DNA from: a virus
Virus record (IMG/VR): IMGVR_UViG_3300036851_000172
Location: 1 to 64,000 of that record
Length of the DNA: 64,000 nucleotides
Reading direction: 5' to 3' (one strand)
Shown here one piece after another: positions 1 through 64,000 of this stretch; position 1 is the first letter of the stretch, and the number at the start of each line of letters is the position of its first letter. The notes beneath the pieces were generated by a model. The model saw only the letters and a program-made list of their open reading frames with translations, was not told where the DNA came from and ran no database searches. Position numbers and translations under genes: made by a program.

Positions 1-122
1 GTTGTCCATGTCGCCGATGAAGCCCTCGAGCGTCACGAGGCATTGGCTCGCACCGACATCGTTGGCCTGGTACGTCTTGATCGTGTCGGCCATTCGTACC
101 TCCGCTGACTGCCTGGTCATCG
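1..122. repeat. Direct repeat shared with 47086-47207 (5' part of a minus-strand hypothetical gene starting at 120)
   Basis: Nearly identical to 47086-47207 (one mismatch seen, 115 vs 47200); encodes MTRQSAEVRMADTIKTYQANDVG as in ORF 46672..47205. Confidence 0.95.
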
Positions 123-281
123 TGAGCAATCCTTTGCTGGCTCGCTGAGTGCGATAGCAAAGAAGGTGGCCCACACGATCACCTCTGCATCCCTCAGGGG
201 TTTTCGATACCCGAAACTAGCGTGAGCTTTGTTGACCATTCGCACCGCCTCGGCAATCTGGTCTTTGGTTGGCAGGGTCAT
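117..281 (-). CDS. 54-aa hypothetical protein (not in ORF track)
   Basis: Hand translation MTLPTKDQIAEAVRMVNKAHASFGYRKPLRDAEVIVWATFFAIALSEPAKDCSR*; ATGA overlap with the next gene; absent from the copy at 47200. Confidence 0.7.
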   Translation of the reverse strand: MTLPTKDQIAEAVRMVNKAHASFGYRKPLRDAEVIVWATFFAIALSEPAKDCSR

Positions 282-293
282 CGACTGTAATCC

Positions 294-539
294 TCAGTAG
301 CCGCGAGCTGGGTTATCGCAGTAGCCATCGCGATCGTAGTGGCTGTGGTGTCGCCACCAGCCAGAGCGATTTGGGTTGATGACCTTGCGCAGTTTCCCCT
401 CGAACATTTCCAGATTGCCTTCATCGCGGGGCGTCCCAACCTGCCGGCGGTGGTCTATGCCATGGTCAGAGGTCGCTGACGCGCGACTTGAAGGCCGGGA
501 GTCCTGCCGGGTTCCTTTACCGTCAATTCGGTCTGCCAC
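294..539 (-). CDS. Hypothetical protein, paralogue of 47218..47463
   Basis: Same N-terminus and C-terminal HYDRDGYCDNPARGY; synonymous differences between the copies support coding. Confidence 0.75.
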   Translation of the reverse strand: MADRIDGKGTRQDSRPSSRASATSDHGIDHRRQVGTPRDEGNLEMFEGKLRKVINPNRSGWWRHHSHYDRDGYCDNPARGY

Positions 540-574
540 GATGAAGCTCCTACAGTTGTGATGGATCTGTCGGA

Positions 575-787
575 CTATCGGGGTCGGATGCTGATGTTGA
601 ACCGACATCCTTCCAGTTCGATATCGATGTCGGCCTGACCCATCCCGATCCCGCCGCCCACCATCTTCGCACCCTTCGCCTCCACAGCTTTTTGCAGCCA
701 TTCTCTCAGGTTGAAGAACGCTTCCACGTCCTCGCAACCAACAGGCGGGCCGCTAGGTGGCTCCGGAGGATTGTTGTCGTTGATCAT
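575..787 (-). CDS. Hypothetical phage protein
   Basis: 70-aa ORF in the leftward run of small genes. Confidence 0.6.
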   Translation of the reverse strand: MINDNNPPEPPSGPPVGCEDVEAFFNLREWLQKAVEAKGAKMVGGGIGMGQADIDIELEGCRFNISIRPR

Positions 788-1214
788 GTATCACCTGTGA
801 TGAAGGTTATAGTCGCCTGAAGGCATGGCCCCAGACGAGTTCTATCTCCGCATTTGGATTAGCCGTAGCAAGCGTTCGTTCGGCATCTTTGCGCGGCAGC
901 TCAAGGGCCAGCGTCAAATGACCCGTACTGCTGTCTAACTGCTCTTTTAGCAGCTCTAGAAAGCCGGGGACTTCATCTAGGTTCAGTCGCAGGCGCATTT
1001 ATAGCTTCCTACTGATGTCTGGTAAATAGCGGGTCATTCGGAGCGATCACGAAGTCTGCGACCATCGGCTCGGACCTGCCCCTGCACTCTGGGCATGTGG
1101 TGCCGCGACATCTGATCTTGTCACACCACATCCGACTCGGGTCACGACAGCCGCAAATGATGCCGGTGTTCTTACAGGTCGAGCAGGCCATCTTTCCCTC
1201 ATTCGCCTTATCTT

Positions 1215-1511
1215 TTATAGATCGTCATCTTCAGCCGCATCGCTGCCGCTGATCGTGTGGCGCATAATCGGTCCGACATACTGCATCCATGCCTCGAACT
1301 CATACATATCGTCGCCCTTTTCAATCTCGCTAAATTCTTGCGCGTCGTCCGCGCTGGCCTTCCGAGAGAAGATCAGACCAAGTTCTCGCGCCCAATCCTG
1401 AATATCTCCAGCGTTCACGTCCCGAGCATCCCAGCTCGCCTGGATCACCCGCCGAGAGAATTCGCGAGCGGCGTCCAACTGTTCCTGGTTCGTCATCCTC
1501 GCCTCCATCAA
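1215..1511 (-). CDS. Hypothetical acidic protein
   Basis: 98-aa ORF in the leftward operon. Confidence 0.6.
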   Translation of the reverse strand: MMEARMTNQEQLDAAREFSRRVIQASWDARDVNAGDIQDWARELGLIFSRKASADDAQEFSEIEKGDDMYEFEAWMQYVGPIMRHTISGSDAAEDDDL

Positions 1512-1529
1512 TTGCAGTCTGGCGCTCTG

Positions 1530-2030
1530 CTATAGTTTGATCGGGGGTTCCAGCACGAAGCAAGCGATGTGCCGTCCCGTGCCTTTGCCCTCGGATCCAT
1601 CTTCGGTCGCAAGCCAGCGCACGTCACCGAGGTTGCGGACTTCCGCGCCGGCCTTCATTAGCATCAGCACCCACTTGTCCACAGGGTAGACCAGCACGAC
1701 GCGCTTGCCTTGCTGCTGTTGCTCGATCGCCTTGCGCACCCACGCCGTGGGACCCTTCTTGCGGCCTTGATGGATGATGGATCCGAAGGGCGGGTTGACG
1801 TAGTTGGAGGCGCCCCAGTCGCACGTCAGGCCGTCGAAACCCTCCGGGAGCGGAAAGGGGCAAGGGTCGAAGTCGAATAGAAACTCAGCGTCTAGGCGCG
1901 CATACAGGTCCGGCGGTGTTATCCAATAATGCTTCCCGTCCACGCCGTTGCCGGCGTGAAACTTATTCTCGCTCGGATCCAGCTTGGACTGATGCGGCTC
2001 TGCGCCGAGTTTGGATAATAGATCCGTCAT
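1530..2030 (-). CDS. Phage DNA N6-adenine methyltransferase-like protein
   Basis: W-x-TP, FDFDPC and YVNPPF motifs typical of small phage Dam-family MTases; GGAGG RBS before ATG 2030. Confidence 0.8.
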   Translation of the reverse strand: MTDLLSKLGAEPHQSKLDPSENKFHAGNGVDGKHYWITPPDLYARLDAEFLFDFDPCPFPLPEGFDGLTCDWGASNYVNPPFGSIIHQGRKKGPTAWVRKAIEQQQQGKRVVLVYPVDKWVLMLMKAGAEVRNLGDVRWLATEDGSEGKGTGRHIACFVLEPPIKL

Positions 2031-2294
2031 CCTACCTCCAAGATTGCTCACGACGCATATATCGTCACTTCGGCCGCCGCTTGCGTGACACTTCGATCAT
2101 CCGCCACGGGATTTTGATTTGATCGGTGCGGAGGTGAGAGCCGTCATCGTTCTTCACTTCATGCACCAGCAGCAGATGACTCTTGTACTCGTAGTACCAG
2201 TCGGTCCTCGAAATATCCTGCGGCATGCGGCTCAGTGCCATCTTCCTCTCCGTGCGTCCTTACACCAACTCGGTAGCGCCCCAACCACAAGTAA

Positions 2295-2615
2295 AATCAA
2301 TGGCTTGAAGCCTTTGAACTATATGCGATAAGTGCGGCCTTGAGCAGCGCTACGTCGTCGCCGAGTTCAAGCTCGAACGTTCTGAACTCTGGGTTTCGAG
2401 CGCACGCATGCAAGCTCAACCGAACTCGGGTCGCTGCCCGCTCGACATGAGGCGGCCAACTTTCCAGATTTCGGATGCACCAAGTCGTGAACTCTTGGAG
2501 AGTCCTACTTACGTCCCATGACGGGAGTTCCGCGTCCGTTCGCGGGCCGCAAGGCGCTGAATTGTCGAGGGTGGACGTTCCGGATATATATGGCTGTTTC
2601 AGCATTTTCAAAGCC
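2295..2615. promoter_or_regulatory. Candidate attP region of phage A with IHF-consensus site
   Basis: Downstream of int; AATCAATGGCTTG at 2295-2307 fits WATCAANNNNTTR; about 140 bp next to int is conserved downstream of the second int. Confidence 0.4.
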
Positions 2616-3587
2616 TTAGCTTTCCCTACGGAGGGGTATAATTTCCCCCGGTTCGCGGGGTGTTCTGTCGAGGTGGATCACAGCCGCCATGGCATTTAGG
2701 CGCTGCTCCGAGAAGCGGGTGTAGCGCTTGACCATCTGCTCCGACATCCCGATCATGTCGCTAATCTGTCGGGTGTTGGCGCCGGCCCGTAGGAGACGCA
2801 CACAGGCGGTGGCGCGCAACCCATGCATCACTAGGCCCTCTTCTGCTTCCAACCCCAGGACCGCTTGCCGCAGAGGTGCCAGCGCGGGGTTGGTATCGCG
2901 TTCGTGTGCCCACATGCCGGTCAGGCGACGGCGTGTCCACGGCTTGCCGGCGGGGTGCAGGAGGATGAAGCCGGGGCGGCGCTCCCAGGTCGCCATTGCC
3001 GTCACCAATGGTTGGGTCAGAGGGACCCAGACCTGCTTGTCGGTCTTCTTCTGCAGGACGTTGATGCCGGGCCGGCCGCTGAAGGTCTCGATGTCCGACC
3101 AGCGCATCTTCACCAAGTCGGAGCCGCGCTGGCCGGTGTTGGCACCAAGCGTCACGGCGCGGGCCAGGGCTTGGCGGGCATGCGTCTCAGCCAACAGCAC
3201 ATGCTCATCGCTCCATGGGATATGGCCGCCGTCTGAGCCCTCGGCCTCGCAGCCGTAGGTGACGGGGTGCGGGAGCAGATCGCGCACTAGCGCCCATTTC
3301 TCGCAGCGCCGCAACGCTGATAGGGCCGCTTCCTGCTTGGCGGGCCATTCGGCCAAGCCGTCCAAGTAGGACTGGACGATGGATGGGCGCAGCTCGTGAA
3401 CGAAATAGGCCCCAAGCGTGTCGGGCCGCTCGGCCAGGCGCAGCTCGCGCCCCCACAGATCACGGGTGGCCTCCGAGTACTTCATCCACTTTGGATTCTG
3501 TTCGGATATGAAGGCCCTGATCACGGCTGCAAATCGTCCCTTCACGATCCTATTTGCGCGTTTCCGCGACTGCTCGTCTTGTGGCAT
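2616..3587 (-). CDS. int: Tyrosine recombinase / phage integrase (phage A)
   Basis: TGQRGSD (R), QKKT (K), HGLR and KRYT (Y) catalytic motifs; 323 aa. Confidence 0.93.
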   Translation of the reverse strand: MPQDEQSRKRANRIVKGRFAAVIRAFISEQNPKWMKYSEATRDLWGRELRLAERPDTLGAYFVHELRPSIVQSYLDGLAEWPAKQEAALSALRRCEKWALVRDLLPHPVTYGCEAEGSDGGHIPWSDEHVLLAETHARQALARAVTLGANTGQRGSDLVKMRWSDIETFSGRPGINVLQKKTDKQVWVPLTQPLVTAMATWERRPGFILLHPAGKPWTRRRLTGMWAHERDTNPALAPLRQAVLGLEAEEGLVMHGLRATACVRLLRAGANTRQISDMIGMSEQMVKRYTRFSEQRLNAMAAVIHLDRTPREPGEIIPLRRES

Positions 3588-3828
3588 CTCGCACCCGATC
3601 GGTTGTTGAAGCGGGCGATAGTGTCACGATGGATTGGCGGCGGCTAGCCAGCGCTTCCCGAATGATGTGCAGAATCTGGCCATTGACGCTGCGGCACTCA
3701 TCCTTGGCCCAGTCCTCCAGTCCCGCCCGGTCCTCCGCGGCCATGTAGACGTGGGCCTCCACTGGACGCGAAAGTTTGCGTCGCTTCTCGCGTTCGCGCT
3801 CGATCGTGTCGGGGGCAGGAGCGGTCAT
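3550..3828 (-). CDS. Arc-like ribbon-helix-helix protein, possible excisionase/regulator
   Basis: RSVNGQILHIIREAL resembles the Arc motif RSVNSEI; overlaps the int start; paralogue at 49751..49999. Confidence 0.7.
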   Translation of the reverse strand: MTAPAPDTIEREREKRRKLSRPVEAHVYMAAEDRAGLEDWAKDECRSVNGQILHIIREALASRRQSIVTLSPASTTDRVRDATRRAVAETRK

Positions 3829-4355
3829 TCGGTCTTCGCCTTCGCGTTGAGTTTGTCGGCGTATTCCTGCGCCTCCCAGCGATAGCGCCATGGACCAAAA
3901 TCGTCCGGCACGGTCGTTCCCGGTGGTCCGACCACATATGACCAACCTTGTCGTTCGATGACGTGGAATTGTTCGCGCTCGGTCATGTCTGGGGCGGGCT
4001 GGGTCATGGCTCTCCCGTCGCGAGCTTCTCGATTCGCTCAGCCGTGGCTGAGCGCGGGAGGTTGTGGCATTGGCTGGCGATCTCGCGGAGAATGTCCTGC
4101 AGCCGCTCAGCTTCGGCCGCCCGTTCTTTCAGCTTCATCCATTCCGTTCTATGGAGCGTGACTGTTTTCACGGTCATACACTTTCGTCGTGAGCTATACG
4201 TTCGGTCGGCTTCCATCCAAGTGCCTTGGCAAGCTGTAGACACTCAGCGGCCTTGAGCGCGAAGAACAGCGCCTGCACATCGTCGCCCCGCTCGCGGGCA
4301 ACGAGTGCAGCATCTGCCAACTTCACGGACAGATTCCCGATCCTTTCGGCTCCGA

Positions 4356-4652
4356 TCATGATCCGTCCCGCAGTTGCGGAGTGGGCGATACTTTCAGCGC
4401 CGCCAGCCTTTTGCACTCGCTTTGGCAGCAGGCGTCGCACACATCGAGGCAACCATCCTCGCCCGTCTTGCCGGCGAGGTGATCGCCGCCATTGTTGTGG
4501 TCGCAGCCACCGTAAAATCGTTGTACGGCGACTTCCTTCACCTCGCCGTCAACAACCTGGAGACGCTTGCCATGAAGGCGCATCCATCTGGCGCAGCACG
4601 AGCATTGCAGTCGTGGGTTTGCGGCGTTGCGATCTTTGATGTGGACGGCCAT
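4356..4652 (-). CDS. Cys-rich (Zn-binding-like) hypothetical protein
   Basis: CSCC and CDACC motifs; AGG RBS-like sequence upstream. Confidence 0.55.
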   Translation of the reverse strand: MAVHIKDRNAANPRLQCSCCARWMRLHGKRLQVVDGEVKEVAVQRFYGGCDHNNGGDHLAGKTGEDGCLDVCDACCQSECKRLAALKVSPTPQLRDGS

Positions 4653-4856
4653 CTTAACTTTCCCGCACAGCAGAAGTGTGCGTAACGTTCGGGCATCGGC
4701 ATTCGACGATCAGCTTGGCGCATTGCCAGCATTTGCCTTCCGCTCGCCGTCGAGCCTTGATCTGTGCCCAGCGGGCACGGGTCTCGTCTTCTGCCTCACG
4801 AAACTGGTCATCCCAATCTGGCCGACTCATCGATTACATTCCTTTGGTGTGTCGGA

Positions 4857-5147
4857 CTATTCGTGACCGCAGTACATGCAGCGACTGCCGGGGCCACCTT
4901 CAAGCTCATCCTCGCCACAATGCGGACATCGACCGTTCGCTTCCGCGCATTCCTGATCGAGCCGCTGCAAATCGGCTATTGCCTCTTCCTCGGTTAGACC
5001 CCAGCCAACGTGATGTTCTTCGGAGCCGCTCCAATAGGCCCGCCAGTCGAACTTGCGATCGGGGATCGGCGGCGGTTCGTAGCGGGTAATGAGTTTCGGC
5101 ATTGCTGCACCGAGTTGTTGGATAAGGTGCTTGAGTTCAGCGGTCAT
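4857..5147 (-). CDS. Hypothetical protein with C-terminal Zn ribbon
   Basis: CPHCG...CMYCG. Confidence 0.6.
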   Translation of the reverse strand: MTAELKHLIQQLGAAMPKLITRYEPPPIPDRKFDWRAYWSGSEEHHVGWGLTEEEAIADLQRLDQECAEANGRCPHCGEDELEGGPGSRCMYCGHE

Positions 5148-5173
5148 GACTTTTACCGCACATCAATCAACTG

Positions 5174-5461
5174 CTATAGATTCGCTTCGATGTAGTCAGC
5201 GATCTGCGCGAAGGATGCCCCTTCCTCGTCATTCATGATGACGAGGTGGGATTCCTGATCTCGGGAGAGCCCGATGGCGCGGGCCGCACCGGTTGTCCCA
5301 TATGCGCCTACGTTTTCGGTCGGCCTCGCAACGCAGAAGCCAACGCCGATGCAGCAAAGGACAAGTCCTTCGCGTCCGACCGATGAAAGTGCGTTCTGCC
5401 CTTGCAGAAACTGTCCGCTCCGCAGTGCCTCGACCCACTTGCGCTTGATCTCTTCGTCCAC
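5174..5461 (-). CDS. Conserved-type phage hypothetical protein
   Basis: KWVEALRSG..QG, CCIGV and MND...SFAQIADYIE resemble a small phage protein family; GGAGG RBS. Confidence 0.7.
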   Translation of the reverse strand: MDEEIKRKWVEALRSGQFLQGQNALSSVGREGLVLCCIGVGFCVARPTENVGAYGTTGAARAIGLSRDQESHLVIMNDEEGASFAQIADYIEANL

Positions 5462-5496
5462 TGTTACCTCCGCTATTGCCTATTCCGTATGTGTCG

Positions 5497-5679
5497 TCAG
5501 TCGCCGTCCTCGCCGTCGAGCACATCGTAGAAGTCGTCCACGATGTCCGCGTGCCGTGCGAGCCGCGCCATCATGACCGGCGGGCACCACCACCAGGCCG
5601 ACGCGACGACAGCAGCATGACGTACATGTGCTGCAGTGCGGAGGCCGTCGAGCGGGGAGGATTTGTCGCGCTTGCTCAT
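5497..5679 (-). CDS. Small WWWCPP-motif protein (paralogue at 59350..59529, + strand)
   Basis: AHVRHAAVVASAWWWCPPVMMARLARHADIVDDFYD is conserved in the second copy. Confidence 0.75.
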   Translation of the reverse strand: MSKRDKSSPLDGLRTAAHVRHAAVVASAWWWCPPVMMARLARHADIVDDFYDVLDGEDGD

Positions 5680-6026
5680 CGGTGCCTCACGATCTGCTCG
5701 CCTAGTTCATGGTCGCCGGTCGCCGCCCACAGCGCGAGCGCCTTCTTGTGCGGGTCGATTGCCGTCGAGAGCCAGAACGCCCGCTCACTAGTTCCATGCT
5801 GCCGCCGATGGCATGTGCCGCAGAGCGGCACCGTCCAGATGTCAGAAGGCTTCTCGCTAAGTCCCGTCGGCCTCTTACCCACGCTCAGATCAGCGCACCG
5901 AATGTGGGCGCATTCCGTTGATGTATTGTCTCCGCAAACGATACACGGCAGACTTCGAATGAAGTCTCGGTGAGTGGCCAGCTTCACACGGGGATGTCGC
6001 ATCATGGTACGATCCCCGGCAGGCAC
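5676..6026 (-). CDS. DUF968-like Zn-binding putative nuclease
   Basis: LPCIVCG, CAHIR and KPSDIWTVPLCGTCHRRQH. Confidence 0.75.
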   Translation of the reverse strand: MPAGDRTMMRHPRVKLATHRDFIRSLPCIVCGDNTSTECAHIRCADLSVGKRPTGLSEKPSDIWTVPLCGTCHRRQHGTSERAFWLSTAIDPHKKALALWAATGDHELGEQIVRHR

Positions 6027-6296
6027 CCCTTCGCCATCACCAGGATGACGACGGCAGCCGCTAGGCCGAGCAGCGGGAGGACTGGCGTACGCATCTAGCC
6101 CTCGTTGAGCACTGGGTTTCCATCATCATCCAAGGCGACCAGAACCATCCGCCACTGGGATCCGATTTCTGAGTTGGTTAGGTTTTCGTGACTGTCCTGC
6201 GGATGGATGGCAAAGCTGACGACGTGCCCGTCCTTGTTCTGGCGCTGGGCGATCTTGACGACATCGCACTCGATGTGGGGTTTCATGCCGGGCTCC

Positions 6297-6707
6297 TCAG
6301 AATGGGATTTCATCGGAGGGCACTTCGCCCTGCTTGATCTCGGGGGTCTTGTAGCTACCGCGGTCAGTGACGGTGTGAGTGTTCCCGTTGCCGATCGGCA
6401 CATGCTTTGCCGGCGGCTTGACGCGGATGGCCTCGGTGACCTTGCCCTGAAAGTTCACCATGTCGGTGTAGAGCGTGATTTCCTTGCCGACCCATGCATC
6501 AGTGTTTGTGCCGTACAGGTAAGCGATGCGGTCGGCGTTCGTACGATTGCAAACTAGGCCCTTTTCCTTGTGCTGAAAGTAGATCACCAGTTTGTTGTCG
6601 TCGCCGAGCTTTTCGATTTCACACTTGGCGATGACGACGGTCGGTTCCTTGCCCTTGAGGTCGGCGGCCTTGATGTACTTCGATGGGAAGATGTTAGCGA
6701 GTTCCAT
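6297..6707 (-). CDS. Putative phage single-stranded DNA-binding protein
   Basis: FPSKYIKAADL N-terminus and SSB-type acidic tail SDEIPF; AAGGAG RBS. Confidence 0.7.
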   Translation of the reverse strand: MELANIFPSKYIKAADLKGKEPTVVIAKCEIEKLGDDNKLVIYFQHKEKGLVCNRTNADRIAYLYGTNTDAWVGKEITLYTDMVNFQGKVTEAIRVKPPAKHVPIGNGNTHTVTDRGSYKTPEIKQGEVPSDEIPF

Positions 6708-7410
6708 GACAGTCTCCTTGCGGTACGGTTCTGAGGGTTGAGTGTGCTTCCTTGTAGTCGTCGTAAAGTTCGGTCAGAAGTTTCAGTGCTTCGTCGTTAC
6801 TGATGTCACCCAGCCAACGGGCGTCGAGGATGTCGCGCTCGCGGTCGCGGTAGGCGGGAGTCATTCGGCGGCCTCCAGTTCAAACGCACATTGGCGATCT
6901 TCGATTTCCTCCCTAATCCGCTTGATCTTGTCGGCAGCGTCGCGCAGGTTCTGTTCTGATGCCTGCAGGTCGATCATGTCGTAATTTTCCGGAAACTTCT
7001 GGCAGCGCATGAGCGTTCGTGTACGCGAGGCAAGCGACTCCGTGTCGTTGCGGATGCGCTGGAGTTCGAGATCGAACATGATGACGGTGCTGCGGATGTG
7101 AAGGCTCATGTCAGTTGCCCCTCAAATATTGTGCTGTGGTGATGCCGTTCTGCTCGGCTTCATTATCAGCGTCGAACTGCACATCCGACTTGGCCGCCAG
7201 CTTCGCGCGTAGCTCCTCCATGGTGAGGTCCGGCCTGTTCCAGCAGTAGCGGCAGGCCTCCAGTATCCCTTCGTTCCAGTCGAGCGGCTTGTTCATGGCG
7301 TCACCATGCAACAATGGGGCTATGTGCGATGGCATCACCGATCAGCAGCACGGCAGCAACGAAAGCGCTGATCGCGAGCAGGGCGGCTAAATCTTCGGCT
7401 ATCCAGCGGA

Positions 7411-7650
7411 TCACGGTCGCCTCCGGACCGCGCCGGCCGAGGCGTAGGAGAGCCGCTCGAGCGTCGGCTTGTCCTGCGCGGCGAGCATCCGAAGGCAGAA
7501 GGAACAAGTGACTTCGGCGCGGTTGTCGGTGAGGTTCATCCCGTCCGCCAGCACGCGCATCCGATTGCAAAGCGTGCCATTGACGGTGCCACCGAACACG
7601 CCGGGCCGAACCCTTTGCATGTGCACCTTGGTTTCGGTCTGCTTGGTCAT
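7411..7650 (-). CDS. First gene of phage A leftward operon (paralogue 52924..53145)
   Basis: HMQRVRPGVFGGTVNGTLCNR...VTCSFC is near-identical to the phage B copy. Confidence 0.75.
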   Translation of the reverse strand: MTKQTETKVHMQRVRPGVFGGTVNGTLCNRMRVLADGMNLTDNRAEVTCSFCLRMLAAQDKPTLERLSYASAGAVRRRP

Positions 7651-7672
7651 CGCTGGCTCCCGTGATCTGAGA

Positions 7673-7802
7673 GGGACAGAACGAAGGACCGGGGCAGTGG
7701 GGCGAGCTTGGCTCCCCGAACTTCGGCTTGAGCCCGGAGGCATCAGCGGCCGACCGGTGGGGTGCGATTGTCGCTGCAAGGCCCGGTCCTTCGTTCTGTC
7801 CC
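7673..7802. repeat. Perfect 21-bp inverted repeat enclosing 88 nt in the PL leader
   Basis: GGGACAGAACGAAGGACCGGG (7673-7693) and its exact reverse complement (7782-7802). Confidence 0.9.
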
Positions 7803-7853
7803 GTTAACACCGTGTCTTCGGCGGGCTTCCCAGTTCCGTTATCTGATGATTGG

Positions 7854-7905
7854 AGATTACCATGACGGTAACAGATGTCAAGCGCAAAAGTTGCCGTCAC
7901 GGTAA
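7854..7905 (-). promoter_or_regulatory. PL promoter with two 15-bp operators (phage A)
   Basis: Minus strand TTGACA-16-TAATCT; TTACCATGACGGTAA 7857-7871 and TTGCCGTCACGGTAA 7891-7905; IHF-like AATCAATGGCTTA nearby at 7948-7960. Confidence 0.8.
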
Positions 7906-7998
7906 TTATTTTTGTATGGGAATGCGACTCGGCCGGCGGGCCAAGCCAATCAATGGCTTAGATTAGAAATCAGCTTTGGAGGAAATCGGCCTGAGGAT

Positions 7999-8331
7999 TT
8001 AGCTGCGGCGGACCCTGGCAGGACGCTCGGTAGGAAGCGCTTCTAATAGCGTTTGTGCAGCCCTGCGGGCCTCGGCCATCGCCGTGACGACCTCCGGGGG
8101 CCTGAGTAGATCACCCATATCGGACAGCTCAGGGGCGTGGCTCCTAAGGGCTAGGAACACCCCTGAGAGAACATTGAGGTCAACCCGCTGTGGTTCCCTG
8201 ATCCAGCGGGTCACGTTCTCCTTGTTGGTGTTCATGAGCCTGGCGAGTTCGGTTTGCGAAATGCGGGCGTGTTCTACCCACTCCTTGATGTAGTGGGGGC
8301 CCAATCTCGGGGCTTTGTACTTTGTTACCAT
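7999..8331 (-). CDS. CI-like XRE HTH repressor (phage A), no peptidase domain
   Basis: ISQTELARLMNTNKENVTRW HTH; divergent from a Cro-like gene; flanked by operators. Confidence 0.8.
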   Translation of the reverse strand: MVTKYKAPRLGPHYIKEWVEHARISQTELARLMNTNKENVTRWIREPQRVDLNVLSGVFLALRSHAPELSDMGDLLRPPEVVTAMAEARRAAQTLLEALPTERPARVRRS

Positions 8332-8416
8332 GACGGAAGCCTGCCACGCGGTCGGGGCCGCCGTCGTTGTCCGTCACGGTAACTTTTCGCTTGCGCGATC
8401 GTTGCCGTCATGGTAA
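8325..8416. promoter_or_regulatory. OR region, three operators (phage A)
   Basis: TTACCATGACGGAAG 8325-8339, TGTCCGTCACGGTAA 8368-8382, TTGCCGTCATGGTAA 8402-8416; same consensus as OL. Confidence 0.85.
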
Positions 8417-8426
8417 CTGTGGCGGC

Positions 8427-8657
8427 ATGGAAAGCATCCATCCGCTCAGAAATTTTCGGGAAACGCAGAATCCGCGGCTAACTCAGGATCAGTTAGCGAA
8501 CCTGCTGGGCGTGTCGAAGGCTTCTGTGTCCCGTTGGGAGACGGGCACACGAAAGCTGGATGAGGACTTGCTGTCGAGTGTGTCGGCGAAGACAGGAATT
8601 CCGAAAGCGAAGCTGCGGCCCGACTTGGCGGAACTCCTGTCGGAGACCGCTCAATGA
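8427..8657 (+). CDS. Cro-like HTH protein (phage A)
   Basis: LTQDQLANLLGVSKASVSRWETG HTH and C-terminal LRPDL motif. Confidence 0.85.
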   Translation: MESIHPLRNFRETQNPRLTQDQLANLLGVSKASVSRWETGTRKLDEDLLSSVSAKTGIPKAKLRPDLAELLSETAQ

Positions 8658-8923
8658 GCCTGCGCCGAGATGATGGATATTGGACGCGCGACAGGCGTGG
8701 TGCCGGCCAGAAGCCGCCATGCCTTCTCTTGGTCGGCTTGGAAATCGACCATCGAGCGACGGGTGATGATTCCCGTCACATGCCGGCGCCAGACGCCGCA
8801 GGTCTTGTACCAGTCGAAGAGCACGAAGCGCACCGATGGGCCGACGCGGTAGCAGTCCGCGAACGACGTAAAGTTTATTTCCGGGGCATTTCCAAGGTCG
8901 ATCAGGTCGTCGAGTTCCGTCAA
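8651..8923 (-). CDS. Hypothetical protein convergent with cro (homologue 54387..54641)
   Basis: GGAGG RBS; shares DxGNxPEI, CYxxGPxVRF and DW...GxWxR motifs with the phage B protein. Confidence 0.8.
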   Translation of the reverse strand: MTELDDLIDLGNAPEINFTSFADCYRVGPSVRFVLFDWYKTCGVWRRHVTGIITRRSMVDFQADQEKAWRLLAGTTPVARPISIISAQAH

Positions 8924-9565
8924 TTTGGCCTCCCAACAGTGTCACCCACCGTTGGATACCATGACGTGTGCTGCACACGTGGGCAAGGAAAAACCACATT
9001 TGGTTACCGGAAAATATGCCGCGGCGGTCCCTTGGTACGGAGCCGGACAATTTACTTGACACGACAGCAGCCCTTACACGTCGGAACCTGCGCATGACGG
9101 CCCCGATCTCGAACATCTATCGGTGCGGCTGTCACGGCGCGCTTGAGTGCCCGGACAGGAATCCTCCCGAGCCGTCGCTCAATGTCATCGGCGTTCTCGC
9201 CGGTGCTGTGTCAGGCGCGATCGGCGCCGGCGGCATCACGGCCTGGGCCATGTGGTGGCTGATGAGGTGCGGGTGATGGACTGGTCCGCATTCTTCCTCT
9301 CGACCGGGCTGAGCTTCAGCCTTGGGTTCCTCATCGGGTACGTCGGCGAGAGGATGGATTCATGATTTGTCGTTGCTGTCATGAGCGTCCTGTGCCGAAA
9401 GGCTTTCACTACTGCGAGTCATGCGGCGAGGCCTGCCACGCACTTATGCAGGCCGCCGCTCTTTGGTTTGTTTCACGTCTATGTCGTCAATCTGCCGCGC
9501 CAACGGCAGACAAGTAGCTACCGTGTCTCCGGTGCTGGGGAATAAGTAGCATCGGGAGTTTCCAA

Positions 9566-9946
9566 ATGGTGGAAGAGCGTTCCATGCGTGCGTTGATAGA
9601 AGCTGTGGCCGGTCCGCGCGAGTGGTCGGACACGCGAGGAAGCTGGCTCAACCGGGCGGCGAGACGCTCAGGGCTGAGCTTCAGAACAATCAAGAGCATC
9701 TGGTACGGCCAGATCAGAGATGAGAGCCACCATGCAGTCAGGCTCCTACGACACACTGCAGAGCAGCGGGCAGCGCAGCAATACGAAACCATCGCCCGCT
9801 CTCTCCAGGCTATCGACCCCGAGTTTCATAGTCCGCGCATCACTCAATATCTCGCTCTGGCTCGGGCGCTTCGCGATCTGGAAAGCTCGCAGGGAGCGCG
9901 AGAAGGCAATGCGGAAGGTTTTCCGGGGGAAGATTGGGAGGGATAG
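9566..9946 (+). CDS. CII-position HTH-like regulator
   Basis: WLNRAARRSGLSFRTIKSIWYG HTH-like segment; position after cro. Confidence 0.6.
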   Translation: MVEERSMRALIEAVAGPREWSDTRGSWLNRAARRSGLSFRTIKSIWYGQIRDESHHAVRLLRHTAEQRAAQQYETIARSLQAIDPEFHSPRITQYLALARALRDLESSQGAREGNAEGFPGEDWEG

Positions 9947-10240
9947 GTGACGGTTTGTTGTCCTACCTGTCATCAGCCTTACCGAGAAACGAGGCTCGGC
10001 ATTTCAATGCCGCGCCTGAAATCCGAGTTGTTCGATTCGATCAAGCTTGCGGGTGACATCGGCATCACCACAGAAGAACTGTGGGTTATGCATTACAGCA
10101 ACGCCAAGCGCTCGGCGGCTCCAACCACGATCAAGTCGCATGTCAACCAGATCAATGATCTGCTGGTCGAGACGGATTATGCCATCCGTCCGGATGGGCG
10201 CGGAAAGTCAGCACGATGGAAATTGGTAAGGGAGGGATAG
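9947..10240 (+). CDS. Winged-HTH-like hypothetical protein
   Basis: CPTC at the N-terminus; TIKSHVNQINDLL resembles an OmpR-type recognition helix. Confidence 0.55.
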   Translation: MTVCCPTCHQPYRETRLGISMPRLKSELFDSIKLAGDIGITTEELWVMHYSNAKRSAAPTTIKSHVNQINDLLVETDYAIRPDGRGKSARWKLVREG

Positions 10241-10243
10241 GTA

Positions 10244-10801
10244 GTGGAAGTCATCGAGCAGCCACGTCGGCTCAAGTACTACCTCCACTCTCCGTGGACA
10301 GAAACAACAGACAAGTACCTCATTTCTAATTGGGGGAAGAAGGGCGTTCGTGACATTGCCAATTTCATTGGTGTGACAAAAAGTAGCGCAGCGGGTCGCG
10401 CCATGCGACTTGGGCTCAAGCGCCTGCAAGCGCCGCGGTTCAAGGGGCTTACCAATGGACCCCGGAAGCGACCAGCCCCCAAGCTGGTTCGTGACAAGCC
10501 ACCCAGGTTGCCGACAAAGGCTGCAACCGATCTCGCTCCGGACCAATCCAATTGCGCAATCAGCCTGATCGAGGCGAAGCCTCATCAATGCCGGTGGCCG
10601 CTGGATGAGCCGACCGCGGCAATGATGGTCTGTGGCGAAACCAAGTGCGAAGGCTCGTCCTACTGCATCCGGCATCACAACATCGCGTATCGCAAAAACT
10701 ATGTCGTTGACGAGCAAGACAAAATACGCCGGCACCATCACTGGAAGAAGGTTTGCGTTGCAAAGGTAACTCAATTCCTCTCCGAAGAGGCAAATACATG
10801 A
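10244..10801 (+). CDS. GcrA-like transcription regulator (phage A)
   Basis: WT...IANFIGVTKSSAAGRAMRLGL HTH and CRWP...CG...SSYC..H C-terminal motif. Confidence 0.75.
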   Translation: MEVIEQPRRLKYYLHSPWTETTDKYLISNWGKKGVRDIANFIGVTKSSAAGRAMRLGLKRLQAPRFKGLTNGPRKRPAPKLVRDKPPRLPTKAATDLAPDQSNCAISLIEAKPHQCRWPLDEPTAAMMVCGETKCEGSSYCIRHHNIAYRKNYVVDEQDKIRRHHHWKKVCVAKVTQFLSEEANT

Positions 10802-11139
10802 TCACGCTCAATCTTCCGACGCCTCCGAGTACGAACAACTTGTATTTCAACAGGGGCAAGAGGCGTGCTCCGACCACTGAGCACAAGAACTGGATGGATG
10901 AGGCGGCACTCCAAATCATCGCCCAGCGGGTCGGCCACGTCAAAGGTCCGGTGACACTTGAGTTCGCGGTTGAGGAGAACAAGCGCCGCGACTTGGGGAA
11001 CTACGAGAAGATCGTGACCGACGCACTGGTGAGATACGGCGTGATCGAGGGCGATCGCTGCAAGACCGTGCGCGGGATACTGCTGCGCTGGTCGAGCAAT
11101 GTGAAAGGAATTCAGGTCTTCATCGAGCAAGCAGTGTAG
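10798..11139 (+). CDS. rusA: RusA-family Holliday junction resolvase
   Basis: PPSTNNLY; RRDLGNYEKIVTDALV..GVIEGD motif. Confidence 0.85.
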   Translation: MITLNLPTPPSTNNLYFNRGKRRAPTTEHKNWMDEAALQIIAQRVGHVKGPVTLEFAVEENKRRDLGNYEKIVTDALVRYGVIEGDRCKTVRGILLRWSSNVKGIQVFIEQAV

Positions 11140-11144
11140 TGGTC

Positions 11145-11615
11145 ATGAGCAAGGCATGGATGCCGCTCTATATCGGTGATTACAAACGGGACACCGGGCA
11201 TCTGACCACGCTTGAGCACGGCGCCTACTTCCTCCTGATCATGCACTACTGGGAGAAAGGGCCATTGCCGAATGATGATGTGCGACTGGCTAGGATTGCC
11301 GGGGTTTCGCTGAAGCAATGGTCTTCCCTGCGGGAAGTAGTCATTTCATTCTTCAGTGAAGCAAATGCTAAGCAATTGCTTCGCCACAAACGCATTGATG
11401 AGGAGCTTACCAAAGCCGAAATAATCTCGGCAAAACGGGCACTTGCGGGTGCCAAGGGCGGCTTCTCCAATCGTGGCAAGACCAACCAAGAACGAAATTA
11501 CGGGAAAGCATTTGCTAAGCAAAGGGACGACCAATCACAATCACATAGTAATCTTTCTTCTATTGCCGAGGCCATGCGCTCGAGAGCGAGAAGGACTTTC
11601 GAGGAAGAAAGGTAA
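11145..11615 (+). CDS. DUF1376/YdaU-like replication initiation protein
   Basis: WMPLYIGDYKRDTGHLTTLEHGAYFLLIMHYW...LP.DD..LARI. Confidence 0.85.
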   Translation: MSKAWMPLYIGDYKRDTGHLTTLEHGAYFLLIMHYWEKGPLPNDDVRLARIAGVSLKQWSSLREVVISFFSEANAKQLLRHKRIDEELTKAEIISAKRALAGAKGGFSNRGKTNQERNYGKAFAKQRDDQSQSHSNLSSIAEAMRSRARRTFEEER

Positions 11616-11810
11616 GCAAGATGGATGATGTGCCCGACTACATCGTGAGAGCCGGCATCCCGAAAAAGAAAGATGAGCGGTATCCGCCAGTTGTGCGTCG
11701 TCCTGGGCCGCCCGAGGGCGAGGACTATTTCACGCTGACGGAACGGCATGGCCGCCCAGTTGGCGTGTTTGAGCAGCACGGCCGCACCATCCCCTACAAG
11801 GGCTGACCCC

Positions 11811-12362
11811 ATGCACACAGGACTCTTGATGGCCAAGCGCAAGAACCGTCTCGTCACCGCCCGCGAGCCCAATGGGCGGATCCAGCGCTCGGTGGAGCGT
11901 GAACTGTCGCCCACGGAGGCGCGGCGTCTCAGGGATGCTGCATTTCGCGGGCTCAGGGATGCGGAGTGGGGAACCGAGCTCGGCCGCATGTGCCTTGAGG
12001 GCGCCATCACGTGGACGATGTATTTGGCCGGCAAGCGCTGGCGGGAGCAGGCAGAAACCTATCGGCGGGCGATCGGGGTCTTCCCGGTCCGGTCGGCCTC
12101 GCTTGAGCGTGGCAGTCGCAGCACAACATCCGATCCGGATTCCGAGGATGGCCGAAAGCAAGCCCAGCGCGAAGCCAATGGTGCAGAGAGGTTTTTCGAG
12201 GCGCATGCTCGCCTCATCACGGCTGGGCCGGTCGCGGAAAGCATGGTCAGGCTGGTGTGCGAGGAAGACATCTCGGCAGCCAGTTACGTGGAGCGCGTGG
12301 CTTTGTGGAAAGGGCTGCGCGCTCTTGTGGACCACTACAATTTGACGAAGCAGGAGAAATAG
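11811..12362 (+). CDS. Hypothetical protein at the late-regulator position
   Basis: Long ORF with REPNGR motif; last large early gene before the terminase; start uncertain. Confidence 0.6.
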   Translation: MHTGLLMAKRKNRLVTAREPNGRIQRSVERELSPTEARRLRDAAFRGLRDAEWGTELGRMCLEGAITWTMYLAGKRWREQAETYRRAIGVFPVRSASLERGSRSTTSDPDSEDGRKQAQREANGAERFFEAHARLITAGPVAESMVRLVCEEDISAASYVERVALWKGLRALVDHYNLTKQEK

Positions 12363-12848
12363 CCTATGTCGTCATTTAGGCAGGTTGGTGATTTGCGCCT
12401 GCCCCTCCACACCTACTCACGGTCTGGCCCCCGCTGTCACAACGGCGGGAGCTGGCTATCTGGAGCATCCATGATGGACCTGACTCAAGCACTCGCCGTT
12501 ATCGCCTATCTGCATGATGGGTTTGACGATGGCTACAGCCAGGAGCAAAAGGCGGCATACGATGCTGCCATGGCCATTATCGGGCAGAGCGCGCGGGATA
12601 TGATTGGGGAACCAGATCAATGAATGAAGAGCTTTTGAAGGCCGAGAATGAAACGCTGCGCGACATGGCTGTCATAACGGCGGGTGCTGGCGTTTGCGGC
12701 TGCGGCGCCTGTTCGCCATCCTTCGGGAACTCCTCAGGAGTCCAACACACATCCGACTGTGCCGTACACAACGCCCCCGCCCTTCCGGTCGGGCCTTGTG
12801 ACTGCGGTGGGCGGACGCCACCGGAGCCAAATAGTTAGACGGTAAAAT

Positions 12849-13154
12849 ATGGGTAGACCATTAGGCTCACAAAACAAGGACAAGCGCTTCAAGGCGGCCT
12901 TGGTCCGATACGTCGATGCCGACCCCAAACGCCTCGATGAAATGGCTGAAAAGCTGTGGCTCAAAGCCATGGGCGGCGATGTCGTGGCGATGAAGGAAGT
13001 GGCTGACCGTCTCGACGGCAAGGTGGCCCAGCCAGTCGGCGGCTCTGACGACCTCCCTCCCGTTCAAATCGAAGAAGTGATACGCACCATTGTCGATCCT
13101 CGAGATAAAGACAGCGAGGGCGTTCAAGCCCCTCCTGAGCCCAGCCAGGTATAA
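12849..13154 (+). CDS. Terminase small subunit (putative)
   Basis: GRPLGSQNK N-terminus, GDVVAMKEVADRLDGK; overlaps TerL. Confidence 0.75.
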   Translation: MGRPLGSQNKDKRFKAALVRYVDADPKRLDEMAEKLWLKAMGGDVVAMKEVADRLDGKVAQPVGGSDDLPPVQIEEVIRTIVDPRDKDSEGVQAPPEPSQV

Positions 13155-14376
13155 GGGCGCCTACGGCGGGCGCGGCTCCGGTAAGTCGCATTTCTTTGCT
13201 GAGCTGTTGGTTGAGCAGTGCATCCGGGAGCCGGGAACGCGCGCTGTCTGCGTCCGTGAGGTGCAGAAGACACTGGCCGAGTCGAGCAAGCGCACCATCG
13301 AGGACAAGATCAGCGCATTGGGCGTTTCGCATCTATTTGATGTCACCAAGACGGAAATCAAAACACCCGGGGATGGGCTGATCATCTTCCAGGGCATGCA
13401 GGACCACAACGCGGAGAGCATCAAATCACTTGAGGGGTACAAGGTGGCTTGGGTTGAGGAAGCCCAGACCCTGAGTGAGCGCAGCCTGCAGCTGCTGCGG
13501 CCCACCATCCGCACAGAGGGATCGGAAATCTGGTTCTCATGGAATCCGACGCGCAAGAAGGACGCGATCGACAAGTTTCTCAGGCAGGACCCGCCAGCTA
13601 ACGCCATCGTGGTCAAGGCCAACTGGCGCGACAATCCGTTCTGGAACGACACGCTGGAGGGCGAGCGGCAACTTGAACTGACCAAATATCCCGAGCGTTA
13701 CGAGCATACGTGGGAAGGCGATTATGCGGGTGCGTTCGAGGGTGCCTACTTTGCCAAGCAACTCTCGGAGGCCAGGCGTCAGGATCGCATTGGCAAGGTG
13801 TTTGCTGATCCGTTGTTGCCGCTCCGAGCGTTCATAGACATCGGCGGCTCCGGTGCGCTGGCCGATGCCTTCGTGATCTGGATTGTGCAATGGGTCGGCC
13901 AGGAAATCCGGGTGCTGGACTACTACGAGTCGGTGGGTCAGGTGCTGGCCTATCACGTCGATTGGTTGCGCAAGCGTGGATACCAGGAAGCTGTTCTCTA
14001 CCTGCCACATGACGGCATCAATGAGAACAACGTGACCGGCAAGAAATACTGGGATCACCTGAGGGAGGCCGAGTTCAAGGTAGAGCCGCCCATCCCTAAT
14101 CAGGGCAAGGGTGCCGCGGCCATGCGAATCGAGGCGGTTCGCAGGCTGTTCCCCAAAATCTCTTTCAACGCAGCCACAACGGAGGATGGCCGACAGGCGC
14201 TCGGCTTCTACCACGAGAAGCGTGACGAGATGCGCAACATCGGCCTTGGTCCGGATCATGATTGGAGCTCGCACGCCGCGGATGCGTTTGGTCTGATGGC
14301 CATCTGCTACGAAGAGCCGTCGCGGACCAAGTCGTTTCACCGGCGGATCGAATACGGCCATGCCGGCGTTGTCTAG
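13090..14376 (+). CDS. terL: Terminase large subunit, PBSX family
   Basis: Walker A GGRGSGKS, WVEEA Walker B, SWNP, nuclease residues DIG and SHAADAF. Confidence 0.96.
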   Translation: MSILEIKTARAFKPLLSPARYKGAYGGRGSGKSHFFAELLVEQCIREPGTRAVCVREVQKTLAESSKRTIEDKISALGVSHLFDVTKTEIKTPGDGLIIFQGMQDHNAESIKSLEGYKVAWVEEAQTLSERSLQLLRPTIRTEGSEIWFSWNPTRKKDAIDKFLRQDPPANAIVVKANWRDNPFWNDTLEGERQLELTKYPERYEHTWEGDYAGAFEGAYFAKQLSEARRQDRIGKVFADPLLPLRAFIDIGGSGALADAFVIWIVQWVGQEIRVLDYYESVGQVLAYHVDWLRKRGYQEAVLYLPHDGINENNVTGKKYWDHLREAEFKVEPPIPNQGKGAAAMRIEAVRRLFPKISFNAATTEDGRQALGFYHEKRDEMRNIGLGPDHDWSSHAADAFGLMAICYEEPSRTKSFHRRIEYGHAGVV

Positions 14377-14584
14377 GTGCTTCGACAAGCGCTCAGCAGG
14401 AGAACACCATGACCGACAAACCCAAGACTCGTGAGATTGCACTGAAGATCATCGCCGACACGTTCTGTGAGGGCCCGTCCGGCACCGTCGGTGGGGAGTT
14501 GGGCGAGGCCATCATGCAGAACCTGGAGGCCGGCGGCTTCAACTTCACGCACGTGCATCCACCCAAGGCCAGCGAGCACCGCTG

Positions 14585-14758
14585 ATGGGTCGTACGCAGT
14601 TTCTCAAACTGGTCGCACTGGTCGGGTATGACACTGCCGTGCAAATCGTCGCGCTGAAACTCGGATACGATGAAGCAACTCAGATCGAAGTTGCGCGGAC
14701 TCTCCTGCCGGATGGTTATGAGAAGCAGGACCTCATTGAGAAGCTGGGGCTGAATTAA
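14585..14758 (+). CDS. 57-aa hypothetical protein (not in ORF track)
   Basis: MGRTQFLKLVALVGYDTAVQIVALKLGYDEATQIEV...; stop overlaps the portal ATG (TAATG). Confidence 0.55.
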   Translation: MGRTQFLKLVALVGYDTAVQIVALKLGYDEATQIEVARTLLPDGYEKQDLIEKLGLN

Positions 14759-15330
14759 TGGCCAAGATGTCCAATGGTGACCTGAAAGCACTGTTGGCGA
14801 ACGAGAAGGCCTCGGCCCTGTCCGGCATGGCCTCGTCCAAGCTCAGCGAGGATCGCTCCAAGGCGATGGATTATTACCTCGGCGACATGTCGCGCGATCT
14901 GCCGGCGCAGGACGGCCGCTCCAGCGCTGTTTCCACCGATGTCAGCGATACGGTCGAGGGCCTGATGCCGACGCTGATGGACATCTTCACCTCGGGGGAT
15001 GAGGTGGTAAAGTTCGACCCGGTCGGGCCGGAGGATGTCGAGGCGGCCGAACAAGAAACTGACTACATTAACCACGTTTTCATGGAGAAAAACCCCGGCT
15101 TCCTCACGCTGTACTCGTTCATCAAGGATGCGCTGCTGTCCAAGGTTGGCGTGGTCAAGGTGTGGTGGGAATGCGAGGAGCGCGAGGAGCGCCAGACGTT
15201 TTACGACCTTGATGATCAGCAGTTTGCGATGATTGCGGCCGAGGTTGGGGACGAATACGAGATCGTCGAGCACACGATCAAAGACAGGCCTGGTGAAGAT
15301 GCTGGCACCAAATCCGCAAGCTCTTACTGA
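14758..15330 (+). CDS. Portal protein, N-terminal part
   Basis: AMDYYLG, GRSSAVSTDVSDTVE, AAEQETDYINHVF and KDALLSKVGVVKVWW are podovirus portal motifs. Confidence 0.88.
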   Translation: MAKMSNGDLKALLANEKASALSGMASSKLSEDRSKAMDYYLGDMSRDLPAQDGRSSAVSTDVSDTVEGLMPTLMDIFTSGDEVVKFDPVGPEDVEAAEQETDYINHVFMEKNPGFLTLYSFIKDALLSKVGVVKVWWECEEREERQTFYDLDDQQFAMIAAEVGDEYEIVEHTIKDRPGEDAGTKSASSY

Positions 15331-17155
15331 GGCCGCCCCGAAGTGGCATGATGTCACCGTTGTATGCAAGACCAAGTACGAGTGCGCGCACGTCTGCGGG
15401 GTGCCGCCCGAGGAGTTCGGCATCAGCTCGTCGGCGCGCAACATCAAGGATGCCGGCTACGCCTACCACGAGATGGTGGACAAGTCCGAGTCCGACCTGA
15501 TCGAGCAGGGCTATGACGAGGACTGTATCAAGGCATTGCCCAGCTACAGCGGGGATAGCACCGGCGTCGAGCAGCAGTCGCGCGATACGGTGGACGAACG
15601 CCAAAGTAGCTTGGGGGATGACGGCTTCAATCCGGCCAATCGCAAAATAAAGATCACCGAGCACTATGTGAAGATGGACTATGAGGGGGACGGAAAGGCC
15701 CGCCTCTACCGGGTGACGACGGGCGGCGATGACGGGGTGATCCTGACCCGCAGCGGCGAGGATGATGTTGTAGAGGTCGATCACATCTGCTTTGCAGCGA
15801 TGACGCCGGTGATTGTGACGCACCGGTTCTTCGGCCGGTCTATTGCGGACCTAGTCATGGATATCCAGCGCATCAAGACGGCTGTGGTTAGGGGGCTGCT
15901 CGACAATCTGTACATGCACAACATGCCGCGTCCGGTGGTGTCGGAGCAGGGTGCCGGCGACAGCACGCTTGATGATCTCTTGGTGGCCCGCCACGGGGCG
16001 GTCATTCGTGTCAAGGGCGATGCGCAAGCGGCCATACAGTGGCAGCAGGTGCCTGACATTACCGGAGCGTGCTATCCCGCCCTGCAGTATTTCGATGCAA
16101 CGCGTGAGTGGCGCACTGGTGTATCAAGACAGGGCCAAGGCGTAGACCCGGAGGCATTGCAAAATCAGGTCGCGACCATCGCGAACCAGATGTACAACGC
16201 CTCGCAGGCCAAGGTGAAGCTGATCGCCCGCATCTTTGCGGAGACCGGCATTCGGGATTTGTTCAGCCTGCTGCATGCGACGATCCGGAGACACGGCAGC
16301 CAGCCACAGACCGTCCGGCTGCGGAACAAATGGGTTGAGGTTGACCCGCGGGAGTGGAAATCCCGCGACGACATGACGGTGAAGGTCGGGCTGGGGGACG
16401 GGAGCAAACAGGAACAGCTTGCCGGCCTGCAATTGCTCATCGGTGCGCAGGAGAAGGCTATCTCGGCCGGTCTGGTGAGCCCAAAGAACCTGTTCAACTC
16501 TGGCAAGCAGTTGTGCAAGCTGTTGGGGCACAAGGATCCGGAGGAGTATTTCACGGCGCCAGGCAAGCCGGCTGATCCGCAGGACCCCGCTTCCGCGCCG
16601 ATCCCGCCGCCAAAGGACCCGAAGCTTATTGAGCTCCAAGCCAAGAACGAGATCGAGAAGACCCAGGCGCAGGCCGACATTGCCACCAACCGCGACAAGA
16701 TGAATCAAGAAGCGCAGATGGCGCAGATGAAGTTCCAGTTCGAGGCTGGACTGGAGGAGCGCCGGTTCGAGCTCGAGAAGGAACTGAAGCTTCTGGATGC
16801 GCAGATCAAGATGCAGCAGCATTCGGAGGAGATGAACTTCAAGCGCGAGGCGCACTCGCAGACCATGCAGCAGAAGACCACCGACCACGCCATGAAGACC
16901 GAACAGGCCAAGCAGAAGGCAGAAGAGGGGCCGAAAGCCGCCATCCAGGTCAAGCACAGCGCGGATGAATTGACCGGCCCATTGGGCGAGATGCTGTCGC
17001 AATTCAGCAAGGCCCTTGCGGAGCAGTCAGACCGGCAGTCCGAGAGCATGAAGCAGCAAAGCGAGGCGATGGCGGCGGCGCTGAAGCAGATGAGCGCGCC
17101 GCGTCGGGCACGGAAGAACAAAGACGGCAGCTGGCAGACGGAGATGATGCAGTGA
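15299..17155 (+). CDS. Portal protein, C-terminal part (+1 frame relative to the N-terminal part)
   Basis: VPPEEF, HRFFGRSIADLVMDIQRIKT, IARIFAETG, Q/E-rich coiled tail; frame open from 15233, ATG at 15299. Confidence 0.88.
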   Translation: MLAPNPQALTEAAPKWHDVTVVCKTKYECAHVCGVPPEEFGISSSARNIKDAGYAYHEMVDKSESDLIEQGYDEDCIKALPSYSGDSTGVEQQSRDTVDERQSSLGDDGFNPANRKIKITEHYVKMDYEGDGKARLYRVTTGGDDGVILTRSGEDDVVEVDHICFAAMTPVIVTHRFFGRSIADLVMDIQRIKTAVVRGLLDNLYMHNMPRPVVSEQGAGDSTLDDLLVARHGAVIRVKGDAQAAIQWQQVPDITGACYPALQYFDATREWRTGVSRQGQGVDPEALQNQVATIANQMYNASQAKVKLIARIFAETGIRDLFSLLHATIRRHGSQPQTVRLRNKWVEVDPREWKSRDDMTVKVGLGDGSKQEQLAGLQLLIGAQEKAISAGLVSPKNLFNSGKQLCKLLGHKDPEEYFTAPGKPADPQDPASAPIPPPKDPKLIELQAKNEIEKTQAQADIATNRDKMNQEAQMAQMKFQFEAGLEERRFELEKELKLLDAQIKMQQHSEEMNFKREAHSQTMQQKTTDHAMKTEQAKQKAEEGPKAAIQVKHSADELTGPLGEMLSQFSKALAEQSDRQSESMKQQSEAMAAALKQMSAPRRARKNKDGSWQTEMMQ

Positions 17156-17378
17156 AAACTGTGGACGTTTGGAATGGCCACTACGGGACATTTAAAGTTC
17201 CGGCAGATGTACCGCGATTGTTTCGCATAGATGGCTGGATTGATAGCCGCCACAAGCTATCAGGCTATCTTAACCAGTATTTCTACGAAATGGACTATCG
17301 CATGCGGGATAATCTTCCCATCCAGTCGTGGTCAGAATGGATTGGGCCTGGCGCGCTATGGTTCTGGGCGGATGACGC

Positions 17379-17672
17379 ATGCCCACCTACACACTCAGCG
17401 GTGTAACCCGAGATGCGACCGGCAATCCACTGCCGAGCGTGGTGGTCGAGGTCTATGACACCGCATCCAATGCGTATCTCGGCACGGCGACATCGGACGG
17501 CGTCGGCGCCTATACAGCGACGCTGTCCAGCAGCACGTCGGCTTGCTTTGCTGTTGGGTATCTAGTCGGCAGTCCTGACGTAGCGGGAACAACGCTTAAC
17601 AACCTAGTGCCAGTCGAGATACCAGATCCGGGGGCGGGCGCCGGGCAGTCTTGGTATTATCTGGGGTTCTGA
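17379..17672 (+). CDS. Small Ig/transthyretin-like beta-sandwich protein, probable virion decoration
   Basis: LSGVTRDATGNPLPSVVVEVY...TATSDGVGAY pattern of carboxypeptidase-regulatory-like domains. Confidence 0.65.
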   Translation: MPTYTLSGVTRDATGNPLPSVVVEVYDTASNAYLGTATSDGVGAYTATLSSSTSACFAVGYLVGSPDVAGTTLNNLVPVEIPDPGAGAGQSWYYLGF

Positions 17673-17673
17673 C

Positions 17674-18063
17674 ATGTGGCAGCCAATCGAGACGGCACCG
17701 AAGGACGGCAGTCTTATTTTGATTCTGCAGTACGAGTATAGCTATCCACGCGCCGAAATAGTTCGCTGGGAGACCGACGAAGAGGGTAATTGGGAGCCGG
17801 GGCCGGAAGGGGGAACGTGGGCTTGTCCGTATGAGGCCGATTTTGAATATGGGCAGACAGCTAAATATTGGATGCCGTTGCCCGCTATACCTCCCGTCCC
17901 CTGTGAGTCTGAAGAGGCAAAATTAACACGCGAACGGGAGCAGCGTGAGTTTGCAGAATCCATGAAAATCTACGTGGAAAGTGTAAAATATGACGAGGAT
18001 CATCCTGAGGAAGTGATTCAGCGCCGAATGGCAGCACAGAGTCCTCTGTATGAGCCCAGCTAG
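17674..18063 (+). CDS. DUF551-like protein
   Basis: MWQPIETAPKDG...YWMPLP. Confidence 0.75.
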   Translation: MWQPIETAPKDGSLILILQYEYSYPRAEIVRWETDEEGNWEPGPEGGTWACPYEADFEYGQTAKYWMPLPAIPPVPCESEEAKLTREREQREFAESMKIYVESVKYDEDHPEEVIQRRMAAQSPLYEPS

Positions 18064-18067
18064 ATGA

Positions 18068-18535
18068 ATGAACGACATCTTCCTCTACCCGGTCCCGGCC
18101 TTTGCCGATCCGAACGACATCAAGCTTCTCATCGTCACGTCAGCACAAGGCGGGGTAACCGAGACTCCGCCTGATCCCGGCGGGACGATTGTTGCCGGCT
18201 GGTTCTCGCGCGGGAAATGGCACGACCTCAAGGCGCTCGTTGCGGCCGAGCGTGACGTTCGGGAACGCGCGCGACTCGCCAAGCGCAGGAAAGAGCACGA
18301 GGCCCTCCAGCGCGCAGCAGCGCTGGCAAGGGAAGTCATAGAGCTTGTGCACGAGGCAGAGCTTGAACAGCTAAACCAGTTTGCCCGCATGCAAACGCTC
18401 CTCGAGGGCGCGGCGAGGGCGGATAGTTTGGCTGCACGGGTCAGACAAGCAAATGAGGCATCGGCGCTGGCGTTGGCGCTTATTCGAGAGCTTGAAGAGG
18501 AGGAGGAGGCAATAGCCTTCTTCCTGCTGAATTAA
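18068..18535 (+). CDS. Hypothetical helical protein
   Basis: 155-aa ORF ending EEEEEAIAFFLLN. Confidence 0.6.
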   Translation: MNDIFLYPVPAFADPNDIKLLIVTSAQGGVTETPPDPGGTIVAGWFSRGKWHDLKALVAAERDVRERARLAKRRKEHEALQRAAALAREVIELVHEAELEQLNQFARMQTLLEGAARADSLAARVRQANEASALALALIRELEEEEEAIAFFLLN

Positions 18536-18701
18536 TGGCAATTACGCTGTGGTGTAGGGACACAAAGCTGGCTCGATGGCTCAATAACAATCCGCTAGTC
18601 GAGCGCTTCTTCGGACAGGAAACGATTACGATTGTGTACTCCACAGCAAACTCTAGAGGGCTCGAGTGGTGGCCGGTAATTCCCGGAGCTAGGGACAACT
18701 G

Positions 18702-19619
18702 ATGGCATATCTCACCGAGATCGGTGTCGCCTCCGGCCTTCCCGTTGCGGGGACCGGCAGCGTCTATACGCTCAACACCATAGCGGCCCTAGTGGGTGAG
18801 GTTTCATCGACCCCCACAACCTCGACCATGATGGATCGGCTGCGGCTGATCCGGATCGGCGTTGACTCGACGGCTGGACTGCTGGCTGGCTCGGTGGCAG
18901 TCAGGGGCACGCTGAACACCGTGTCCAGCGTGGGCACGGTGGCTGCCGTCACTACGATCGGGACGGTCAACACCGTCACCGCGCTCAATACAGTCAATAC
19001 GGTCAATGCTGTTACGACCGTTGCCGCGGTGACCAACGTTGCGGCCGTTACGACAGTCTCAGCGGTCACTACGGTGGCTGCAATTGCGCTCGTTCAAAAC
19101 ATAACCGCGCTGGGCTCAACGGCGCTCGACAGCGGTGTGGGCTCTGGCGGCTCCAGGACCATCCGCGTTGCCATCGACACGTCTCAGGTGAGTTCACTTG
19201 CGACCGCGGTGCAGTCGGTAGCCGGCGGCGTCCACATGGTGGCGTTGCCTACCGATCAGACGCCAATCCCGGTGGCCAACGTCACTAACATTCTCTACAA
19301 CGGCGTGACAAGCCTTGCGCCGGTGTTTGCGCAGACCACCACGTCGGTGACAAGCACACAAATCGTTGCCTCCACGTCCGGCAGGAAAATCCGCGTGCTC
19401 AATGCGGCGCTGCATGGCAATGGTGCGGTGACGGCCAAGTGGACCTCGTCCAACACGGTTGATCTCACGCCAAATGCCGCGGTGGGCTCGAACTATGGCT
19501 ACGTCCTGCCGTTCTCACCTATTGGATGGTTCGAGACAGCGACGGGCTCCGCGCTGGGCCTGACCTTAGCTCCGTCGAACGTGAACGTCGGCGTTCACAT
19601 CGCCTATGTGCTGGTATGA
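18702..19619 (+). CDS. Thr/Val-rich repeat protein, putative head fibre
   Basis: V-x-x periodic repeats (VTTVAAVTNVAAVTTVSAV) plus a beta-rich C-terminal domain. Confidence 0.75.
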   Translation: MAYLTEIGVASGLPVAGTGSVYTLNTIAALVGEVSSTPTTSTMMDRLRLIRIGVDSTAGLLAGSVAVRGTLNTVSSVGTVAAVTTIGTVNTVTALNTVNTVNAVTTVAAVTNVAAVTTVSAVTTVAAIALVQNITALGSTALDSGVGSGGSRTIRVAIDTSQVSSLATAVQSVAGGVHMVALPTDQTPIPVANVTNILYNGVTSLAPVFAQTTTSVTSTQIVASTSGRKIRVLNAALHGNGAVTAKWTSSNTVDLTPNAAVGSNYGYVLPFSPIGWFETATGSALGLTLAPSNVNVGVHIAYVLV

Positions 19620-20449
19620 GCCTGTTACGCGCGGGGGTAGGGCGGCCGTTCGATGCGGTGGCCGGTGGAGCGGCCTATACGGGGCCGGGCGACATTGTCG
19701 CCTTTACTTGGTGGGGCGGTTTTCGGGCCTACAGCGCGGCGACTGCGGGGACTGCTGCCATTCGGGTCGTGCGCGCCTCGGACAGTGCGCAGACCGACAT
19801 CAATACGCTGGCTGACGGGACTCTGGACGCCGCAACGCTGGCGACGTTCTTGACGGCGACGACGGGAAAGGTTGTCACGGTCTACGACAAGGTCGGGACC
19901 AACCATGTCACGCAAGGAACGGATGGAAACCGTCCAACGGTGACAGCCAATGCGATCGGCACGTCTTACGGCATGACGTTCGTTAGGGCCTCCAACACGA
20001 TATTGCTCAGCGGCTCGACAATCACGCAGTCGCAGCCGTACAGTTTGGTGGTTATTGCTCAGCAACCCGACAACGCTACAGACCAGGGAATTATTGCCAT
20101 CGATGATGGCGGCTTTAACGGCGCCGGCACCAACTATACGAGCGGCGCAAATTTCAGGGCCTATTCCGGGCTCTCGTTCGACCAGGCGGCAACAACAAAT
20201 ACGATGCATGCCCTCCAGGCCATTTTTGATGGTGCTTCGTCCGTGAATAGAGTTGATGGTTCAGAGACTACCGGGAATGCCGGAACACAATCGTTGACGG
20301 CCTATAGCATTGCTCTCGGTGCGTTCGGCCCCGGTACTCAGCACTCCAACCACGTCATTATGGAGGGCGGTTATGTGGCGGGGACGATTAGCGCCGGAAA
20401 TCGCACGAGTTTGAATTCAAACATGCACGCAGCTTATGGCGCTTGGTAG
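19616..20449 (+). CDS. ConA/LamG-like (arabinofuranosidase-B-like) virion protein
   Basis: YTGPGDI..RAYSAA..IRVVRASDSAQTDI...G.LD...VVTVYD pattern. Confidence 0.7.
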   Translation: MSLLRAGVGRPFDAVAGGAAYTGPGDIVAFTWWGGFRAYSAATAGTAAIRVVRASDSAQTDINTLADGTLDAATLATFLTATTGKVVTVYDKVGTNHVTQGTDGNRPTVTANAIGTSYGMTFVRASNTILLSGSTITQSQPYSLVVIAQQPDNATDQGIIAIDDGGFNGAGTNYTSGANFRAYSGLSFDQAATTNTMHALQAIFDGASSVNRVDGSETTGNAGTQSLTAYSIALGAFGPGTQHSNHVIMEGGYVAGTISAGNRTSLNSNMHAAYGAW

Positions 20450-20663
20450 AGGCGGACCAATTGGGACGGGTACATGTGGTGCTCGGTTGGATCATCGACG
20501 AACTTCACACGAATGGCGAATTTTGAGCCCTCCCACCCGCCCATCATGACCGGGTTCTGGCCCATCCGGTTGGCGTAGTCGGCTTCGGCGACTGTGAGTT
20601 TTTCGCCATCAGAAATGACGACATCGCCGGCCTTTAATTCGCGTGCGGTGACAAGCTTCGACA
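20434..20663 (-). CDS. Small antisense moron gene
   Basis: MSKLVTARELKAGDVV...; fills the gap between two + strand structural genes. Confidence 0.55.
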
Positions 20664-20708
20664 TGGCGAAATTCAAGCAGGATTGAGCCGGTCTGACAAG
20701 GGGGCCCG

Positions 20709-22820
20709 GTGTTCCTATTTCTAAAGCCTGCAGCCACATGGTTCCAATTGAAGATCGGTGCTGGCGGCTACATGACCGGCATCGACATGACCTCGGACGG
20801 GGTCAAGGTCTGCCGGACCGATGCCTACGGGTGCTATGTGTGGCGGGGCTCGAGCTGGGAGCAACTGTTAACCACCAATTCGATGCCGGCGGCGGATGTC
20901 GATCCCGATTTTGCGACGGGTTCAAATGAGATTGTCATAGCGCCGTCCAACACCAGCCGGTTCTACATGGCGTGGGTTGGCCGGGTGTATCGGTCGGACA
21001 ACAGCGGAGCGAGTTGGACCAGGACGGGGTTCACGCAGGTCGCCACGAATCCGGCGACGGACAATCCAGCCAAGGCATTCGGTCCCTACATCGCGGTCGA
21101 TCCTGTAAATGCGGACGTGCTGTTCTACGGCCCGCCATCGGCCAAAGCGTGGATCAGCACTGACGCGGGCGCCAGCTGGACGCAGATCAGCACCTTCGGG
21201 ACGCCAACGGTTCCTTCCGGGGGAGTGGTTGGCGGCGGGACGATCTTCAAGTTCGATCCGAGCTCCAGCGTCACTGGGAGCCGCACACAAGGCATCTATG
21301 CCTCGGTTTATGGGACGGGTGTCTATCACTCGACCGATGCCGGGGCGAATTGGACACTGACCACCAGTACCCCGACGACGCACCGGAAAATGGACATCGG
21401 CTCCAACGGTGTCCTTTGGCTAACCGACAATTCGAACGGGAGCTTCAACTACAACAAATATGCGTCTGCGACATGGTCGCAGATGGCTCCCTCCGGAGGA
21501 GGTGGCGGCAGCGGCTGGTCGGTAGCGGTCGATCCTGCCGATGCAACGCATGTGGTGTTTGTCAACAGCGACGGAACCTCGAACCATTCGACCGACAACG
21601 GAGCCAACTGGTCGCGGGTCACGACCATCACCCGTACGGCCTCGGATGTTCCTTGGCTGGCGGAGACGAATGAGGGGTTCTTCTCGAATGGCGCCGCGAT
21701 GTTCGACCCAGGCGCCTCGAACAAGCTCTACGTCGGGGAAGGGATAGGCATCTGGTACTCGACCCCACCGGGAACAACCTGGACATCGCAGAGCGCGGGC
21801 ATCGAGAACCTGATCGGCAATCGGGTCATCGCCCCGACCAACGGAAACCCAGTTGTCAGTGCGTGGGATCGCCCGGTCTTCTATGTCACCAATCCGGATG
21901 CATATCCGGCCGATCACGGTCCTGACTACGACATTCAGCTTCGCCACGGCTGGGCGCTTGACTGGGTGGCGGGAGCACCAGCAACCTTGGTCGGGATGTT
22001 CAACGATCAGCAGAACGTTGTCGGTGAGGACGCCTCGGGTAAGTCTACCGATGGCGGGCAGACCTGGACGGAGTTCGCGGCCAAGCCGAGTCCTTTCAGG
22101 TCCGGCGGCTGTATCGCTGCTGCCAGTGCCTCGAACTATGTCTGGACTGAGAGCAACCAGGGAGACCTATTCTATACGACCAATTCCGGCGGCACATGGA
22201 CGCTGGTGACTCCTACAGGTGTTCCGAGTTCCGGAAATCGCGGCTGGGGTGCCAACTATTACGTCAACCGCAAGAACATCTGCGCAGATCGGGTCACGGC
22301 GAACAAGTTTTATGCTTACAATTCTGGTTCGGACACGCCATCGACCGCAACGGGTGTGTGGGTATCGACCGACAACGGAGCGACGTGGACGCGGGTGTTC
22401 GAGGGTGAGGTCGCGGACTTCTCAGGCTTTGCCGTCACCATGGACAGCGTCCCTGGTCAGGCCGGGCATCTGTTCTTTACCTCGGGAGTACAGAGCGCAC
22501 CGCACCCCTCGATCACGGAGTTCATGCGCTCGACTGACGCTGGGGTATCTTGGGCCGCAGTCGGAGACCTTACCGAGGTCACGGCATTCGGGTTCGGGGC
22601 GATCTATCCGGGTCAGTCCTATCCGGCAATCTATGTGTCTGGCTGGAATAACGGGACCTACGGCATCTGGCGCTCGATCGACAACGCTTCGACATGGGTG
22701 AAAATTGGGGATTATCCGTTGGGCGTCTTTTCAGCGATCAAGTCCATTGACGGGCACAAGACAATTCCGGGCTTCGTGTACGTGGCGACGGCAACCGGCT
22801 GGTTTTACGGACGGACATGA
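20709..22820 (+). CDS. BNR/Asp-box beta-propeller protein, GH74 xyloglucanase-like
   Basis: Many S-x-D-x-G-x-(T/S)-W boxes; KIGAGGYMTGI...RTD.YG.Y.W start and VYVAT..G.FYG end as in GH74. Confidence 0.82.
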   Translation: MFLFLKPAATWFQLKIGAGGYMTGIDMTSDGVKVCRTDAYGCYVWRGSSWEQLLTTNSMPAADVDPDFATGSNEIVIAPSNTSRFYMAWVGRVYRSDNSGASWTRTGFTQVATNPATDNPAKAFGPYIAVDPVNADVLFYGPPSAKAWISTDAGASWTQISTFGTPTVPSGGVVGGGTIFKFDPSSSVTGSRTQGIYASVYGTGVYHSTDAGANWTLTTSTPTTHRKMDIGSNGVLWLTDNSNGSFNYNKYASATWSQMAPSGGGGGSGWSVAVDPADATHVVFVNSDGTSNHSTDNGANWSRVTTITRTASDVPWLAETNEGFFSNGAAMFDPGASNKLYVGEGIGIWYSTPPGTTWTSQSAGIENLIGNRVIAPTNGNPVVSAWDRPVFYVTNPDAYPADHGPDYDIQLRHGWALDWVAGAPATLVGMFNDQQNVVGEDASGKSTDGGQTWTEFAAKPSPFRSGGCIAAASASNYVWTESNQGDLFYTTNSGGTWTLVTPTGVPSSGNRGWGANYYVNRKNICADRVTANKFYAYNSGSDTPSTATGVWVSTDNGATWTRVFEGEVADFSGFAVTMDSVPGQAGHLFFTSGVQSAPHPSITEFMRSTDAGVSWAAVGDLTEVTAFGFGAIYPGQSYPAIYVSGWNNGTYGIWRSIDNASTWVKIGDYPLGVFSAIKSIDGHKTIPGFVYVATATGWFYGRT

Positions 22821-23086
22821 CTGACAAGATTCAAAAGCAGATTACCGAGGCTGCTTATGCCGATGCGCTGCTGCGTAATGAATTCTTGTGGGAACAATTC
22901 GGGTATCTGGAGAAAGAATACACCGAGGCTTGGAAAACAACGCCAGCGCGGGACACTGATGCTCGCGAGCGGTTGTGGCAGGCCGTACAGGTAGTTGGCA
23001 AGGTCAGGCAGCACCTGACCACAGTATTGAACGATGGGAAGATCGCCAAGACTGATCTTGAGCGGCTGGCGAGCAAGCAAGGATAG
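22817..23086 (+). CDS. Small pre-scaffold head assembly protein
   Basis: AWKTT...DTDARERLW motif; position before the scaffold. Confidence 0.7.
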   Translation: MTDKIQKQITEAAYADALLRNEFLWEQFGYLEKEYTEAWKTTPARDTDARERLWQAVQVVGKVRQHLTTVLNDGKIAKTDLERLASKQG

Positions 23087-23089
23087 CCC

Positions 23090-24193
23090 ATGAGCGATGT
23101 AGGCATTGATACCGGCGAGGCGCCCGCCACCCCCGTCCCGGCACCGGCCGGCGATGCCCCGATCAGCCCGCGCGAGGCTGCTAGGGCGCTAGGCAAATGG
23201 CGGCATGAGAAGTCGAAGGAAGAATCAAAGCCCGTAGTCCAGGCAGCGGAAGCCGCGCCGGCTGCGGAGCCCGAATCGACCGCGCAAGCGGAAGACGCCG
23301 CACCTGTCGAAGGACAGCCCAGCGGTGAGAGCCAAGAGCAGCCCGAACCGGCAGAACAGCCGCCTATCGAGCCCCCGAGGTTCTGGACCAAGGACGCAAA
23401 AGAACGGTGGGCGAGCCTCCCACGCGAGACGCAGGAATACATTGCGGAGCGCGAGCAGGAACGCGACCGGGAAGTGCGCCGCGGTCAAAACGAGGCCACT
23501 GAAAAGCTCAAGGGCCTGTCGGCCAAAGAGCAGGCGGTGGAACAGGCAAGGCAACAGTATGAGTCTGCCCTTCCCATCCTGATGAACAACCTGCAAGCGG
23601 CGATGGCCGGCGAGTTTGCCGATGTCAAGACCATGCAGGACGTTCAGAGGATGGCTGCCGAGGACTGGCCGCGATACATCCGGTGGGACGCCGCACAGAA
23701 GCAGGTTGCTGCGGTCTATCAGGAAGTACAAGCGTCACAGCAGCGGCAAATGACGGAAGCGCAGACCAAGTTCGCCGACTTCGCCAAGAAGGAAGGTGAG
23801 CTCTTCGCCAAAGAAGTCCCTGAGATGGCGGATCCCGCCAAGGCGGCCGAGCTCCAGAAGGCTGCCATGTCCACGCTCAAGGGCGCGGGCTTTGAGGAAA
23901 TCGAGCTGGCGCAGGCATGGCAAGGGAAGATCAATGTTCCCTTCCGCGACCATCGCGTTCAGTTGATGATCCACAAAGCGGCGCTCTGGGATCAGGCGCA
24001 GGCCAAGGCGAAGACAGTCGTGAACAATGCCAAGCCACTTCCGCCGGTTCAGCGGCCCGGCGCGGCGCAGCCCAAAGGGGCGGCACAGGCAGCGCAGATC
24101 GAAACCCTCGGAAAGAAACTCGATAACGCGAGCGGCCTCAATGCGCTCCGCGCAGCAACAAGCTTGCTGAAGGCGCGGCGCTCCGCTCGCTAG
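23090..24193 (+). CDS. Capsid scaffolding protein
   Basis: Acidic P/A/E-rich N-terminus, PPRFW..WASLP..QEYI and coiled coil; directly before the MCP. Confidence 0.8.
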   Translation: MSDVGIDTGEAPATPVPAPAGDAPISPREAARALGKWRHEKSKEESKPVVQAAEAAPAAEPESTAQAEDAAPVEGQPSGESQEQPEPAEQPPIEPPRFWTKDAKERWASLPRETQEYIAEREQERDREVRRGQNEATEKLKGLSAKEQAVEQARQQYESALPILMNNLQAAMAGEFADVKTMQDVQRMAAEDWPRYIRWDAAQKQVAAVYQEVQASQQRQMTEAQTKFADFAKKEGELFAKEVPEMADPAKAAELQKAAMSTLKGAGFEEIELAQAWQGKINVPFRDHRVQLMIHKAALWDQAQAKAKTVVNNAKPLPPVQRPGAAQPKGAAQAAQIETLGKKLDNASGLNALRAATSLLKARRSAR

Positions 24194-24205
24194 AAAGGCA
24201 CGGCC

Positions 24206-25183
24206 ATGGCCGTTGATGCAGCAGCCCTCCTCACGTATTCCGCGATCGGAAACCGCGAAGACCTCTCCGATATCATCTATCGGATCGACCCCACCGATAC
24301 CCCGGCGATGACCGGGTTCGAGCGCGAAAAGGCCACTGCCGTCAATCATGAATGGCAGACCCAGGCCCTCGCCGCCGTGAACAGCGTCAACTCCGTGCTC
24401 GAAGGTGATGACGCGACGACCGACACCGCGACCCCGACCGTCCGTCTCGGCAACATCTGCCAGATTTCGGACAAGGTCGCCCGCGTGTCCGGCACCCAGC
24501 GGGCGGTGGAGCACGCCGGCCGCGACGACGAGCTCGAGTACCAGGAAATGCTCAAGGGCCTGGAGCTCAAGCGCGACATGGAGACCATCATCGTCGGGAC
24601 GAACCAGGCCAAGGTGGCCGGCGCCGCGGGTACTCCCAGGGCAACGGCCTCCGTCATTTCCTGGATCAAGACCAACACCAACTCCAACAACGGCACGGCC
24701 GCCGGTTCCTCGACCTCCGGCAACCCCGCGGCGGCGGACGGTACGGGCACCCGTACCGACTCGACGCAGCGGGCCTTCACCGAAGTCCTGATGAAGACTG
24801 TTCTCCAGTCGATCTGGACCAACGGCGGCAAGCCCGACACCATCATGGTGGGCGGCTTCAACAAGCAGCAGTTCTCGACCTTCACCGGCCGGGCAACTCC
24901 GATGGAAGACGCCAAGGCGAAGAAGATCGTCGCCTCGGTCGAGTTTTACGAGAGTGACTTCGGCAAGCTTGGCGTTACCCCGAACCGCTTCCAGCGGGCG
25001 CGTGACGTGCTGATCCTCCAGATGGACATGTGGGCCGTGTCGTTCCTGAGCGGACGCAAGATGGTCTCCATTCCGCTGGCCCGGACTGGCGACAGCGAGC
25101 GTCGGCAGATACTCAGCGAGTACACTTTGGTAGCGAGAAACGAGAAAGCATCTGGTGGAGTTTTTGATACGACTACCAGTTAG
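24206..25183 (+). CDS. Major capsid protein (SU10/DUF5309-like)
   Basis: GNREDLSDIIYRIDPTDTP, HEWQT, GNICQI.DK, ELKRDME, YESDFG, EYTL; strongly biased codons. Confidence 0.92.
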   Translation: MAVDAAALLTYSAIGNREDLSDIIYRIDPTDTPAMTGFEREKATAVNHEWQTQALAAVNSVNSVLEGDDATTDTATPTVRLGNICQISDKVARVSGTQRAVEHAGRDDELEYQEMLKGLELKRDMETIIVGTNQAKVAGAAGTPRATASVISWIKTNTNSNNGTAAGSSTSGNPAAADGTGTRTDSTQRAFTEVLMKTVLQSIWTNGGKPDTIMVGGFNKQQFSTFTGRATPMEDAKAKKIVASVEFYESDFGKLGVTPNRFQRARDVLILQMDMWAVSFLSGRKMVSIPLARTGDSERRQILSEYTLVARNEKASGGVFDTTTS

Positions 25184-25208
25184 TTAGGCGTACCTCCCAG
25201 CCACTTGG

Positions 25209-25241
25209 GGGCGGCGGAGCAATCTGCCGCCCTTCTCTTTT
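25209..25241 (+). terminator. Intrinsic terminator after the MCP
   Basis: GGGCGGCGGA-GCAA-TCTGCCGCCC followed by TTCTCTTTT. Confidence 0.85.
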
Positions 25242-25250
25242 GGAGTTCAC

Positions 25251-25841
25251 ATGAACGTCCATCTCGGCAGTATGCACGCTGCCTCGTTCTCAACTGATCC
25301 CAAGCACCTCGGCTTCGTGCTCGCCCGCTACAAGTTCGTGGCCAAGATGCTCAAGGGCTATGGGCGCGTGTTAGAAATAGGCTGCGGCGACGGGACAGGC
25401 GCACAGATTGTACAGCCAGTAGTGGGCCGTCTTGTAGGCGTAGATTCGCAGATTCCTGTAGCAAAATACTTCACGCTCGAATTTGAACAGCACGACATTC
25501 TCAGTGGTCCGTTCGGTGGCGAGTGGGACGCATGCTATGCGCTCGATGTTCTTGAACACATCAAGCCGGATGACGAGAACAACGTCCTGCGCAACATCAC
25601 GGAATGCATGACACCGGACGGCGCCCTCATCATCGGCATGCCGTCGAAGGAATCGCAGCCCTACGCCTCAGAGCTATCCCGTTTGCACCATGTCAACTGC
25701 AAGACGGAGGACGAGCTGCGCGAGACGATGAGCCGACACTTTCACAACGTCTTCATGTTCGGGATGTCGGATGAAGTGGTCCACACGGGTTTTGGGCCTC
25801 TCTGCCATTACAGGCTAGCCATAGGAGTGGGGAAGCGATGA
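25251..25841 (+). CDS. Class I SAM-dependent methyltransferase
   Basis: VLEIGCGDG motif I, DVLEHI, PDGALII. Confidence 0.9.
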   Translation: MNVHLGSMHAASFSTDPKHLGFVLARYKFVAKMLKGYGRVLEIGCGDGTGAQIVQPVVGRLVGVDSQIPVAKYFTLEFEQHDILSGPFGGEWDACYALDVLEHIKPDDENNVLRNITECMTPDGALIIGMPSKESQPYASELSRLHHVNCKTEDELRETMSRHFHNVFMFGMSDEVVHTGFGPLCHYRLAIGVGKR

Positions 25842-26929
25842 CCGGCCCGACCTCTGACGAGTTGAAAGCCTTCGCGGCCAAGCACCTTCCCACGATGGAA
25901 GTCAAGCCGCCGGCCGACCCGCTCCTGAGCCTGCCCAAGCGTCATGTCTGCGTGGCGCTGCTCTCCTACGACGCCAAGATGTTCATCCGTTCGGCGATGG
26001 CATTGACCATCGCGGCGGCCAGGTGCGGGCAATTGGGCTGGGGCTTCTCCTACGTCCTGCGTGAGTCCGACAGCATGGTGGCGCGAGGCCGTAGTCAACT
26101 GGCCTCCCGGTTTCTGACCGAGGAGGGCGCCAACAAATGGACCGACCTCGTTTTTATCGACACTGATGTGTATTGGGACGGCGATGACCTGATCAAGCTG
26201 CTCTCGCACGACGTGGACGTGGTTGCTGGCGCCTATCCCTTCAAGAATGAGTCCGGCAACTTTCCGCTGCGCTGGTCGTCTCAGGGCTTGGTCCAGCACA
26301 ACGGCCTCTGGGTCGTTCAGGCCGCGACCGCCGGCTTCATGCGCATTCGCAGGAGCGCGCTGGAGCGCATCGTCGCTGAGATGCCGTGGCTGGAATACAC
26401 GGATGCGCATGGCGATGCCTCGCACCGTTGTTGGATGTTCTTCGACAACCTTCACCGGCAGACCGGCATCTATGACGAGAGCTATGTATTCTGCGAGCGT
26501 TTCCGCGGCTGTGGCGGGACGATCTACATCGATCCAACAATTCACCTCAAGCACATCGGGCTGAAAATCTACGACCACGGCACGCTTGAGCAATGGAACG
26601 TCCGCAAGACTGACGAGGTCGCGGCACTCAATCAGAAATATCCCAACGTGGATGTCAGAACGCTCTTCAACTCGACGCAGGGCGTGAAGGTCGATCTGGA
26701 GAAGGAGCAGGCCGACGCTGTCAAGGCCGGTGCGCCGCGCGTGATCCTGGCGGGTGTGGAGAACAGGAAACTAGAGGGAGACGATGTGGAAGAAGAGAGG
26801 CCGACCCCGGAAGTACAGCCCAGCCCAACTGATCGAGCAGAGACGCTTGTGGAACCGGGAGGCCAACCGCCGCCGCCGGGAACGCGAACGGCTCGAAAAG
26901 GCGCGAATGGCGCGGCGGTGCAAGCATGA
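25838..26929 (+). CDS. GT-A fold glycosyltransferase-like protein
   Basis: S.VARGR..LA..FL, LVFIDTD (DxD), VVAGAYP, GFMRIRR, FCERFR..GG.IYID..I.LKHIG. Confidence 0.85.
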   Translation: MTGPTSDELKAFAAKHLPTMEVKPPADPLLSLPKRHVCVALLSYDAKMFIRSAMALTIAAARCGQLGWGFSYVLRESDSMVARGRSQLASRFLTEEGANKWTDLVFIDTDVYWDGDDLIKLLSHDVDVVAGAYPFKNESGNFPLRWSSQGLVQHNGLWVVQAATAGFMRIRRSALERIVAEMPWLEYTDAHGDASHRCWMFFDNLHRQTGIYDESYVFCERFRGCGGTIYIDPTIHLKHIGLKIYDHGTLEQWNVRKTDEVAALNQKYPNVDVRTLFNSTQGVKVDLEKEQADAVKAGAPRVILAGVENRKLEGDDVEEERPTPEVQPSPTDRAETLVEPGGQPPPPGTRTARKGANGAAVQA

Positions 26930-27792
26930 AGCTCACAATGGCGATTGCCACCAGGGGACGGCCGAACCTCCTGCTGGAAACACTGGCGCACACGATCCTC
27001 AACGTCAGCCGGGACGATACGCGCATCCTGATCTGCGTCGATGACGATGATCAACCAACCATCGATGCGCTGGGCCGACTTCCGACTGACGATCGGGTCA
27101 AAGTCTCGATTAAGCCAAGGGAGGACAGCCGGGGCGAGAAGTACAACCGCGCTCTCACGGAGGCCAAGGCGGATGTCTATCTTCTGGCGGTGGACTGCGC
27201 CCCGATCCTCACGCCGGGATTTGATCAGGGCATTATCAATGCTGCTCGCCTCTTCCCCGATGGCATTGGATGCGTTTACACGCCAATGGCTAATGCGTCA
27301 TTCCCCGGTCTTCAAGCTCCTACTGCCGGATTAGTGGAGAAGCTGGGCTACACCTACAACCCGGAATATCCGTACTGGTTCGTTGACCATGAACTTGACG
27401 ACATCTGCCGGATGATCGGCCGCTACGTCTGTGTGGACGTGGATGTGAGCACGGCTCCGCTGCGTCCGGCCAAGACCATCCGCATGCATGATCTGGAATA
27501 CTGGACGCGCTATTTCGACCTGATGACTCTGGAGCGCCGACTTAAAGCGCGGGACATCATCCTGTCGCCCGAGTTCGAAAGCCCGGATTGGTTAAAGCAG
27601 GTTCTGTGCAACAGTTATCAGCCGATCGAGGCTCGGTCCTACTGGATCAACAACAACGTTCGAAACAACGCCGCGGAAATCGAAGCGCAGCGCGGCGAAA
27701 CGGCTCCTCCCGATGAGGGCTATCTGCGCGCGAAGGCGAAAGCCGACAAGAAACTGATTGAAGTCTTCGCGGCCTTGAAGCAGGCCGTATAA
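26926..27792 (+). CDS. GT2-like glycosyltransferase
   Basis: IATRGRP, ILICVDDDD and Y.YWFVD.EL motifs. Confidence 0.8.
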   Translation: MKLTMAIATRGRPNLLLETLAHTILNVSRDDTRILICVDDDDQPTIDALGRLPTDDRVKVSIKPREDSRGEKYNRALTEAKADVYLLAVDCAPILTPGFDQGIINAARLFPDGIGCVYTPMANASFPGLQAPTAGLVEKLGYTYNPEYPYWFVDHELDDICRMIGRYVCVDVDVSTAPLRPAKTIRMHDLEYWTRYFDLMTLERRLKARDIILSPEFESPDWLKQVLCNSYQPIEARSYWINNNVRNNAAEIEAQRGETAPPDEGYLRAKAKADKKLIEVFAALKQAV

Positions 27793-27804
27793 GGAGCAAG
27801 TGCC

Positions 27805-28167
27805 ATGCCTCTTCAAGATAGTCATACGTTCTCAGAAGTAACGATAACTGGTTTCTCATCGACCGCTGGTACGCCCGGAGGCGTGACGACTTCACCCCTC
27901 CCCGTGCCGGCCAGGGGGCAGGTGATCAAAATTGGTCTCGCGCCGACTACCAGCGTGACCTCGACAATGACAATCGCGATGCTGATCAACAATGTCGCTG
28001 CAGTTACGAGTACTTCTGTTGGCGGCGCGATCGCGACCGGCACCTCAGCATTCGTAGCCCCACCATCGCCGGTCTTTGTCAATGAAGGCGATGGAATCCA
28101 GTTCGTTTTTTCCGGCGGCAATACGAGTACCATCGGCGCGACCATTTTCGCGACCATTAGGAAGTGA
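27805..28167 (+). CDS. Ser/Thr-rich small virion protein (decoration-like)
   Basis: AAGGAG RBS; beta-rich, ends VNEGDGIQFVFSGG. Confidence 0.7.
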   Translation: MPLQDSHTFSEVTITGFSSTAGTPGGVTTSPLPVPARGQVIKIGLAPTTSVTSTMTIAMLINNVAAVTSTSVGGAIATGTSAFVAPPSPVFVNEGDGIQFVFSGGNTSTIGATIFATIRK

Positions 28168-28178
28168 AGGAGGCTACC

Positions 28179-28478
28179 ATGCCACTCACTGGTACCTACC
28201 GCTGGGGGGCTACGAGTTCGCTAGCCCCCAATAGCACGTCCGGCAGTTCAACTGCTGTATTCGGGACACAGACGCGTCAGATACGGGTTGCTACCACGCA
28301 GCCGACATGGCTCTTGATCGACCAATCCCCCTCAAGCACGGCTGCGACTATCTATGGGACCGGCGCACTGCTGCCTGCAAATACGGTAGATTATATCACG
28401 GTAACGCCTGGGCAGCGACTTTCGGCGGCCAGCAGCACGGCCTCAACGGCCAATCTGACGATCACTGAGGTTGGCTGA
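28179..28478 (+). CDS. Ser/Thr-rich small virion protein
   Basis: GGAGG RBS; TRQIRVAT...LLPANTVDYITVTPGQRLS. Confidence 0.7.
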   Translation: MPLTGTYRWGATSSLAPNSTSGSSTAVFGTQTRQIRVATTQPTWLLIDQSPSSTAATIYGTGALLPANTVDYITVTPGQRLSAASSTASTANLTITEVG

Positions 28479-28762
28479 TGCCCCTTACGGCCATCAAGCT
28501 CGATAAGAGCGACCGGCGGCTCTATGTCAAGTCGGAAGACGATGTCGAGCCGATCCTCGAGCACAACAAGGCGCTGCGCAGCCAGGAGCAAAAGAGCGAC
28601 TGGGGGCGCAGCATCGCAAACGTTCCTACCGTCATTCTGCTGCAGTGGTTGAATGAGGCGTGGGAAAGCGGACACGATATCCGCTATCTCTCGGAAGAGT
28701 GGTATCGGTTGGTCTGGAAGAAATTGCAAGACCCTGACTGGAAATTTTTGAGGACGGATTAG
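28478..28762 (+). CDS. Small head-completion-type protein
   Basis: DVEPILEHNKALR...IANVP...LQDPDWKFLRT, typical of SU10-MCP podoviruses. Confidence 0.75.
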   Translation: MPLTAIKLDKSDRRLYVKSEDDVEPILEHNKALRSQEQKSDWGRSIANVPTVILLQWLNEAWESGHDIRYLSEEWYRLVWKKLQDPDWKFLRTD

Positions 28763-29217
28763 TGGCATACGGACCAAAACCGCGACCAATACTTGAGCGC
28801 TTCGAGGCGTTGACGATCCCAGAGCCAAATAGTGGCTGTTTTTTGTGGCTGGGGACCCTCGCCGGGAAGTATGGCGGGTTCAAAGTTGGCAGACAGACAG
28901 TTTATGCCCACCGATTTGCATGCGAGGCCGCACACGGTCCGATACCCCATCGGATGGAAGTTCTTCATGGTTGTGATAACAAGCTTTGTGTTAATCCCCA
29001 GCACCTATCCATTGGAACCTCTTCTCAAAACCATAAGGATGCGTATAGGCGCGGCTTGAAAAGGGGGATCAGTGGGAGAGCAGTTTTATCTGAAGGTGAT
29101 GTTAGGACTATCCGATCTTCATGCGAGACAAATGCCGTTTTGGCTCGCAGATACAAAGTCAGTCTTACGGCAATTTCTAACGTCAAGAACCATGTAACTT
29201 GGAGGAATATCAAATGA
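28762..29217 (+). CDS. Free-standing HNH homing endonuclease
   Basis: EPNSGCFLW, AHR, VLHGCDNKLCVNPQHL, C-terminal HTH; visibly more AT-rich than its flanks. Confidence 0.9.
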   Translation: MAYGPKPRPILERFEALTIPEPNSGCFLWLGTLAGKYGGFKVGRQTVYAHRFACEAAHGPIPHRMEVLHGCDNKLCVNPQHLSIGTSSQNHKDAYRRGLKRGISGRAVLSEGDVRTIRSSCETNAVLARRYKVSLTAISNVKNHVTWRNIK

Positions 29218-29318
29218 GCACCAAAGACGAGCAACCCAAGGGCAAGCCAGTTCCACTCCCGCCGGATGACGGCATGGGCCAGGGCGGATCGGCACCTCTT
29301 CCAAAGCGGTGATAGACT

Positions 29319-29924
29319 GTGGCCATCAGTGACTATGCGACGCTCCAGACTGCCGTTGATAACTGGCTCTCGCATCAGCTTTTCACCGCGCGCGTTCCTG
29401 AGTTCATTGCCCTGTTCGAGGCGACGGCAAACCGCCGGCTTCGTGTGCGGCAGCAGGAGACCTCAACCACGCTGACGCCATCGGCCGGAGAAGCCGCCAT
29501 TCCGGCCGATTATCTTTCGTGGCGGCAGGCAAAGTGGACGGGTGATACTCCTGTTGTGTTGGAGTATGTCGAGCCGGATTATCTGGATGCAAGCCGTCCA
29601 ATAGTGACCTCCGTGAACCCTACAATGTTCACGATTGAGGGCGCGACGTTCCGGACCGGATCATCGGACACGACGGACATCAGTTTCAAATATTTTGCCA
29701 AGGTCGCATCGCTGTCGGATGTCGCTACGACCAACTGGCTGCTGACTGCGCATCCTGACCTCTACCTGTTCGGCTCGTTGTGCGAGGCGGAAGCCTTTGG
29801 CAGCAATGACGAGCGCATCATGCTGTGGAAGGCGCGCAGGGATGAGGTTTTCGAGGAGATCGAGAAGCTGAGCAACAAGACGCGTGGTTCGGGTGTTGTG
29901 AAGGTGCTTGGGCCAACGCCGTGA
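29319..29924 (+). CDS. Head-tail adaptor protein
   Basis: DYATLQTAV..WL, FIALFEA..NRRLR, TNWLL..HPDLYLFGSL. Confidence 0.8.
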   Translation: MAISDYATLQTAVDNWLSHQLFTARVPEFIALFEATANRRLRVRQQETSTTLTPSAGEAAIPADYLSWRQAKWTGDTPVVLEYVEPDYLDASRPIVTSVNPTMFTIEGATFRTGSSDTTDISFKYFAKVASLSDVATTNWLLTAHPDLYLFGSLCEAEAFGSNDERIMLWKARRDEVFEEIEKLSNKTRGSGVVKVLGPTP

Positions 29925-31621
29925 GCGACATCCTGCCGTTCCCCGAGTGGGCTCCCGACCTCTCGCCATACAAGGGCATCAGTTCGCAGACCATCAAGAA
30001 CGTTCTGCCGCGGGGTGACGGCTACATGCCGTTCAAGTCGTTCCAGGCGCTGACCGCGGCGCTCCCCGCTACCTGCCGCGGTTTTTTCTATGCAAAGAAC
30101 ACGGACGGCAGCATTACGGTTTTCGCCGGCACTTCTGATCGGCTCTACAGGTTGGACAACTCAACGCTGACCTGGGTGCCGGTCTCCAAGGTCACTGCGC
30201 TCACGTCGATCTCGAACGCCTCCCCGGCGGTGTTCACGCTCAACAGTCACGGCCGTGCCATAGGCGATGCGATTGTCCTGTCAACGTCAGGGGCATTGCC
30301 TACCGGCCTGACGGTCGGAACGGTCTACTACATCATATCGGCAGGCTTCACGGCCAACGCGTTTCAGGTATCATTGACTCCCGGCGGGGCGGCGATCAAC
30401 ACGTCCTCTGCTGGTTCGGGTACGCACTCGTTCACCGACGACTATACCGCACTCCCTACCGGGTATCATTGGCAGTTCGCGCAGTTCGGCTCGATTGTCA
30501 TCGCGGTGCAGCCGAATGCAAACCCGCAGGCGTACACACTTGGGAGCTCGGCGGCGTTTGCTGATCTGGCGGGATCGCCTCCGCAGGCTGCGTATATCGC
30601 CATCGTCGGGCGGTTTGTGGTCCTGACTGGCCTCACGTCAACTCCGTTCCGCATTCACTGGTCTGCCATCGGATCAGCCATCGGCTGGACGGCTGGCACG
30701 AATTCATCCGATACGCAGGACTTGCCGGACGGCGGCATTGTCCGAGGCGTGGCCGGCGGGGAGTATGGGGTGATCTTCCAAGAGACCGCCATGCGCCGGA
30801 TGGTCTTTGCGCCGGGGTCGCCCACGGTTTTTGTGATTCAGAGGATCGCGGAAGATAAGGGCTTGCTGGCTCCGTATTCCATTATCCGGGCCGGTGAGAA
30901 AATCTTTTGGCTTGCCGCCCAAGGCTTTCATGGCATGGCCCCCACGGGGGTTCCGGAGGCAATCGGAAAGGAGAAGTTCGATCGGTTCTTCTTCGACAAC
31001 TACAATTCCAGCGCTCTGCAACTCGTCATCGGCGCGGCTGATCCGCAGGCTACGAGGGTCTATTGGGCATTCCAGTCGTCGGCGGGCAGCGGCGGTAGTT
31101 TCGATTTCATTCTCTGCTATGATTACGGCATCGGCAGGCCGACGCTGATCGAGCAGAGCGGAGAATATCTCGCATCTCTGGCGGCGCCAGGGATCACGCT
31201 GGAGAGCTTGGATAGCATCAGTTCGTCGATCGACGTCCTGACCCAATCACTTGATGATATCTCTACGGCCGCATTGGCGAGGCTCTCCGCGGTCAGCACC
31301 TCGCACATCGTTGGGTTTTATTCCGGTAGTAACATCGAGGCCACGCTCGACACCTCAGAACAGGCGGGGACCCGCAGGTTCCGCGTCAAGGGCTTTCGTC
31401 CCATCACGGATGCCGCCACTTGCTACGGATCGGTCGGAGCAAGGGAGACTGTGCAGGAGTCGGTGGCGTACTCCGCGGAGCAGGCTGTGAATGCTCGTGG
31501 TCTGTGTCCGGCCAATGTCTCCACGAGAATGGCCAGGGGTCGGCTGCGCATTCCGTCCGCTACGGCATGGACATTTGCGACGGGCGTCGAGCCTGAGGTT
31601 GGCCAGGAGGGTAGGAGGTAA
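29921..31621 (+). CDS. Tail nozzle / stabilisation protein (podovirus)
   Basis: FPEWAPD start, WQFAQFG, IHWSAIG, QDLPDGG; position after the adaptor. Confidence 0.78.
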   Translation: MSDILPFPEWAPDLSPYKGISSQTIKNVLPRGDGYMPFKSFQALTAALPATCRGFFYAKNTDGSITVFAGTSDRLYRLDNSTLTWVPVSKVTALTSISNASPAVFTLNSHGRAIGDAIVLSTSGALPTGLTVGTVYYIISAGFTANAFQVSLTPGGAAINTSSAGSGTHSFTDDYTALPTGYHWQFAQFGSIVIAVQPNANPQAYTLGSSAAFADLAGSPPQAAYIAIVGRFVVLTGLTSTPFRIHWSAIGSAIGWTAGTNSSDTQDLPDGGIVRGVAGGEYGVIFQETAMRRMVFAPGSPTVFVIQRIAEDKGLLAPYSIIRAGEKIFWLAAQGFHGMAPTGVPEAIGKEKFDRFFFDNYNSSALQLVIGAADPQATRVYWAFQSSAGSGGSFDFILCYDYGIGRPTLIEQSGEYLASLAAPGITLESLDSISSSIDVLTQSLDDISTAALARLSAVSTSHIVGFYSGSNIEATLDTSEQAGTRRFRVKGFRPITDAATCYGSVGARETVQESVAYSAEQAVNARGLCPANVSTRMARGRLRIPSATAWTFATGVEPEVGQEGRR

Positions 31622-32160
31622 TGGCTAGTCTTCCGGTCCTGCCGGCCACGGAGCAAGACTTCTTCAAGATCGTCTCGAATATTAATCAGTTGGCTGAGTA
31701 TCTCAACCGTGGCCAATTCGTCGGAACAAGCACGAACGATAATGCGACAGCGGGAAGCGTTGGTGAATATGTCTCCTCCATCATCACGGCAGCCAGCAAG
31801 GTTGCTCTTACAACCGCTGTTGCCGCTGACATCACCAACATCAGCTTAACGGCCGGTGATTGGGATGTCTGGGTCAACGGGTTCTTTAATCCTGCTGGAA
31901 CGACGGTGACCACATTTGGCGTCTTGTGCGTCTCGCTGGTCAGCGCAACGCTCGATACGACTATCGGTCGCGTGGGCATTCTCTCGATCCCGGCAGCCGG
32001 CTTTACAGGTGCGGGTAGTGGCGGAAACATCACGACCAACACCGGACCAGTAAGATTCAGCCTAGCAAGTACGACAACGCTTTACTTCGTCGCTCGGGCG
32101 GATTTCACCACCAGCACATGTCATGCCTACGGCGGCATCTTCGCTAGGCGCGTCCGGTAA
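31621..32160 (+). CDS. Small tail-associated protein
   Basis: GTSTNDNATAGSVGEY...ISLTAGDWDV...ARRVR, as seen in phage tail fibres. Confidence 0.7.
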   Translation: MASLPVLPATEQDFFKIVSNINQLAEYLNRGQFVGTSTNDNATAGSVGEYVSSIITAASKVALTTAVAADITNISLTAGDWDVWVNGFFNPAGTTVTTFGVLCVSLVSATLDTTIGRVGILSIPAAGFTGAGSGGNITTNTGPVRFSLASTTTLYFVARADFTTSTCHAYGGIFARRVR

Positions 32161-32312
32161 TAGCAAGACGTAACTGAAGCTGCTCGATCATGTCGAACAG
32201 GATTTTCTGCTCTGTGCACAGTCGCAGGATTTCGGACTGTGCTTCAGGCAGCGTCTGCGGCAATGCGGGCTCGTCTTGAGGTTCTTTTGTCGGTCCGTAT
32301 CGCTTCTCGAAA

Positions 32313-32744
32313 TTGATCATGTCAACCATGGGATGCCTCGTGCAACTGATCTGCATTCCGCCGGACGTGGTCGATCAGGTCTGGCCCAGGATATCAGGCC
32401 TGATCTTCGTTGCAATGAAGAAGGGACAGGTCGGATCGTTCGAGGTGGTCAAGAACGACATCCTGTCCGGCCGCTCACTTCTGTGGGTGGCGTGGGACGG
32501 CGTCAGTCCAACCATCGAGGCCGCCGCGGTCACTCGTATCGAAGAGACGGAGTGGCGTCGGGTCTGCACCATTGTTGCCTGCGGCGGCGCTCACATGGAG
32601 CGCTGGATACATCTGCTCGATACGATCGAGGACTACGGGCGAACCGAGAAGTGCTCGGCAGCGCGCATTTATGGAAGAGAGGGTTGGCACAGGATGCTTC
32701 CCTCTTATCGACGCAAGCGCGTCATCTTAGAGAAAGCGCTATAG
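32313..32744 (+). CDS. GNAT-like protein preceding the ejection genes
   Basis: LLWVAWDG..IEAAAVT, CGG..M..W, GREGW.R; start may be GTG 32340. Confidence 0.65.
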   Translation: MIMSTMGCLVQLICIPPDVVDQVWPRISGLIFVAMKKGQVGSFEVVKNDILSGRSLLWVAWDGVSPTIEAAAVTRIEETEWRRVCTIVACGGAHMERWIHLLDTIEDYGRTEKCSAARIYGREGWHRMLPSYRRKRVILEKAL

Positions 32745-32753
32745 GAGGCGACG

Positions 32754-33389
32754 GTGGGAGGTCAGAGCCAAAGTGACCAACAACAGTCCCAGACCACAAC
32801 TCCGTATGGTCCGGCGCAGGCCCAACTCAATCCGCTGCTGAACCAACTCGGCACGATGGGGCCGACCGCGGATCGCACTGGGATGGTGAGCGATGCCTAC
32901 TCGCAATATCAGACCAACCTTGCGCCAACGGCGAGCGGACAGTTCCTTGACCCCAACTCAAACCCGTTCTTCTCGCAAGCCGCTACCGGCGTTGCCGACA
33001 GCGTACAGGGTCGGTTGAGCGCTCTCTATGCCGGGTCGGGACGTGATCCCGCAGGGGCTGGGAGCTACGGTGGAAACCTCGGTAAGGGAATAGCCGAGGC
33101 TTTGGCGCCCATGTACGCCAACCAATACAATGCCGAACGGCAGAATCAGCTGGCAGCGCAGAACAGTCTCTACGGGGCGGGCGGCCAGACGGCGGGGCTC
33201 TTGTCCAGCCTGGATCAGATTCCCCTTCAACAGTTGCTGGCCAAGATGGGTGCCGTGCTTCCTGCGGCGTCGGCGTTCGGCACGACGACGGGCACTCAAT
33301 CCGGGACCAAGGAAATGTCAGCAGTGGAGGAGGCGTCGGGCTGGGCCAACCTCGCCGGAAGTCTCTTTGGCGGCGGAAAGAAGGGCTAA
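32754..33389 (+). CDS. Ejection / DNA-transfer protein (Q/G-rich)
   Basis: MGGQSQS..QTTT.PY start, NPF motif, position. Confidence 0.7.
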   Translation: MGGQSQSDQQQSQTTTPYGPAQAQLNPLLNQLGTMGPTADRTGMVSDAYSQYQTNLAPTASGQFLDPNSNPFFSQAATGVADSVQGRLSALYAGSGRDPAGAGSYGGNLGKGIAEALAPMYANQYNAERQNQLAAQNSLYGAGGQTAGLLSSLDQIPLQQLLAKMGAVLPAASAFGTTTGTQSGTKEMSAVEEASGWANLAGSLFGGGKKG

Positions 33390-33392
33390 GCC

Positions 33393-34064
33393 ATGTATCC
33401 ACAACTAGACCTCCGGCAGTTGATGGCGATGTATGCGCCCCGCCAAATGCAGTTTGCTCCGCAGCAGCAAGATCAGCGCATGCAGCAGCAGCAAGGTGGC
33501 GGCGGTGGTAGTGGCCCACTCAACCCGTCGAATCTCAAGCAATGGCAAGAGCTATTCCAGGGCGGCGGCGGCACAGGAGGCATGGCGGCTGGTGGTGAGG
33601 CCGCCCCGATTGGGTTGGTTGGAGACTACAGTGGAGCCATGGGAGCCAGTGCGGCCCCTATGGCCATGGAAGGGGCCGGGCTCGCCGGTGGCGCGGCAGG
33701 AGGTGCGGCTGGTGGCATGGGTGCCGCTGGAGCCGCTGAAGGACTTGGTGCCGGTGGCGCTGCGCTGGGCGAGGGCATGGCAGGATTGGGGGCCGGGATG
33801 GGCGAGGGGCTGGCGGCTCTCTTCGCGCTGTTCTCTGATCCCCGCGTGAAGGAAAACAAGGCGCCGGTTGGCAAGCTCTACGACGGCACGCCGGTGTGGT
33901 CCTACAACTACATCGGGGATCCCACGCCTCGCATTGGTCTGATGGCCAACGAGGTGCGGCCGGATGCTGTCTTTGATGTCGGCGGCGTCAAGGCTGTCAA
34001 CTACGGCCGCGCTACGGAGAACGCGCGTGCGATCGGCGGCATCCTCGGGGACCTCGGAGCCTGA
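33393..34064 (+). CDS. Gly/Ala-rich protein with C-terminal peptidase S74 chaperone domain
   Basis: FSDPRVKEN...Y.Y.G...IGLMANEV...AV...G..AVNY. Confidence 0.85.
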   Translation: MYPQLDLRQLMAMYAPRQMQFAPQQQDQRMQQQQGGGGGSGPLNPSNLKQWQELFQGGGGTGGMAAGGEAAPIGLVGDYSGAMGASAAPMAMEGAGLAGGAAGGAAGGMGAAGAAEGLGAGGAALGEGMAGLGAGMGEGLAALFALFSDPRVKENKAPVGKLYDGTPVWSYNYIGDPTPRIGLMANEVRPDAVFDVGGVKAVNYGRATENARAIGGILGDLGA

Positions 34065-34066
34065 CC

Positions 34067-35314
34067 ATGGGCCTCTTCGACGGCGCATTTGGTGGCGGTG
34101 GGACAGGTATCCTGCCGGACTGGCTGTGGCAGAATCCTCAGGCCATGGCTCAACAGCCCAATGCCATGGCGGGCGGCTCTCCGGCGGGCAGCTTTGCGGA
34201 CATGTGGAGTGGTGTTTCCGCGATGCCGCGCATGCAGTCCGTGGAGAGCTCGCCGCTGTCGATTCCAGAAATGCTGGGCGGTGGCCGCATGGCCTACTCC
34301 CCGCAGTCTCAGCCCGCTATTAATCCATTCAATGCCGGTGATGAGAGGGGCGCCCCTCAGCCAGCCCTGCAGGCGGCTCCGAGTGCAGCGCAGGCGCCCG
34401 CTGAGATTGGCTTTGGTGATCGGCTGCTTGCCGGTCTGCTGAGCTTCGGCAACAGCGGAGCGCCGATCCCGGCAATTGCAAATCTGATTGGTGGCCTTGC
34501 TACTGGGCAGCGTACAGACCCAATGGCGATGGCGTTGGCCCAAAGACAACTGCGGCAGCAACCTGCCGACATTCTTGAATATGAATATGCTAAGGGGCAA
34601 GGTTATAAGGGCACGCTGCAGGACTGGATTGCGAACAAGCGCGCGGGTGCTGGTGAGTATGGCCTAAACCCGATCTACGGCGTTGATGCGCAGGGCAATC
34701 CCACTGTCATGCAGCTCGGCAAGGGCGGCGTGGCCACGCAATCGAAACTCCCGGAAGGCGTGAAGATTTCGAAGGACCCGATCAAGCTGGATGCGGGTAC
34801 ACACTGGGTCATTCTTGATCCCACGACACGGCAGCCCGTGGCGACGGTGCCGAAGGACCTTGCTGGCGCTGAGAGGCAGAAGGAACTGGGCCAGGCCGGC
34901 GGCAAGGCTGAATTCGACCTTCCGCGCATCGAGCAGAATGCCGAGCAAGCGCTACAGACCATCAACCAAATCCGCAATCATCCCGGCAAGCAGTATTCTG
35001 TGGGCGTGCCCGGTATTGTTCCTGGTGTCCCTGGCACCCAGCAAAAGGACTTCGTCTCTCTGGTCGATCAGGCCAAGGGTAAGGCGTTCCTAGAAGCCTT
35101 CAACTCGCTCAAGGGTGGCGGCCAGATTACCGAGGTCGAGGGCAAGAAGGCGACCGATGCCATTGCGCGGCTTGACCGGACGCAGAGCAAGGAAGGGTTC
35201 GAGCAGGCTTTGAAGGACCTTGAGTCCGTGATCCGGGTTGGTATCGCACGGGCACGGCAGCAGGCCGGTAAGGGCGGCAAACTGCAGGCGCCCGACCCAT
35301 TGGGAATTCGCTGA
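34067..35314 (+). CDS. Ejection / DNA-transfer protein
   Basis: EYEYAK.QGY.G and AFNSLKGGGQITEVEG.KA motifs of P22 gp20-like proteins. Confidence 0.72.
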   Translation: MGLFDGAFGGGGTGILPDWLWQNPQAMAQQPNAMAGGSPAGSFADMWSGVSAMPRMQSVESSPLSIPEMLGGGRMAYSPQSQPAINPFNAGDERGAPQPALQAAPSAAQAPAEIGFGDRLLAGLLSFGNSGAPIPAIANLIGGLATGQRTDPMAMALAQRQLRQQPADILEYEYAKGQGYKGTLQDWIANKRAGAGEYGLNPIYGVDAQGNPTVMQLGKGGVATQSKLPEGVKISKDPIKLDAGTHWVILDPTTRQPVATVPKDLAGAERQKELGQAGGKAEFDLPRIEQNAEQALQTINQIRNHPGKQYSVGVPGIVPGVPGTQQKDFVSLVDQAKGKAFLEAFNSLKGGGQITEVEGKKATDAIARLDRTQSKEGFEQALKDLESVIRVGIARARQQAGKGGKLQAPDPLGIR

Positions 35315-36933
35315 TGCCGACGATCTCCGAAATCCGCGAGCAGTATCCGCAGTACAGTGACATGTCGGATGCTGACTTGGCGGGCGCGCTGCATAAGAAA
35401 TTCTACAGCGATATGCCGGAAGCCGACTTTATGACAAAGATCGGTATGTCCGCGCCTGTTGCGGAGCCGTCAGTGGACATCGGCGCTGATGCACTGAAGT
35501 CGGGCGGTATCGGTATTGCTAAGGGCGCGATTGGTCTGGGTGGGCTTCCGGGCGATATCCGCTCACTCGCCTCATCTGCTACCGATTACGTCGGCGGCAA
35601 GCTCGGCGTCTCTCCAGAGACGATTGCGGCGCTGAAACGCAATGTAGCAACGGCTACGCCTATATCTGCCGCGCTGTCGGTCGCGCCGACCTCGCAACAG
35701 ATTCAGTCTGGGGTCGAGAGTGTCACCGGAGAGTTCTACAAGCCGCAATCCCTGGCCGGTGAATATGCCCAGACCGTTGGCGAGTTCTTGCCGGGCGCCG
35801 TTGCGGGGCCGGGTGGCATTGCGCGCCGAGCGGTCGGGCAAGTGCTTGCGCCAGCCTTGACCAGTGAAACCGCAGGACAGGCAACGAAGGGAACGGCGCT
35901 CGAGCCTTACGCCCGCATTGCCGGCGGTGTGGCTGGTGGTCTTGCCGGAGCAAGGGCTACGTCACCGAAAGCCGCCGCCGCTCCAGCTATTGAGCAGGTT
36001 CAGCAGGCCGCGACTCAGGGCTACAAGAGCCCGGAGGTCACCAGCGTTGTATTCAATCCGAATTCTGTGCAGAGGCTTTCCAATTCGGTTTTGTCCGAAC
36101 TGGACCGAGCAAAGCTGAATGTAAAGCGCGCTCCCGAAACGCGCGGATTAATTGACGATCTCAAGACGCCTATAAATGGCGCAGCTCACACAGTCGAGGA
36201 CTTGCAGACGACGCGCGAGCTTCTGGGGAAGGTGGCAGGGAATTTTACCAATACGGTGGAGCAGGCCGCCGCATCCAAGGCGATCTCTGCTCTTGATAAG
36301 TATCTCGCCAACGTTCCACAGTCACACCTATTGGCCGGTGATGCGAAGGCGGCAAATGCTGCGATGACGGCAGCGCGAGGCAACTATGCCAGCGCCAAGA
36401 CCGCAGAGCGGGTTGCCGAGAAATTGAAAAATGCCGAGCTTCAAGCTGGGTCCGCACACTCCGGCGGCAACATCGACAACGCCACGCGGCAGAAGCTTCG
36501 TACGCTCCTGACCAGCAAGAAGGGAAAACGTGGTTTCACCGAGGACGAGTTGGCACAACTGGAGACGGCCGTTGTCGGGTCCCGCACCGGAAATCTGCTG
36601 CGTGCCGGCGGTAAGCTGCTTGGTGGCGGTGGAGGTCTTGGTGCCGGTATCTACGGTCTCGCCAGCACGGTCGCCAATCCATTGCTCGCCGTGGCGCCAG
36701 CAGTTGGGTATGGGCTCAAGACGGCGGGCGATGCCATGACGCGCCGTCAGGCCCAAGCTGCTTTGCAGGCGATCTTGGCCCGGTCTCCCTTGGGGCAATC
36801 GATGGGGGCGGGGGTTCGGCCTCCGAATGTGGGCGCGATACGGTCCGGCCTTTTGGGTGGCCTCTTGGGCTCGACCGAGCCCCGCGCGCCATCACTCTTG
36901 CCGTTTGATCAGCGATGGCAACCCATACAATAG
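35314..36933 (+). CDS. Large ejection / DNA-transfer protein
   Basis: IREQYPQYSDMSD..LA.ALH.KFY start; A/G-rich helical body. Confidence 0.72.
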   Translation: MPTISEIREQYPQYSDMSDADLAGALHKKFYSDMPEADFMTKIGMSAPVAEPSVDIGADALKSGGIGIAKGAIGLGGLPGDIRSLASSATDYVGGKLGVSPETIAALKRNVATATPISAALSVAPTSQQIQSGVESVTGEFYKPQSLAGEYAQTVGEFLPGAVAGPGGIARRAVGQVLAPALTSETAGQATKGTALEPYARIAGGVAGGLAGARATSPKAAAAPAIEQVQQAATQGYKSPEVTSVVFNPNSVQRLSNSVLSELDRAKLNVKRAPETRGLIDDLKTPINGAAHTVEDLQTTRELLGKVAGNFTNTVEQAAASKAISALDKYLANVPQSHLLAGDAKAANAAMTAARGNYASAKTAERVAEKLKNAELQAGSAHSGGNIDNATRQKLRTLLTSKKGKRGFTEDELAQLETAVVGSRTGNLLRAGGKLLGGGGGLGAGIYGLASTVANPLLAVAPAVGYGLKTAGDAMTRRQAQAALQAILARSPLGQSMGAGVRPPNVGAIRSGLLGGLLGSTEPRAPSLLPFDQRWQPIQ

Positions 36934-37135
36934 TTACGATGAAGGCTGCGCCGACACCAAGAAGGCAGGCTAGCCACGGGTTCGGCGTCCACTGAAAATA
37001 GACGTTGCCGCACAGAACGGCCGAGAACACGGCCACCTGTACCAAGTGTTTCCACCCGAACCTGTAGAGAGCCAGGACACCACAGAGGGCGAATAGCCCG
37101 ATGGTGAACCAGAGCGCCTGTTCCTCGGAAAGCAT
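36716..37135 (-). CDS. Antisense multi-pass membrane protein (moron)
   Basis: Three hydrophobic segments in the first 75 aa; 3' end overlaps the ejection gene. Confidence 0.6.
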   Translation of the reverse strand: MLSEEQALWFTIGLFALCGVLALYRFGWKHLVQVAVFSAVLCGNVYFQWTPNPWLACLLGVGAAFIVTIVWVAIADQTARVMARGARSSPRGHPKGRTVSRPHSEAEPPPPSIAPRETGPRSPAKQLGPDGASWHRPPS

Positions 37136-37199
37136 GTGCTGAGCCTACCACGTCCCTGACAATCCCAACAATAGGCGCAAAATCCCATGGAGGCCCGCT

Positions 37200-38072
37200 T
37201 TGACCTGGTATAAGTGGAGTGTAACCGCGGCATCCAACGCCACGGCGGACAGCACTATCAATTGGGCAGAAGGCCAGGCCCCGTCATCGGTGAACGATTC
37301 CGCACGCGGCATGATGGCCGCTGCTGCGAAGTATCGCAAAGACTTGGGCGGCGTCACGACTGGCGGTTCCTCGACCGCCTACACCATCACGTCGAATCAA
37401 GTCTTCGACTTGCTCGCCAACATGAGCGGGAACATCGTCACTATCATTCCTCACACGACCTCAGGGGCCTCGCCTACGCTCAATGTGGATGGCCTTGGCG
37501 CCAAGGCTCTTAACGTCTCGACTACTGTAGCCATCCCCACGGGGGCGCTCGTCACTGGCTCGCCTTACAGCTTTGTGTACGTCAACGCCTCGAACGAGTT
37601 CATCCTCATCAATTCCACTGCGGTGCTGCAAACCATCAGCGCCACTACAGCGTCCGGAGACATGGTTGCCTCGCAGGCGGTCATGGAGACCGGCACCTCG
37701 ACAAGCACGCTGACCTCGCCGGGTCGGCAGCACTTCAATCCGAGGCATCCGAAGGCGTGGGCCAATTTCAGCGGCGAGGGAACGCCGGCAGTCACGGTAG
37801 GAACTGGCGTTTCGTCGATCACAGATAACGGCGCGGGTGACTATGCCGTGAACTGGACAACGTCATTTTCGACGGCGAACTATTGCACGGTGGGCAACGG
37901 GGGAACGCCAGCCAGCGGCGCATCAATGATTCTTGCTTTTGACAGGTCAACTGCGGCAGCACAGGTGGCACCCACGGCATCATCGGTACGTCTCAATATC
38001 GCCAACTTTGGCACCGGCGTCCTGACGGACACCAATCGCGTCTATATTGCGGCATTCGGAGACTTTGCGTGA
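37200..38072 (+). CDS. Tail fibre protein
   Basis: WS.TAASN...INWAEGQAPSSVNDSAR head-binding N-terminus; AWANF...VSSITDNG.GDY.VN C-terminus. Confidence 0.8.
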   Translation: MTWYKWSVTAASNATADSTINWAEGQAPSSVNDSARGMMAAAAKYRKDLGGVTTGGSSTAYTITSNQVFDLLANMSGNIVTIIPHTTSGASPTLNVDGLGAKALNVSTTVAIPTGALVTGSPYSFVYVNASNEFILINSTAVLQTISATTASGDMVASQAVMETGTSTSTLTSPGRQHFNPRHPKAWANFSGEGTPAVTVGTGVSSITDNGAGDYAVNWTTSFSTANYCTVGNGGTPASGASMILAFDRSTAAAQVAPTASSVRLNIANFGTGVLTDTNRVYIAAFGDFA

Positions 38073-38629
38073 TCATCTTCTCGACCAGGCCGGATGGCGG
38101 CGTTTCCACGATAGCCCCCTCTGCAGAGATCATGTCGTTCTTTACGTTGGGCGGCAAGCCAAAGAAAATGTATTGCGGTCGCGTTGATGGACAGATCAAC
38201 GCCATTGTTCAAGAAGGCATCCGAGAATCGGTGGCCGTTCGTTGGGTCAAGGCCGTTCGCGAAGGCGGGCTTACCGATGCGGAGGCCTATGAACTCATCA
38301 GGGACCGGCAGGTAAAGCCGGATTGGACCGGGCACGAGCTTTGGGAGTCGGGTCCGCAGGACCGCTGGTTTCGCAATGCCTGGAGGCGCTCGCCCAACGG
38401 CGGCCCGATCTACGTTGATCTCAGCAGGGCGCGGCCAATCCAGTTCAAGCACATCCGCACTGCGATCGAGGTCGAAAATAAACGGCGCGCGGACGATATC
38501 GACCTGTTCGACGCGCCGATTGAATGTGATCTGCTGAAGGTCAGACAGCGCATTCTCGCCGCATCGGACGAGATCGAGCTTCGTATGATCTGGCCTAAAG
38601 GCGTGCCTTGTGGCGCGGGTAGAGCGTAA
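38069..38629 (+). CDS. Tail fibre assembly-like protein
   Basis: DRWFRNAW motif and C-terminal EL..IWP; follows the fibre gene. Confidence 0.6.
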   Translation: MIIFSTRPDGGVSTIAPSAEIMSFFTLGGKPKKMYCGRVDGQINAIVQEGIRESVAVRWVKAVREGGLTDAEAYELIRDRQVKPDWTGHELWESGPQDRWFRNAWRRSPNGGPIYVDLSRARPIQFKHIRTAIEVENKRRADDIDLFDAPIECDLLKVRQRILAASDEIELRMIWPKGVPCGAGRA

Positions 38630-38909
38630 GGTCGCCTCGGATGCCCGCTTGATCGAGTTCGTCATCACAGCGCTTCAGCAGGAAAAAGGCGGGGATTACG
38701 AACAGTAGCCCCACGCACACAAATACGCTGCCGATAGCGAGCGGCACGAAGGCCAACAGGTATCCGACGCGTTTCATAGGCCAACTGTAACCCAAGGCTC
38801 CCGACATGGAAACCCTGTTCGCCGGCCTTGCCATCACAGCGGGGCTCGCCGCCCTGTTTGTTGTCTTCCCCTGGCTGTTGATGTTTTGGCCGGGGTTTGA
38901 TGCATTCAA

Positions 38910-41045
38910 ATGAACGAGTTAGTCGGGCTCGGACTGCTCTACCTCATAGGGGCATCCGGGCCGGTCGAAGGCAAGGACGGCGCTGCCGTCGAGGTCCCAT
39001 ATGACCAAGGACTACCGAGGCGCGGCGTTGGAATTGCATATGGCAACTTGCTTGTTGAGCCGGGTTCTGGGGAGTTTCCGCCGTACCGAAAGCCAACTGA
39101 CACGGCAGCGCAATACGGCGAGAAAGTCCCCGATGAAACTGGGCCAGGCTTCGAACAAAATCTTAGAGCGCAATTCTATCGCCGCAAAGAACAAGGCTTC
39201 AAGTACATCGAGCTAGATAATCCGGATGCCTATCCCCTTGAAGCCGTCATGCGGGCGACGGCTCTGGCGGAATCTTATGGCCTCGGTGTCATTGCCAAGA
39301 ACGCCAAGCTTGTTGACGGCGGGGCACAATGGCTTCGTCATCCAAATGTTGTAGGCGTCATCGTCGAGAAGGGCGCGGGCTCGCCGGCTGACTATGCGGC
39401 GCTGCGGCCTTCTGCCGACTTTCCGGTGTGGTTTGTGTCGTTCGGCTCCGGGCGGGCGTGGGCGAGCATCACCGCCGCCGACATCACGGCGCGCGGCTAC
39501 ACCAATATGAGTGTCACTTGGTCGCCGGGCGGCGAGTACACGCGCTCGGTAGACGTTCTGCTTCCGCTGAAGAAATCCTCTCAAACCCAGAGTCCCGATA
39601 TGGCGGAACCCGCCCATCTTGCGCTCGCACGATCGCTGATCGGTAAATACACGGACGGCCCAGACGTTCCCAAATTGGCGATGGAGATTGCCGCCGCCTT
39701 CCCGGAGATGACGAGCTATTGTCGCCTGGCGAATGTCGCTACTTCGTGGTGCGGCATTCTCATCGGCGTGCTTCTGCTGAGGTCCTATGGAATTCGCCCG
39801 CCGTTTGGTGACGGTGATCTGCTCCGCTTTATGTGGGTCGATGCATGGGAGGACGAGGACTGGGGTGGCCAGTCCATCCCTATCAGCCAAGCCCGGCCGG
39901 GTGACATCATCATCATGCGGTCGCCGCATCATATTTCAGTGCTGGACGAGGTCGATGGCGACACGTTTTGGTGCATCGGCGGCAACCAGTCGAATGGCTT
40001 GACGCGCGCGCCGTTTCAACGCAGCGGCGTGCGCTCGGTGCGCCGTTCGCCGACAGTCATCGCACGGCCGATGCGGCCCGCTGTCTCGAACTTCGACAAG
40101 TGCCTTCCGCTGCTGCTCGAGCATGAGGGGGGCTACTCCAACCATCCGTCCGACCCAGGCGGTCCCACCAACTTCGGCATCACGATCATCGACTACCGGC
40201 TCTACATCGACCCTAATGGGACGGCGGCCGATGTCCGTGGGATGACGGTCGATCAGGCCAAAACGATCTATCGGTCGAAATACTGGGATGCAATGCGCTG
40301 CGACGATCTGCCGTCCGGGGTTGATTATGCCGTGTTCGACTACGGAGTGAACTCCGGCATCAGCCGTTCGGCGAAGGTGCTGCAGCGTCTCGTCATTCCG
40401 CATGAGGTCGATGGCGAGATCGGTCCAAACACGATCGCAGCGACGTCCGGCGTGAGCGATCCTCGGACGCTGATCAATCAGATCTGTGACGAGCGGCTGG
40501 CCTTCCTCCAGGGACTCAGCACCTGGCCAACCTTCGGCAATGGCTGGGGGCGCCGTGTGCGCGAGGTCCGGGCCGCCGCACTGGAAATGGCTGCAACCCC
40601 AAAGGAACCCACGATGCCGAAAGCGCCAGAGATATTCCCGCCTGGAACGCCGCTACCTGGACAGCAGGTCGATTGGGCGCTGCTCATTCAGCAGCTCTTG
40701 CCGCCGCTGATAGCCGCTATCCAGCAGGCACGCGGGGGTCAGCCGCTTCTGCCGCCTCCCGTCGTCGAGCCGCCGCCTCCAGCGCCCGCACCACCCCCGC
40801 CGGCCTCTCAGCGCCCCAGCGTCCAACTCGGCGTGCTCGGACTTGTGGCTTCCGCAGTGCTGCAGGCGTTCGGTTTCATCGGCACCCCGTTGGGAATGGG
40901 AGTGGAGCCGACCACGTTAGGTACGGCCGCGACAGTCATTCCTGCCGCCATTGCCGCTACCGGCCTGACGGGGGTCTGGGGCATCGTCGCCAATGTCGGC
41001 CTCTCACTTCTCGGCACCCTGCTTAAGAACCGTATCCCGAAATGA
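38910..41045 (+). CDS. Multidomain lysin: GH114-like + NlpC/P60(CHAP)-like + GH108 lysozyme/PG-binding + C-terminal hydrophobic helices
   Basis: GFKYIELDNPDAY; SWCG...HI...GGNQSN; HEGGYSNHPSDPGGPTNFGIT...FGNGW.RR. Confidence 0.85.
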   Translation: MNELVGLGLLYLIGASGPVEGKDGAAVEVPYDQGLPRRGVGIAYGNLLVEPGSGEFPPYRKPTDTAAQYGEKVPDETGPGFEQNLRAQFYRRKEQGFKYIELDNPDAYPLEAVMRATALAESYGLGVIAKNAKLVDGGAQWLRHPNVVGVIVEKGAGSPADYAALRPSADFPVWFVSFGSGRAWASITAADITARGYTNMSVTWSPGGEYTRSVDVLLPLKKSSQTQSPDMAEPAHLALARSLIGKYTDGPDVPKLAMEIAAAFPEMTSYCRLANVATSWCGILIGVLLLRSYGIRPPFGDGDLLRFMWVDAWEDEDWGGQSIPISQARPGDIIIMRSPHHISVLDEVDGDTFWCIGGNQSNGLTRAPFQRSGVRSVRRSPTVIARPMRPAVSNFDKCLPLLLEHEGGYSNHPSDPGGPTNFGITIIDYRLYIDPNGTAADVRGMTVDQAKTIYRSKYWDAMRCDDLPSGVDYAVFDYGVNSGISRSAKVLQRLVIPHEVDGEIGPNTIAATSGVSDPRTLINQICDERLAFLQGLSTWPTFGNGWGRRVREVRAAALEMAATPKEPTMPKAPEIFPPGTPLPGQQVDWALLIQQLLPPLIAAIQQARGGQPLLPPPVVEPPPPAPAPPPPASQRPSVQLGVLGLVASAVLQAFGFIGTPLGMGVEPTTLGTAATVIPAAIAATGLTGVWGIVANVGLSLLGTLLKNRIPK

Positions 41046-41512
41046 AGTCCGCCCCGCTCGTCCTTGCCGGCATCCTGCTGGCTACCCATGCCATGGCGGC
41101 GCCGGCCGACCCATTGAGCGCGATTTACCAATGGCTGTACCCGCCCAAGTCTTCGACAAGTGCTCAGATTCAGAAAAGCCCGCCGGTGGCTCCTAAGCCG
41201 CTTCCGGCGCCTGAGAGACGGGCCAAGCCGGAAACCCAGCCAGCGCCCGCCCCTGAGTCACGGCCAGCCCCTCCGAAAGTACAGTCTCGCTCGATCGAGC
41301 GGCCCAAGCCCAAGCCGAAACAGGTGCAGGAGGCGCCCAAACCGGAACCCCTGTCCTGTGCCGATGTTCGGCGTGGGGTTGGCATGCCGTGCTTTCTCAT
41401 CCGAGCCAACTCGCACCACTACGAACGACTGTCACCGGCACAAAAGCGGCAGGCCGATAGCTGCCTGTCAGCCTCAGAACGCGCTGCCATCAAAGCTTGT
41501 TTTACCCCCTAA
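41042..41512 (+). CDS. Secreted Pro-rich protein (lysis cassette)
   Basis: Signal-peptide-like N-terminus, P-rich linker, 4-Cys C-terminus. Confidence 0.6.
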   Translation: MKSAPLVLAGILLATHAMAAPADPLSAIYQWLYPPKSSTSAQIQKSPPVAPKPLPAPERRAKPETQPAPAPESRPAPPKVQSRSIERPKPKPKQVQEAPKPEPLSCADVRRGVGMPCFLIRANSHHYERLSPAQKRQADSCLSASERAAIKACFTP

Positions 41513-41527
41513 CCAAAGGAAATACCC

Positions 41528-41869
41528 ATGCCCTTCCTCGGTATCGCCGTGATCATCGGCGTCATCACTGCCCTAGTCGCGTTGCGCCGTAAGCATCAGC
41601 CCAGCCCGCCCGTAGGCCCGATGACCGATGAGGAGGTGCGGGCCATGCTCGCTGAATTGGCCCCGGACGTCCCGGACGCGACCGACTACGGCAACTCAAT
41701 TGTTGATCTTCTGAAGGTGCTCCGGTTGCCGTCCGACAAAAGCAGCCGGCGCGTGCTTTGGGAGGAGATGAAGCATGAGGGCGCCTACGTCGGCAGCGCT
41801 GAGCAGAACGTGCAGCTTCATGCCGACGTGATGAAAAAGCTCGCCGACCGTGAAATCGGTGCGAAATGA
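41528..41869 (+). CDS. Membrane-anchored DUF3597-like protein
   Basis: SIVDLLKVL.L.SD..SR..L..E....G...GSAEQN..LH..VM.KLA. Confidence 0.75.
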   Translation: MPFLGIAVIIGVITALVALRRKHQPSPPVGPMTDEEVRAMLAELAPDVPDATDYGNSIVDLLKVLRLPSDKSSRRVLWEEMKHEGAYVGSAEQNVQLHADVMKKLADREIGAK

Positions 41870-41873
41870 GGAA

Positions 41874-42314
41874 ATGAAGATGAATTCCGAGCAAGTGAAG
41901 TCCGCGCTGCGTACCCTCGTTGCTACCTTCGGGGGCTCGATCGCGGGTTTTTTCGTGGCCAAGGGCTGGTTCACAACTGATCAGGTCATGTCGATCCTGA
42001 CCAGCGAGGCTTTTCTCGGCGTCGCAACGTCGGCTGTCGTCGGCGCCTGGGGTATCTGGGCCAAGACTCGCAATAACCTGCTGGTCACGGCAGCCACCGT
42101 CACGGACGACAAGGGCGACAAGATCGTCAAGGAAATGAAGCTGTCCGATCCCCAAGTGGCGGCCGAGGTGAATCCGCAGGTCTCGGCACGGGTCGTGGCG
42201 GTGAAAGAGTCGCGGGAAAAGTCGGGTGCAAAGCCTACCTTGCCCCCCGAAATGCTGCCTCCCATCACGCCATCTGAGCCGCCCATCGGCAGCCCGCCGA
42301 TCAAGGACTTCTAA
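41874..42314 (+). CDS. Putative holin
   Basis: EQVKSALRTLVATFGG...KGW; two hydrophobic helices. Confidence 0.65.
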   Translation: MKMNSEQVKSALRTLVATFGGSIAGFFVAKGWFTTDQVMSILTSEAFLGVATSAVVGAWGIWAKTRNNLLVTAATVTDDKGDKIVKEMKLSDPQVAAEVNPQVSARVVAVKESREKSGAKPTLPPEMLPPITPSEPPIGSPPIKDF

Positions 42315-42541
42315 TGCCGACCTACGGCGAGATTGCCCAGATCCTCACGGCGGTAGCGGCTATCGGCGCGCTTCTCAATTCGCTTCGCAATGGCCGCAAG
42401 CTTTCTGCTGTTGTCGAGAAGGTTGATGAGGTGCACTTGGCCACGAACTCGATCACAGATCGTCTTGTTGAGACGACAAAGACAGAGGCCCATGCCGCTG
42501 GCCTGAAGGAAGGCCGCGGCGAGCAGCGCTAGGAGGCCGTC

Positions 42542-42754
42542 ATGGTCGAAAACATCATCTACTTGCTGATCTACATAGCCTTGGTCGTCGGGCTGATATA
42601 CCTTGTGATTTGGGTACTGGAACAACTCGGCATTGCGCTGCCGCCGATGGTGGTGAAGGTCATGTGGGTCATTGTCGTGTTGATTGTCCTCCTGCTTTGC
42701 TGGAGGGCCCTGTCCCCCTTCATTGGCGGCGGTGGAAAAATGTTTCCCAGATAA
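42542..42754 (+). CDS. Small two-TM membrane protein
   Basis: Almost entirely hydrophobic; GGAGG RBS. Confidence 0.7.
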   Translation: MVENIIYLLIYIALVVGLIYLVIWVLEQLGIALPPMVVKVMWVIVVLIVLLLCWRALSPFIGGGGKMFPR

Positions 42755-43113
42755 CACAGCGGGACGCACGTTCGCTAGCGACGATCGTGCGCCCCTACCA
42801 CCACAAGACAGGGGTACTGTCCTATGTTGGCTACAAACAATACCGCAACTTTTGGTCTCATTCATCCCGCCTTCGGCTACCGCCGATGACGCCCCTCACC
42901 AACAACGAACGGATCGTCGTGCTTGAGCACAAGATCAAGCACATGGGTGAAGAGCTCGACCGGATGGTGAGGAAGGTCGATGAGATGCATGCAGTCCTGA
43001 TGCAGGCCAAGGGCGTGAAATGGGCCGTGATCACGTTCTCGGGTCTGGTCGGTTTCCTGATCGGCGTCGGCGCCTTCCTGATTAACCTGAAGGGCCTGCG
43101 ATGAGGAAACAGA

Positions 43114-43596
43114 ATGGCGAAGCTTCGCGAGCTCCTGGGGCAATATGCGGTTGCGGCCCTGTGGACGGCAGGCCTGACAGTCCTGGGGATCATTGGCTCC
43201 CTCCTGCTCAACTACGACCGCCGGGAGCCGTTCCTGTATGCCAAAGTGACGCTGTCCCCCATCCCGGCGAAAGCGGGTCAGGCTATCCTCGTCCGGCGCG
43301 AGATCGTGTGGCTGCGGCATTGCGAGAGGGAGGGGGAGGTCTGGCGGGAGATCGTCCGGCCCAACGGGACGATCAGCCAATACGACCGCCGGTACACTCG
43401 GGTGCCGTCCGATCTTGGCTTGCAGATCGTGGAAAACCCCTTCTGGCTCGATGCTGCGGTTCTCGACAATGCGGAGAACGAGGGCACCGCGTTGTTTCGC
43501 TTGTCGGTCATCTTTCATCACTGTGGGATCACATCCGGCTTTCGCCCTATCCATGGGCCAAGGTTGGAAATCCCCTTTCGGGTTGTGCGGCCGTGA
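43114..43596 (+). CDS. Membrane-anchored hypothetical protein
   Basis: N-terminal TM followed by a beta-rich domain. Confidence 0.6.
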   Translation: MAKLRELLGQYAVAALWTAGLTVLGIIGSLLLNYDRREPFLYAKVTLSPIPAKAGQAILVRREIVWLRHCEREGEVWREIVRPNGTISQYDRRYTRVPSDLGLQIVENPFWLDAAVLDNAENEGTALFRLSVIFHHCGITSGFRPIHGPRLEIPFRVVRP

Positions 43597-43898
43597 TCCT
43601 GTTGGCGCTGATGCCGGCGCTCGCTGATGGGCCGCCAGGCAGGCACACGCATCCGCCCGGCGAGGAGTGGATTATGAGGGGCGGCCATCGTAATCCTGCC
43701 GGTGAATGGTGCTGCGGCGAGGGCGACTGCTTCATGGTCGAGCCTGTCAGGGTGACGGCGAATGGTTATCTGATCATGGCGACTGGCGAGCTCGTCCCGG
43801 AAGCCGAGACACAACCGTCACCGGACGGGCGCTACTGGCGCTGCAAGCGGCCGGACGGCTCACGTCGCTGCTTTTTTGCGCCCCCGCCCTCCATGTAA
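43593..43898 (+). CDS. Secreted Cys-rich small protein
   Basis: WCCGEGDC...SPDGRYWRC...CFFAPP; 3' part of ORF 43101..43898. Confidence 0.65.
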   Translation: MILLALMPALADGPPGRHTHPPGEEWIMRGGHRNPAGEWCCGEGDCFMVEPVRVTANGYLIMATGELVPEAETQPSPDGRYWRCKRPDGSRRCFFAPPPSM

Positions 43899-43902
43899 GG
43901 AG

Positions 43903-44193
43903 TCACGCCCACGCCCCCGGACACCCCGCCGCCGCAGCCGCGGCCCATGCCTCGACCCGCCGTAGTGTCCAGCCGGTGACCGAGCGGTAGCGGCCATTAG
44001 AGGGGACGTACTGCTTGGCGGTCTTGTCGTAGCGCATGACGTCCGGGTGCAGTCGGATGAACTCATTGAGATCGACGCTGGCCTGAGCCTCCGACACGTC
44101 GAACGTCTCTGCGATGTGCGCGCGGCGAATGGCGCCCGCGGTGAGCAGGCGCCAATCTATGTAGATGAGCCTCATTGTCTGGCAGTGGTTCAC
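43903..44193 (-). CDS. Stand-alone winged HTH resembling the N-domain of CapW/BrxR WYL regulators
   Basis: RLIYIDWRL...G.IRR..I.ETFDVS..QAS.DL..F......M.YD.T.K.Y. Confidence 0.75.
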   Translation of the reverse strand: MNHCQTMRLIYIDWRLLTAGAIRRAHIAETFDVSEAQASVDLNEFIRLHPDVMRYDKTAKQYVPSNGRYRSVTGWTLRRVEAWAAAAAAGCPGAWA

Positions 44194-44846
44194 AGCACCC
44201 TCCGTAATGGAGAGTCAAATTGCTGTCCTTTCAAATAGCGCTTCCAAAGCGTCTGATATTTTATTCCGAGGCGATCGGCTAATTCGGCTAGGGCAATCTT
44301 CTCGCCCTGCCATTCTATCATGACCGTACTACGCTTGTTGCGGTGTTGCTCTTTGTTGGTTGCCCAATGGCAATTCCCGGGTTCATAGTTTCCGTCATTG
44401 TCGATGCGGTTGATCGAAGTGCCGTTAGGGCGCGGCCCCATGTCGGCGTAGAAGTTCTCGAATTTGTTCCAGCGTTCGCACACTGTGATCCCGCGACCGC
44501 CGTAGTCAGCATAATTTTCACAATTCAGATTCAGGCACCTATTTTTCATGCCGACCCAAATGCGATATTCCGGGCTGCGCCGCATTCCATGCGTCGTTCG
44601 TAAACTTCCGATCGCAGGCGCCATGTCCCGTCGAAGACATCCGCATGACCTGCTGAGGCCGTTGCGCAAATGCCCCCCGGCCACAGAGCGCTCAGTACCG
44701 CATGTGCACTTGCAGTGCCATTTGGGCCTCCCGGCGATTGATGTGTCGTCAAATCTCATGACAGTCCACCGACCAAACTGTCGGCCAGTGAGGTCGGTGA
44801 ACCGCGGGTCGGCGAATGCGAGCCGCTGGCGCTGGCTGTAGGTCAC
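44190..44846 (-). CDS. HNH-like homing endonuclease
   Basis: DLTGRQFGRWTV, C.C.CG, SCGC, YGGRGI.VC.RW, RIDNDGNYEPGNC.WAT; GTG start overlaps the upstream stop. Confidence 0.9.
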   Translation of the reverse strand: MTYSQRQRLAFADPRFTDLTGRQFGRWTVMRFDDTSIAGRPKWHCKCTCGTERSVAGGHLRNGLSRSCGCLRRDMAPAIGSLRTTHGMRRSPEYRIWVGMKNRCLNLNCENYADYGGRGITVCERWNKFENFYADMGPRPNGTSINRIDNDGNYEPGNCHWATNKEQHRNKRSTVMIEWQGEKIALAELADRLGIKYQTLWKRYLKGQQFDSPLRRVL

Positions 44847-44995
44847 AACTGCGCCTGCCAAGTCTCAGCATCCCTCACCGACTCGAAGGCCATATAGCCG
44901 CCCTCGCATTCGATGATTTCCGCCGCCCACGGCGCAACGTCCTGCGCCTCGGCGCGCGTGGGCGCCTCTTCGCATGGGATGAATGTCTGTCTCAT
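44843..44995 (-). CDS. 50-aa acidic protein (not in ORF track)
   Basis: MRQTFIPCEEAPTRAEAQDVAPWAAEIIECEGGYMAFESVRDAETWQAQL*; GGAG RBS. Confidence 0.7.
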   Translation of the reverse strand: MRQTFIPCEEAPTRAEAQDVAPWAAEIIECEGGYMAFESVRDAETWQAQL

Positions 44996-45063
44996 CGTGA
45001 TCTCCGGTCTGTTGCGCGCCCCGCCGGGATGGCGAGCCGCTGGGATTGCGCGTAGGTCATCGC

Positions 45064-45243
45064 TCAGCGCTTGTCGATCGATACGAGATAGAGTTGCTCA
45101 CGATCGCACTCGATTGCAGAATTGCGATTGACGTAAGTTTGCCCTTCCCACTCGGCGGCGAACGCCTCGGCCGCGCGCCGAGATCGGAACTTGCTGCAAG
45201 CTACCGGGTCGCTCTGTGCGCCAAAAACGGTCACGATATACAT
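45064..45243 (-). CDS. Small hypothetical protein
   Basis: MYIVTVFG...; GGAG RBS; first gene behind promoter 45305-45333. Confidence 0.6.
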   Translation of the reverse strand: MYIVTVFGAQSDPVACSKFRSRRAAEAFAAEWEGQTYVNRNSAIECDREQLYLVSIDKR

Positions 45244-45304
45244 TTCCGTCACTCCGCCCCTGGACCCCGAGGCGCGGGAGAGGATCAACTGATCCAATGT
45301 GGTC

Positions 45305-45333
45305 ATACTAATCCGATGGTCAGGAAAAGTCAA
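45305..45333 (-). promoter_or_regulatory. Sigma70-type promoter
   Basis: Minus strand TTGACT-17-TAGTAT. Confidence 0.7.
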
Positions 45334-45732
45334 CCGTTATTTTACGGCCAATTAGGCAAATGCAAGCTTGGAGGTATTGACTAGACAAACGTGCCTCGCT
45401 TGCGTGCGAGATCAAGCACATCAGTCTTGGCGATCAGCGCGCGCACTCCATCATCGGCCACCTTCTCGGCCGGCATCTTTTTGACGATCTCGATCAGCTC
45501 GTCCAGCGCCGCATTCCATCCGGCATTGAATGGGTCGCCATCATCCTCGGTTCGCCGCATTGCTCATCTCTTGAGTACGATTGTTGAGGTATCAGGCCAC
45601 ATCGACCCATGTGCGCCTGCGAAATATATCCCGTACTGTCGCATCGGTGATTCCGAACATTTTCGCGATCTCGGCTTGCGTTTTTGTGCCTCGCAGCGTG
45701 CATCTATAGCCCTTCATCTATGAACTATAGCT

Positions 45733-46053
45733 CTAGGTGCGGGGAATTTCCCCAAGTCGGGTGCCGTTTGGGGCAAACGGTCCATCCTTGCTTGTAGCTA
45801 GGAATGAACGATAGCCGGCACCGATGGCTATGGCATGCGCTATCAGCCACGCCGCTTGATACGCAAACTCTTTTGGAAATGAGACCGAAAATCGGTGGTC
45901 TAGGACCAATGCGATTTTGTCTCCTTCATCATGCCCAGTCAGTTTTGGGATCACTTTCCCCTCAATTATTACCCTGTATTCCTGGAACGGTCCGACCAGG
46001 AAATCTGACGATCCCTCTTCTGAGGAGAGAAAGTTTATAATGTTGTCATTCAT
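45733..46053 (-). CDS. Hypothetical protein, AT-richer
   Basis: 106-aa ORF with GGAG RBS. Confidence 0.6.
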   Translation of the reverse strand: MNDNIINFLSSEEGSSDFLVGPFQEYRVIIEGKVIPKLTGHDEGDKIALVLDHRFSVSFPKEFAYQAAWLIAHAIAIGAGYRSFLATSKDGPFAPNGTRLGEIPRT

Positions 46054-46671
46054 GATTTCTCCAGTTCTTCTTTCGGTCCCATGCTAAATCAAGTTCGCGC
46101 TCTTTGCTCTCAATCGCCTCAGCCGCCTCGTCTAGGAGATCGGCGGTTGCTTGATGTGTCGATTTCCAAGACCCACGCAGATATTTGGCTGCATCGCGCA
46201 AACGCCGCGGTAGTTCCTTAATGGACATAAGTATTGCCCTATCATGAGCGAGAGAGGATCCGTTCCGCTTCGTCACAGGCCGCGCATAGATACTCGTCTC
46301 GTCCAGCCGTCCCGCCGGTTGTTCTGGCGGCGAATATAAGCTGTTGCAGGGCTGTTCGCAGGTCCTCATCCATCAGCAGGCCGGCTGAAATGCCGAATGC
46401 GACCAAGGATGCATCGGTCTTGTTGGCTTTGGCAGCATTGCGCCAGAATTCGATGTGTTCTTCGGGCGTCATTTTACCTCCGGTTCCGCAGATTGCCCAT
46501 ATGCGGTCACTGCGATCACGCGCTCGGCTGCGTGTCGGAGCGTGCCATGCAGGCCGGTGTAACGAGGCCGCACCTTGATCTGATCGAACGACACGGCGCT
46601 GTAGTCGGATGTCAGGTGCGCCACGTTTTCCCAGATCGTTCGGGCCACTAGATCGATTTCGTCACCCATCG

Positions 46672-47205
46672 TTACCTCCGCCCGCTCGCAGACTGCTCAA
46701 CTGCAGTTGCGTGATCGATGCTGGCCTTTGTGTCCACGAGCCAGCCGGGCAAGCCATTCAATTCGATGTCGAGACCATGGTGGTTTGTTGCGCAGCCGAT
46801 GGCGTTCTGCTGTAGCAGGCTTGCGGTGCGCAGTATGTCCTTGAGCGCCGCGCGCAGTGTATTTGCCTCCTTCGCCCGCTCGTCCGCGATGGCGAGCGCG
46901 CGGCGCTTGGCGGCTTGGAGCCGCTCGTTCTCCTCGATCATCCGCTTGCCAATCGCTTCCAATTCAGCGTGAGATGCCCGCAGCCGCTTGATCTCGGCGT
47001 CTCGTTGCTCAAGCGACCAGATCAAGCCATTGATGGCGGTGATCGCGTCACTCGTATCCACGGTGCTGTCGTCGGCCAGTTCGGCGTTGTCCATGTCGCC
47101 GATGAAGCCCTCGAGCGTCACGAGGCATTGGCTCGCACCGACATCGTTGGCCTGGTACGTCTTGATCGTGTCGGCCATTCGTACCTCCGCTGACTGCCTT
47201 GTCAT
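46672..47205 (-). CDS. Coiled-coil hypothetical protein
   Basis: 177-aa ORF; 5' end duplicated at 1-120. Confidence 0.7.
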   Translation of the reverse strand: MTRQSAEVRMADTIKTYQANDVGASQCLVTLEGFIGDMDNAELADDSTVDTSDAITAINGLIWSLEQRDAEIKRLRASHAELEAIGKRMIEENERLQAAKRRALAIADERAKEANTLRAALKDILRTASLLQQNAIGCATNHHGLDIELNGLPGWLVDTKASIDHATAVEQSASGRR

Positions 47206-47217
47206 CGACTGTAATCC

Positions 47218-47463
47218 TCAGTAGCCGCGCGCCGGATTGTCGCAATAGCCGTCGCGGTCGTAGTGGGTGTGGTATCGCCACCAGCCCTGACGGCCCGGGT
47301 TCTTGACTTCCATCAGCCTGCCCTCGAACGTCTCAAACCTGCCTTCATCGCGGGGCGTCCCAACCTGCCGGCGGTGGTCTATGCCATGGTCAGAGGTCGC
47401 TGACGCGCGACTTGAAGGCCGGGAGTCCTGCCGGGTTCCTTTACCGTCGATTCGGTCTGCCAC
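47218..47463 (-). CDS. Hypothetical protein, paralogue of 294..539
   Basis: Near-identical protein to the copy at the window start. Confidence 0.75.
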   Translation of the reverse strand: MADRIDGKGTRQDSRPSSRASATSDHGIDHRRQVGTPRDEGRFETFEGRLMEVKNPGRQGWWRYHTHYDRDGYCDNPARGY

Positions 47464-47493
47464 GATGAAGCTCCTACAGTTGTGATGTCTGCG

Positions 47494-47697
47494 CTACTTG
47501 CGCGCTGCCTCGATGTCCTCGACCGTGATCTTGCCGGCGAGCAGCAGTCGCAGCAGGATCGCCACGCACTCGGGCACTTGCCGCTCACCAAGAGCCCACC
47601 GCCGGCCGGTCCTAGGATCGGCGCCGACGAGCTGGGCCGCCCCGGCCTGAGAGAGGCTGAGGCGGCTGAGGGCGGCGCGGAATTGGTTGGCGGTCAC
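47494..47697 (-). CDS. Small XRE HTH regulator (Aca-like position)
   Basis: MTANQFRAAL..L.LSQ..AAQLVG.D.RT.RRW..GER.VP. Confidence 0.8.
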   Translation of the reverse strand: MTANQFRAALSRLSLSQAGAAQLVGADPRTGRRWALGERQVPECVAILLRLLLAGKITVEDIEAARK

Positions 47698-47910
47698 TTA
47701 GATGTCCCCAGCTTTCAGCGCGCGGGCGACGCGCGCGAGGCCGTCATCATCAAGCCAGTGGCCGGATTGGGGATCGGCGATCCAGATGCCGCCCTCATCA
47801 TTCACATCGACCTCTCGACAGTTGTAGAGCGTCTTAACGCCATCGATCAGTGCCCCTCGATCGTTTTCGATCGCCGCTTTGATCCACTCTTGGTTGGTCA
47901 TCGTCGTCAT
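47698..47910 (-). CDS. 70-aa acidic hypothetical protein
   Basis: GGAG RBS; first gene behind the promoter at 47951-47979. Confidence 0.7.
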   Translation of the reverse strand: MTTMTNQEWIKAAIENDRGALIDGVKTLYNCREVDVNDEGGIWIADPQSGHWLDDDGLARVARALKAGDI

Positions 47911-47950
47911 CTGTTTCTCCATCGCCGGGCAGGATTGCCCTTGCATTTCC

Positions 47951-47990
47951 CTTATAGGGCATCTGGCCCTACGTGTCAAGTGGCCCTATA
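47951..47990 (-). promoter_or_regulatory. Near-consensus sigma70 promoter with palindromic operator
   Basis: Minus strand TTGACA-17-TATAAG; TAGGGC-N5-GCCCTA at 47955-47971; extra half site GCCCTATA 47983-47990. Confidence 0.85.
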
Positions 47991-48816
47991 GCAGTCTACT
48001 GAAATGTCGAACTCACGCGGCGGACGGCAACGGCTGGCCTACGCGCGCTGTTATCACTTCGCATAGTTCCGGCAGCACGCGGTCGCCGTATTCGACGCGG
48101 AGATAGTCAGCAGCAACACCAGCGACGACACAGGCCGCTTCATCGAGGCCAAGCCCGCGCTCCATGGCGCGATGGATGGCGTCTGAAACCTCGTTCGCGA
48201 GGTCATTTGGAATCGGCCCGGTCACGATCTCGAATTCTGTCACGGCTACCTCCGAAAATTGCAGTCTGACGCACTGCTATAGGTTCACGCGGCACTCTTC
48301 TTTGGCACAGACTTCGCCGAGCGGACCCACTTTCTCGGGTCGGTGATCTCGTCATAGCGCCGCGAGCACGGACCGCACAGGTCGAGAATGCCGTGCATGA
48401 GGGTGACGTCCTTGCGCGGGTCTTCGATGCAAACCTTGCGCTTTCGATTGTCCGTCCTGATCTCATCATCGCAGCCGTCGCAAAATTCCTTCGTTGCCAT
48501 TTACCTCTCCTATCGGTCACGACGCATGTGTGAGTGCGCGCTCGAGCCCGGCCACGTCGTCGGCGAGCATCCGCACGAAGGACGTGCGCTCGGGATATCG
48601 CGCGCAGATATCAAGGCTCATCCGCACGCGCCCGCTGCGCAGATGACGAGCGGCGGCCAAGCGCTCAAGCGGGGGCGGCACCAAGCCGTGAACTCCTGGT
48701 GCGTCCTATTTACGTCCCACGACGGGAGTTCCGCGTCCGTTCGCGTGGCGCAAAGCGCTGAAATGTCGGTGGTGGACGTTCCGGATATATATGGCGGTTT
48801 CAGCATTTTCAAAGCC

Positions 48817-49788
48817 TTAGCTTTCCCTACGGAGGGGTATAATTTCCCCCGGTTCGCGGGGTGTTCTGTCGAGGTGAATCACGGCCGCCATGGCGTTGAG
48901 GCGCTGTTCCGAGAAGCGCGTGTAGCGCTTTACCATCTGCTCGGACATCCCGATCATGTCGGATATCTGCCTGGTGTTGGCGCCTGCCCGCAGGAGCCGT
49001 ACACAGGCGGTGCCGCGTAGTCCGTGCATCACGAGGCCTTCCTCAGCTTCCGGCCCCAGCGCTTCCTGCCGCAGGGGCGCCAGCGCGTTGTTCGTATCGC
49101 GCTCGTGCGCCCACATCCCGGTCAGGCGCCGACGTGTCCATGGCTTGCCGGCGGGGTGAAGGAGGATGAAGCCCGGCCGACGCTCCCAAGTTGCCAAGGC
49201 CTTGATCAGTGTTTCGGTAAACGGCACCCAAACCTGTTTCTTGGTCTTCTTCTGGGTGACATTGATTCCGGGGTGCCCCTCGTAGTCCTCAATGTCGGTC
49301 CAGCGCATCTTGACCAGATCGGAGCCCCGCTGCCCGGTGTTGGCAGCAAGAGTGATCGCGCGGCTGAGGGCTTCGCGGGCGTGAGTTTCACCCAGAAACA
49401 CCTGTTCATCGGTCCAAGGGATGTGGCCGCCGTCCGACCCCTCAGCCTCACATCCGTAGGTGATAGGATGCGGCAGCAAATCCCGCACCAGCGCCCACTT
49501 TTCGCAGCGCCGCAACGCCGATAGTGCCGCTTCCTGCTTCGCGGGCCACTCGGCCAGCCCGTCAAGATAGGCCTGGATGATGGAGGGCCGCATTTCGTGG
49601 ACGAAATAGGCGCCGAGCGTGTCGGGCCGTTCGGCCAAGCGCAGCTCGCGTCCCCACAGATCGCGGGTCGCCTCCGCATACTTCGTCCATTTCGGATTCT
49701 GCTCCGACATGAAGGCTTTGATCACGGCTGCAAATCGTCCCTTCACGACCCTACCTGCGCGTTTCCGCGGCTGCTCGTCTTGTGGCAT
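48817..49788 (-). CDS. int: Tyrosine recombinase / phage integrase (phage B)
   Basis: Same length and motifs as 2616..3587; highly similar with many synonymous changes. Confidence 0.93.
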   Translation of the reverse strand: MPQDEQPRKRAGRVVKGRFAAVIKAFMSEQNPKWTKYAEATRDLWGRELRLAERPDTLGAYFVHEMRPSIIQAYLDGLAEWPAKQEAALSALRRCEKWALVRDLLPHPITYGCEAEGSDGGHIPWTDEQVFLGETHAREALSRAITLAANTGQRGSDLVKMRWTDIEDYEGHPGINVTQKKTKKQVWVPFTETLIKALATWERRPGFILLHPAGKPWTRRRLTGMWAHERDTNNALAPLRQEALGPEAEEGLVMHGLRGTACVRLLRAGANTRQISDMIGMSEQMVKRYTRFSEQRLNAMAAVIHLDRTPREPGEIIPLRRES

Positions 49789-49999
49789 CTCGCACCCGAT
49801 CGGCTGATAAAACGGGCGATAGTGTCACGATGGATTGTCGACGGCTAGCCAGCGCCTCCCGAATAATGTGGAGGATCTGGCCATTGATGCTGCGGCATTC
49901 GTCGCGCGCCCACTCCTCGAGCGCGGCGCGATCGTCCGGAGTCATGTAGACGTGGGCCTCAGACGTCCGACCTGGTTCCTTGCGCGGTTTGGTGGTCAT
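49751..49999 (-). CDS. Arc-like RHH protein (phage B)
   Basis: RSINGQILHIIREAL; paralogue of 3550..3828. Confidence 0.7.
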   Translation of the reverse strand: MTTKPRKEPGRTSEAHVYMTPDDRAALEEWARDECRSINGQILHIIREALASRRQSIVTLSPVLSADRVRDATRRAAAETRR

Positions 50000-50122
50000 G
50001 GCATCAACTCGTCGATCATCGCCAAGGCGGCACAGCCGCGTTCCTCACGACCAACCACACGATTGCCGCCCCGATGAGGGCGCCGATCGCCATCGGCAGG
50101 AGCAGATACCAGATCGGAATGG

Positions 50123-50506
50123 TCATCGTCGCCATAGTGGTTTGCCGCTGTCCCGCCAATAGGCGCCGCCGGCAAGCGGCCGCTTGATCCCTGACGCATA
50201 CGTCCCCGGCAACGGCCGCCATTGCACCGACTTGATTCCCCGATGCAGTGCTCGCAACCGATCCGACTTCGCCCGGTTGGATGCTTCATCACCCGTCTTG
50301 CCACGATGGCAACGGATGTGGGCTGGTGCCAGATTGTCGAAGGTGTCCGAGCCTCCGAGCCATAACGGCTTGACGTGCTCTACCTCCCAACGCTCTCCGC
50401 ATTCGACGAAGATCTTCGTCTGGCAGATGTGACAGAGTCCGCGGGCGGCATCGAAGATGAGGACTTTCTGTGCACGGGTGAGGCGACGGCGTTGCATGTC
50501 AGTCAA
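50123..50506 (-). CDS. Small HNH endonuclease
   Basis: CHIC...EHVKPLWLGGSD..DNL..AH..CH..KT. Confidence 0.85.
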   Translation of the reverse strand: MTDMQRRRLTRAQKVLIFDAARGLCHICQTKIFVECGERWEVEHVKPLWLGGSDTFDNLAPAHIRCHRGKTGDEASNRAKSDRLRALHRGIKSVQWRPLPGTYASGIKRPLAGGAYWRDSGKPLWRR

Positions 50507-51839
50507 ACGTTTCGATGTTGTAGCGCATGCGCTGAAACGGATTCGGTTTGCTGCCTTGCGGACAGATCGCGATGTTTGCTTCCAGGCCGTCGATGCTCAC
50601 GCGTGCGCCTTGCATGTCGAGCCCGGGCTCAAGTCCAAGGAACTGAAACGGCAGGTCGCATTGCGAGCATTTGATCGTGATTTCAGCCATGAAGCCGCCG
50701 ATGTCTTCGAGCCGTGCGACGGCGACCTTGGCGTGGAAGTTTTCGTGCTTGCAGGTCATTCGGCTGCCTCCAGCAGATCGTCACCGCGCTTATATCTGAT
50801 CGCCTCACGTCCTTCGTTGGTGATGACGTATCCGTCTTTGACGAGACGAAGCATCCCATGCGGATGCACCAGGCTGCGATAGATACCGGTCGGAATATGA
50901 GGATCACGTTCCATCACTGAACCATTGGCAGCTACAAGGAGGACGAGGCGCTGTGGCGTGGTGAGCTTCGGGCGTTGGCTCACCTCAAAAGCTCCCGAAA
51001 CTCATGATGGCGACGATCGCGCCGACAAGGACGACAGCGTACAAGATGCGCTCCCGTCTCTTGCGATGAGCGATGATCGGTTCCTGCTTGTAGTAGCGCT
51101 CAGGGAACCGTTGCATCGGCGGCGGGACTCCCCAGTTGCGATGGGTCATCTTAACATCTCCTCCGGATGCAGCGTCTCCTCGATCAGGTCGAGCGCGCGT
51201 TTAATGACCGGGTCCGACTTGACCGGCGCGAGCTGTGCCTGCAGGACACGCAGGACGTCACGGTAATTGCAGCAATCGGCGAAGAGCCCGGTCCACGCAT
51301 TCACCGCGACGCACACGCGGGATGCGACGAATGGCGATGTGAAATCGATGGTGTTGCCGTTGGCGTCCTTGACGTCGACGCAGTGGTCGAGACCGGGATG
51401 GCGTTCGACAGCGCGCCACGGAGTCTTACCGACGGTGGAATCCGGTTGGGTATTTGCTGGGGTCACCCGCGAGCCGTGTACGTGTGTTACAGTCATGGGT
51501 CACCTGTGGTCTCGGTTTGACGATCCGCCGAGGACATGAATCCGCTCAGCAGCGCGGGTGTCGTGGCCGGTGAGACTAGGACATCACCAGCCACGACACT
51601 TGCCGCCCTCTGTCCAACTGCCGTGAGATGCTCGCCCATGCGGCGGGCAAATGCAGAGGCCTCGTGGCCTTCATTCTTCGAGTGGTTGTAGCGCAAGCCG
51701 CAGGTGCAGGTGATTCGCGTTTGCCAGCGGTCATGTCACGACCACCCCAGTATGATCTGAACTGCCATCACCACGTTCACGCATCCCGCCAGCATGAGAG
51801 CGGACGAGACCAGAGCGACGGTGTTGAGAGCGGCAGCGG

Positions 51840-52217
51840 TCATTGCTGTGCCGTCGCCTCTTCGGCCTCGGCCATCGGTGCCGGCTTGACCAATCGCGGC
51901 GGTCCATCGAGCGCCGCGGCCTTCTCCTTTAGTTTTGCCAGAGTTTCCGCCAGCGCATCGCGGGCGATCCTGGTGACGGCTTGTCGGCGCTTGACCTCGG
52001 TGAGATGGTGCTCGGCGTCGGCGGCCTCGCCCGCGAGCATGTTGTCGGTCTCGTCCAGCTCCTTGATGTGGTTGGAGAGAAATGTTTGGACGCGATCGAT
52101 CGAGTAGTCGGCCGGCTGTGGCGCGAATTCCGCGGCGGGGTGCTCCAATGGGGCGACGTTGCGCAACTGCGTTTCGACGTCACGGTGCCAGTCGGGATTT
52201 CGCTTGCGTTTGAACAT
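51840..52217 (-). CDS. Coiled-coil hypothetical protein
   Basis: 125-aa ORF with GGAG RBS. Confidence 0.6.
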   Translation of the reverse strand: MFKRKRNPDWHRDVETQLRNVAPLEHPAAEFAPQPADYSIDRVQTFLSNHIKELDETDNMLAGEAADAEHHLTEVKRRQAVTRIARDALAETLAKLKEKAAALDGPPRLVKPAPMAEAEEATAQQ

Positions 52218-52616
52218 TGGCGCGCTCTCCGGTTTGGGTTGATGGGTTACGCGTCACGATCTGTAGATTCACCAGGACGATCGAAGGGGCTATGTGCGCC
52301 GCCGTCCGCGATCATGAGCAGCGCGGCGACGAAGGCGCTGAGCGCGATGAGCGCGATGAGCGCGGCGAGGTCCTCGGCGATCCAGCGGATCATGACTTCA
52401 AAGCCTCCCGACATTCCGCGCAAACGGGGCGCTCGAATTTTAGACTGGCGTAGAGCAGCTTCCGGAACGCCTCTGCATCCAGACCGTGTGCCTCGGCGTG
52501 CGCAGCCGTCAGCAACTCCATGGATGCGGTCGATGGATCGAAGTAATAGGCGAGGCGCGGATCATGTTTGATCCGCTGCAGCAGGTGGCTGATGGCCTTG
52601 TGGGCGGCGGCGCTCA

Positions 52617-52904
52617 TCACGCGGCCTCCGATGTGCAATTGAACGCGCCCTTGCCGTGGCTCTTACCGCCGCAAGCGCACTCACACTTCATGATGCGCCC
52701 GGTTGCGTTGATGCAACGGGCGTCGCATTCGTGCTTGGAGGCGAAGGGCTTGTACTCGACGCGGCGGGTTGCGCGGTGCGAAGTCATCGCCGGCGAGAAG
52801 CCCCAGAAATTTTCCGGCTTGGTTTGGAGCGAGCCGTCATGCCAAACGCGGGATAGCTCGATGGTCTGACCGTTCACGTCCGCGAAGTATTTGATGTTCG
52901 CCAT
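52617..52904 (-). CDS. Cys-rich hypothetical protein
   Basis: HECDARCINATG..M.CECACGGKSHG. Confidence 0.7.
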   Translation of the reverse strand: MANIKYFADVNGQTIELSRVWHDGSLQTKPENFWGFSPAMTSHRATRRVEYKPFASKHECDARCINATGRIMKCECACGGKSHGKGAFNCTSEAA

Positions 52905-52923
52905 GGCTGACCCCGTTGTTCGA

Positions 52924-53145
52924 TCACCGCCGCCGGACCGCGCCGGCCGAGGCGAAGGAGAGCGTCTCAAACTGAGGCTTGTCCTGCGCGGCGAGCATCC
53001 GAAGGCAGAAGGAACAAGTGACTTCGGCGCGGTTGTCGGTGAGGTTCATTCCGCCCGACAGCACCCGGATCCGATTGCAGAGCGTGCCGTTGACGGTGCC
53101 GCCGAACACGCCGGGCCGAACCTTCTGCATATGCGTCTTGGTCAT
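52924..53145 (-). CDS. First gene of phage B leftward operon (paralogue of 7411..7650)
   Basis: Near-identical protein; GGAGG RBS upstream. Confidence 0.75.
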   Translation of the reverse strand: MTKTHMQKVRPGVFGGTVNGTLCNRIRVLSGGMNLTDNRAEVTCSFCLRMLAAQDKPQFETLSFASAGAVRRR

Positions 53146-53213
53146 GTTGCCCATCCCGGCCTCCCCTTGGGGTTCTTCCCAGTTCCTATCTGATGATGTT
53201 GTTATAGGCCCTT

Positions 53214-53241
53214 ACAGAAAGTCTGTCAACAGAATTTCTGT
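53214..53241. promoter_or_regulatory. OL operators of phage B overlapping a leftward TTGACA
   Basis: ACAGAAAGTCTGT 53214-53226 and ACAGAATTTCTGT 53229-53241. Confidence 0.8.
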
Positions 53242-53310
53242 TAATCTATACACAAGATAATTCCCGTGGCGGAAATGCCACAGGTTTCACAGGTCAAAAT
53301 TTAAGATGGA

Positions 53311-53715
53311 TCAGCGTTTGGCTTGGGCTGGCGGCCGGAAATCGCCGTTGAGTTCCGGGAATGGAACGTGGGCCTGTTGGTCGCAGTGCCATGCGATATT
53401 GGAATTTACGACCTCCGGCGGCCTGCCGTCGTCATAGATGCCGATCAAGTCGTCCTTCTCGCCCGTATAACCGCCGAACCCGCCCTTAGCGTTCAGGCGG
53501 ACGCAGACGTGCCACATCATCCCCATGTGCCGGACCGGTGCGGCGACGCTGGCGTTCTTGATGCTGTCCGGGTCTTTCCATAGGCGACCCTTATTGGCGA
53601 GGATGATGGCCTTGGCATCGGGTGGGGCGACCGCCGCTGCATCGCTATCCGTCGATGTGCGGCACGCTGCCGCACCGGCGGCCAGGCAGGCGATGAAACA
53701 GATTCGCCTGATCAC
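53311..53715 (-). CDS. Putative lipoprotein co-transcribed with cI
   Basis: Signal peptide with AAAC lipobox-like motif; KDPDS and VC..LNAK..FGGYTG. Confidence 0.75.
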   Translation of the reverse strand: MIRRICFIACLAAGAAACRTSTDSDAAAVAPPDAKAIILANKGRLWKDPDSIKNASVAAPVRHMGMMWHVCVRLNAKGGFGGYTGEKDDLIGIYDDGRPPEVVNSNIAWHCDQQAHVPFPELNGDFRPPAQAKR

Positions 53716-54056
53716 CTGCGTCTCCTAGATTGCGGCCCGCTGGTCGCCAGTGCCTGAAGCACCTCGATCGCCGTAGCTCGCCGTTCGGCCGGAATCGATT
53801 TCACGAGCGCTACAAGCTCGTCGCCGGTCACTGTTGCGCGCTTGTCGCCCTCACCGGTCAGTAGCCAACCGGCTGAGACGTTGAAGGCCTTCGCGTACAG
53901 CTCTGCCGCATCTTGCGGGATTTTGGCGGTCTGGCCGTTCTCGTGTGACGCGTAGGTCGAAGGGTGCCAGCGATGCCGCAGTGCCGCCGACCGCGCTGAG
54001 CGGAATCCAGCCTCTATTCGGGCTGTCCGGAGCCGATCTTTTGGGAGTTCCGCCAT
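53712..54056 (-). CDS. CI-like XRE repressor (phage B)
   Basis: RL..AR..AGF.SA..AA....W..STYASHENG...YAKAFNVS..WLLTGEG. Confidence 0.85.
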   Translation of the reverse strand: MAELPKDRLRTARIEAGFRSARSAALRHRWHPSTYASHENGQTAKIPQDAAELYAKAFNVSAGWLLTGEGDKRATVTGDELVALVKSIPAERRATAIEVLQALATSGPQSRRRR

Positions 54057-54082
54057 GCCCGCGAGTTTTCCACGGGACATTA

Positions 54083-54124
54083 ACAGAAATCCTGTTGACT
54101 GACTTAACAGAAGTTCTGTAGATT
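54083..54124 (+). promoter_or_regulatory. OR operators and PR of phage B
   Basis: ACAGAAATCCTGT 54083-54095, ACAGAAGTTCTGT 54107-54119; TTGACT-18-TAGATT. Confidence 0.8.
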
Positions 54125-54132
54125 GCGATTCG

Positions 54133-54384
54133 ATGAACACGGACGCCTCACATCATACGGTCGCTGACGTGATCGACGCCTTCGGTGGCAACACCGGCTT
54201 TGCCCGGCTGCTCGCGCTCAAGAACCCATCGAACGCCAGCGAGATGCGTCGGTCCGGGTCGATCCATGTGCGTTATTGGCCGGCGATCATTGATGAGGCG
54301 CGGAAGCGCGGCCCCGAGCTGGATTGGATTACGGCGGATGCGTTGATGTTCATGCACGCGCCGCAAGCCGAGGCCGCGCAATGA
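54133..54384 (+). CDS. Cro-like protein (phage B)
   Basis: VIDAFGG...FARLL...ASEM.R.GSI...YW..II. Confidence 0.8.
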   Translation: MNTDASHHTVADVIDAFGGNTGFARLLALKNPSNASEMRRSGSIHVRYWPAIIDEARKRGPELDWITADALMFMHAPQAEAAQ

Positions 54385-54386
54385 CA

Positions 54387-54641
54387 TCAGTGCAAGTTCG
54401 CATCGATGCCATTGATGGTGGGCGCCCGGCAGTTGGCGATCTCCTGCCACGATCGTCGCTGATCCTCCTCCAAGCCGATCAGTGGTCTGGTCAACGCGCC
54501 GACGATGCGACGTTGCCAGATGCCATTCAAACGGAACCAGTCCCACATCAAAAATCGGACCAATGGGCCGATCACGTAGCACTCGCTCATCGAGTGACAG
54601 TGAATTTCGGGATAGTTTCCGTCGTCGATCACAGGCTCCAT
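54387..54641 (-). CDS. Hypothetical protein convergent with cro (homologue of 8651..8923)
   Basis: GGAGG RBS; MEPVIDDGNYPEI...CYVIGPLVRFLMWDWF..NGIWQRR. Confidence 0.8.
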   Translation of the reverse strand: MEPVIDDGNYPEIHCHSMSECYVIGPLVRFLMWDWFRLNGIWQRRIVGALTRPLIGLEEDQRRSWQEIANCRAPTINGIDANLH

Positions 54642-55129
54642 GCGGTTGTCCCTCCGGTACGCACATCCACCGGTAAACAATGTACACAGAGGTGCTGTGA
54701 TAAGAACATAGGCAATCTGACACCATTGCCGTACGCTGTGGATTGTGCGCTGTTCCAATACGGAACCGGGCATTCCCTGATTGACAAATCGAACTTTCCA
54801 GTTCGGCACCGCGTGGGTGTAGCCCCCATCCGCAGCGGTGGGTGTGAGCCGGCGGTGACTCTGGCTTCCCGCGGTGCCGAAACCGTTTCAGCGTTGCGTC
54901 GCGTTCCTCCTGTTGGTGGCGCGTGCGCTCGCGTTGGCTCAGAGCGCCCGTCCCAACAGGAAAGGAACACAACGTCGCCGCGACGGGCAAACTGCGGCGC
55001 GGCCGATGGGTACGCGGGACAGTCGTCCCGACCGGCCGCGCCGCGTTCTTCCCTGATGGGAGTCGGGGGAGACGAGGCATCAGGGAATCCGTTGTTGTTG
55101 TCGTGTGTGTCGCGTGGGGGCGTTGCGTC

Positions 55130-55387
55130 ATGTCGAGCGAATCACTATCGAGTTCAGTTCCGGGAACAAGCGCAAAGAGGGGACAGTCTCGTCCCCGTAG
55201 GGACAAAATTGTCCCTCGCAAATTTGGGGCCGTCGCCAAGGTCTTATGGACCAAGCCGGCGGCCGTCATCGCCCACATCGCGGGATGCGACGTGCGAACC
55301 GGCAAGCGCATCTTGCGCGGCGAGGCGCCGATTCCCGTCATCGTCTTGCTGGAGGCCTGCAACGAGATGGTGCGCCCGCAGGAATGA
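55130..55387 (+). CDS. CII-position HTH-like regulator (phage B)
   Basis: KPAAVIAHIAGCDVRTGKRILRGE HTH-like segment. Confidence 0.65.
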   Translation: MSSESLSSSVPGTSAKRGQSRPRRDKIVPRKFGAVAKVLWTKPAAVIAHIAGCDVRTGKRILRGEAPIPVIVLLEACNEMVRPQE

Positions 55388-55921
55388 CCAGCGGCAACCG
55401 GGTTACAGCCGCCCGGCGCGTGTGGCCCCGAACGTGGAAAATTCGGGGCGCGCAATTTCACGGTACCCAGAGCGCATGAGCGCAAATCCCGGAGGCCGCA
55501 AGCCGAAGGGGCTGACAGGAACGGCGAGCGCGAGCGCTGTCCTGTCGGCGGATTATCTCGCGCCAGCCGACCCGGCGGCTGTTGAGGGCGTCTGCGGACG
55601 TGAGCCACCGGCGCTCCCATTCCTAGCGAACGCGCAATTGATCTGTGGCCCTATGAAGGAACCGACCCGCCGGGCTGTGGAGAGTATGAAACGTTGCGCT
55701 AGTAGGCTCGCTGCCGGGCGAACGGCAGTAGCGGTCGGAACGTCGGTTGTCGCCGACCGCACCCATTCCTTCCGAGGCCCTACGTCAACCGCCGTATTAG
55801 CCATTCAGGGACGGCCCGCGACCGAAAAGGCCTCGGCTCAGGCGTCGCCTGAATCAGGAGACGCCGGGCGGATGCAGGACCGATGCGTGTCCATCCGCCC
55901 ACCTTTCATCCGAGGTGCCTC
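55388..55921 (+). ncRNA. Candidate structured non-coding RNA (about ten consecutive hairpins)
   Basis: No credible CDS; stems such as GCTGACAGGA/TCCTGTCGGC, GCGGTCGG/CCGACCGC, CCGAGGCC/GGCCTCGG, GGGCGGATG/CATCCGCCC. Confidence 0.5.
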
Positions 55922-56393
55922 ATGAGCGACGGCACGTACAAAGACTTCCTCTGCGAATACCCGTTCGACGGATCCACGTGGTCGTTCACGATCAAGGCCC
56001 GCGACCATGTGGAAGCGGAGGAACGGATCCGCCGCATGTGCTGGGCGGATGTGAAGGGTGAGATCTGTGCCGTCATTCCGGCATCGGTTCCGGGCGCCGG
56101 CTTGTTCGTCCGCGCGACCTGCTGGCTGCGGAACACGTTCGTGCGAGGTGCGGCATGAGCCAACTGCTCGCGATCTACCTCGTCATCGGCGGCATGCTCT
56201 GGCTCTTGTCCGAGATGCTGATGGGCGCCACGCGCGTGGCGTACCTTGAGCGGCTCGATAAAGGCTATTCGGTTGGCTACGTGCGTGCGGTTGCCGTAGT
56301 CGCCATCAGCCTCATCATCGTGTGCTGGCCCATGATTTACGTCGCCGCGATCGTGGGGACTGTCAGGGCGCTGTTGCGAGGTGAGACAACCTG

Positions 56394-57029
56394 ATGACGT
56401 CCCTTTCTCGATCGGAGAGACTCATGAAAACTGAGACAGCAATCGGCGCAGCTATGGAGCGGGCCGGCTTCAATTCCGCGCAGTTGCGGCTACGCCAGGC
56501 CGGTCTGGATGCGCTCAGAAAGCATCATCGCAACATAGGGCGTGCGGTTCCGACGCTGGAAATCGTCGTCGAAGACGATCCCGAACTGATCGGCGAGTTG
56601 GTGCTGAATTATCTTTGCGGTCTCGACGCCGAGGCCAACGGCGGCGGCCGCCCATGCACTGGTGACCAGACATCTGGTGCCGCCGCTCGCAACGGGGCGG
56701 GCCAGGCGTTTGATGCTCACCCGACGGGAAGTGCCCGCCCCGTTCGCGAACCCTCGGCCTCCGATCGTGCCGCGGCCAGCCGCGTCGCTGCGCAGATCGC
56801 TGTGACGATATTCGATCGCGCGAAGACTGCCGACGGCCGCCCCTGGGGCAACGTCGGTGCTCACGAGCTTGATGGCATGGACCGCGACGGCGCGCTTGCG
56901 CGGGCGGTCAAGGCGCGACTGGGGCAACTCTCGAATCGCCAGCGTTTCCAGACATTGCGCGAGTTGATGGCGCCCGATGCCTTCGAGGCGTGCGTCGATG
57001 AGTTGCGGGAGCAATCGCATGACGCGTAA
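56394..57029 (+). CDS. Hypothetical protein carrying two guide-like units in a central linker
   Basis: 211-aa ORF overlapping the start of the Tas-like gene; G/A-rich linker at 56641-56744 coincides with the units. Confidence 0.7.
   Translation: MTSLSRSERLMKTETAIGAAMERAGFNSAQLRLRQAGLDALRKHHRNIGRAVPTLEIVVEDDPELIGELVLNYLCGLDAEANGGGRPCTGDQTSGAAARNGAGQAFDAHPTGSARPVREPSASDRAAASRVAAQIAVTIFDRAKTADGRPWGNVGAHELDGMDRDGALARAVKARLGQLSNRQRFQTLRELMAPDAFEACVDELREQSHDA
56641..56744 (+). ncRNA. TIGR-like stem-loop guide units U1 (56641-56686) and U2 (56691-56744)
   Basis: gcggcgg-CCG-cccatgcac-TG-gtga-CCA-gacatctgg-TG-ccgccgc; aacggggcggg-CCA-ggcgtttga-TG-ctca-CCC-gacgggaag-TG-cccgccccgtt. Confidence 0.85.
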
Positions 57030-58176
57030 GAACTCCATGAATGGCGGCGCGGGTGGCCACAGAGCAGATGTCACCGATGACCATCCTCGAGGTGCCTCCG
57101 CGCCGTCCCCCGACCTCGTCACAACCATCTCCGAAATTCGCTATTGGCATCACCAGCGGGTGTTCGCGATGGATCAGCGAAAGCGGGCTGATCTCGCGCT
57201 CGGCGCCTTCCTGCGGGGCGTATTGGGTTGGTCGAGATCGTTACCGAAGGCAGAGGCTGAGGCCATCAATAGGCGTGCCGCCGATCTCATCGAGACCGGC
57301 GAGCGGATGCTCAAGCAAAAGCAGGGCCGCCCGATCCGTAAGACGGTCAACGGCGCCGATCCGCTCTATCAGGAGTGGGCGAGCTTCATCGAGGGATGCT
57401 TGAACGGGCGCGCGCACTATGTCGCGATCGAGGATAAGGCGGTGGCCGAGATGGAACGCCTTGCGGCATTGCTGCCGGTCGCGTCTTGGTTCAACGCCAA
57501 CGTCTTCTCATCCTCGTTCGTTTCGCTCGCGGTCATCATTGCGGAGACGGGCGACCTGTCTGGCTACGCCAACCCCGGCAAGGTCTGGAAGCGCATGGGC
57601 CTTGCCGTGATGAACGGCGTGCGCCAGGGCGGGTTGCGCAAGACCGCCTCGAAAGACGAATGGATCGCGCACGGGTATAGCGCCAAGCGCCGCTCGTTCA
57701 TGTTCGTCATCGGCGATGTGCTGGTCAAGAAGCAGGGCTATTTGCGCGAGGTCTATCTCGGGGAAAAGCAAAAGCAGCGCACGAAGGCGGTGGCAGCGGG
57801 ATTGACCGTCGCTCCGGCTGCCAAGATTCCGGAAAAGCGCAAGGCGGAATTCATCAGCGATGGCCACATCCACAAGATGTCCCAGCGCTATATGGAAAAA
57901 CGTCTGCTCAAAAATCTTTGGCAGGCGTGGCGGCGGGCCACCCCGAATCTGGAAACCAGTGAATTAGTGCCCGCCGCAAAAATAGAACCGCAGGCCGTCT
58001 CTCTCGTGAATTCCATTGGAGGTTTGCCTGTGGAGCGCTCGGCCAGGCTCGTTCAGCCAACCATACAAAACGTGCCGAGCGCATCTATTCCGGCGAGAGC
58101 CGGTAAGCGGCGGGCCAGGATCGACGCGAACTCCAATGTACCAGTGCCCGCCGCAAATCTATCGCCTACAACCTAA
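57019..58176 (+). CDS. Nuclease-less IS110-related / Nop-domain protein (TasA-like)
   Basis: Coiled-coil N-terminus; LAVIIAETGDLSGYANPGKVWKRMGL (IS110 C-domain-like motif); HKMSQRYMEKRLLKNLWQAW helix; no DEDD/RuvC domain visible; GGGAG RBS before ATG 57019. Confidence 0.82.
   Translation: MTRKNSMNGGAGGHRADVTDDHPRGASAPSPDLVTTISEIRYWHHQRVFAMDQRKRADLALGAFLRGVLGWSRSLPKAEAEAINRRAADLIETGERMLKQKQGRPIRKTVNGADPLYQEWASFIEGCLNGRAHYVAIEDKAVAEMERLAALLPVASWFNANVFSSSFVSLAVIIAETGDLSGYANPGKVWKRMGLAVMNGVRQGGLRKTASKDEWIAHGYSAKRRSFMFVIGDVLVKKQGYLREVYLGEKQKQRTKAVAAGLTVAPAAKIPEKRKAEFISDGHIHKMSQRYMEKRLLKNLWQAWRRATPNLETSELVPAAKIEPQAVSLVNSIGGLPVERSARLVQPTIQNVPSASIPARAGKRRARIDANSNVPVPAANLSPTT
57044..57106 (+). ncRNA. 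TIGR-like stem-loop guide unit U3
   Basis: gcggcgcgggtgg-CCA-cagagcaga-TG-tcaccgatga-CCA-tcctcgagg-TG-cctccgcgccgt (10-nt loop). Confidence 0.8.
57930..58154 (+). ncRNA. TIGR-like stem-loop guide array U4-U7
   Basis: U4 57930-57977, U5 57988-58033, U6 58035-58082, U7 58107-58154; each is stem-CC(A/G)-9nt-(T/A/C)G-4nt-CCA-9nt-TG-stem. Confidence 0.9.
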
Positions 58177-58240
58177 TAACAGTTCGTCGGGTTGCGTGAT
58201 GTTGCTTGCGTATCGTTCACACGAATCGGGAGAAACGAAC

Positions 58241-59350
58241 GTGCAATTTCGCGATCATCCGGCCGTGCAAGGCAAGCGCGATTTCTATCCGGTCGATCCG
58301 CGCAAGCTCAAAGTGGACGACGCATACAATGTAAGAGACATGCAGGCGAAGGAGACGCGTGATCACATCGCCTGGCTGAAGGCATCGATCATCGCGGGCG
58401 GCGTGCACACTCCGCTGGAAGTCCGGCTCGACGGCAAGAATATCTTTGTCGTTGCAGGGCATTGCAGGCTGGCCGCCGTCCTCGAGGCGATCGAGGAAGG
58501 GAATCCGATCGCGACCGTACCCTGCATCCCGGAAGCCAAAGGTACCGACGAGATCGACCGCACGGTCAACCTAGTCATCTCGAATTCCGGCAAGCCGCTG
58601 TCACCATTGGAAGTGGCGAAGGTGGTCAAACGGCTCCAAGGCTACGGCTGGGAGCCGAAGCAGATCGCCGAACGGCTGGGCTGGAAGTCCACCAACACGG
58701 TCAAGCAACATCTCGACATGCTGGCGCTGCCGGAAGGCGTCAAGAAGCACGTCCGTGAAGGCAATGTCTCGGCGACGACAGCGCGTCATCTCGCGAAGGG
58801 CGTCGATCCGGACGAAGCCGAGAAGATGATCCAGGCGAACCTGGAAGAGAACCGGCGCATCAAGGGACCAAGGCGGCGAACGACAGTCACACGAAAAACG
58901 ATCGAGCGGGACAGGCCGAAGCCGCGAGCGGCCGAGGCCAAGTACGAGCCCCAGCCAGTTCCGGAACCGGTAGCGGCATCGGAAACTGTTTCGATTGTTT
59001 TCGGCAAGTCTGGCGGCGCAGGTGGCGGCAACAGCCTTTCGTCGCAGCCTCCAGAGCAGATGCCGGCTCCGGTGGCTGAGCAGCGTGAGACATCAATTCA
59101 GCCAGCCAATCCCGACTGGAACGGCCCAACGCTCGCCGACTGCCAAGTTCGGATTGAGTCGTTCGAACGCCCGCCCGCAGGCGTCAAAGACCTCATCGAC
59201 GCGCTCGCCCCCTTCGCCCACTGCGCCGAGTTGAATTTGCTCTATGCACGCGACGACAGCGAGGTGATCGAGGTTCTTGTCGGCGACATCAAGCGCGCTT
59301 GGAAGGCCTGGTCGAAGGCGACTGGCGCCGACGTGAAGGATGCAGCCTGA
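58241..59350 (+). CDS. ParB/Srx-like N-domain protein with HTH
   Basis: YNVR, LKASI..GGV..PL.V, VVAGHCRLAA (GxxR), N..KPLSPLE.A, IAERLG. Confidence 0.85.
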   Translation: MQFRDHPAVQGKRDFYPVDPRKLKVDDAYNVRDMQAKETRDHIAWLKASIIAGGVHTPLEVRLDGKNIFVVAGHCRLAAVLEAIEEGNPIATVPCIPEAKGTDEIDRTVNLVISNSGKPLSPLEVAKVVKRLQGYGWEPKQIAERLGWKSTNTVKQHLDMLALPEGVKKHVREGNVSATTARHLAKGVDPDEAEKMIQANLEENRRIKGPRRRTTVTRKTIERDRPKPRAAEAKYEPQPVPEPVAASETVSIVFGKSGGAGGGNSLSSQPPEQMPAPVAEQRETSIQPANPDWNGPTLADCQVRIESFERPPAGVKDLIDALAPFAHCAELNLLYARDDSEVIEVLVGDIKRAWKAWSKATGADVKDAA

Positions 59351-59529
59351 TGGCGCGCTACCCGATCCTGCGCGCATCTGCGCATGTCCGCCACGCCACC
59401 GTGGTGGCTGCGGCCTGGTGGTGGTGCCCGCCGGTGATGATGGTGCGGTTGGCCGACCATGCCGACGTCGTCGATGACTTCTACGACGCGTTGGAAGGCA
59501 AGGACGACGACGATGAGGGCGCGGACTGA
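59350..59529 (+). CDS. Small WWWCPP-motif protein (not in ORF track)
   Basis: MARYPILRASAHVRHATVVAAAWWWCPPVMMVRLADHADVVDDFYDALEGKDDDDEGAD*; paralogue of 5497..5679. Confidence 0.75.
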   Translation: MARYPILRASAHVRHATVVAAAWWWCPPVMMVRLADHADVVDDFYDALEGKDDDDEGAD

Positions 59530-60437
59530 TGCAAATCACCCGCGCCAACATCGATGAGCTGCTGGATGCCGGCGCATTGCAATTCAACGGCGGCCCCTAT
59601 GGCTGGCTCGTCATGCGCCGCGACGGGCCAACGGAACGAACGAGGCGAAGCATCTATCTCAACTACGAAGTCGGCGAATGTTTCCAGGTGTTCGGTGCGA
59701 TCGGGGATTATGACTTCGATGTGAACGGCGGGGCGCTGTCGTCGTATTGGTATCGCGTGCGGTTGCAGTGATCGACAGATGATTGAGAGGTGATACTTAT
59801 GGCGACGCCTTTGGAAATAGACATCGCGCTTTGGTACTGCACGAGAGCTGGAGATTATGGCGCCCAGACGGGCGACTACAATTTCCTTGCGCCAGGAGTC
59901 CAAGACGCCTTTCAGCGCATGGTCGATGCTGGCTTGCTGAAGAAGCACGTTCCGAATAGCGACCTTCCACAACATTTCCACAACACCGAAGGCTTGCTGG
60001 TCTACGTCGAAGCGCTCTGCGCCATTCCTTGGCCGGAACAGCGCTGGGTCGTCCCCGACGTATCACACACCAAAGGTGAGCTATAGATGAGCGAAGTCCG
60101 CATCCCGATCTTCATCCAGTGCCGCTCTGGTGAGAAGGCTATCGAGGCATGGGCGCGCAACGCCGATGCGCCGCTTGCCTGTCACCCTATCTACAACAAC
60201 GCCAGTGACGACGGCGCCTGGATCATTACGCATCGCAAGACCGGACTGGTCGTCAATCCTTCGCGCACCTATTCCAAGGATGACGCGCTGGCCCTGATCG
60301 ATATTTACGCACCACTTGCCGATTGGGACGGCGAGCCGATGAAGGTCGCGGGACTGCGTGACGTGATCGAGGCCGCATATGAACAATTCGAGCCATCATC
60401 AAATACGCAACAATCGCTCACTCCGCATGAGCAATAG

Positions 60438-61193
60438 ATGACGCAGCTCGTCCTCTCACTGTTTCCCGGCATTGGTCTGCTCGACATGGCTTTCGAGGAA
60501 GAGGGCTATTGCGTCGTACGCGGGCCGGATTTGCTCTGGGGTGGCGACATCAAACGCTTCCATCCGCCGGCCGGCAAGTTTGAGGGCATCATTGGCGGGC
60601 CGCCGTGTCAGGCATTCTCACGGCTGCGGCATATCGTCGAGGCCAACGGCTACCAAGTCGCAGAGAACCTGATCCCGGAATTTGAGCGCGTTGTCGCTGA
60701 AGCGCAGCCGAAGTGGTTCCTGATGGAGAACGTCCCGGCCGCCCCGGCACCCTTCGTGCCCGGATACGTTGGGGTGTCAAGGATCACGCGCGATTATTGG
60801 GTCGGCGGCATTACCAACCGCGAGCGACGGTTCACGTTCGCTGCATGGGGCTCGTGGGCAGCTGACGGCTTCCATCTGCCTAGCCTTGCTCTACACACGA
60901 CCGAGCCTGAGCACTCGGCACTCGCGTCCGGCGGCGGTCGCCCCGTGCCCGTGGCCGTTGGTGGCAGCGGCAAGGTCAAGCGCAGCAAAAAAAGCGCGCT
61001 GAAAAACTACGGCTACAAGACCGCCGATGCCTTCGCAAACCATTGCCGGCTGCAAGGTCTGCCAGACGATTTTGACTTGCCGCCATTCTCGGTCGCCGCA
61101 AAGGTTAAGGCGGTTGGCAACGGTGTGCCGCTCGCAATGGGGCGCGCCGTAGCGAAGGCAGTCAAAGCCGCAAGTATAGCACACGACGAATAA
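60438..61193 (+). CDS. DNA cytosine-5 methyltransferase
   Basis: SLFPGIG, GGPPCQ.FS, MENV, RER, RLQG.P, VGNGV. Confidence 0.92.
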   Translation: MTQLVLSLFPGIGLLDMAFEEEGYCVVRGPDLLWGGDIKRFHPPAGKFEGIIGGPPCQAFSRLRHIVEANGYQVAENLIPEFERVVAEAQPKWFLMENVPAAPAPFVPGYVGVSRITRDYWVGGITNRERRFTFAAWGSWAADGFHLPSLALHTTEPEHSALASGGGRPVPVAVGGSGKVKRSKKSALKNYGYKTADAFANHCRLQGLPDDFDLPPFSVAAKVKAVGNGVPLAMGRAVAKAVKAASIAHDE

Positions 61194-61288
61194 TCAGACC
61201 GTTCTAGTTCCTGTCGCGTTTGTAGTTCCCCAGTCCAGTTGCATCAGTTGCGTGTTGCGTATCCCTCACATCGAAGGATCGATCACGC

Positions 61289-61894
61289 ATGGGTGTGCAT
61301 TGGCCAGATGACGTCATCGATCGGCTGACGTCGCTGTGGAAGTCGGGCGCGTCGTGCTCCCGCATCGCCCAAAAGCTAAACGACAGATTCGGGATGGGGC
61401 TCACCCGCAATGCGGTGATCGGCAAAGTCCATCGGTTGAAGCTGGCGAGCAGGCCGCGGAAACCCGGTGAGCCGCCAGCCGAACGGGCACCGCGATCCGA
61501 CACGGCAAAAGCATCGAAACGAATTCAGCTCAAGCGCAACCGCCCGAAGTGGGACGCGCAGACGCAATCCTTCGAACCCGAAACGGAGCCTCAAGTGGCG
61601 AGTGTTCTCATGTCCGATCTCGATATACCGAAGTCGCAGCGCAAGACGCTGATGCAGTTGACCGAGCACAGCTGCAGGTGGCCGGTCGGTGATGTCGGCG
61701 CTCCGGATTTCTTCTTCTGTGGTGCGGAGCCGATGAAGGGTTGTGCGTATTGCGTGCCGCATCAGCATCGCTCGCTCAGCGGCAGCAGCCGCAACATCAG
61801 CGATGAGGAGCGGGCGCGGCGCGAGCAGTTCGGCGCCAAGGCGGCAGAGCGATTCCGTCAGGGTCGGCAAGCTTTCGAGCGGGTGGCGTCATGA
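61289..61894 (+). CDS. gcrA: GcrA cell-cycle regulator homologue (phage B)
   Basis: W....I..L..LW..G.S...IA..L...TRNAVIGKVHRL; LMQLTEHSCRWPVGD....DFFFCG...YC..H. Confidence 0.9.
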   Translation: MGVHWPDDVIDRLTSLWKSGASCSRIAQKLNDRFGMGLTRNAVIGKVHRLKLASRPRKPGEPPAERAPRSDTAKASKRIQLKRNRPKWDAQTQSFEPETEPQVASVLMSDLDIPKSQRKTLMQLTEHSCRWPVGDVGAPDFFFCGAEPMKGCAYCVPHQHRSLSGSSRNISDEERARREQFGAKAAERFRQGRQAFERVAS

Positions 61895-62292
61895 GCGCAG
61901 CAACCTCCTATCAGGCACCACCTCTCGGCGCTCTCTGCTATCTCGCGACGCCATATTCAAAGTATGCCGGCGGTCTCGATGCTGCGTTCCGCGATGCTGC
62001 GAAGCTCGCCGCGCTGCTCTTGCGCGCCGGAGTCAAGTGCTACAGCCCGATCGCACACACGCATCCGATCGCGGTTCACGGCAAGGTCGATCCGCTCGAT
62101 CATTCAATCTGGCTGCCCTTCGATGAGGCCATGATGCGTGCAGCCGACGTGCTGCTGGTCGCCGAGATGGACGGGTGGAAGGAAAGCAAAGGCGTCCTGC
62201 ACGAGATCAACTTCTTCGCTACGGCTGGCAAGCCGGTGTTTTACCTCGATCCGGCGACGTTGACGATGCGCAAGCAGGCAAGGGCGGCATGA
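61891..62292 (+). CDS. DUF1937 / nucleoside deoxyribosyltransferase-like protein
   Basis: YLATPYS, SPIAHTH, GWKESKGV..EI..F...GKPV. Confidence 0.8.
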   Translation: MSAATSYQAPPLGALCYLATPYSKYAGGLDAAFRDAAKLAALLLRAGVKCYSPIAHTHPIAVHGKVDPLDHSIWLPFDEAMMRAADVLLVAEMDGWKESKGVLHEINFFATAGKPVFYLDPATLTMRKQARAA

Positions 62293-62523
62293 GCGATATC
62301 GATCTCGACGATGACGCCGACGACCGCGCCATCGCCCGCGAGCGCGCCGAGCGCACCATGCAGCGGCGCACCGAGACCTGCGCCATGCATTGGCAATTGC
62401 TTCAAGCCTTTCTCGGCCGGGCCTCCAGCATTGTCCGCGACGGCAGGAACGTGCGCGTGCAGTTTTCAGCCGAGATCGATGCGGAGCAGTTCGCGCAATT
62501 CATCGGCAGGAAGTGGGGCGTCA

Positions 62524-63507
62524 ATGGCTGACAAGTCCGCCATCGAATGGACCGACGCGTCCTGGACGCCGATTCGCGCGCGCAACCTCAAGACCGGCAA
62601 GCTCGGCTGGCATTGCGAGCACGCCACGACCGGGTGCGAGTTCTGCTATTCCGAAGGATTCAACAAGCGGCTTGGCACTGGCCTCCAGTACAAACCCGGT
62701 CACCGCAAGGACATCGAGATATTCCTCGACGAAGACATGCTGAAGGCGCCATTGCGCTGGAAAAAGCCTCGCATGATCTTCGTCTGTTCGATGACCGACG
62801 CCTTTGGAGACTTCGTCAAGGACGAATGGCTCGACAAGATGTTCGCCGTCATGGCGCTGTGTCCACAGCATACCTTCCAGGTGCTGACGAAGCGTGCGGA
62901 GGGGATGCGCGACTATCTGACATCAAAGAACGTCGCGACGCGGATTGCGCATCATTCAATCCTGTTGGCCGGTCCGCGAGAGGACCGCGTCATTTCCGAG
63001 CGGGTTCTTTGGTCAATCGGTTTGCGAGAAAAGCCGGTTCCGAACGGCTTCGTTAATTGGCCGCTTCCCAACCTATGGCTCGGAGTCTCCTGCGAACGTC
63101 AGCAGGAAGCCGATGAGCGCATTCCGTTTCTGTTGCAGATGCCGGCAGCGGTGCGATTCGTATCGGCTGAGCCGCTGTTGGGGGCGATTGATCTTCTCGG
63201 CAACCATTGGCTGACGCAATTCATTCCGGCCGAGGGCGAGCCATTTCCAGCACGGTTGGACTGGGTCATCGTCGGTGGTGAGAGCGGCCATAACGCGAGG
63301 CCGTTCCATATCGACTGGGCTGAATCGATTGTCGCTCAATGTGCCTATCGGGGCGTCGCCTGCTTCGTCAAGCAACTCGGCGCCTGCGCCATGTCGGACG
63401 GCTATCCGATGCACTACGCCGATCGCAAGGGCGGCGATTGGGACGAGTGGCCGGAGTCGCTGCGCGTCCGACAATTCCCAGTTGCCGCCCGCGAGGTCGC
63501 TGCATGA
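62524..63507 (+). CDS. DUF5131 (Gp37Gp68) family protein
   Basis: SAIEWTDASW.P, C.....GC..CY, IFVCSMTD.F, HTFQVLTKR, SAEPLLG, DWVIVGGESG, FVKQLG. Confidence 0.9.
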   Translation: MADKSAIEWTDASWTPIRARNLKTGKLGWHCEHATTGCEFCYSEGFNKRLGTGLQYKPGHRKDIEIFLDEDMLKAPLRWKKPRMIFVCSMTDAFGDFVKDEWLDKMFAVMALCPQHTFQVLTKRAEGMRDYLTSKNVATRIAHHSILLAGPREDRVISERVLWSIGLREKPVPNGFVNWPLPNLWLGVSCERQQEADERIPFLLQMPAAVRFVSAEPLLGAIDLLGNHWLTQFIPAEGEPFPARLDWVIVGGESGHNARPFHIDWAESIVAQCAYRGVACFVKQLGACAMSDGYPMHYADRKGGDWDEWPESLRVRQFPVAAREVAA

Positions 63508-63815
63508 CCCGCACCCGCGACACCTTCGACATGTTCTCCCCGCCGGACCGCGGCCGCTTCGGCGACAATGAATCCATCCGTGGCAACGACAGCGTCCGGT
63601 CGAACCTCTGCGATCTCGATCTGATCCTGCACAACGACAATCCGCAAAAGAAGGCCATCGCTGTTTCGCTGGCCAAGGACACCCCGTTCGCGCGCTGGGC
63701 GTGGCTGCCACGATCGATGATCGAATACGAGAAGACCGGCATTGGCCGGGACGGCGGCGCATTGGTGCGGGTGACGCTGCCGGAGACATTGGCGAAGCAG
63801 AAGGGGTTGATATGA
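63504..63815 (+). CDS. Hypothetical protein
   Basis: KAI.V...WLPRS.IE...VTLPE.LA..KGLI; ATGA overlap with the previous gene. Confidence 0.65.
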   Translation: MTRTRDTFDMFSPPDRGRFGDNESIRGNDSVRSNLCDLDLILHNDNPQKKAIAVSLAKDTPFARWAWLPRSMIEYEKTGIGRDGGALVRVTLPETLAKQKGLI

Positions 63816-64000
63816 CGGAGGACCGAAAACCGTTCTGGGTCAAGTGCCCGACGTGTTCCCACTGCTGGGCGGCGGTGTATGCCCCGATGGAGGTGCGAGC
63901 GTTCGCCGAGACCGTGATGGCAGCGCGGTGCCCGATGTGCGGCGAGACCAAGAAGATCGGTATCGCCAAACAGGATAACGGAAAGCTGCTTGAGAATTGC

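What the first reader, a model, noticed from the sequence alone, without database searches (positions are those of the whole stretch)
56648..58176. Guide units are embedded in frame within protein-coding sequence
Seen: U1-U2 lie mid-gene in 56394..57029, U3 just after the Tas-like start codon, and U4-U7 before its stop. First-box positions 57938, 57995, 58043 and 58115 are 57, 48 and 72 nt apart, and U1-U2 are 54 apart, all multiples of 3. The longer U3 loop adds 6 nt. The phases used never put the TG box at codon positions 1-2, where TG+A would be a stop. Inference: selection keeps the array translatable, so the mRNA is also the guide precursor and processing could autoregulate the operon. 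I do not know this arrangement as described.
Basis: partly seen in the sequence, partly recalled or inferred. Interest (0 to 1): 0.8.

Follow-up and report, generated by a model that had tools for sequence, protein, structure and literature searches.

The report
Guide RNA units inside phage genes
Seven hairpin guide-RNA units of a phage TIGR-Tas system lie inside protein-coding sequence, in reading-frame positions that keep it translatable; the layout is real but was already reported in a 2026 preprint.

Summary
Seven units of the form stem, CCA, 9 nt, TG, linker, CCA, 9 nt, TG, stem lie on the + strand at the stated positions. This matches the published motif of stem-loop TIGR arrays.

ORF 57019..58176 is a Tas protein without a recognisable nuclease domain (PDB 9MTY TasR, E 1.1e-11; NCBIfam TIGR_Tas_endo, E 1.4e-21, below its cut-off). 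The contig is a 73-kb phage-like soil sequence.

In 132 homologous loci my detector found 448 units on the tas strand and 6 on the other strand. In the 107 non-redundant loci:
- Only 2 of 150 units inside the tas open frame put a box C at codon position 1, against 40 of 85 units after the stop.
- Spacing is a multiple of 3 in 24 of 29 adjacent tail pairs, against 13 of 47 after the stop.

So translatability is selected where units are embedded. Embedding is optional, though: 32 loci carry units after the tas stop.

U1-U2 sit in the variable middle of a conserved upstream gene of unknown function.

A September 2026 preprint already describes in-frame intragenic stem-loop tigRNAs in disordered parts of Tas. 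Precursor identity and autoregulation remain untested.

The parts
56394..57029 (+). Conserved upstream gene (211 aa, function unknown). It has N- and C-terminal conserved parts joined by a variable middle that holds U1-U2.
   Evidence: 29 database relatives. Alignment A2 shows the conserved ends and a variable middle. A family profile finds it just upstream of tas in 41 of 82 eligible non-redundant loci, 25 of them with units inside. No Pfam, PHROG, NCBIfam or PDB match.
56640..56687 (+). U1: 8-bp stem, boxes CCG/TG and CCA/TG, two 9-nt spacers, linker 4.
   Evidence: (I17). Fold z -3.02. Box C is at codon position 3 of the upstream gene.
56691..56744 (+). U2: 11-bp stem, boxes CCA/TG and CCC/TG, linker 4.
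   Evidence: (I3). Fold z -2.84. Codon position 3.
57019..58176 (+). tasA-like gene (385 aa) from ATG 57019, which has GGGAG 7 nt upstream. The structured core is about residues 30-312; the N-terminal about 30 and C-terminal about 75 residues are unit-encoded tails.
   Evidence: A1 profile against PDB 9MTY (TasR): E 1.1e-11, chain residues 154-295. 9MTY is identified as TasR in PMC12045711. NCBIfam NF052498 TIGR_Tas_endo: E 1.4e-21, 77.5 bits against a cut-off of 100. phrog_4285: 3.3e-14. Atlas structural hits align only residues 28-312. Pfam: none.
57045..57105 (+). U3: a variant unit with an imperfect stem, boxes CCA/TG twice and linker 10.
   Evidence: (I14). Fold z -3.29. A matching linker-10 unit sits at the same place in L053. 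Not found by my strict detector.
57930..57977 (+). U4: all four boxes perfect. Its 5' stem arm is encoded in the conserved end of the Tas core (peptide W-R-R-A).
   Evidence: (I8). Fold z -3.98. Alignment A1.
57988..58033 (+). U5: 7-bp stem with one G-U pair, boxes CCG/TG and CCA/TG.
   Evidence: Fold z -3.65.
58032..58085 (+). U6: boxes CCA/AG and CCA/TG.
   Evidence: (I10). Fold z -3.19.
58090..58103 (+). Small 5-bp hairpin with a GAGA loop in the U6-U7 linker, encoded as part of the conserved peptide I-P-A-K/R-A-G-K.
   Evidence: Fold -9.8 kcal/mol, z -2.97. Different but complementary stems occur at the same place in L053, L054, L068 and L095. The peptide is conserved in A1.
58107..58154 (+). 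U7: boxes CCA/CG and CCA/TG. The tas stop TAA lies at 58174-58176, 20 nt after the stem.
   Evidence: (I9). Fold z -2.33.
58241..59350 (+). ParB-like gene, starting at GTG with GGGAG upstream, 64 nt after the tas stop.
   Evidence: PF17762 HTH_ParB 1.5e-10. phrog_1033 7.6e-50. TIGR00180 3.4e-10, below its cut-off. tblastn found this ParB in only 1 of the fetched loci.

Best explanation
The seven units are genuine stem-loop tigRNA genes of a TIGR-TasA system in the early region of a temperate-phage-like contig. Each would give a hairpin RNA with two 9-nt spacers flanked by box C (CCA) and box D (TG). By analogy with characterised TasA proteins, this RNA guides a nuclease-less Tas dimer to DNA, probably as a repressor.

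The units overlap translated sequence:
- the variable middle of a conserved upstream gene (U1-U2);
- the N-terminal tail of TasA (U3);
- the C-terminal tail of TasA (U4-U7).

The sequence there is shaped mainly by the RNA. The encoded peptide is an Ala/Pro/Ser/Gly-rich passenger. Translation still imposes a rule: box C sits at codon position 2 or 3, never 1. In those phases the fixed TG is read as NTG or as NNT+GNN, never as TGN (Cys, Trp or stop), and only two codons per spacer are free to become stops. Units are gained and lost in whole codons.

Shown here: unit anatomy, Tas kinship, strand bias, the phase rule and the optional nature of embedding.

Inferred: that the units are expressed and bound by TasA, that the tails are disordered, and that one transcript serves as both mRNA and guide precursor.
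For: [quoted passage not shown] Matches are.

Tas kinship.

Family association: 448 units on the tas strand against 6 on the opposite strand in 132 loci. 102 of the 132 loci have at least one unit.

Phase rule, in 107 non-redundant loci:
- Units inside the tas open frame split 0/51/14 (3' tail) and 0/13/43 (5') by codon position 1/2/3. Units after the stop split 28/24/33.
- Either box C is at position 1 in 2 of 150 in-frame units against 40 of 85 after the stop (Fisher 6e-19).
- Units with linkers of 8 or 9 nt shift their first box so that neither box falls on position 1.
- A null model based only on stop codons would still leave about 20% at position 1. After-stop units are stop-free in 0.39/0.81/0.71 of cases when read in phase 1/2/3.
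- In the 11 loci that have units on both sides of the stop: 0 of 23 against 11 of 23.
- At 70% identity clustering: 2 of 40 clusters against 14 of 19.

Spacing is a multiple of 3 in 24 of 29 tail pairs against 13 of 47 after the stop.

Upstream gene: 42 units in 25 loci, 2 with a box C at position 1.

Obligatory translation: 18 of 44 5' units in 15 of 19 loci have no start codon between them and the conserved core.

Preservation: embedded units are as well kept as non-coding ones. Perfect boxes are 0.57 and 0.48 against 0.56; stems are 8.1-8.3 against 8.6 pairs.

Peptide composition is Ala, Pro, Ser, Gly, Arg and Thr rich.

Window against L053: tail spacings are 57, 48, 72 against 57, 48, 72, 72, 72.
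Against: - There are no expression, processing or proteomic data for this locus. No RNA holder was listed.
Disorder of the tails rests on composition and on Atlas alignments stopping at residues 28-312.
- After the core, the tas frame is no more open than the +1 frame. It traverses 66 of 154 units, against 53 for +1 and 26 for +2. Median open length is 72 against 91 nt.
- 85 units in 32 loci lie after the stop, so selection does not generally keep arrays translatable.
- The tail shows no coding-type GC periodicity: 0.62/0.57/0.61 against 0.60/0.43/0.79 in the core.
- The detector is my own imitation of the published rules.
- Loci are related, so unit counts are not independent events.
- U3 fails the strict detector.
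- The NCBIfam score is below the family cut-off.
Confidence: 0.8

Rival explanations
1. Incidental read-through. The units are RNA genes only. In 60% GC DNA the tas and upstream frames simply run on through them until a chance stop, with no selection on translation.
For: The tas frame is no more open than the +1 frame after the core. Many homologues stop before the array. The tail and the spacers show no GC3 enrichment.
Against: A null based on stop codons alone predicts about 20% of embedded units at codon position 1. Observed: 2 of 150. Spacings of differing length are all multiples of 3 in tails (24 of 29) but not after stops (13 of 47). U1-U2 and their counterparts lie between two conserved protein parts in one frame. 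U3 and 18 other 5' units cannot be skipped by any start codon.
Confidence: 0.1
2. The embedded units are transcribed from their own internal promoters and not cut from the operon mRNA. In that case there is no coupling between guide production and translation.
For: The preprint states that both routes are open (Discussion).
Against: The consensus scan found only one sigma-70-like site in 53500-60500, at 54095-54124 and far upstream. It found no convincing terminator between that site and the array. This is weak evidence, because phage and non-sigma-70 promoters are not covered.
Confidence: 0.2
3. The repeats are peptide repeats selected at the protein level, for example a repeated binding motif in the Tas tail. 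The hairpins are then a by-product.
For: Peptide motifs recur in homologous tails: R-R-A ... V-P-A-A, E-R-S-A ... P-S-A, and I-P-A-K-A-G-K.
Against: The same nucleotide unit occurs after stop codons in all three phases (28/24/33). It occurs 448 to 6 on one strand. Stems differ in sequence but stay complementary. The spacers vary freely. Composition is not coding-like.
Confidence: 0.03
4. The embedded units are decayed relics of arrays swallowed by frame extension and no longer act as guides.
For: Four of the six strict window units have one box mismatch, and U3 has an imperfect stem.
Against: Across the family, embedded and non-coding units have the same share of perfect boxes and the same stem length. 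The preprint reports sequenced small RNAs from a unit embedded in a TasA coding sequence (BlTasA; section read).
Confidence: 0.07

Closest known systems
Stem-loop TIGR-Tas systems with intragenic tigRNAs (Xu et al., bioRxiv 10.64898/2026.09.09.750476; example Bifidobacterium longum TasA). I read Results sections, the Discussion and method passages; figures and supplements were not seen.
   Same: Same unit grammar: box C CCA type, box D TG, 9-nt spacers, palindromic stems. [quoted passage not shown] The same suggestion is made that guide maturation and Tas translation are linked.
   Different: Two of the units here lie inside a second, conserved non-tas gene. In the passages I read, the text does not mention neighbouring genes, codon phase or spacing in whole codons (0 occurrences of 'neighbor' and 'adjacent gene'). 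The embedded BlTasA unit maps to the wedge loop, whereas the units here map to the terminal tails.
Peromyscus leucopus gut TasA with a stem-loop array (Faure et al. 2025, Science, PMC12045711; Guan et al., bioRxiv 10.64898/2026.08.11.744272). Passages read.
   Same: [quoted passage not shown] The RNAs were shown to be expressed and processed, and the structure was solved.
   Different: That array is described as 13 units in three subarrays separated by an intergenic region of about 450 nt, not as coding. No sequence comparison with it was made here.
tasA-tasParB operons (Faure et al. 2025, PMC12045711, methods section 44; passage read)
   Same: A ParB-like gene follows tasA on the same strand.
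   Different: The published operons carry dual-repeat arrays between or around the genes, whereas this locus has a stem-loop array inside genes. This ParB was found in only 1 of the fetched homologous loci, so it is not a conserved partner in this clade.
Box C/D small RNAs and their Nop-domain proteins (recalled background; kinship stated in PMC12045711)
   Same: [quoted passage not shown]
   Different: Those RNAs guide RNA methylation with fibrillarin and L7Ae. These units have two DNA-targeting spacers and short boxes (CCA/TG). Rfam has no match in 55500-59000.

Membership tests
TIGR-Tas system, stem-loop class | A Tas protein with a Nop-type C-terminal RNA-binding domain | tested here: met
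   Profile of 25 homologues against PDB 9MTY (TasR): E 1.1e-11 over chain residues 154-295. NCBIfam TIGR_Tas_endo: E 1.4e-21, but 77.5 bits is below the cut-off of 100. This is at sequence level only; no fold could be predicted.
TIGR-Tas system, stem-loop class | Units with two spacers of about 9 nt, each between a box C (CCA, CGA, CTA or CAA) and a box D (TG or CG), the two halves at most 15 nt apart | tested here: met
   All seven units fit. Single-base box variants occur in U1, U2, U5 and U6; the CG first box D of U7 is within the published set. Linkers are 4 nt, or 10 nt in U3. The rule is taken from the preprint's methods.
TIGR-Tas system, stem-loop class | A palindromic stem of at least 5 bp flanking each spacer pair, variable in sequence between units | tested here: met
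   Contiguous stems of 7-11 bp in six units. U3 has a mismatch and a bulge. Fold z-scores run from -2.3 to -4.0.
TIGR-Tas system, stem-loop class | Units clustered next to tas on the tas strand, recurring in homologous loci | tested here: met
   448 units on the tas strand against 6 on the other strand in 132 loci. 102 of 132 loci have at least one unit.
TIGR-Tas system, stem-loop class | Units are transcribed, processed and bound by Tas | not testable with these tools
   No RNA holder listed.
TasA subtype (no nuclease domain) | Absence of a RuvC or HNH domain N-terminal to the coiled coil and Nop domain | tested here: inconclusive
   No Pfam family at E up to 0.1. The whole core (residues 33-312) aligns with a 237-aa protein cluster at TM 0.91 by that row. 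This leaves no room for a nuclease domain, but no fold of my own could be made.
Intragenic tigRNA arrangement (Xu et al. 2026) | Units inside the tas coding sequence, frame intact, in non-structured segments | tested here: met
   U3 and U4-U7 lie inside 57019..58176 with 0 in-frame stops. They fall outside residues 28-312, the only part aligned by Atlas structural hits. Peptide composition is Ala/Pro/Ser/Gly rich. Disorder itself was not modelled.
tasA-tasParB operon (Faure et al. 2025) | A ParB-like gene operonic with tasA and conserved across related loci | tested here: inconclusive
   A ParB-like gene lies 64 nt downstream. Only 1 fetched locus holds a relative of it. Other ParB families downstream were not searched.

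The most novel reading that the evidence does not exclude
In this Tas clade the guide array is a true dual-coding element spread over two genes of one operon. Each transcript is then either translated, with ribosomes melting the hairpins, or diced into guides, which cuts the upstream gene in its middle, removes the tasA start region and removes the tasA tail. Guide supply and the levels of TasA and its conserved partner would set each other.

The codon-phase rule (box C never at codon position 1, units gained in whole codons) would be the evolutionary trace of this coupling. Disordered protein tails would serve as the place where new units arise.
Probability: 0.3. Interest if true: 0.6.

Novelty: new member of a known kind. 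Interest (0 to 1): 0.4.

Why it matters

This locus and its 107 non-redundant relatives give a sequence-only test that embedded guides are read by ribosomes. They also give a simple design rule for placing a guide unit inside a coding sequence: box C at codon position 2 or 3, and spacing in whole codons.

They show that embedding extends to a conserved partner gene of unknown function. That gene is a candidate accessory factor.

The locus is a good natural case for asking experimentally whether guide maturation and translation compete on one transcript.

Tried and rejected
No fold, no fold search and no per-residue confidence were obtained.
- RNA evidence: no RNA holder listed. One DNA run, possibly the source sample.
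- Self-targets: I searched the 73,333-nt contig for both spacers of each unit on opposite strands, in both orders, with gaps of 0-2 and up to 3 mismatches. There were 2 hits, both with 3 mismatches. My own estimate of the chance expectation is about 2, so there is no target. Public-collection searches for 18-nt targets were not run, because chance matches would dominate.
- Rfam: no match at E up to 1 in 55500-59000.
- Upstream gene function: no match in Pfam, PHROGs, NCBIfam or by A2 profile against PDB. Atlas gave only unnamed viral clusters below 0.9 and a poor model, pTM 0.26.
- Test that the tas frame is kept open over arrays, by open length after the core in the three frames: negative. 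Frame 0 did not exceed frame +1.
- GC3 periodicity in embedded spacers as a sign of codon selection: absent.
- ParB as a conserved partner: found in only 1 locus.
- The next-gene analysis used a crude ORF rule in GC-rich DNA. I treat it as a lead only.
- Two loci of 132 had no usable match over the core end and were dropped. Twenty-three were dropped as duplicates, leaving 107.
- Supplements and figures of the papers were not seen. The preprint's supplementary tables and Fig. 1d may already hold phase or neighbour-gene data.
Full report
WHAT IS THERE

On the + strand between 56640 and 58154 lie seven hairpin units with one grammar: a 7-11 bp stem, CCA, 9 nt, TG, a 4-nt linker (10 nt in U3), CCA, 9 nt, TG, and the complementary stem arm.
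- Five perfect inverted repeats have exactly 30 nt between their arms.
- The strict pattern is over-represented in the window: 10 matches against 3.37 expected, and 0 of 100 shuffles reach 10. Four of the 10 matches are units.
- In a relaxed scan of both strands of the 64 kb, the six regular units are the only hits with at most one box mismatch.
- All units fold with the outer stem, with z between -2.3 and -4.0.
- U3 is a weaker unit with a mismatch and a bulge. The closest homologue has a linker-10 unit at the same place.

Every number in the finding is right. Box C starts, spacings of 57, 48, 72 and 54, the 6 extra nucleotides in U3, and the codon positions all hold: position 3 for U1-U3 and position 2 for U4-U7.

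WHAT IT IS

The grammar is that of stem-loop TIGR arrays. The detection rules in bioRxiv 10.64898/2026.09.09.750476 name box C as CCA, CGA, CTA or CAA, box D as TG or CG, 9-nt spacers, halves at most 15 nt apart, and a stem of at least 5 bp (method passages).

The ORF 57019..58176 is a Tas protein:
- A profile of 25 homologues hits PDB 9MTY with E 1.1e-11 over the C-terminal domain. The Science paper identifies 9MTY as TasR.
- NCBIfam TIGR_Tas_endo matches at E 1.4e-21, below its cut-off.
- Pfam finds nothing.
- Atlas structural neighbours align only residues 28-312, and one 237-aa cluster covers that whole core. So there is no room for a nuclease domain, which makes this a TasA-like protein.

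The genome held for this window is a single 73,333-nt contig, found in one soil-metagenome run. It carries:
- an endolysin-like gene;
- a CI-like repressor at 53712..54140 on the - strand;
- a DNA methyltransferase;
- a ParB-like gene 64 nt after tas.

The genes from 55883 to 57029 overlap stop to start (and the sequence). The only sigma-70-like site in 53500-60500 is at 54095-54124. This fits one long early transcript but does not prove it.

FAMILY EVIDENCE

I fetched 132 loci encoding relatives of this Tas. My detector, an imitation of the published rules, found 448 units on the tas strand and 6 on the other strand. Of the 132 loci, 102 have at least one unit. After dropping 2 loci without a usable core match and 23 duplicates, 107 loci with 369 units remained.

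Codon position of the first base of box C in the tas frame:

| Location of unit | Position 1 | Position 2 | Position 3 |
|---|---|---|---|
| 3' tail, before the stop | 0 | 51 | 14 |
| Open frame 5' of the core | 0 | 13 | 43 |
| After the stop | 28 | 24 | 33 |

- Counting both halves of a unit, 2 of 150 in-frame units put a box C at position 1, against 40 of 85 after the stop.
- Units with 8- or 9-nt linkers start in whichever phase keeps both halves off position 1.
- Stop codons alone do not explain this. After-stop units are stop-free in 39%, 81% and 71% of cases when read in phase 1, 2 or 3, which would leave about 20% at position 1.
- The contrast holds within the 11 loci that have units on both sides of the stop: 0 of 23 against 11 of 23.
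- It also holds after clustering Tas at 70% identity: 2 of 40 clusters against 14 of 19.
- Adjacent units are a multiple of 3 apart in 24 of 29 tail pairs, with differing lengths, against 13 of 47 after the stop.
- The closest relative (L053, 58% identity) has the window's spacings of 57, 48 and 72, followed by two more units at 72 and 72.

THE UPSTREAM GENE

ORF 56394..57029 has 29 database relatives, with conserved N- and C-terminal parts and a middle of variable length.
- A profile finds the family directly upstream of tas in 41 of 82 loci with enough flank.
- In 25 of those it holds 42 units in the same frame as both conserved parts, and 2 of the 42 have a box C at position 1.
- A tblastn version gave 0/4/35 by codon position for 39 units.

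So U1-U2 are translated as a linker of a real protein of unknown function. In the preprint text I read, only the tas coding sequence is named as a host of intragenic units. The words 'neighbor' and 'adjacent gene' do not occur. Figures and supplements were not seen.

WHAT ARGUES FOR CAUTION

- Embedding is optional. Thirty-two loci carry 85 units after the tas stop, in random phase.
- Read from the end of the core, the tas frame is no more open than the +1 frame. It traverses 66 of 154 units, against 53 and 26 for the other frames.
- The embedded stretches are not coding-like in composition. GC by codon position is 0.62/0.57/0.61 in the window tail against 0.60/0.43/0.79 in the core. Embedded spacers show no GC3 excess.
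- Embedded units are as well kept as non-coding ones.

My reading is that the RNA dictates the sequence and the peptide is a tolerated passenger rich in Ala, Pro, Ser, Gly, Arg and Thr. Translation only forbids the phase that would read TG as Cys, Trp or stop. That the 5' units must be translated follows from 18 of 44 of them, in 15 of 19 loci, having no start codon between the unit and the conserved core. U3 in the window is the same case.

MECHANISM AND NOVELTY

By analogy with characterised TasA proteins, the units would be cut out, bound by a TasA dimer, and direct it to 18-bp DNA sites as a repressor (preprint Results and Discussion; Science paper). No target exists in the contig itself.

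This is plausible and is also suggested in the preprint, which leaves processing against internal promoters open. Nothing here tests it.

The arrangement is therefore already described: the only paper in the library holding both 'tigRNA' and 'intragenic' is that preprint. This locus is a new member. The points I did not find in the text I read are the codon-phase rule, the gain of units in whole codons, and the embedding in a conserved partner gene.

Noticed in passing
window 58090-58103; L053, L054, L068 and L095 linkers: A 5-bp hairpin with a four-base loop (GAGA here; GAAA, CAAA or GCAA in relatives) sits in the linker before one of the last units. The stems differ between loci but stay complementary. 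It is encoded as the conserved peptide I-P-A-K-A-G-K. It may be a processing or stabilising element of the array. The exact window pattern was absent from all 107 loci, so the relatives were seen by eye only.
   Followed up: partly
L016, L027, L044, L047, L064, L068, L080; L053, L095: Where the array is embedded in the Tas tail, the tas stop often overlaps or abuts the next start codon (ATGA or TGATG). Where the array is non-coding, it fills a gap of 300-500 nt before the next ORF (L015, L051, L066, L086). Reading through the array may serve translational coupling to the next gene. In the window the gap to the ParB-like gene is 64 nt, so this does not apply here. The ORF calling was crude.
   Followed up: partly
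107 homologous loci: Units 5' of the Tas core and inside the upstream gene mostly use codon position 3 (43 of 56; 35 of 39). Tail units mostly use position 2 (51 of 65). Position 3 reads the boxes as His/Gln and as Gly/Ala/Asp/Glu/Val codons. Position 2 reads TG as Leu/Val/Met. Whether this reflects ancestry or a different tolerance of the two protein ends is unexplained.
   Followed up: no
window 54133-54384 (+) and 53712-54140 (-): A small protein with a carph-isopro domain match (E 1.1e-08, 35.1 bits against a cut-off of 38) lies head to head with a CI-like repressor. The only sigma-70-like site of the region lies between them (54095-54124). This is probably the lysogeny switch from which the tas operon is read.
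   Followed up: no
window 54148-55925: Two very long ORFs overlap on opposite strands (490 aa on the - strand, 533 aa on the + strand), between the switch region and the tas operon. Neither was tested. One or both may be artefacts of GC-rich DNA.
   Followed up: no
window 55883-57029: Three small genes (91, 79 and 211 aa) overlap stop to start with one another, and the last overlaps the tasA start by 11 nt. The 91-aa and 79-aa proteins had no relatives in the 132 fetched loci.
   Followed up: partly
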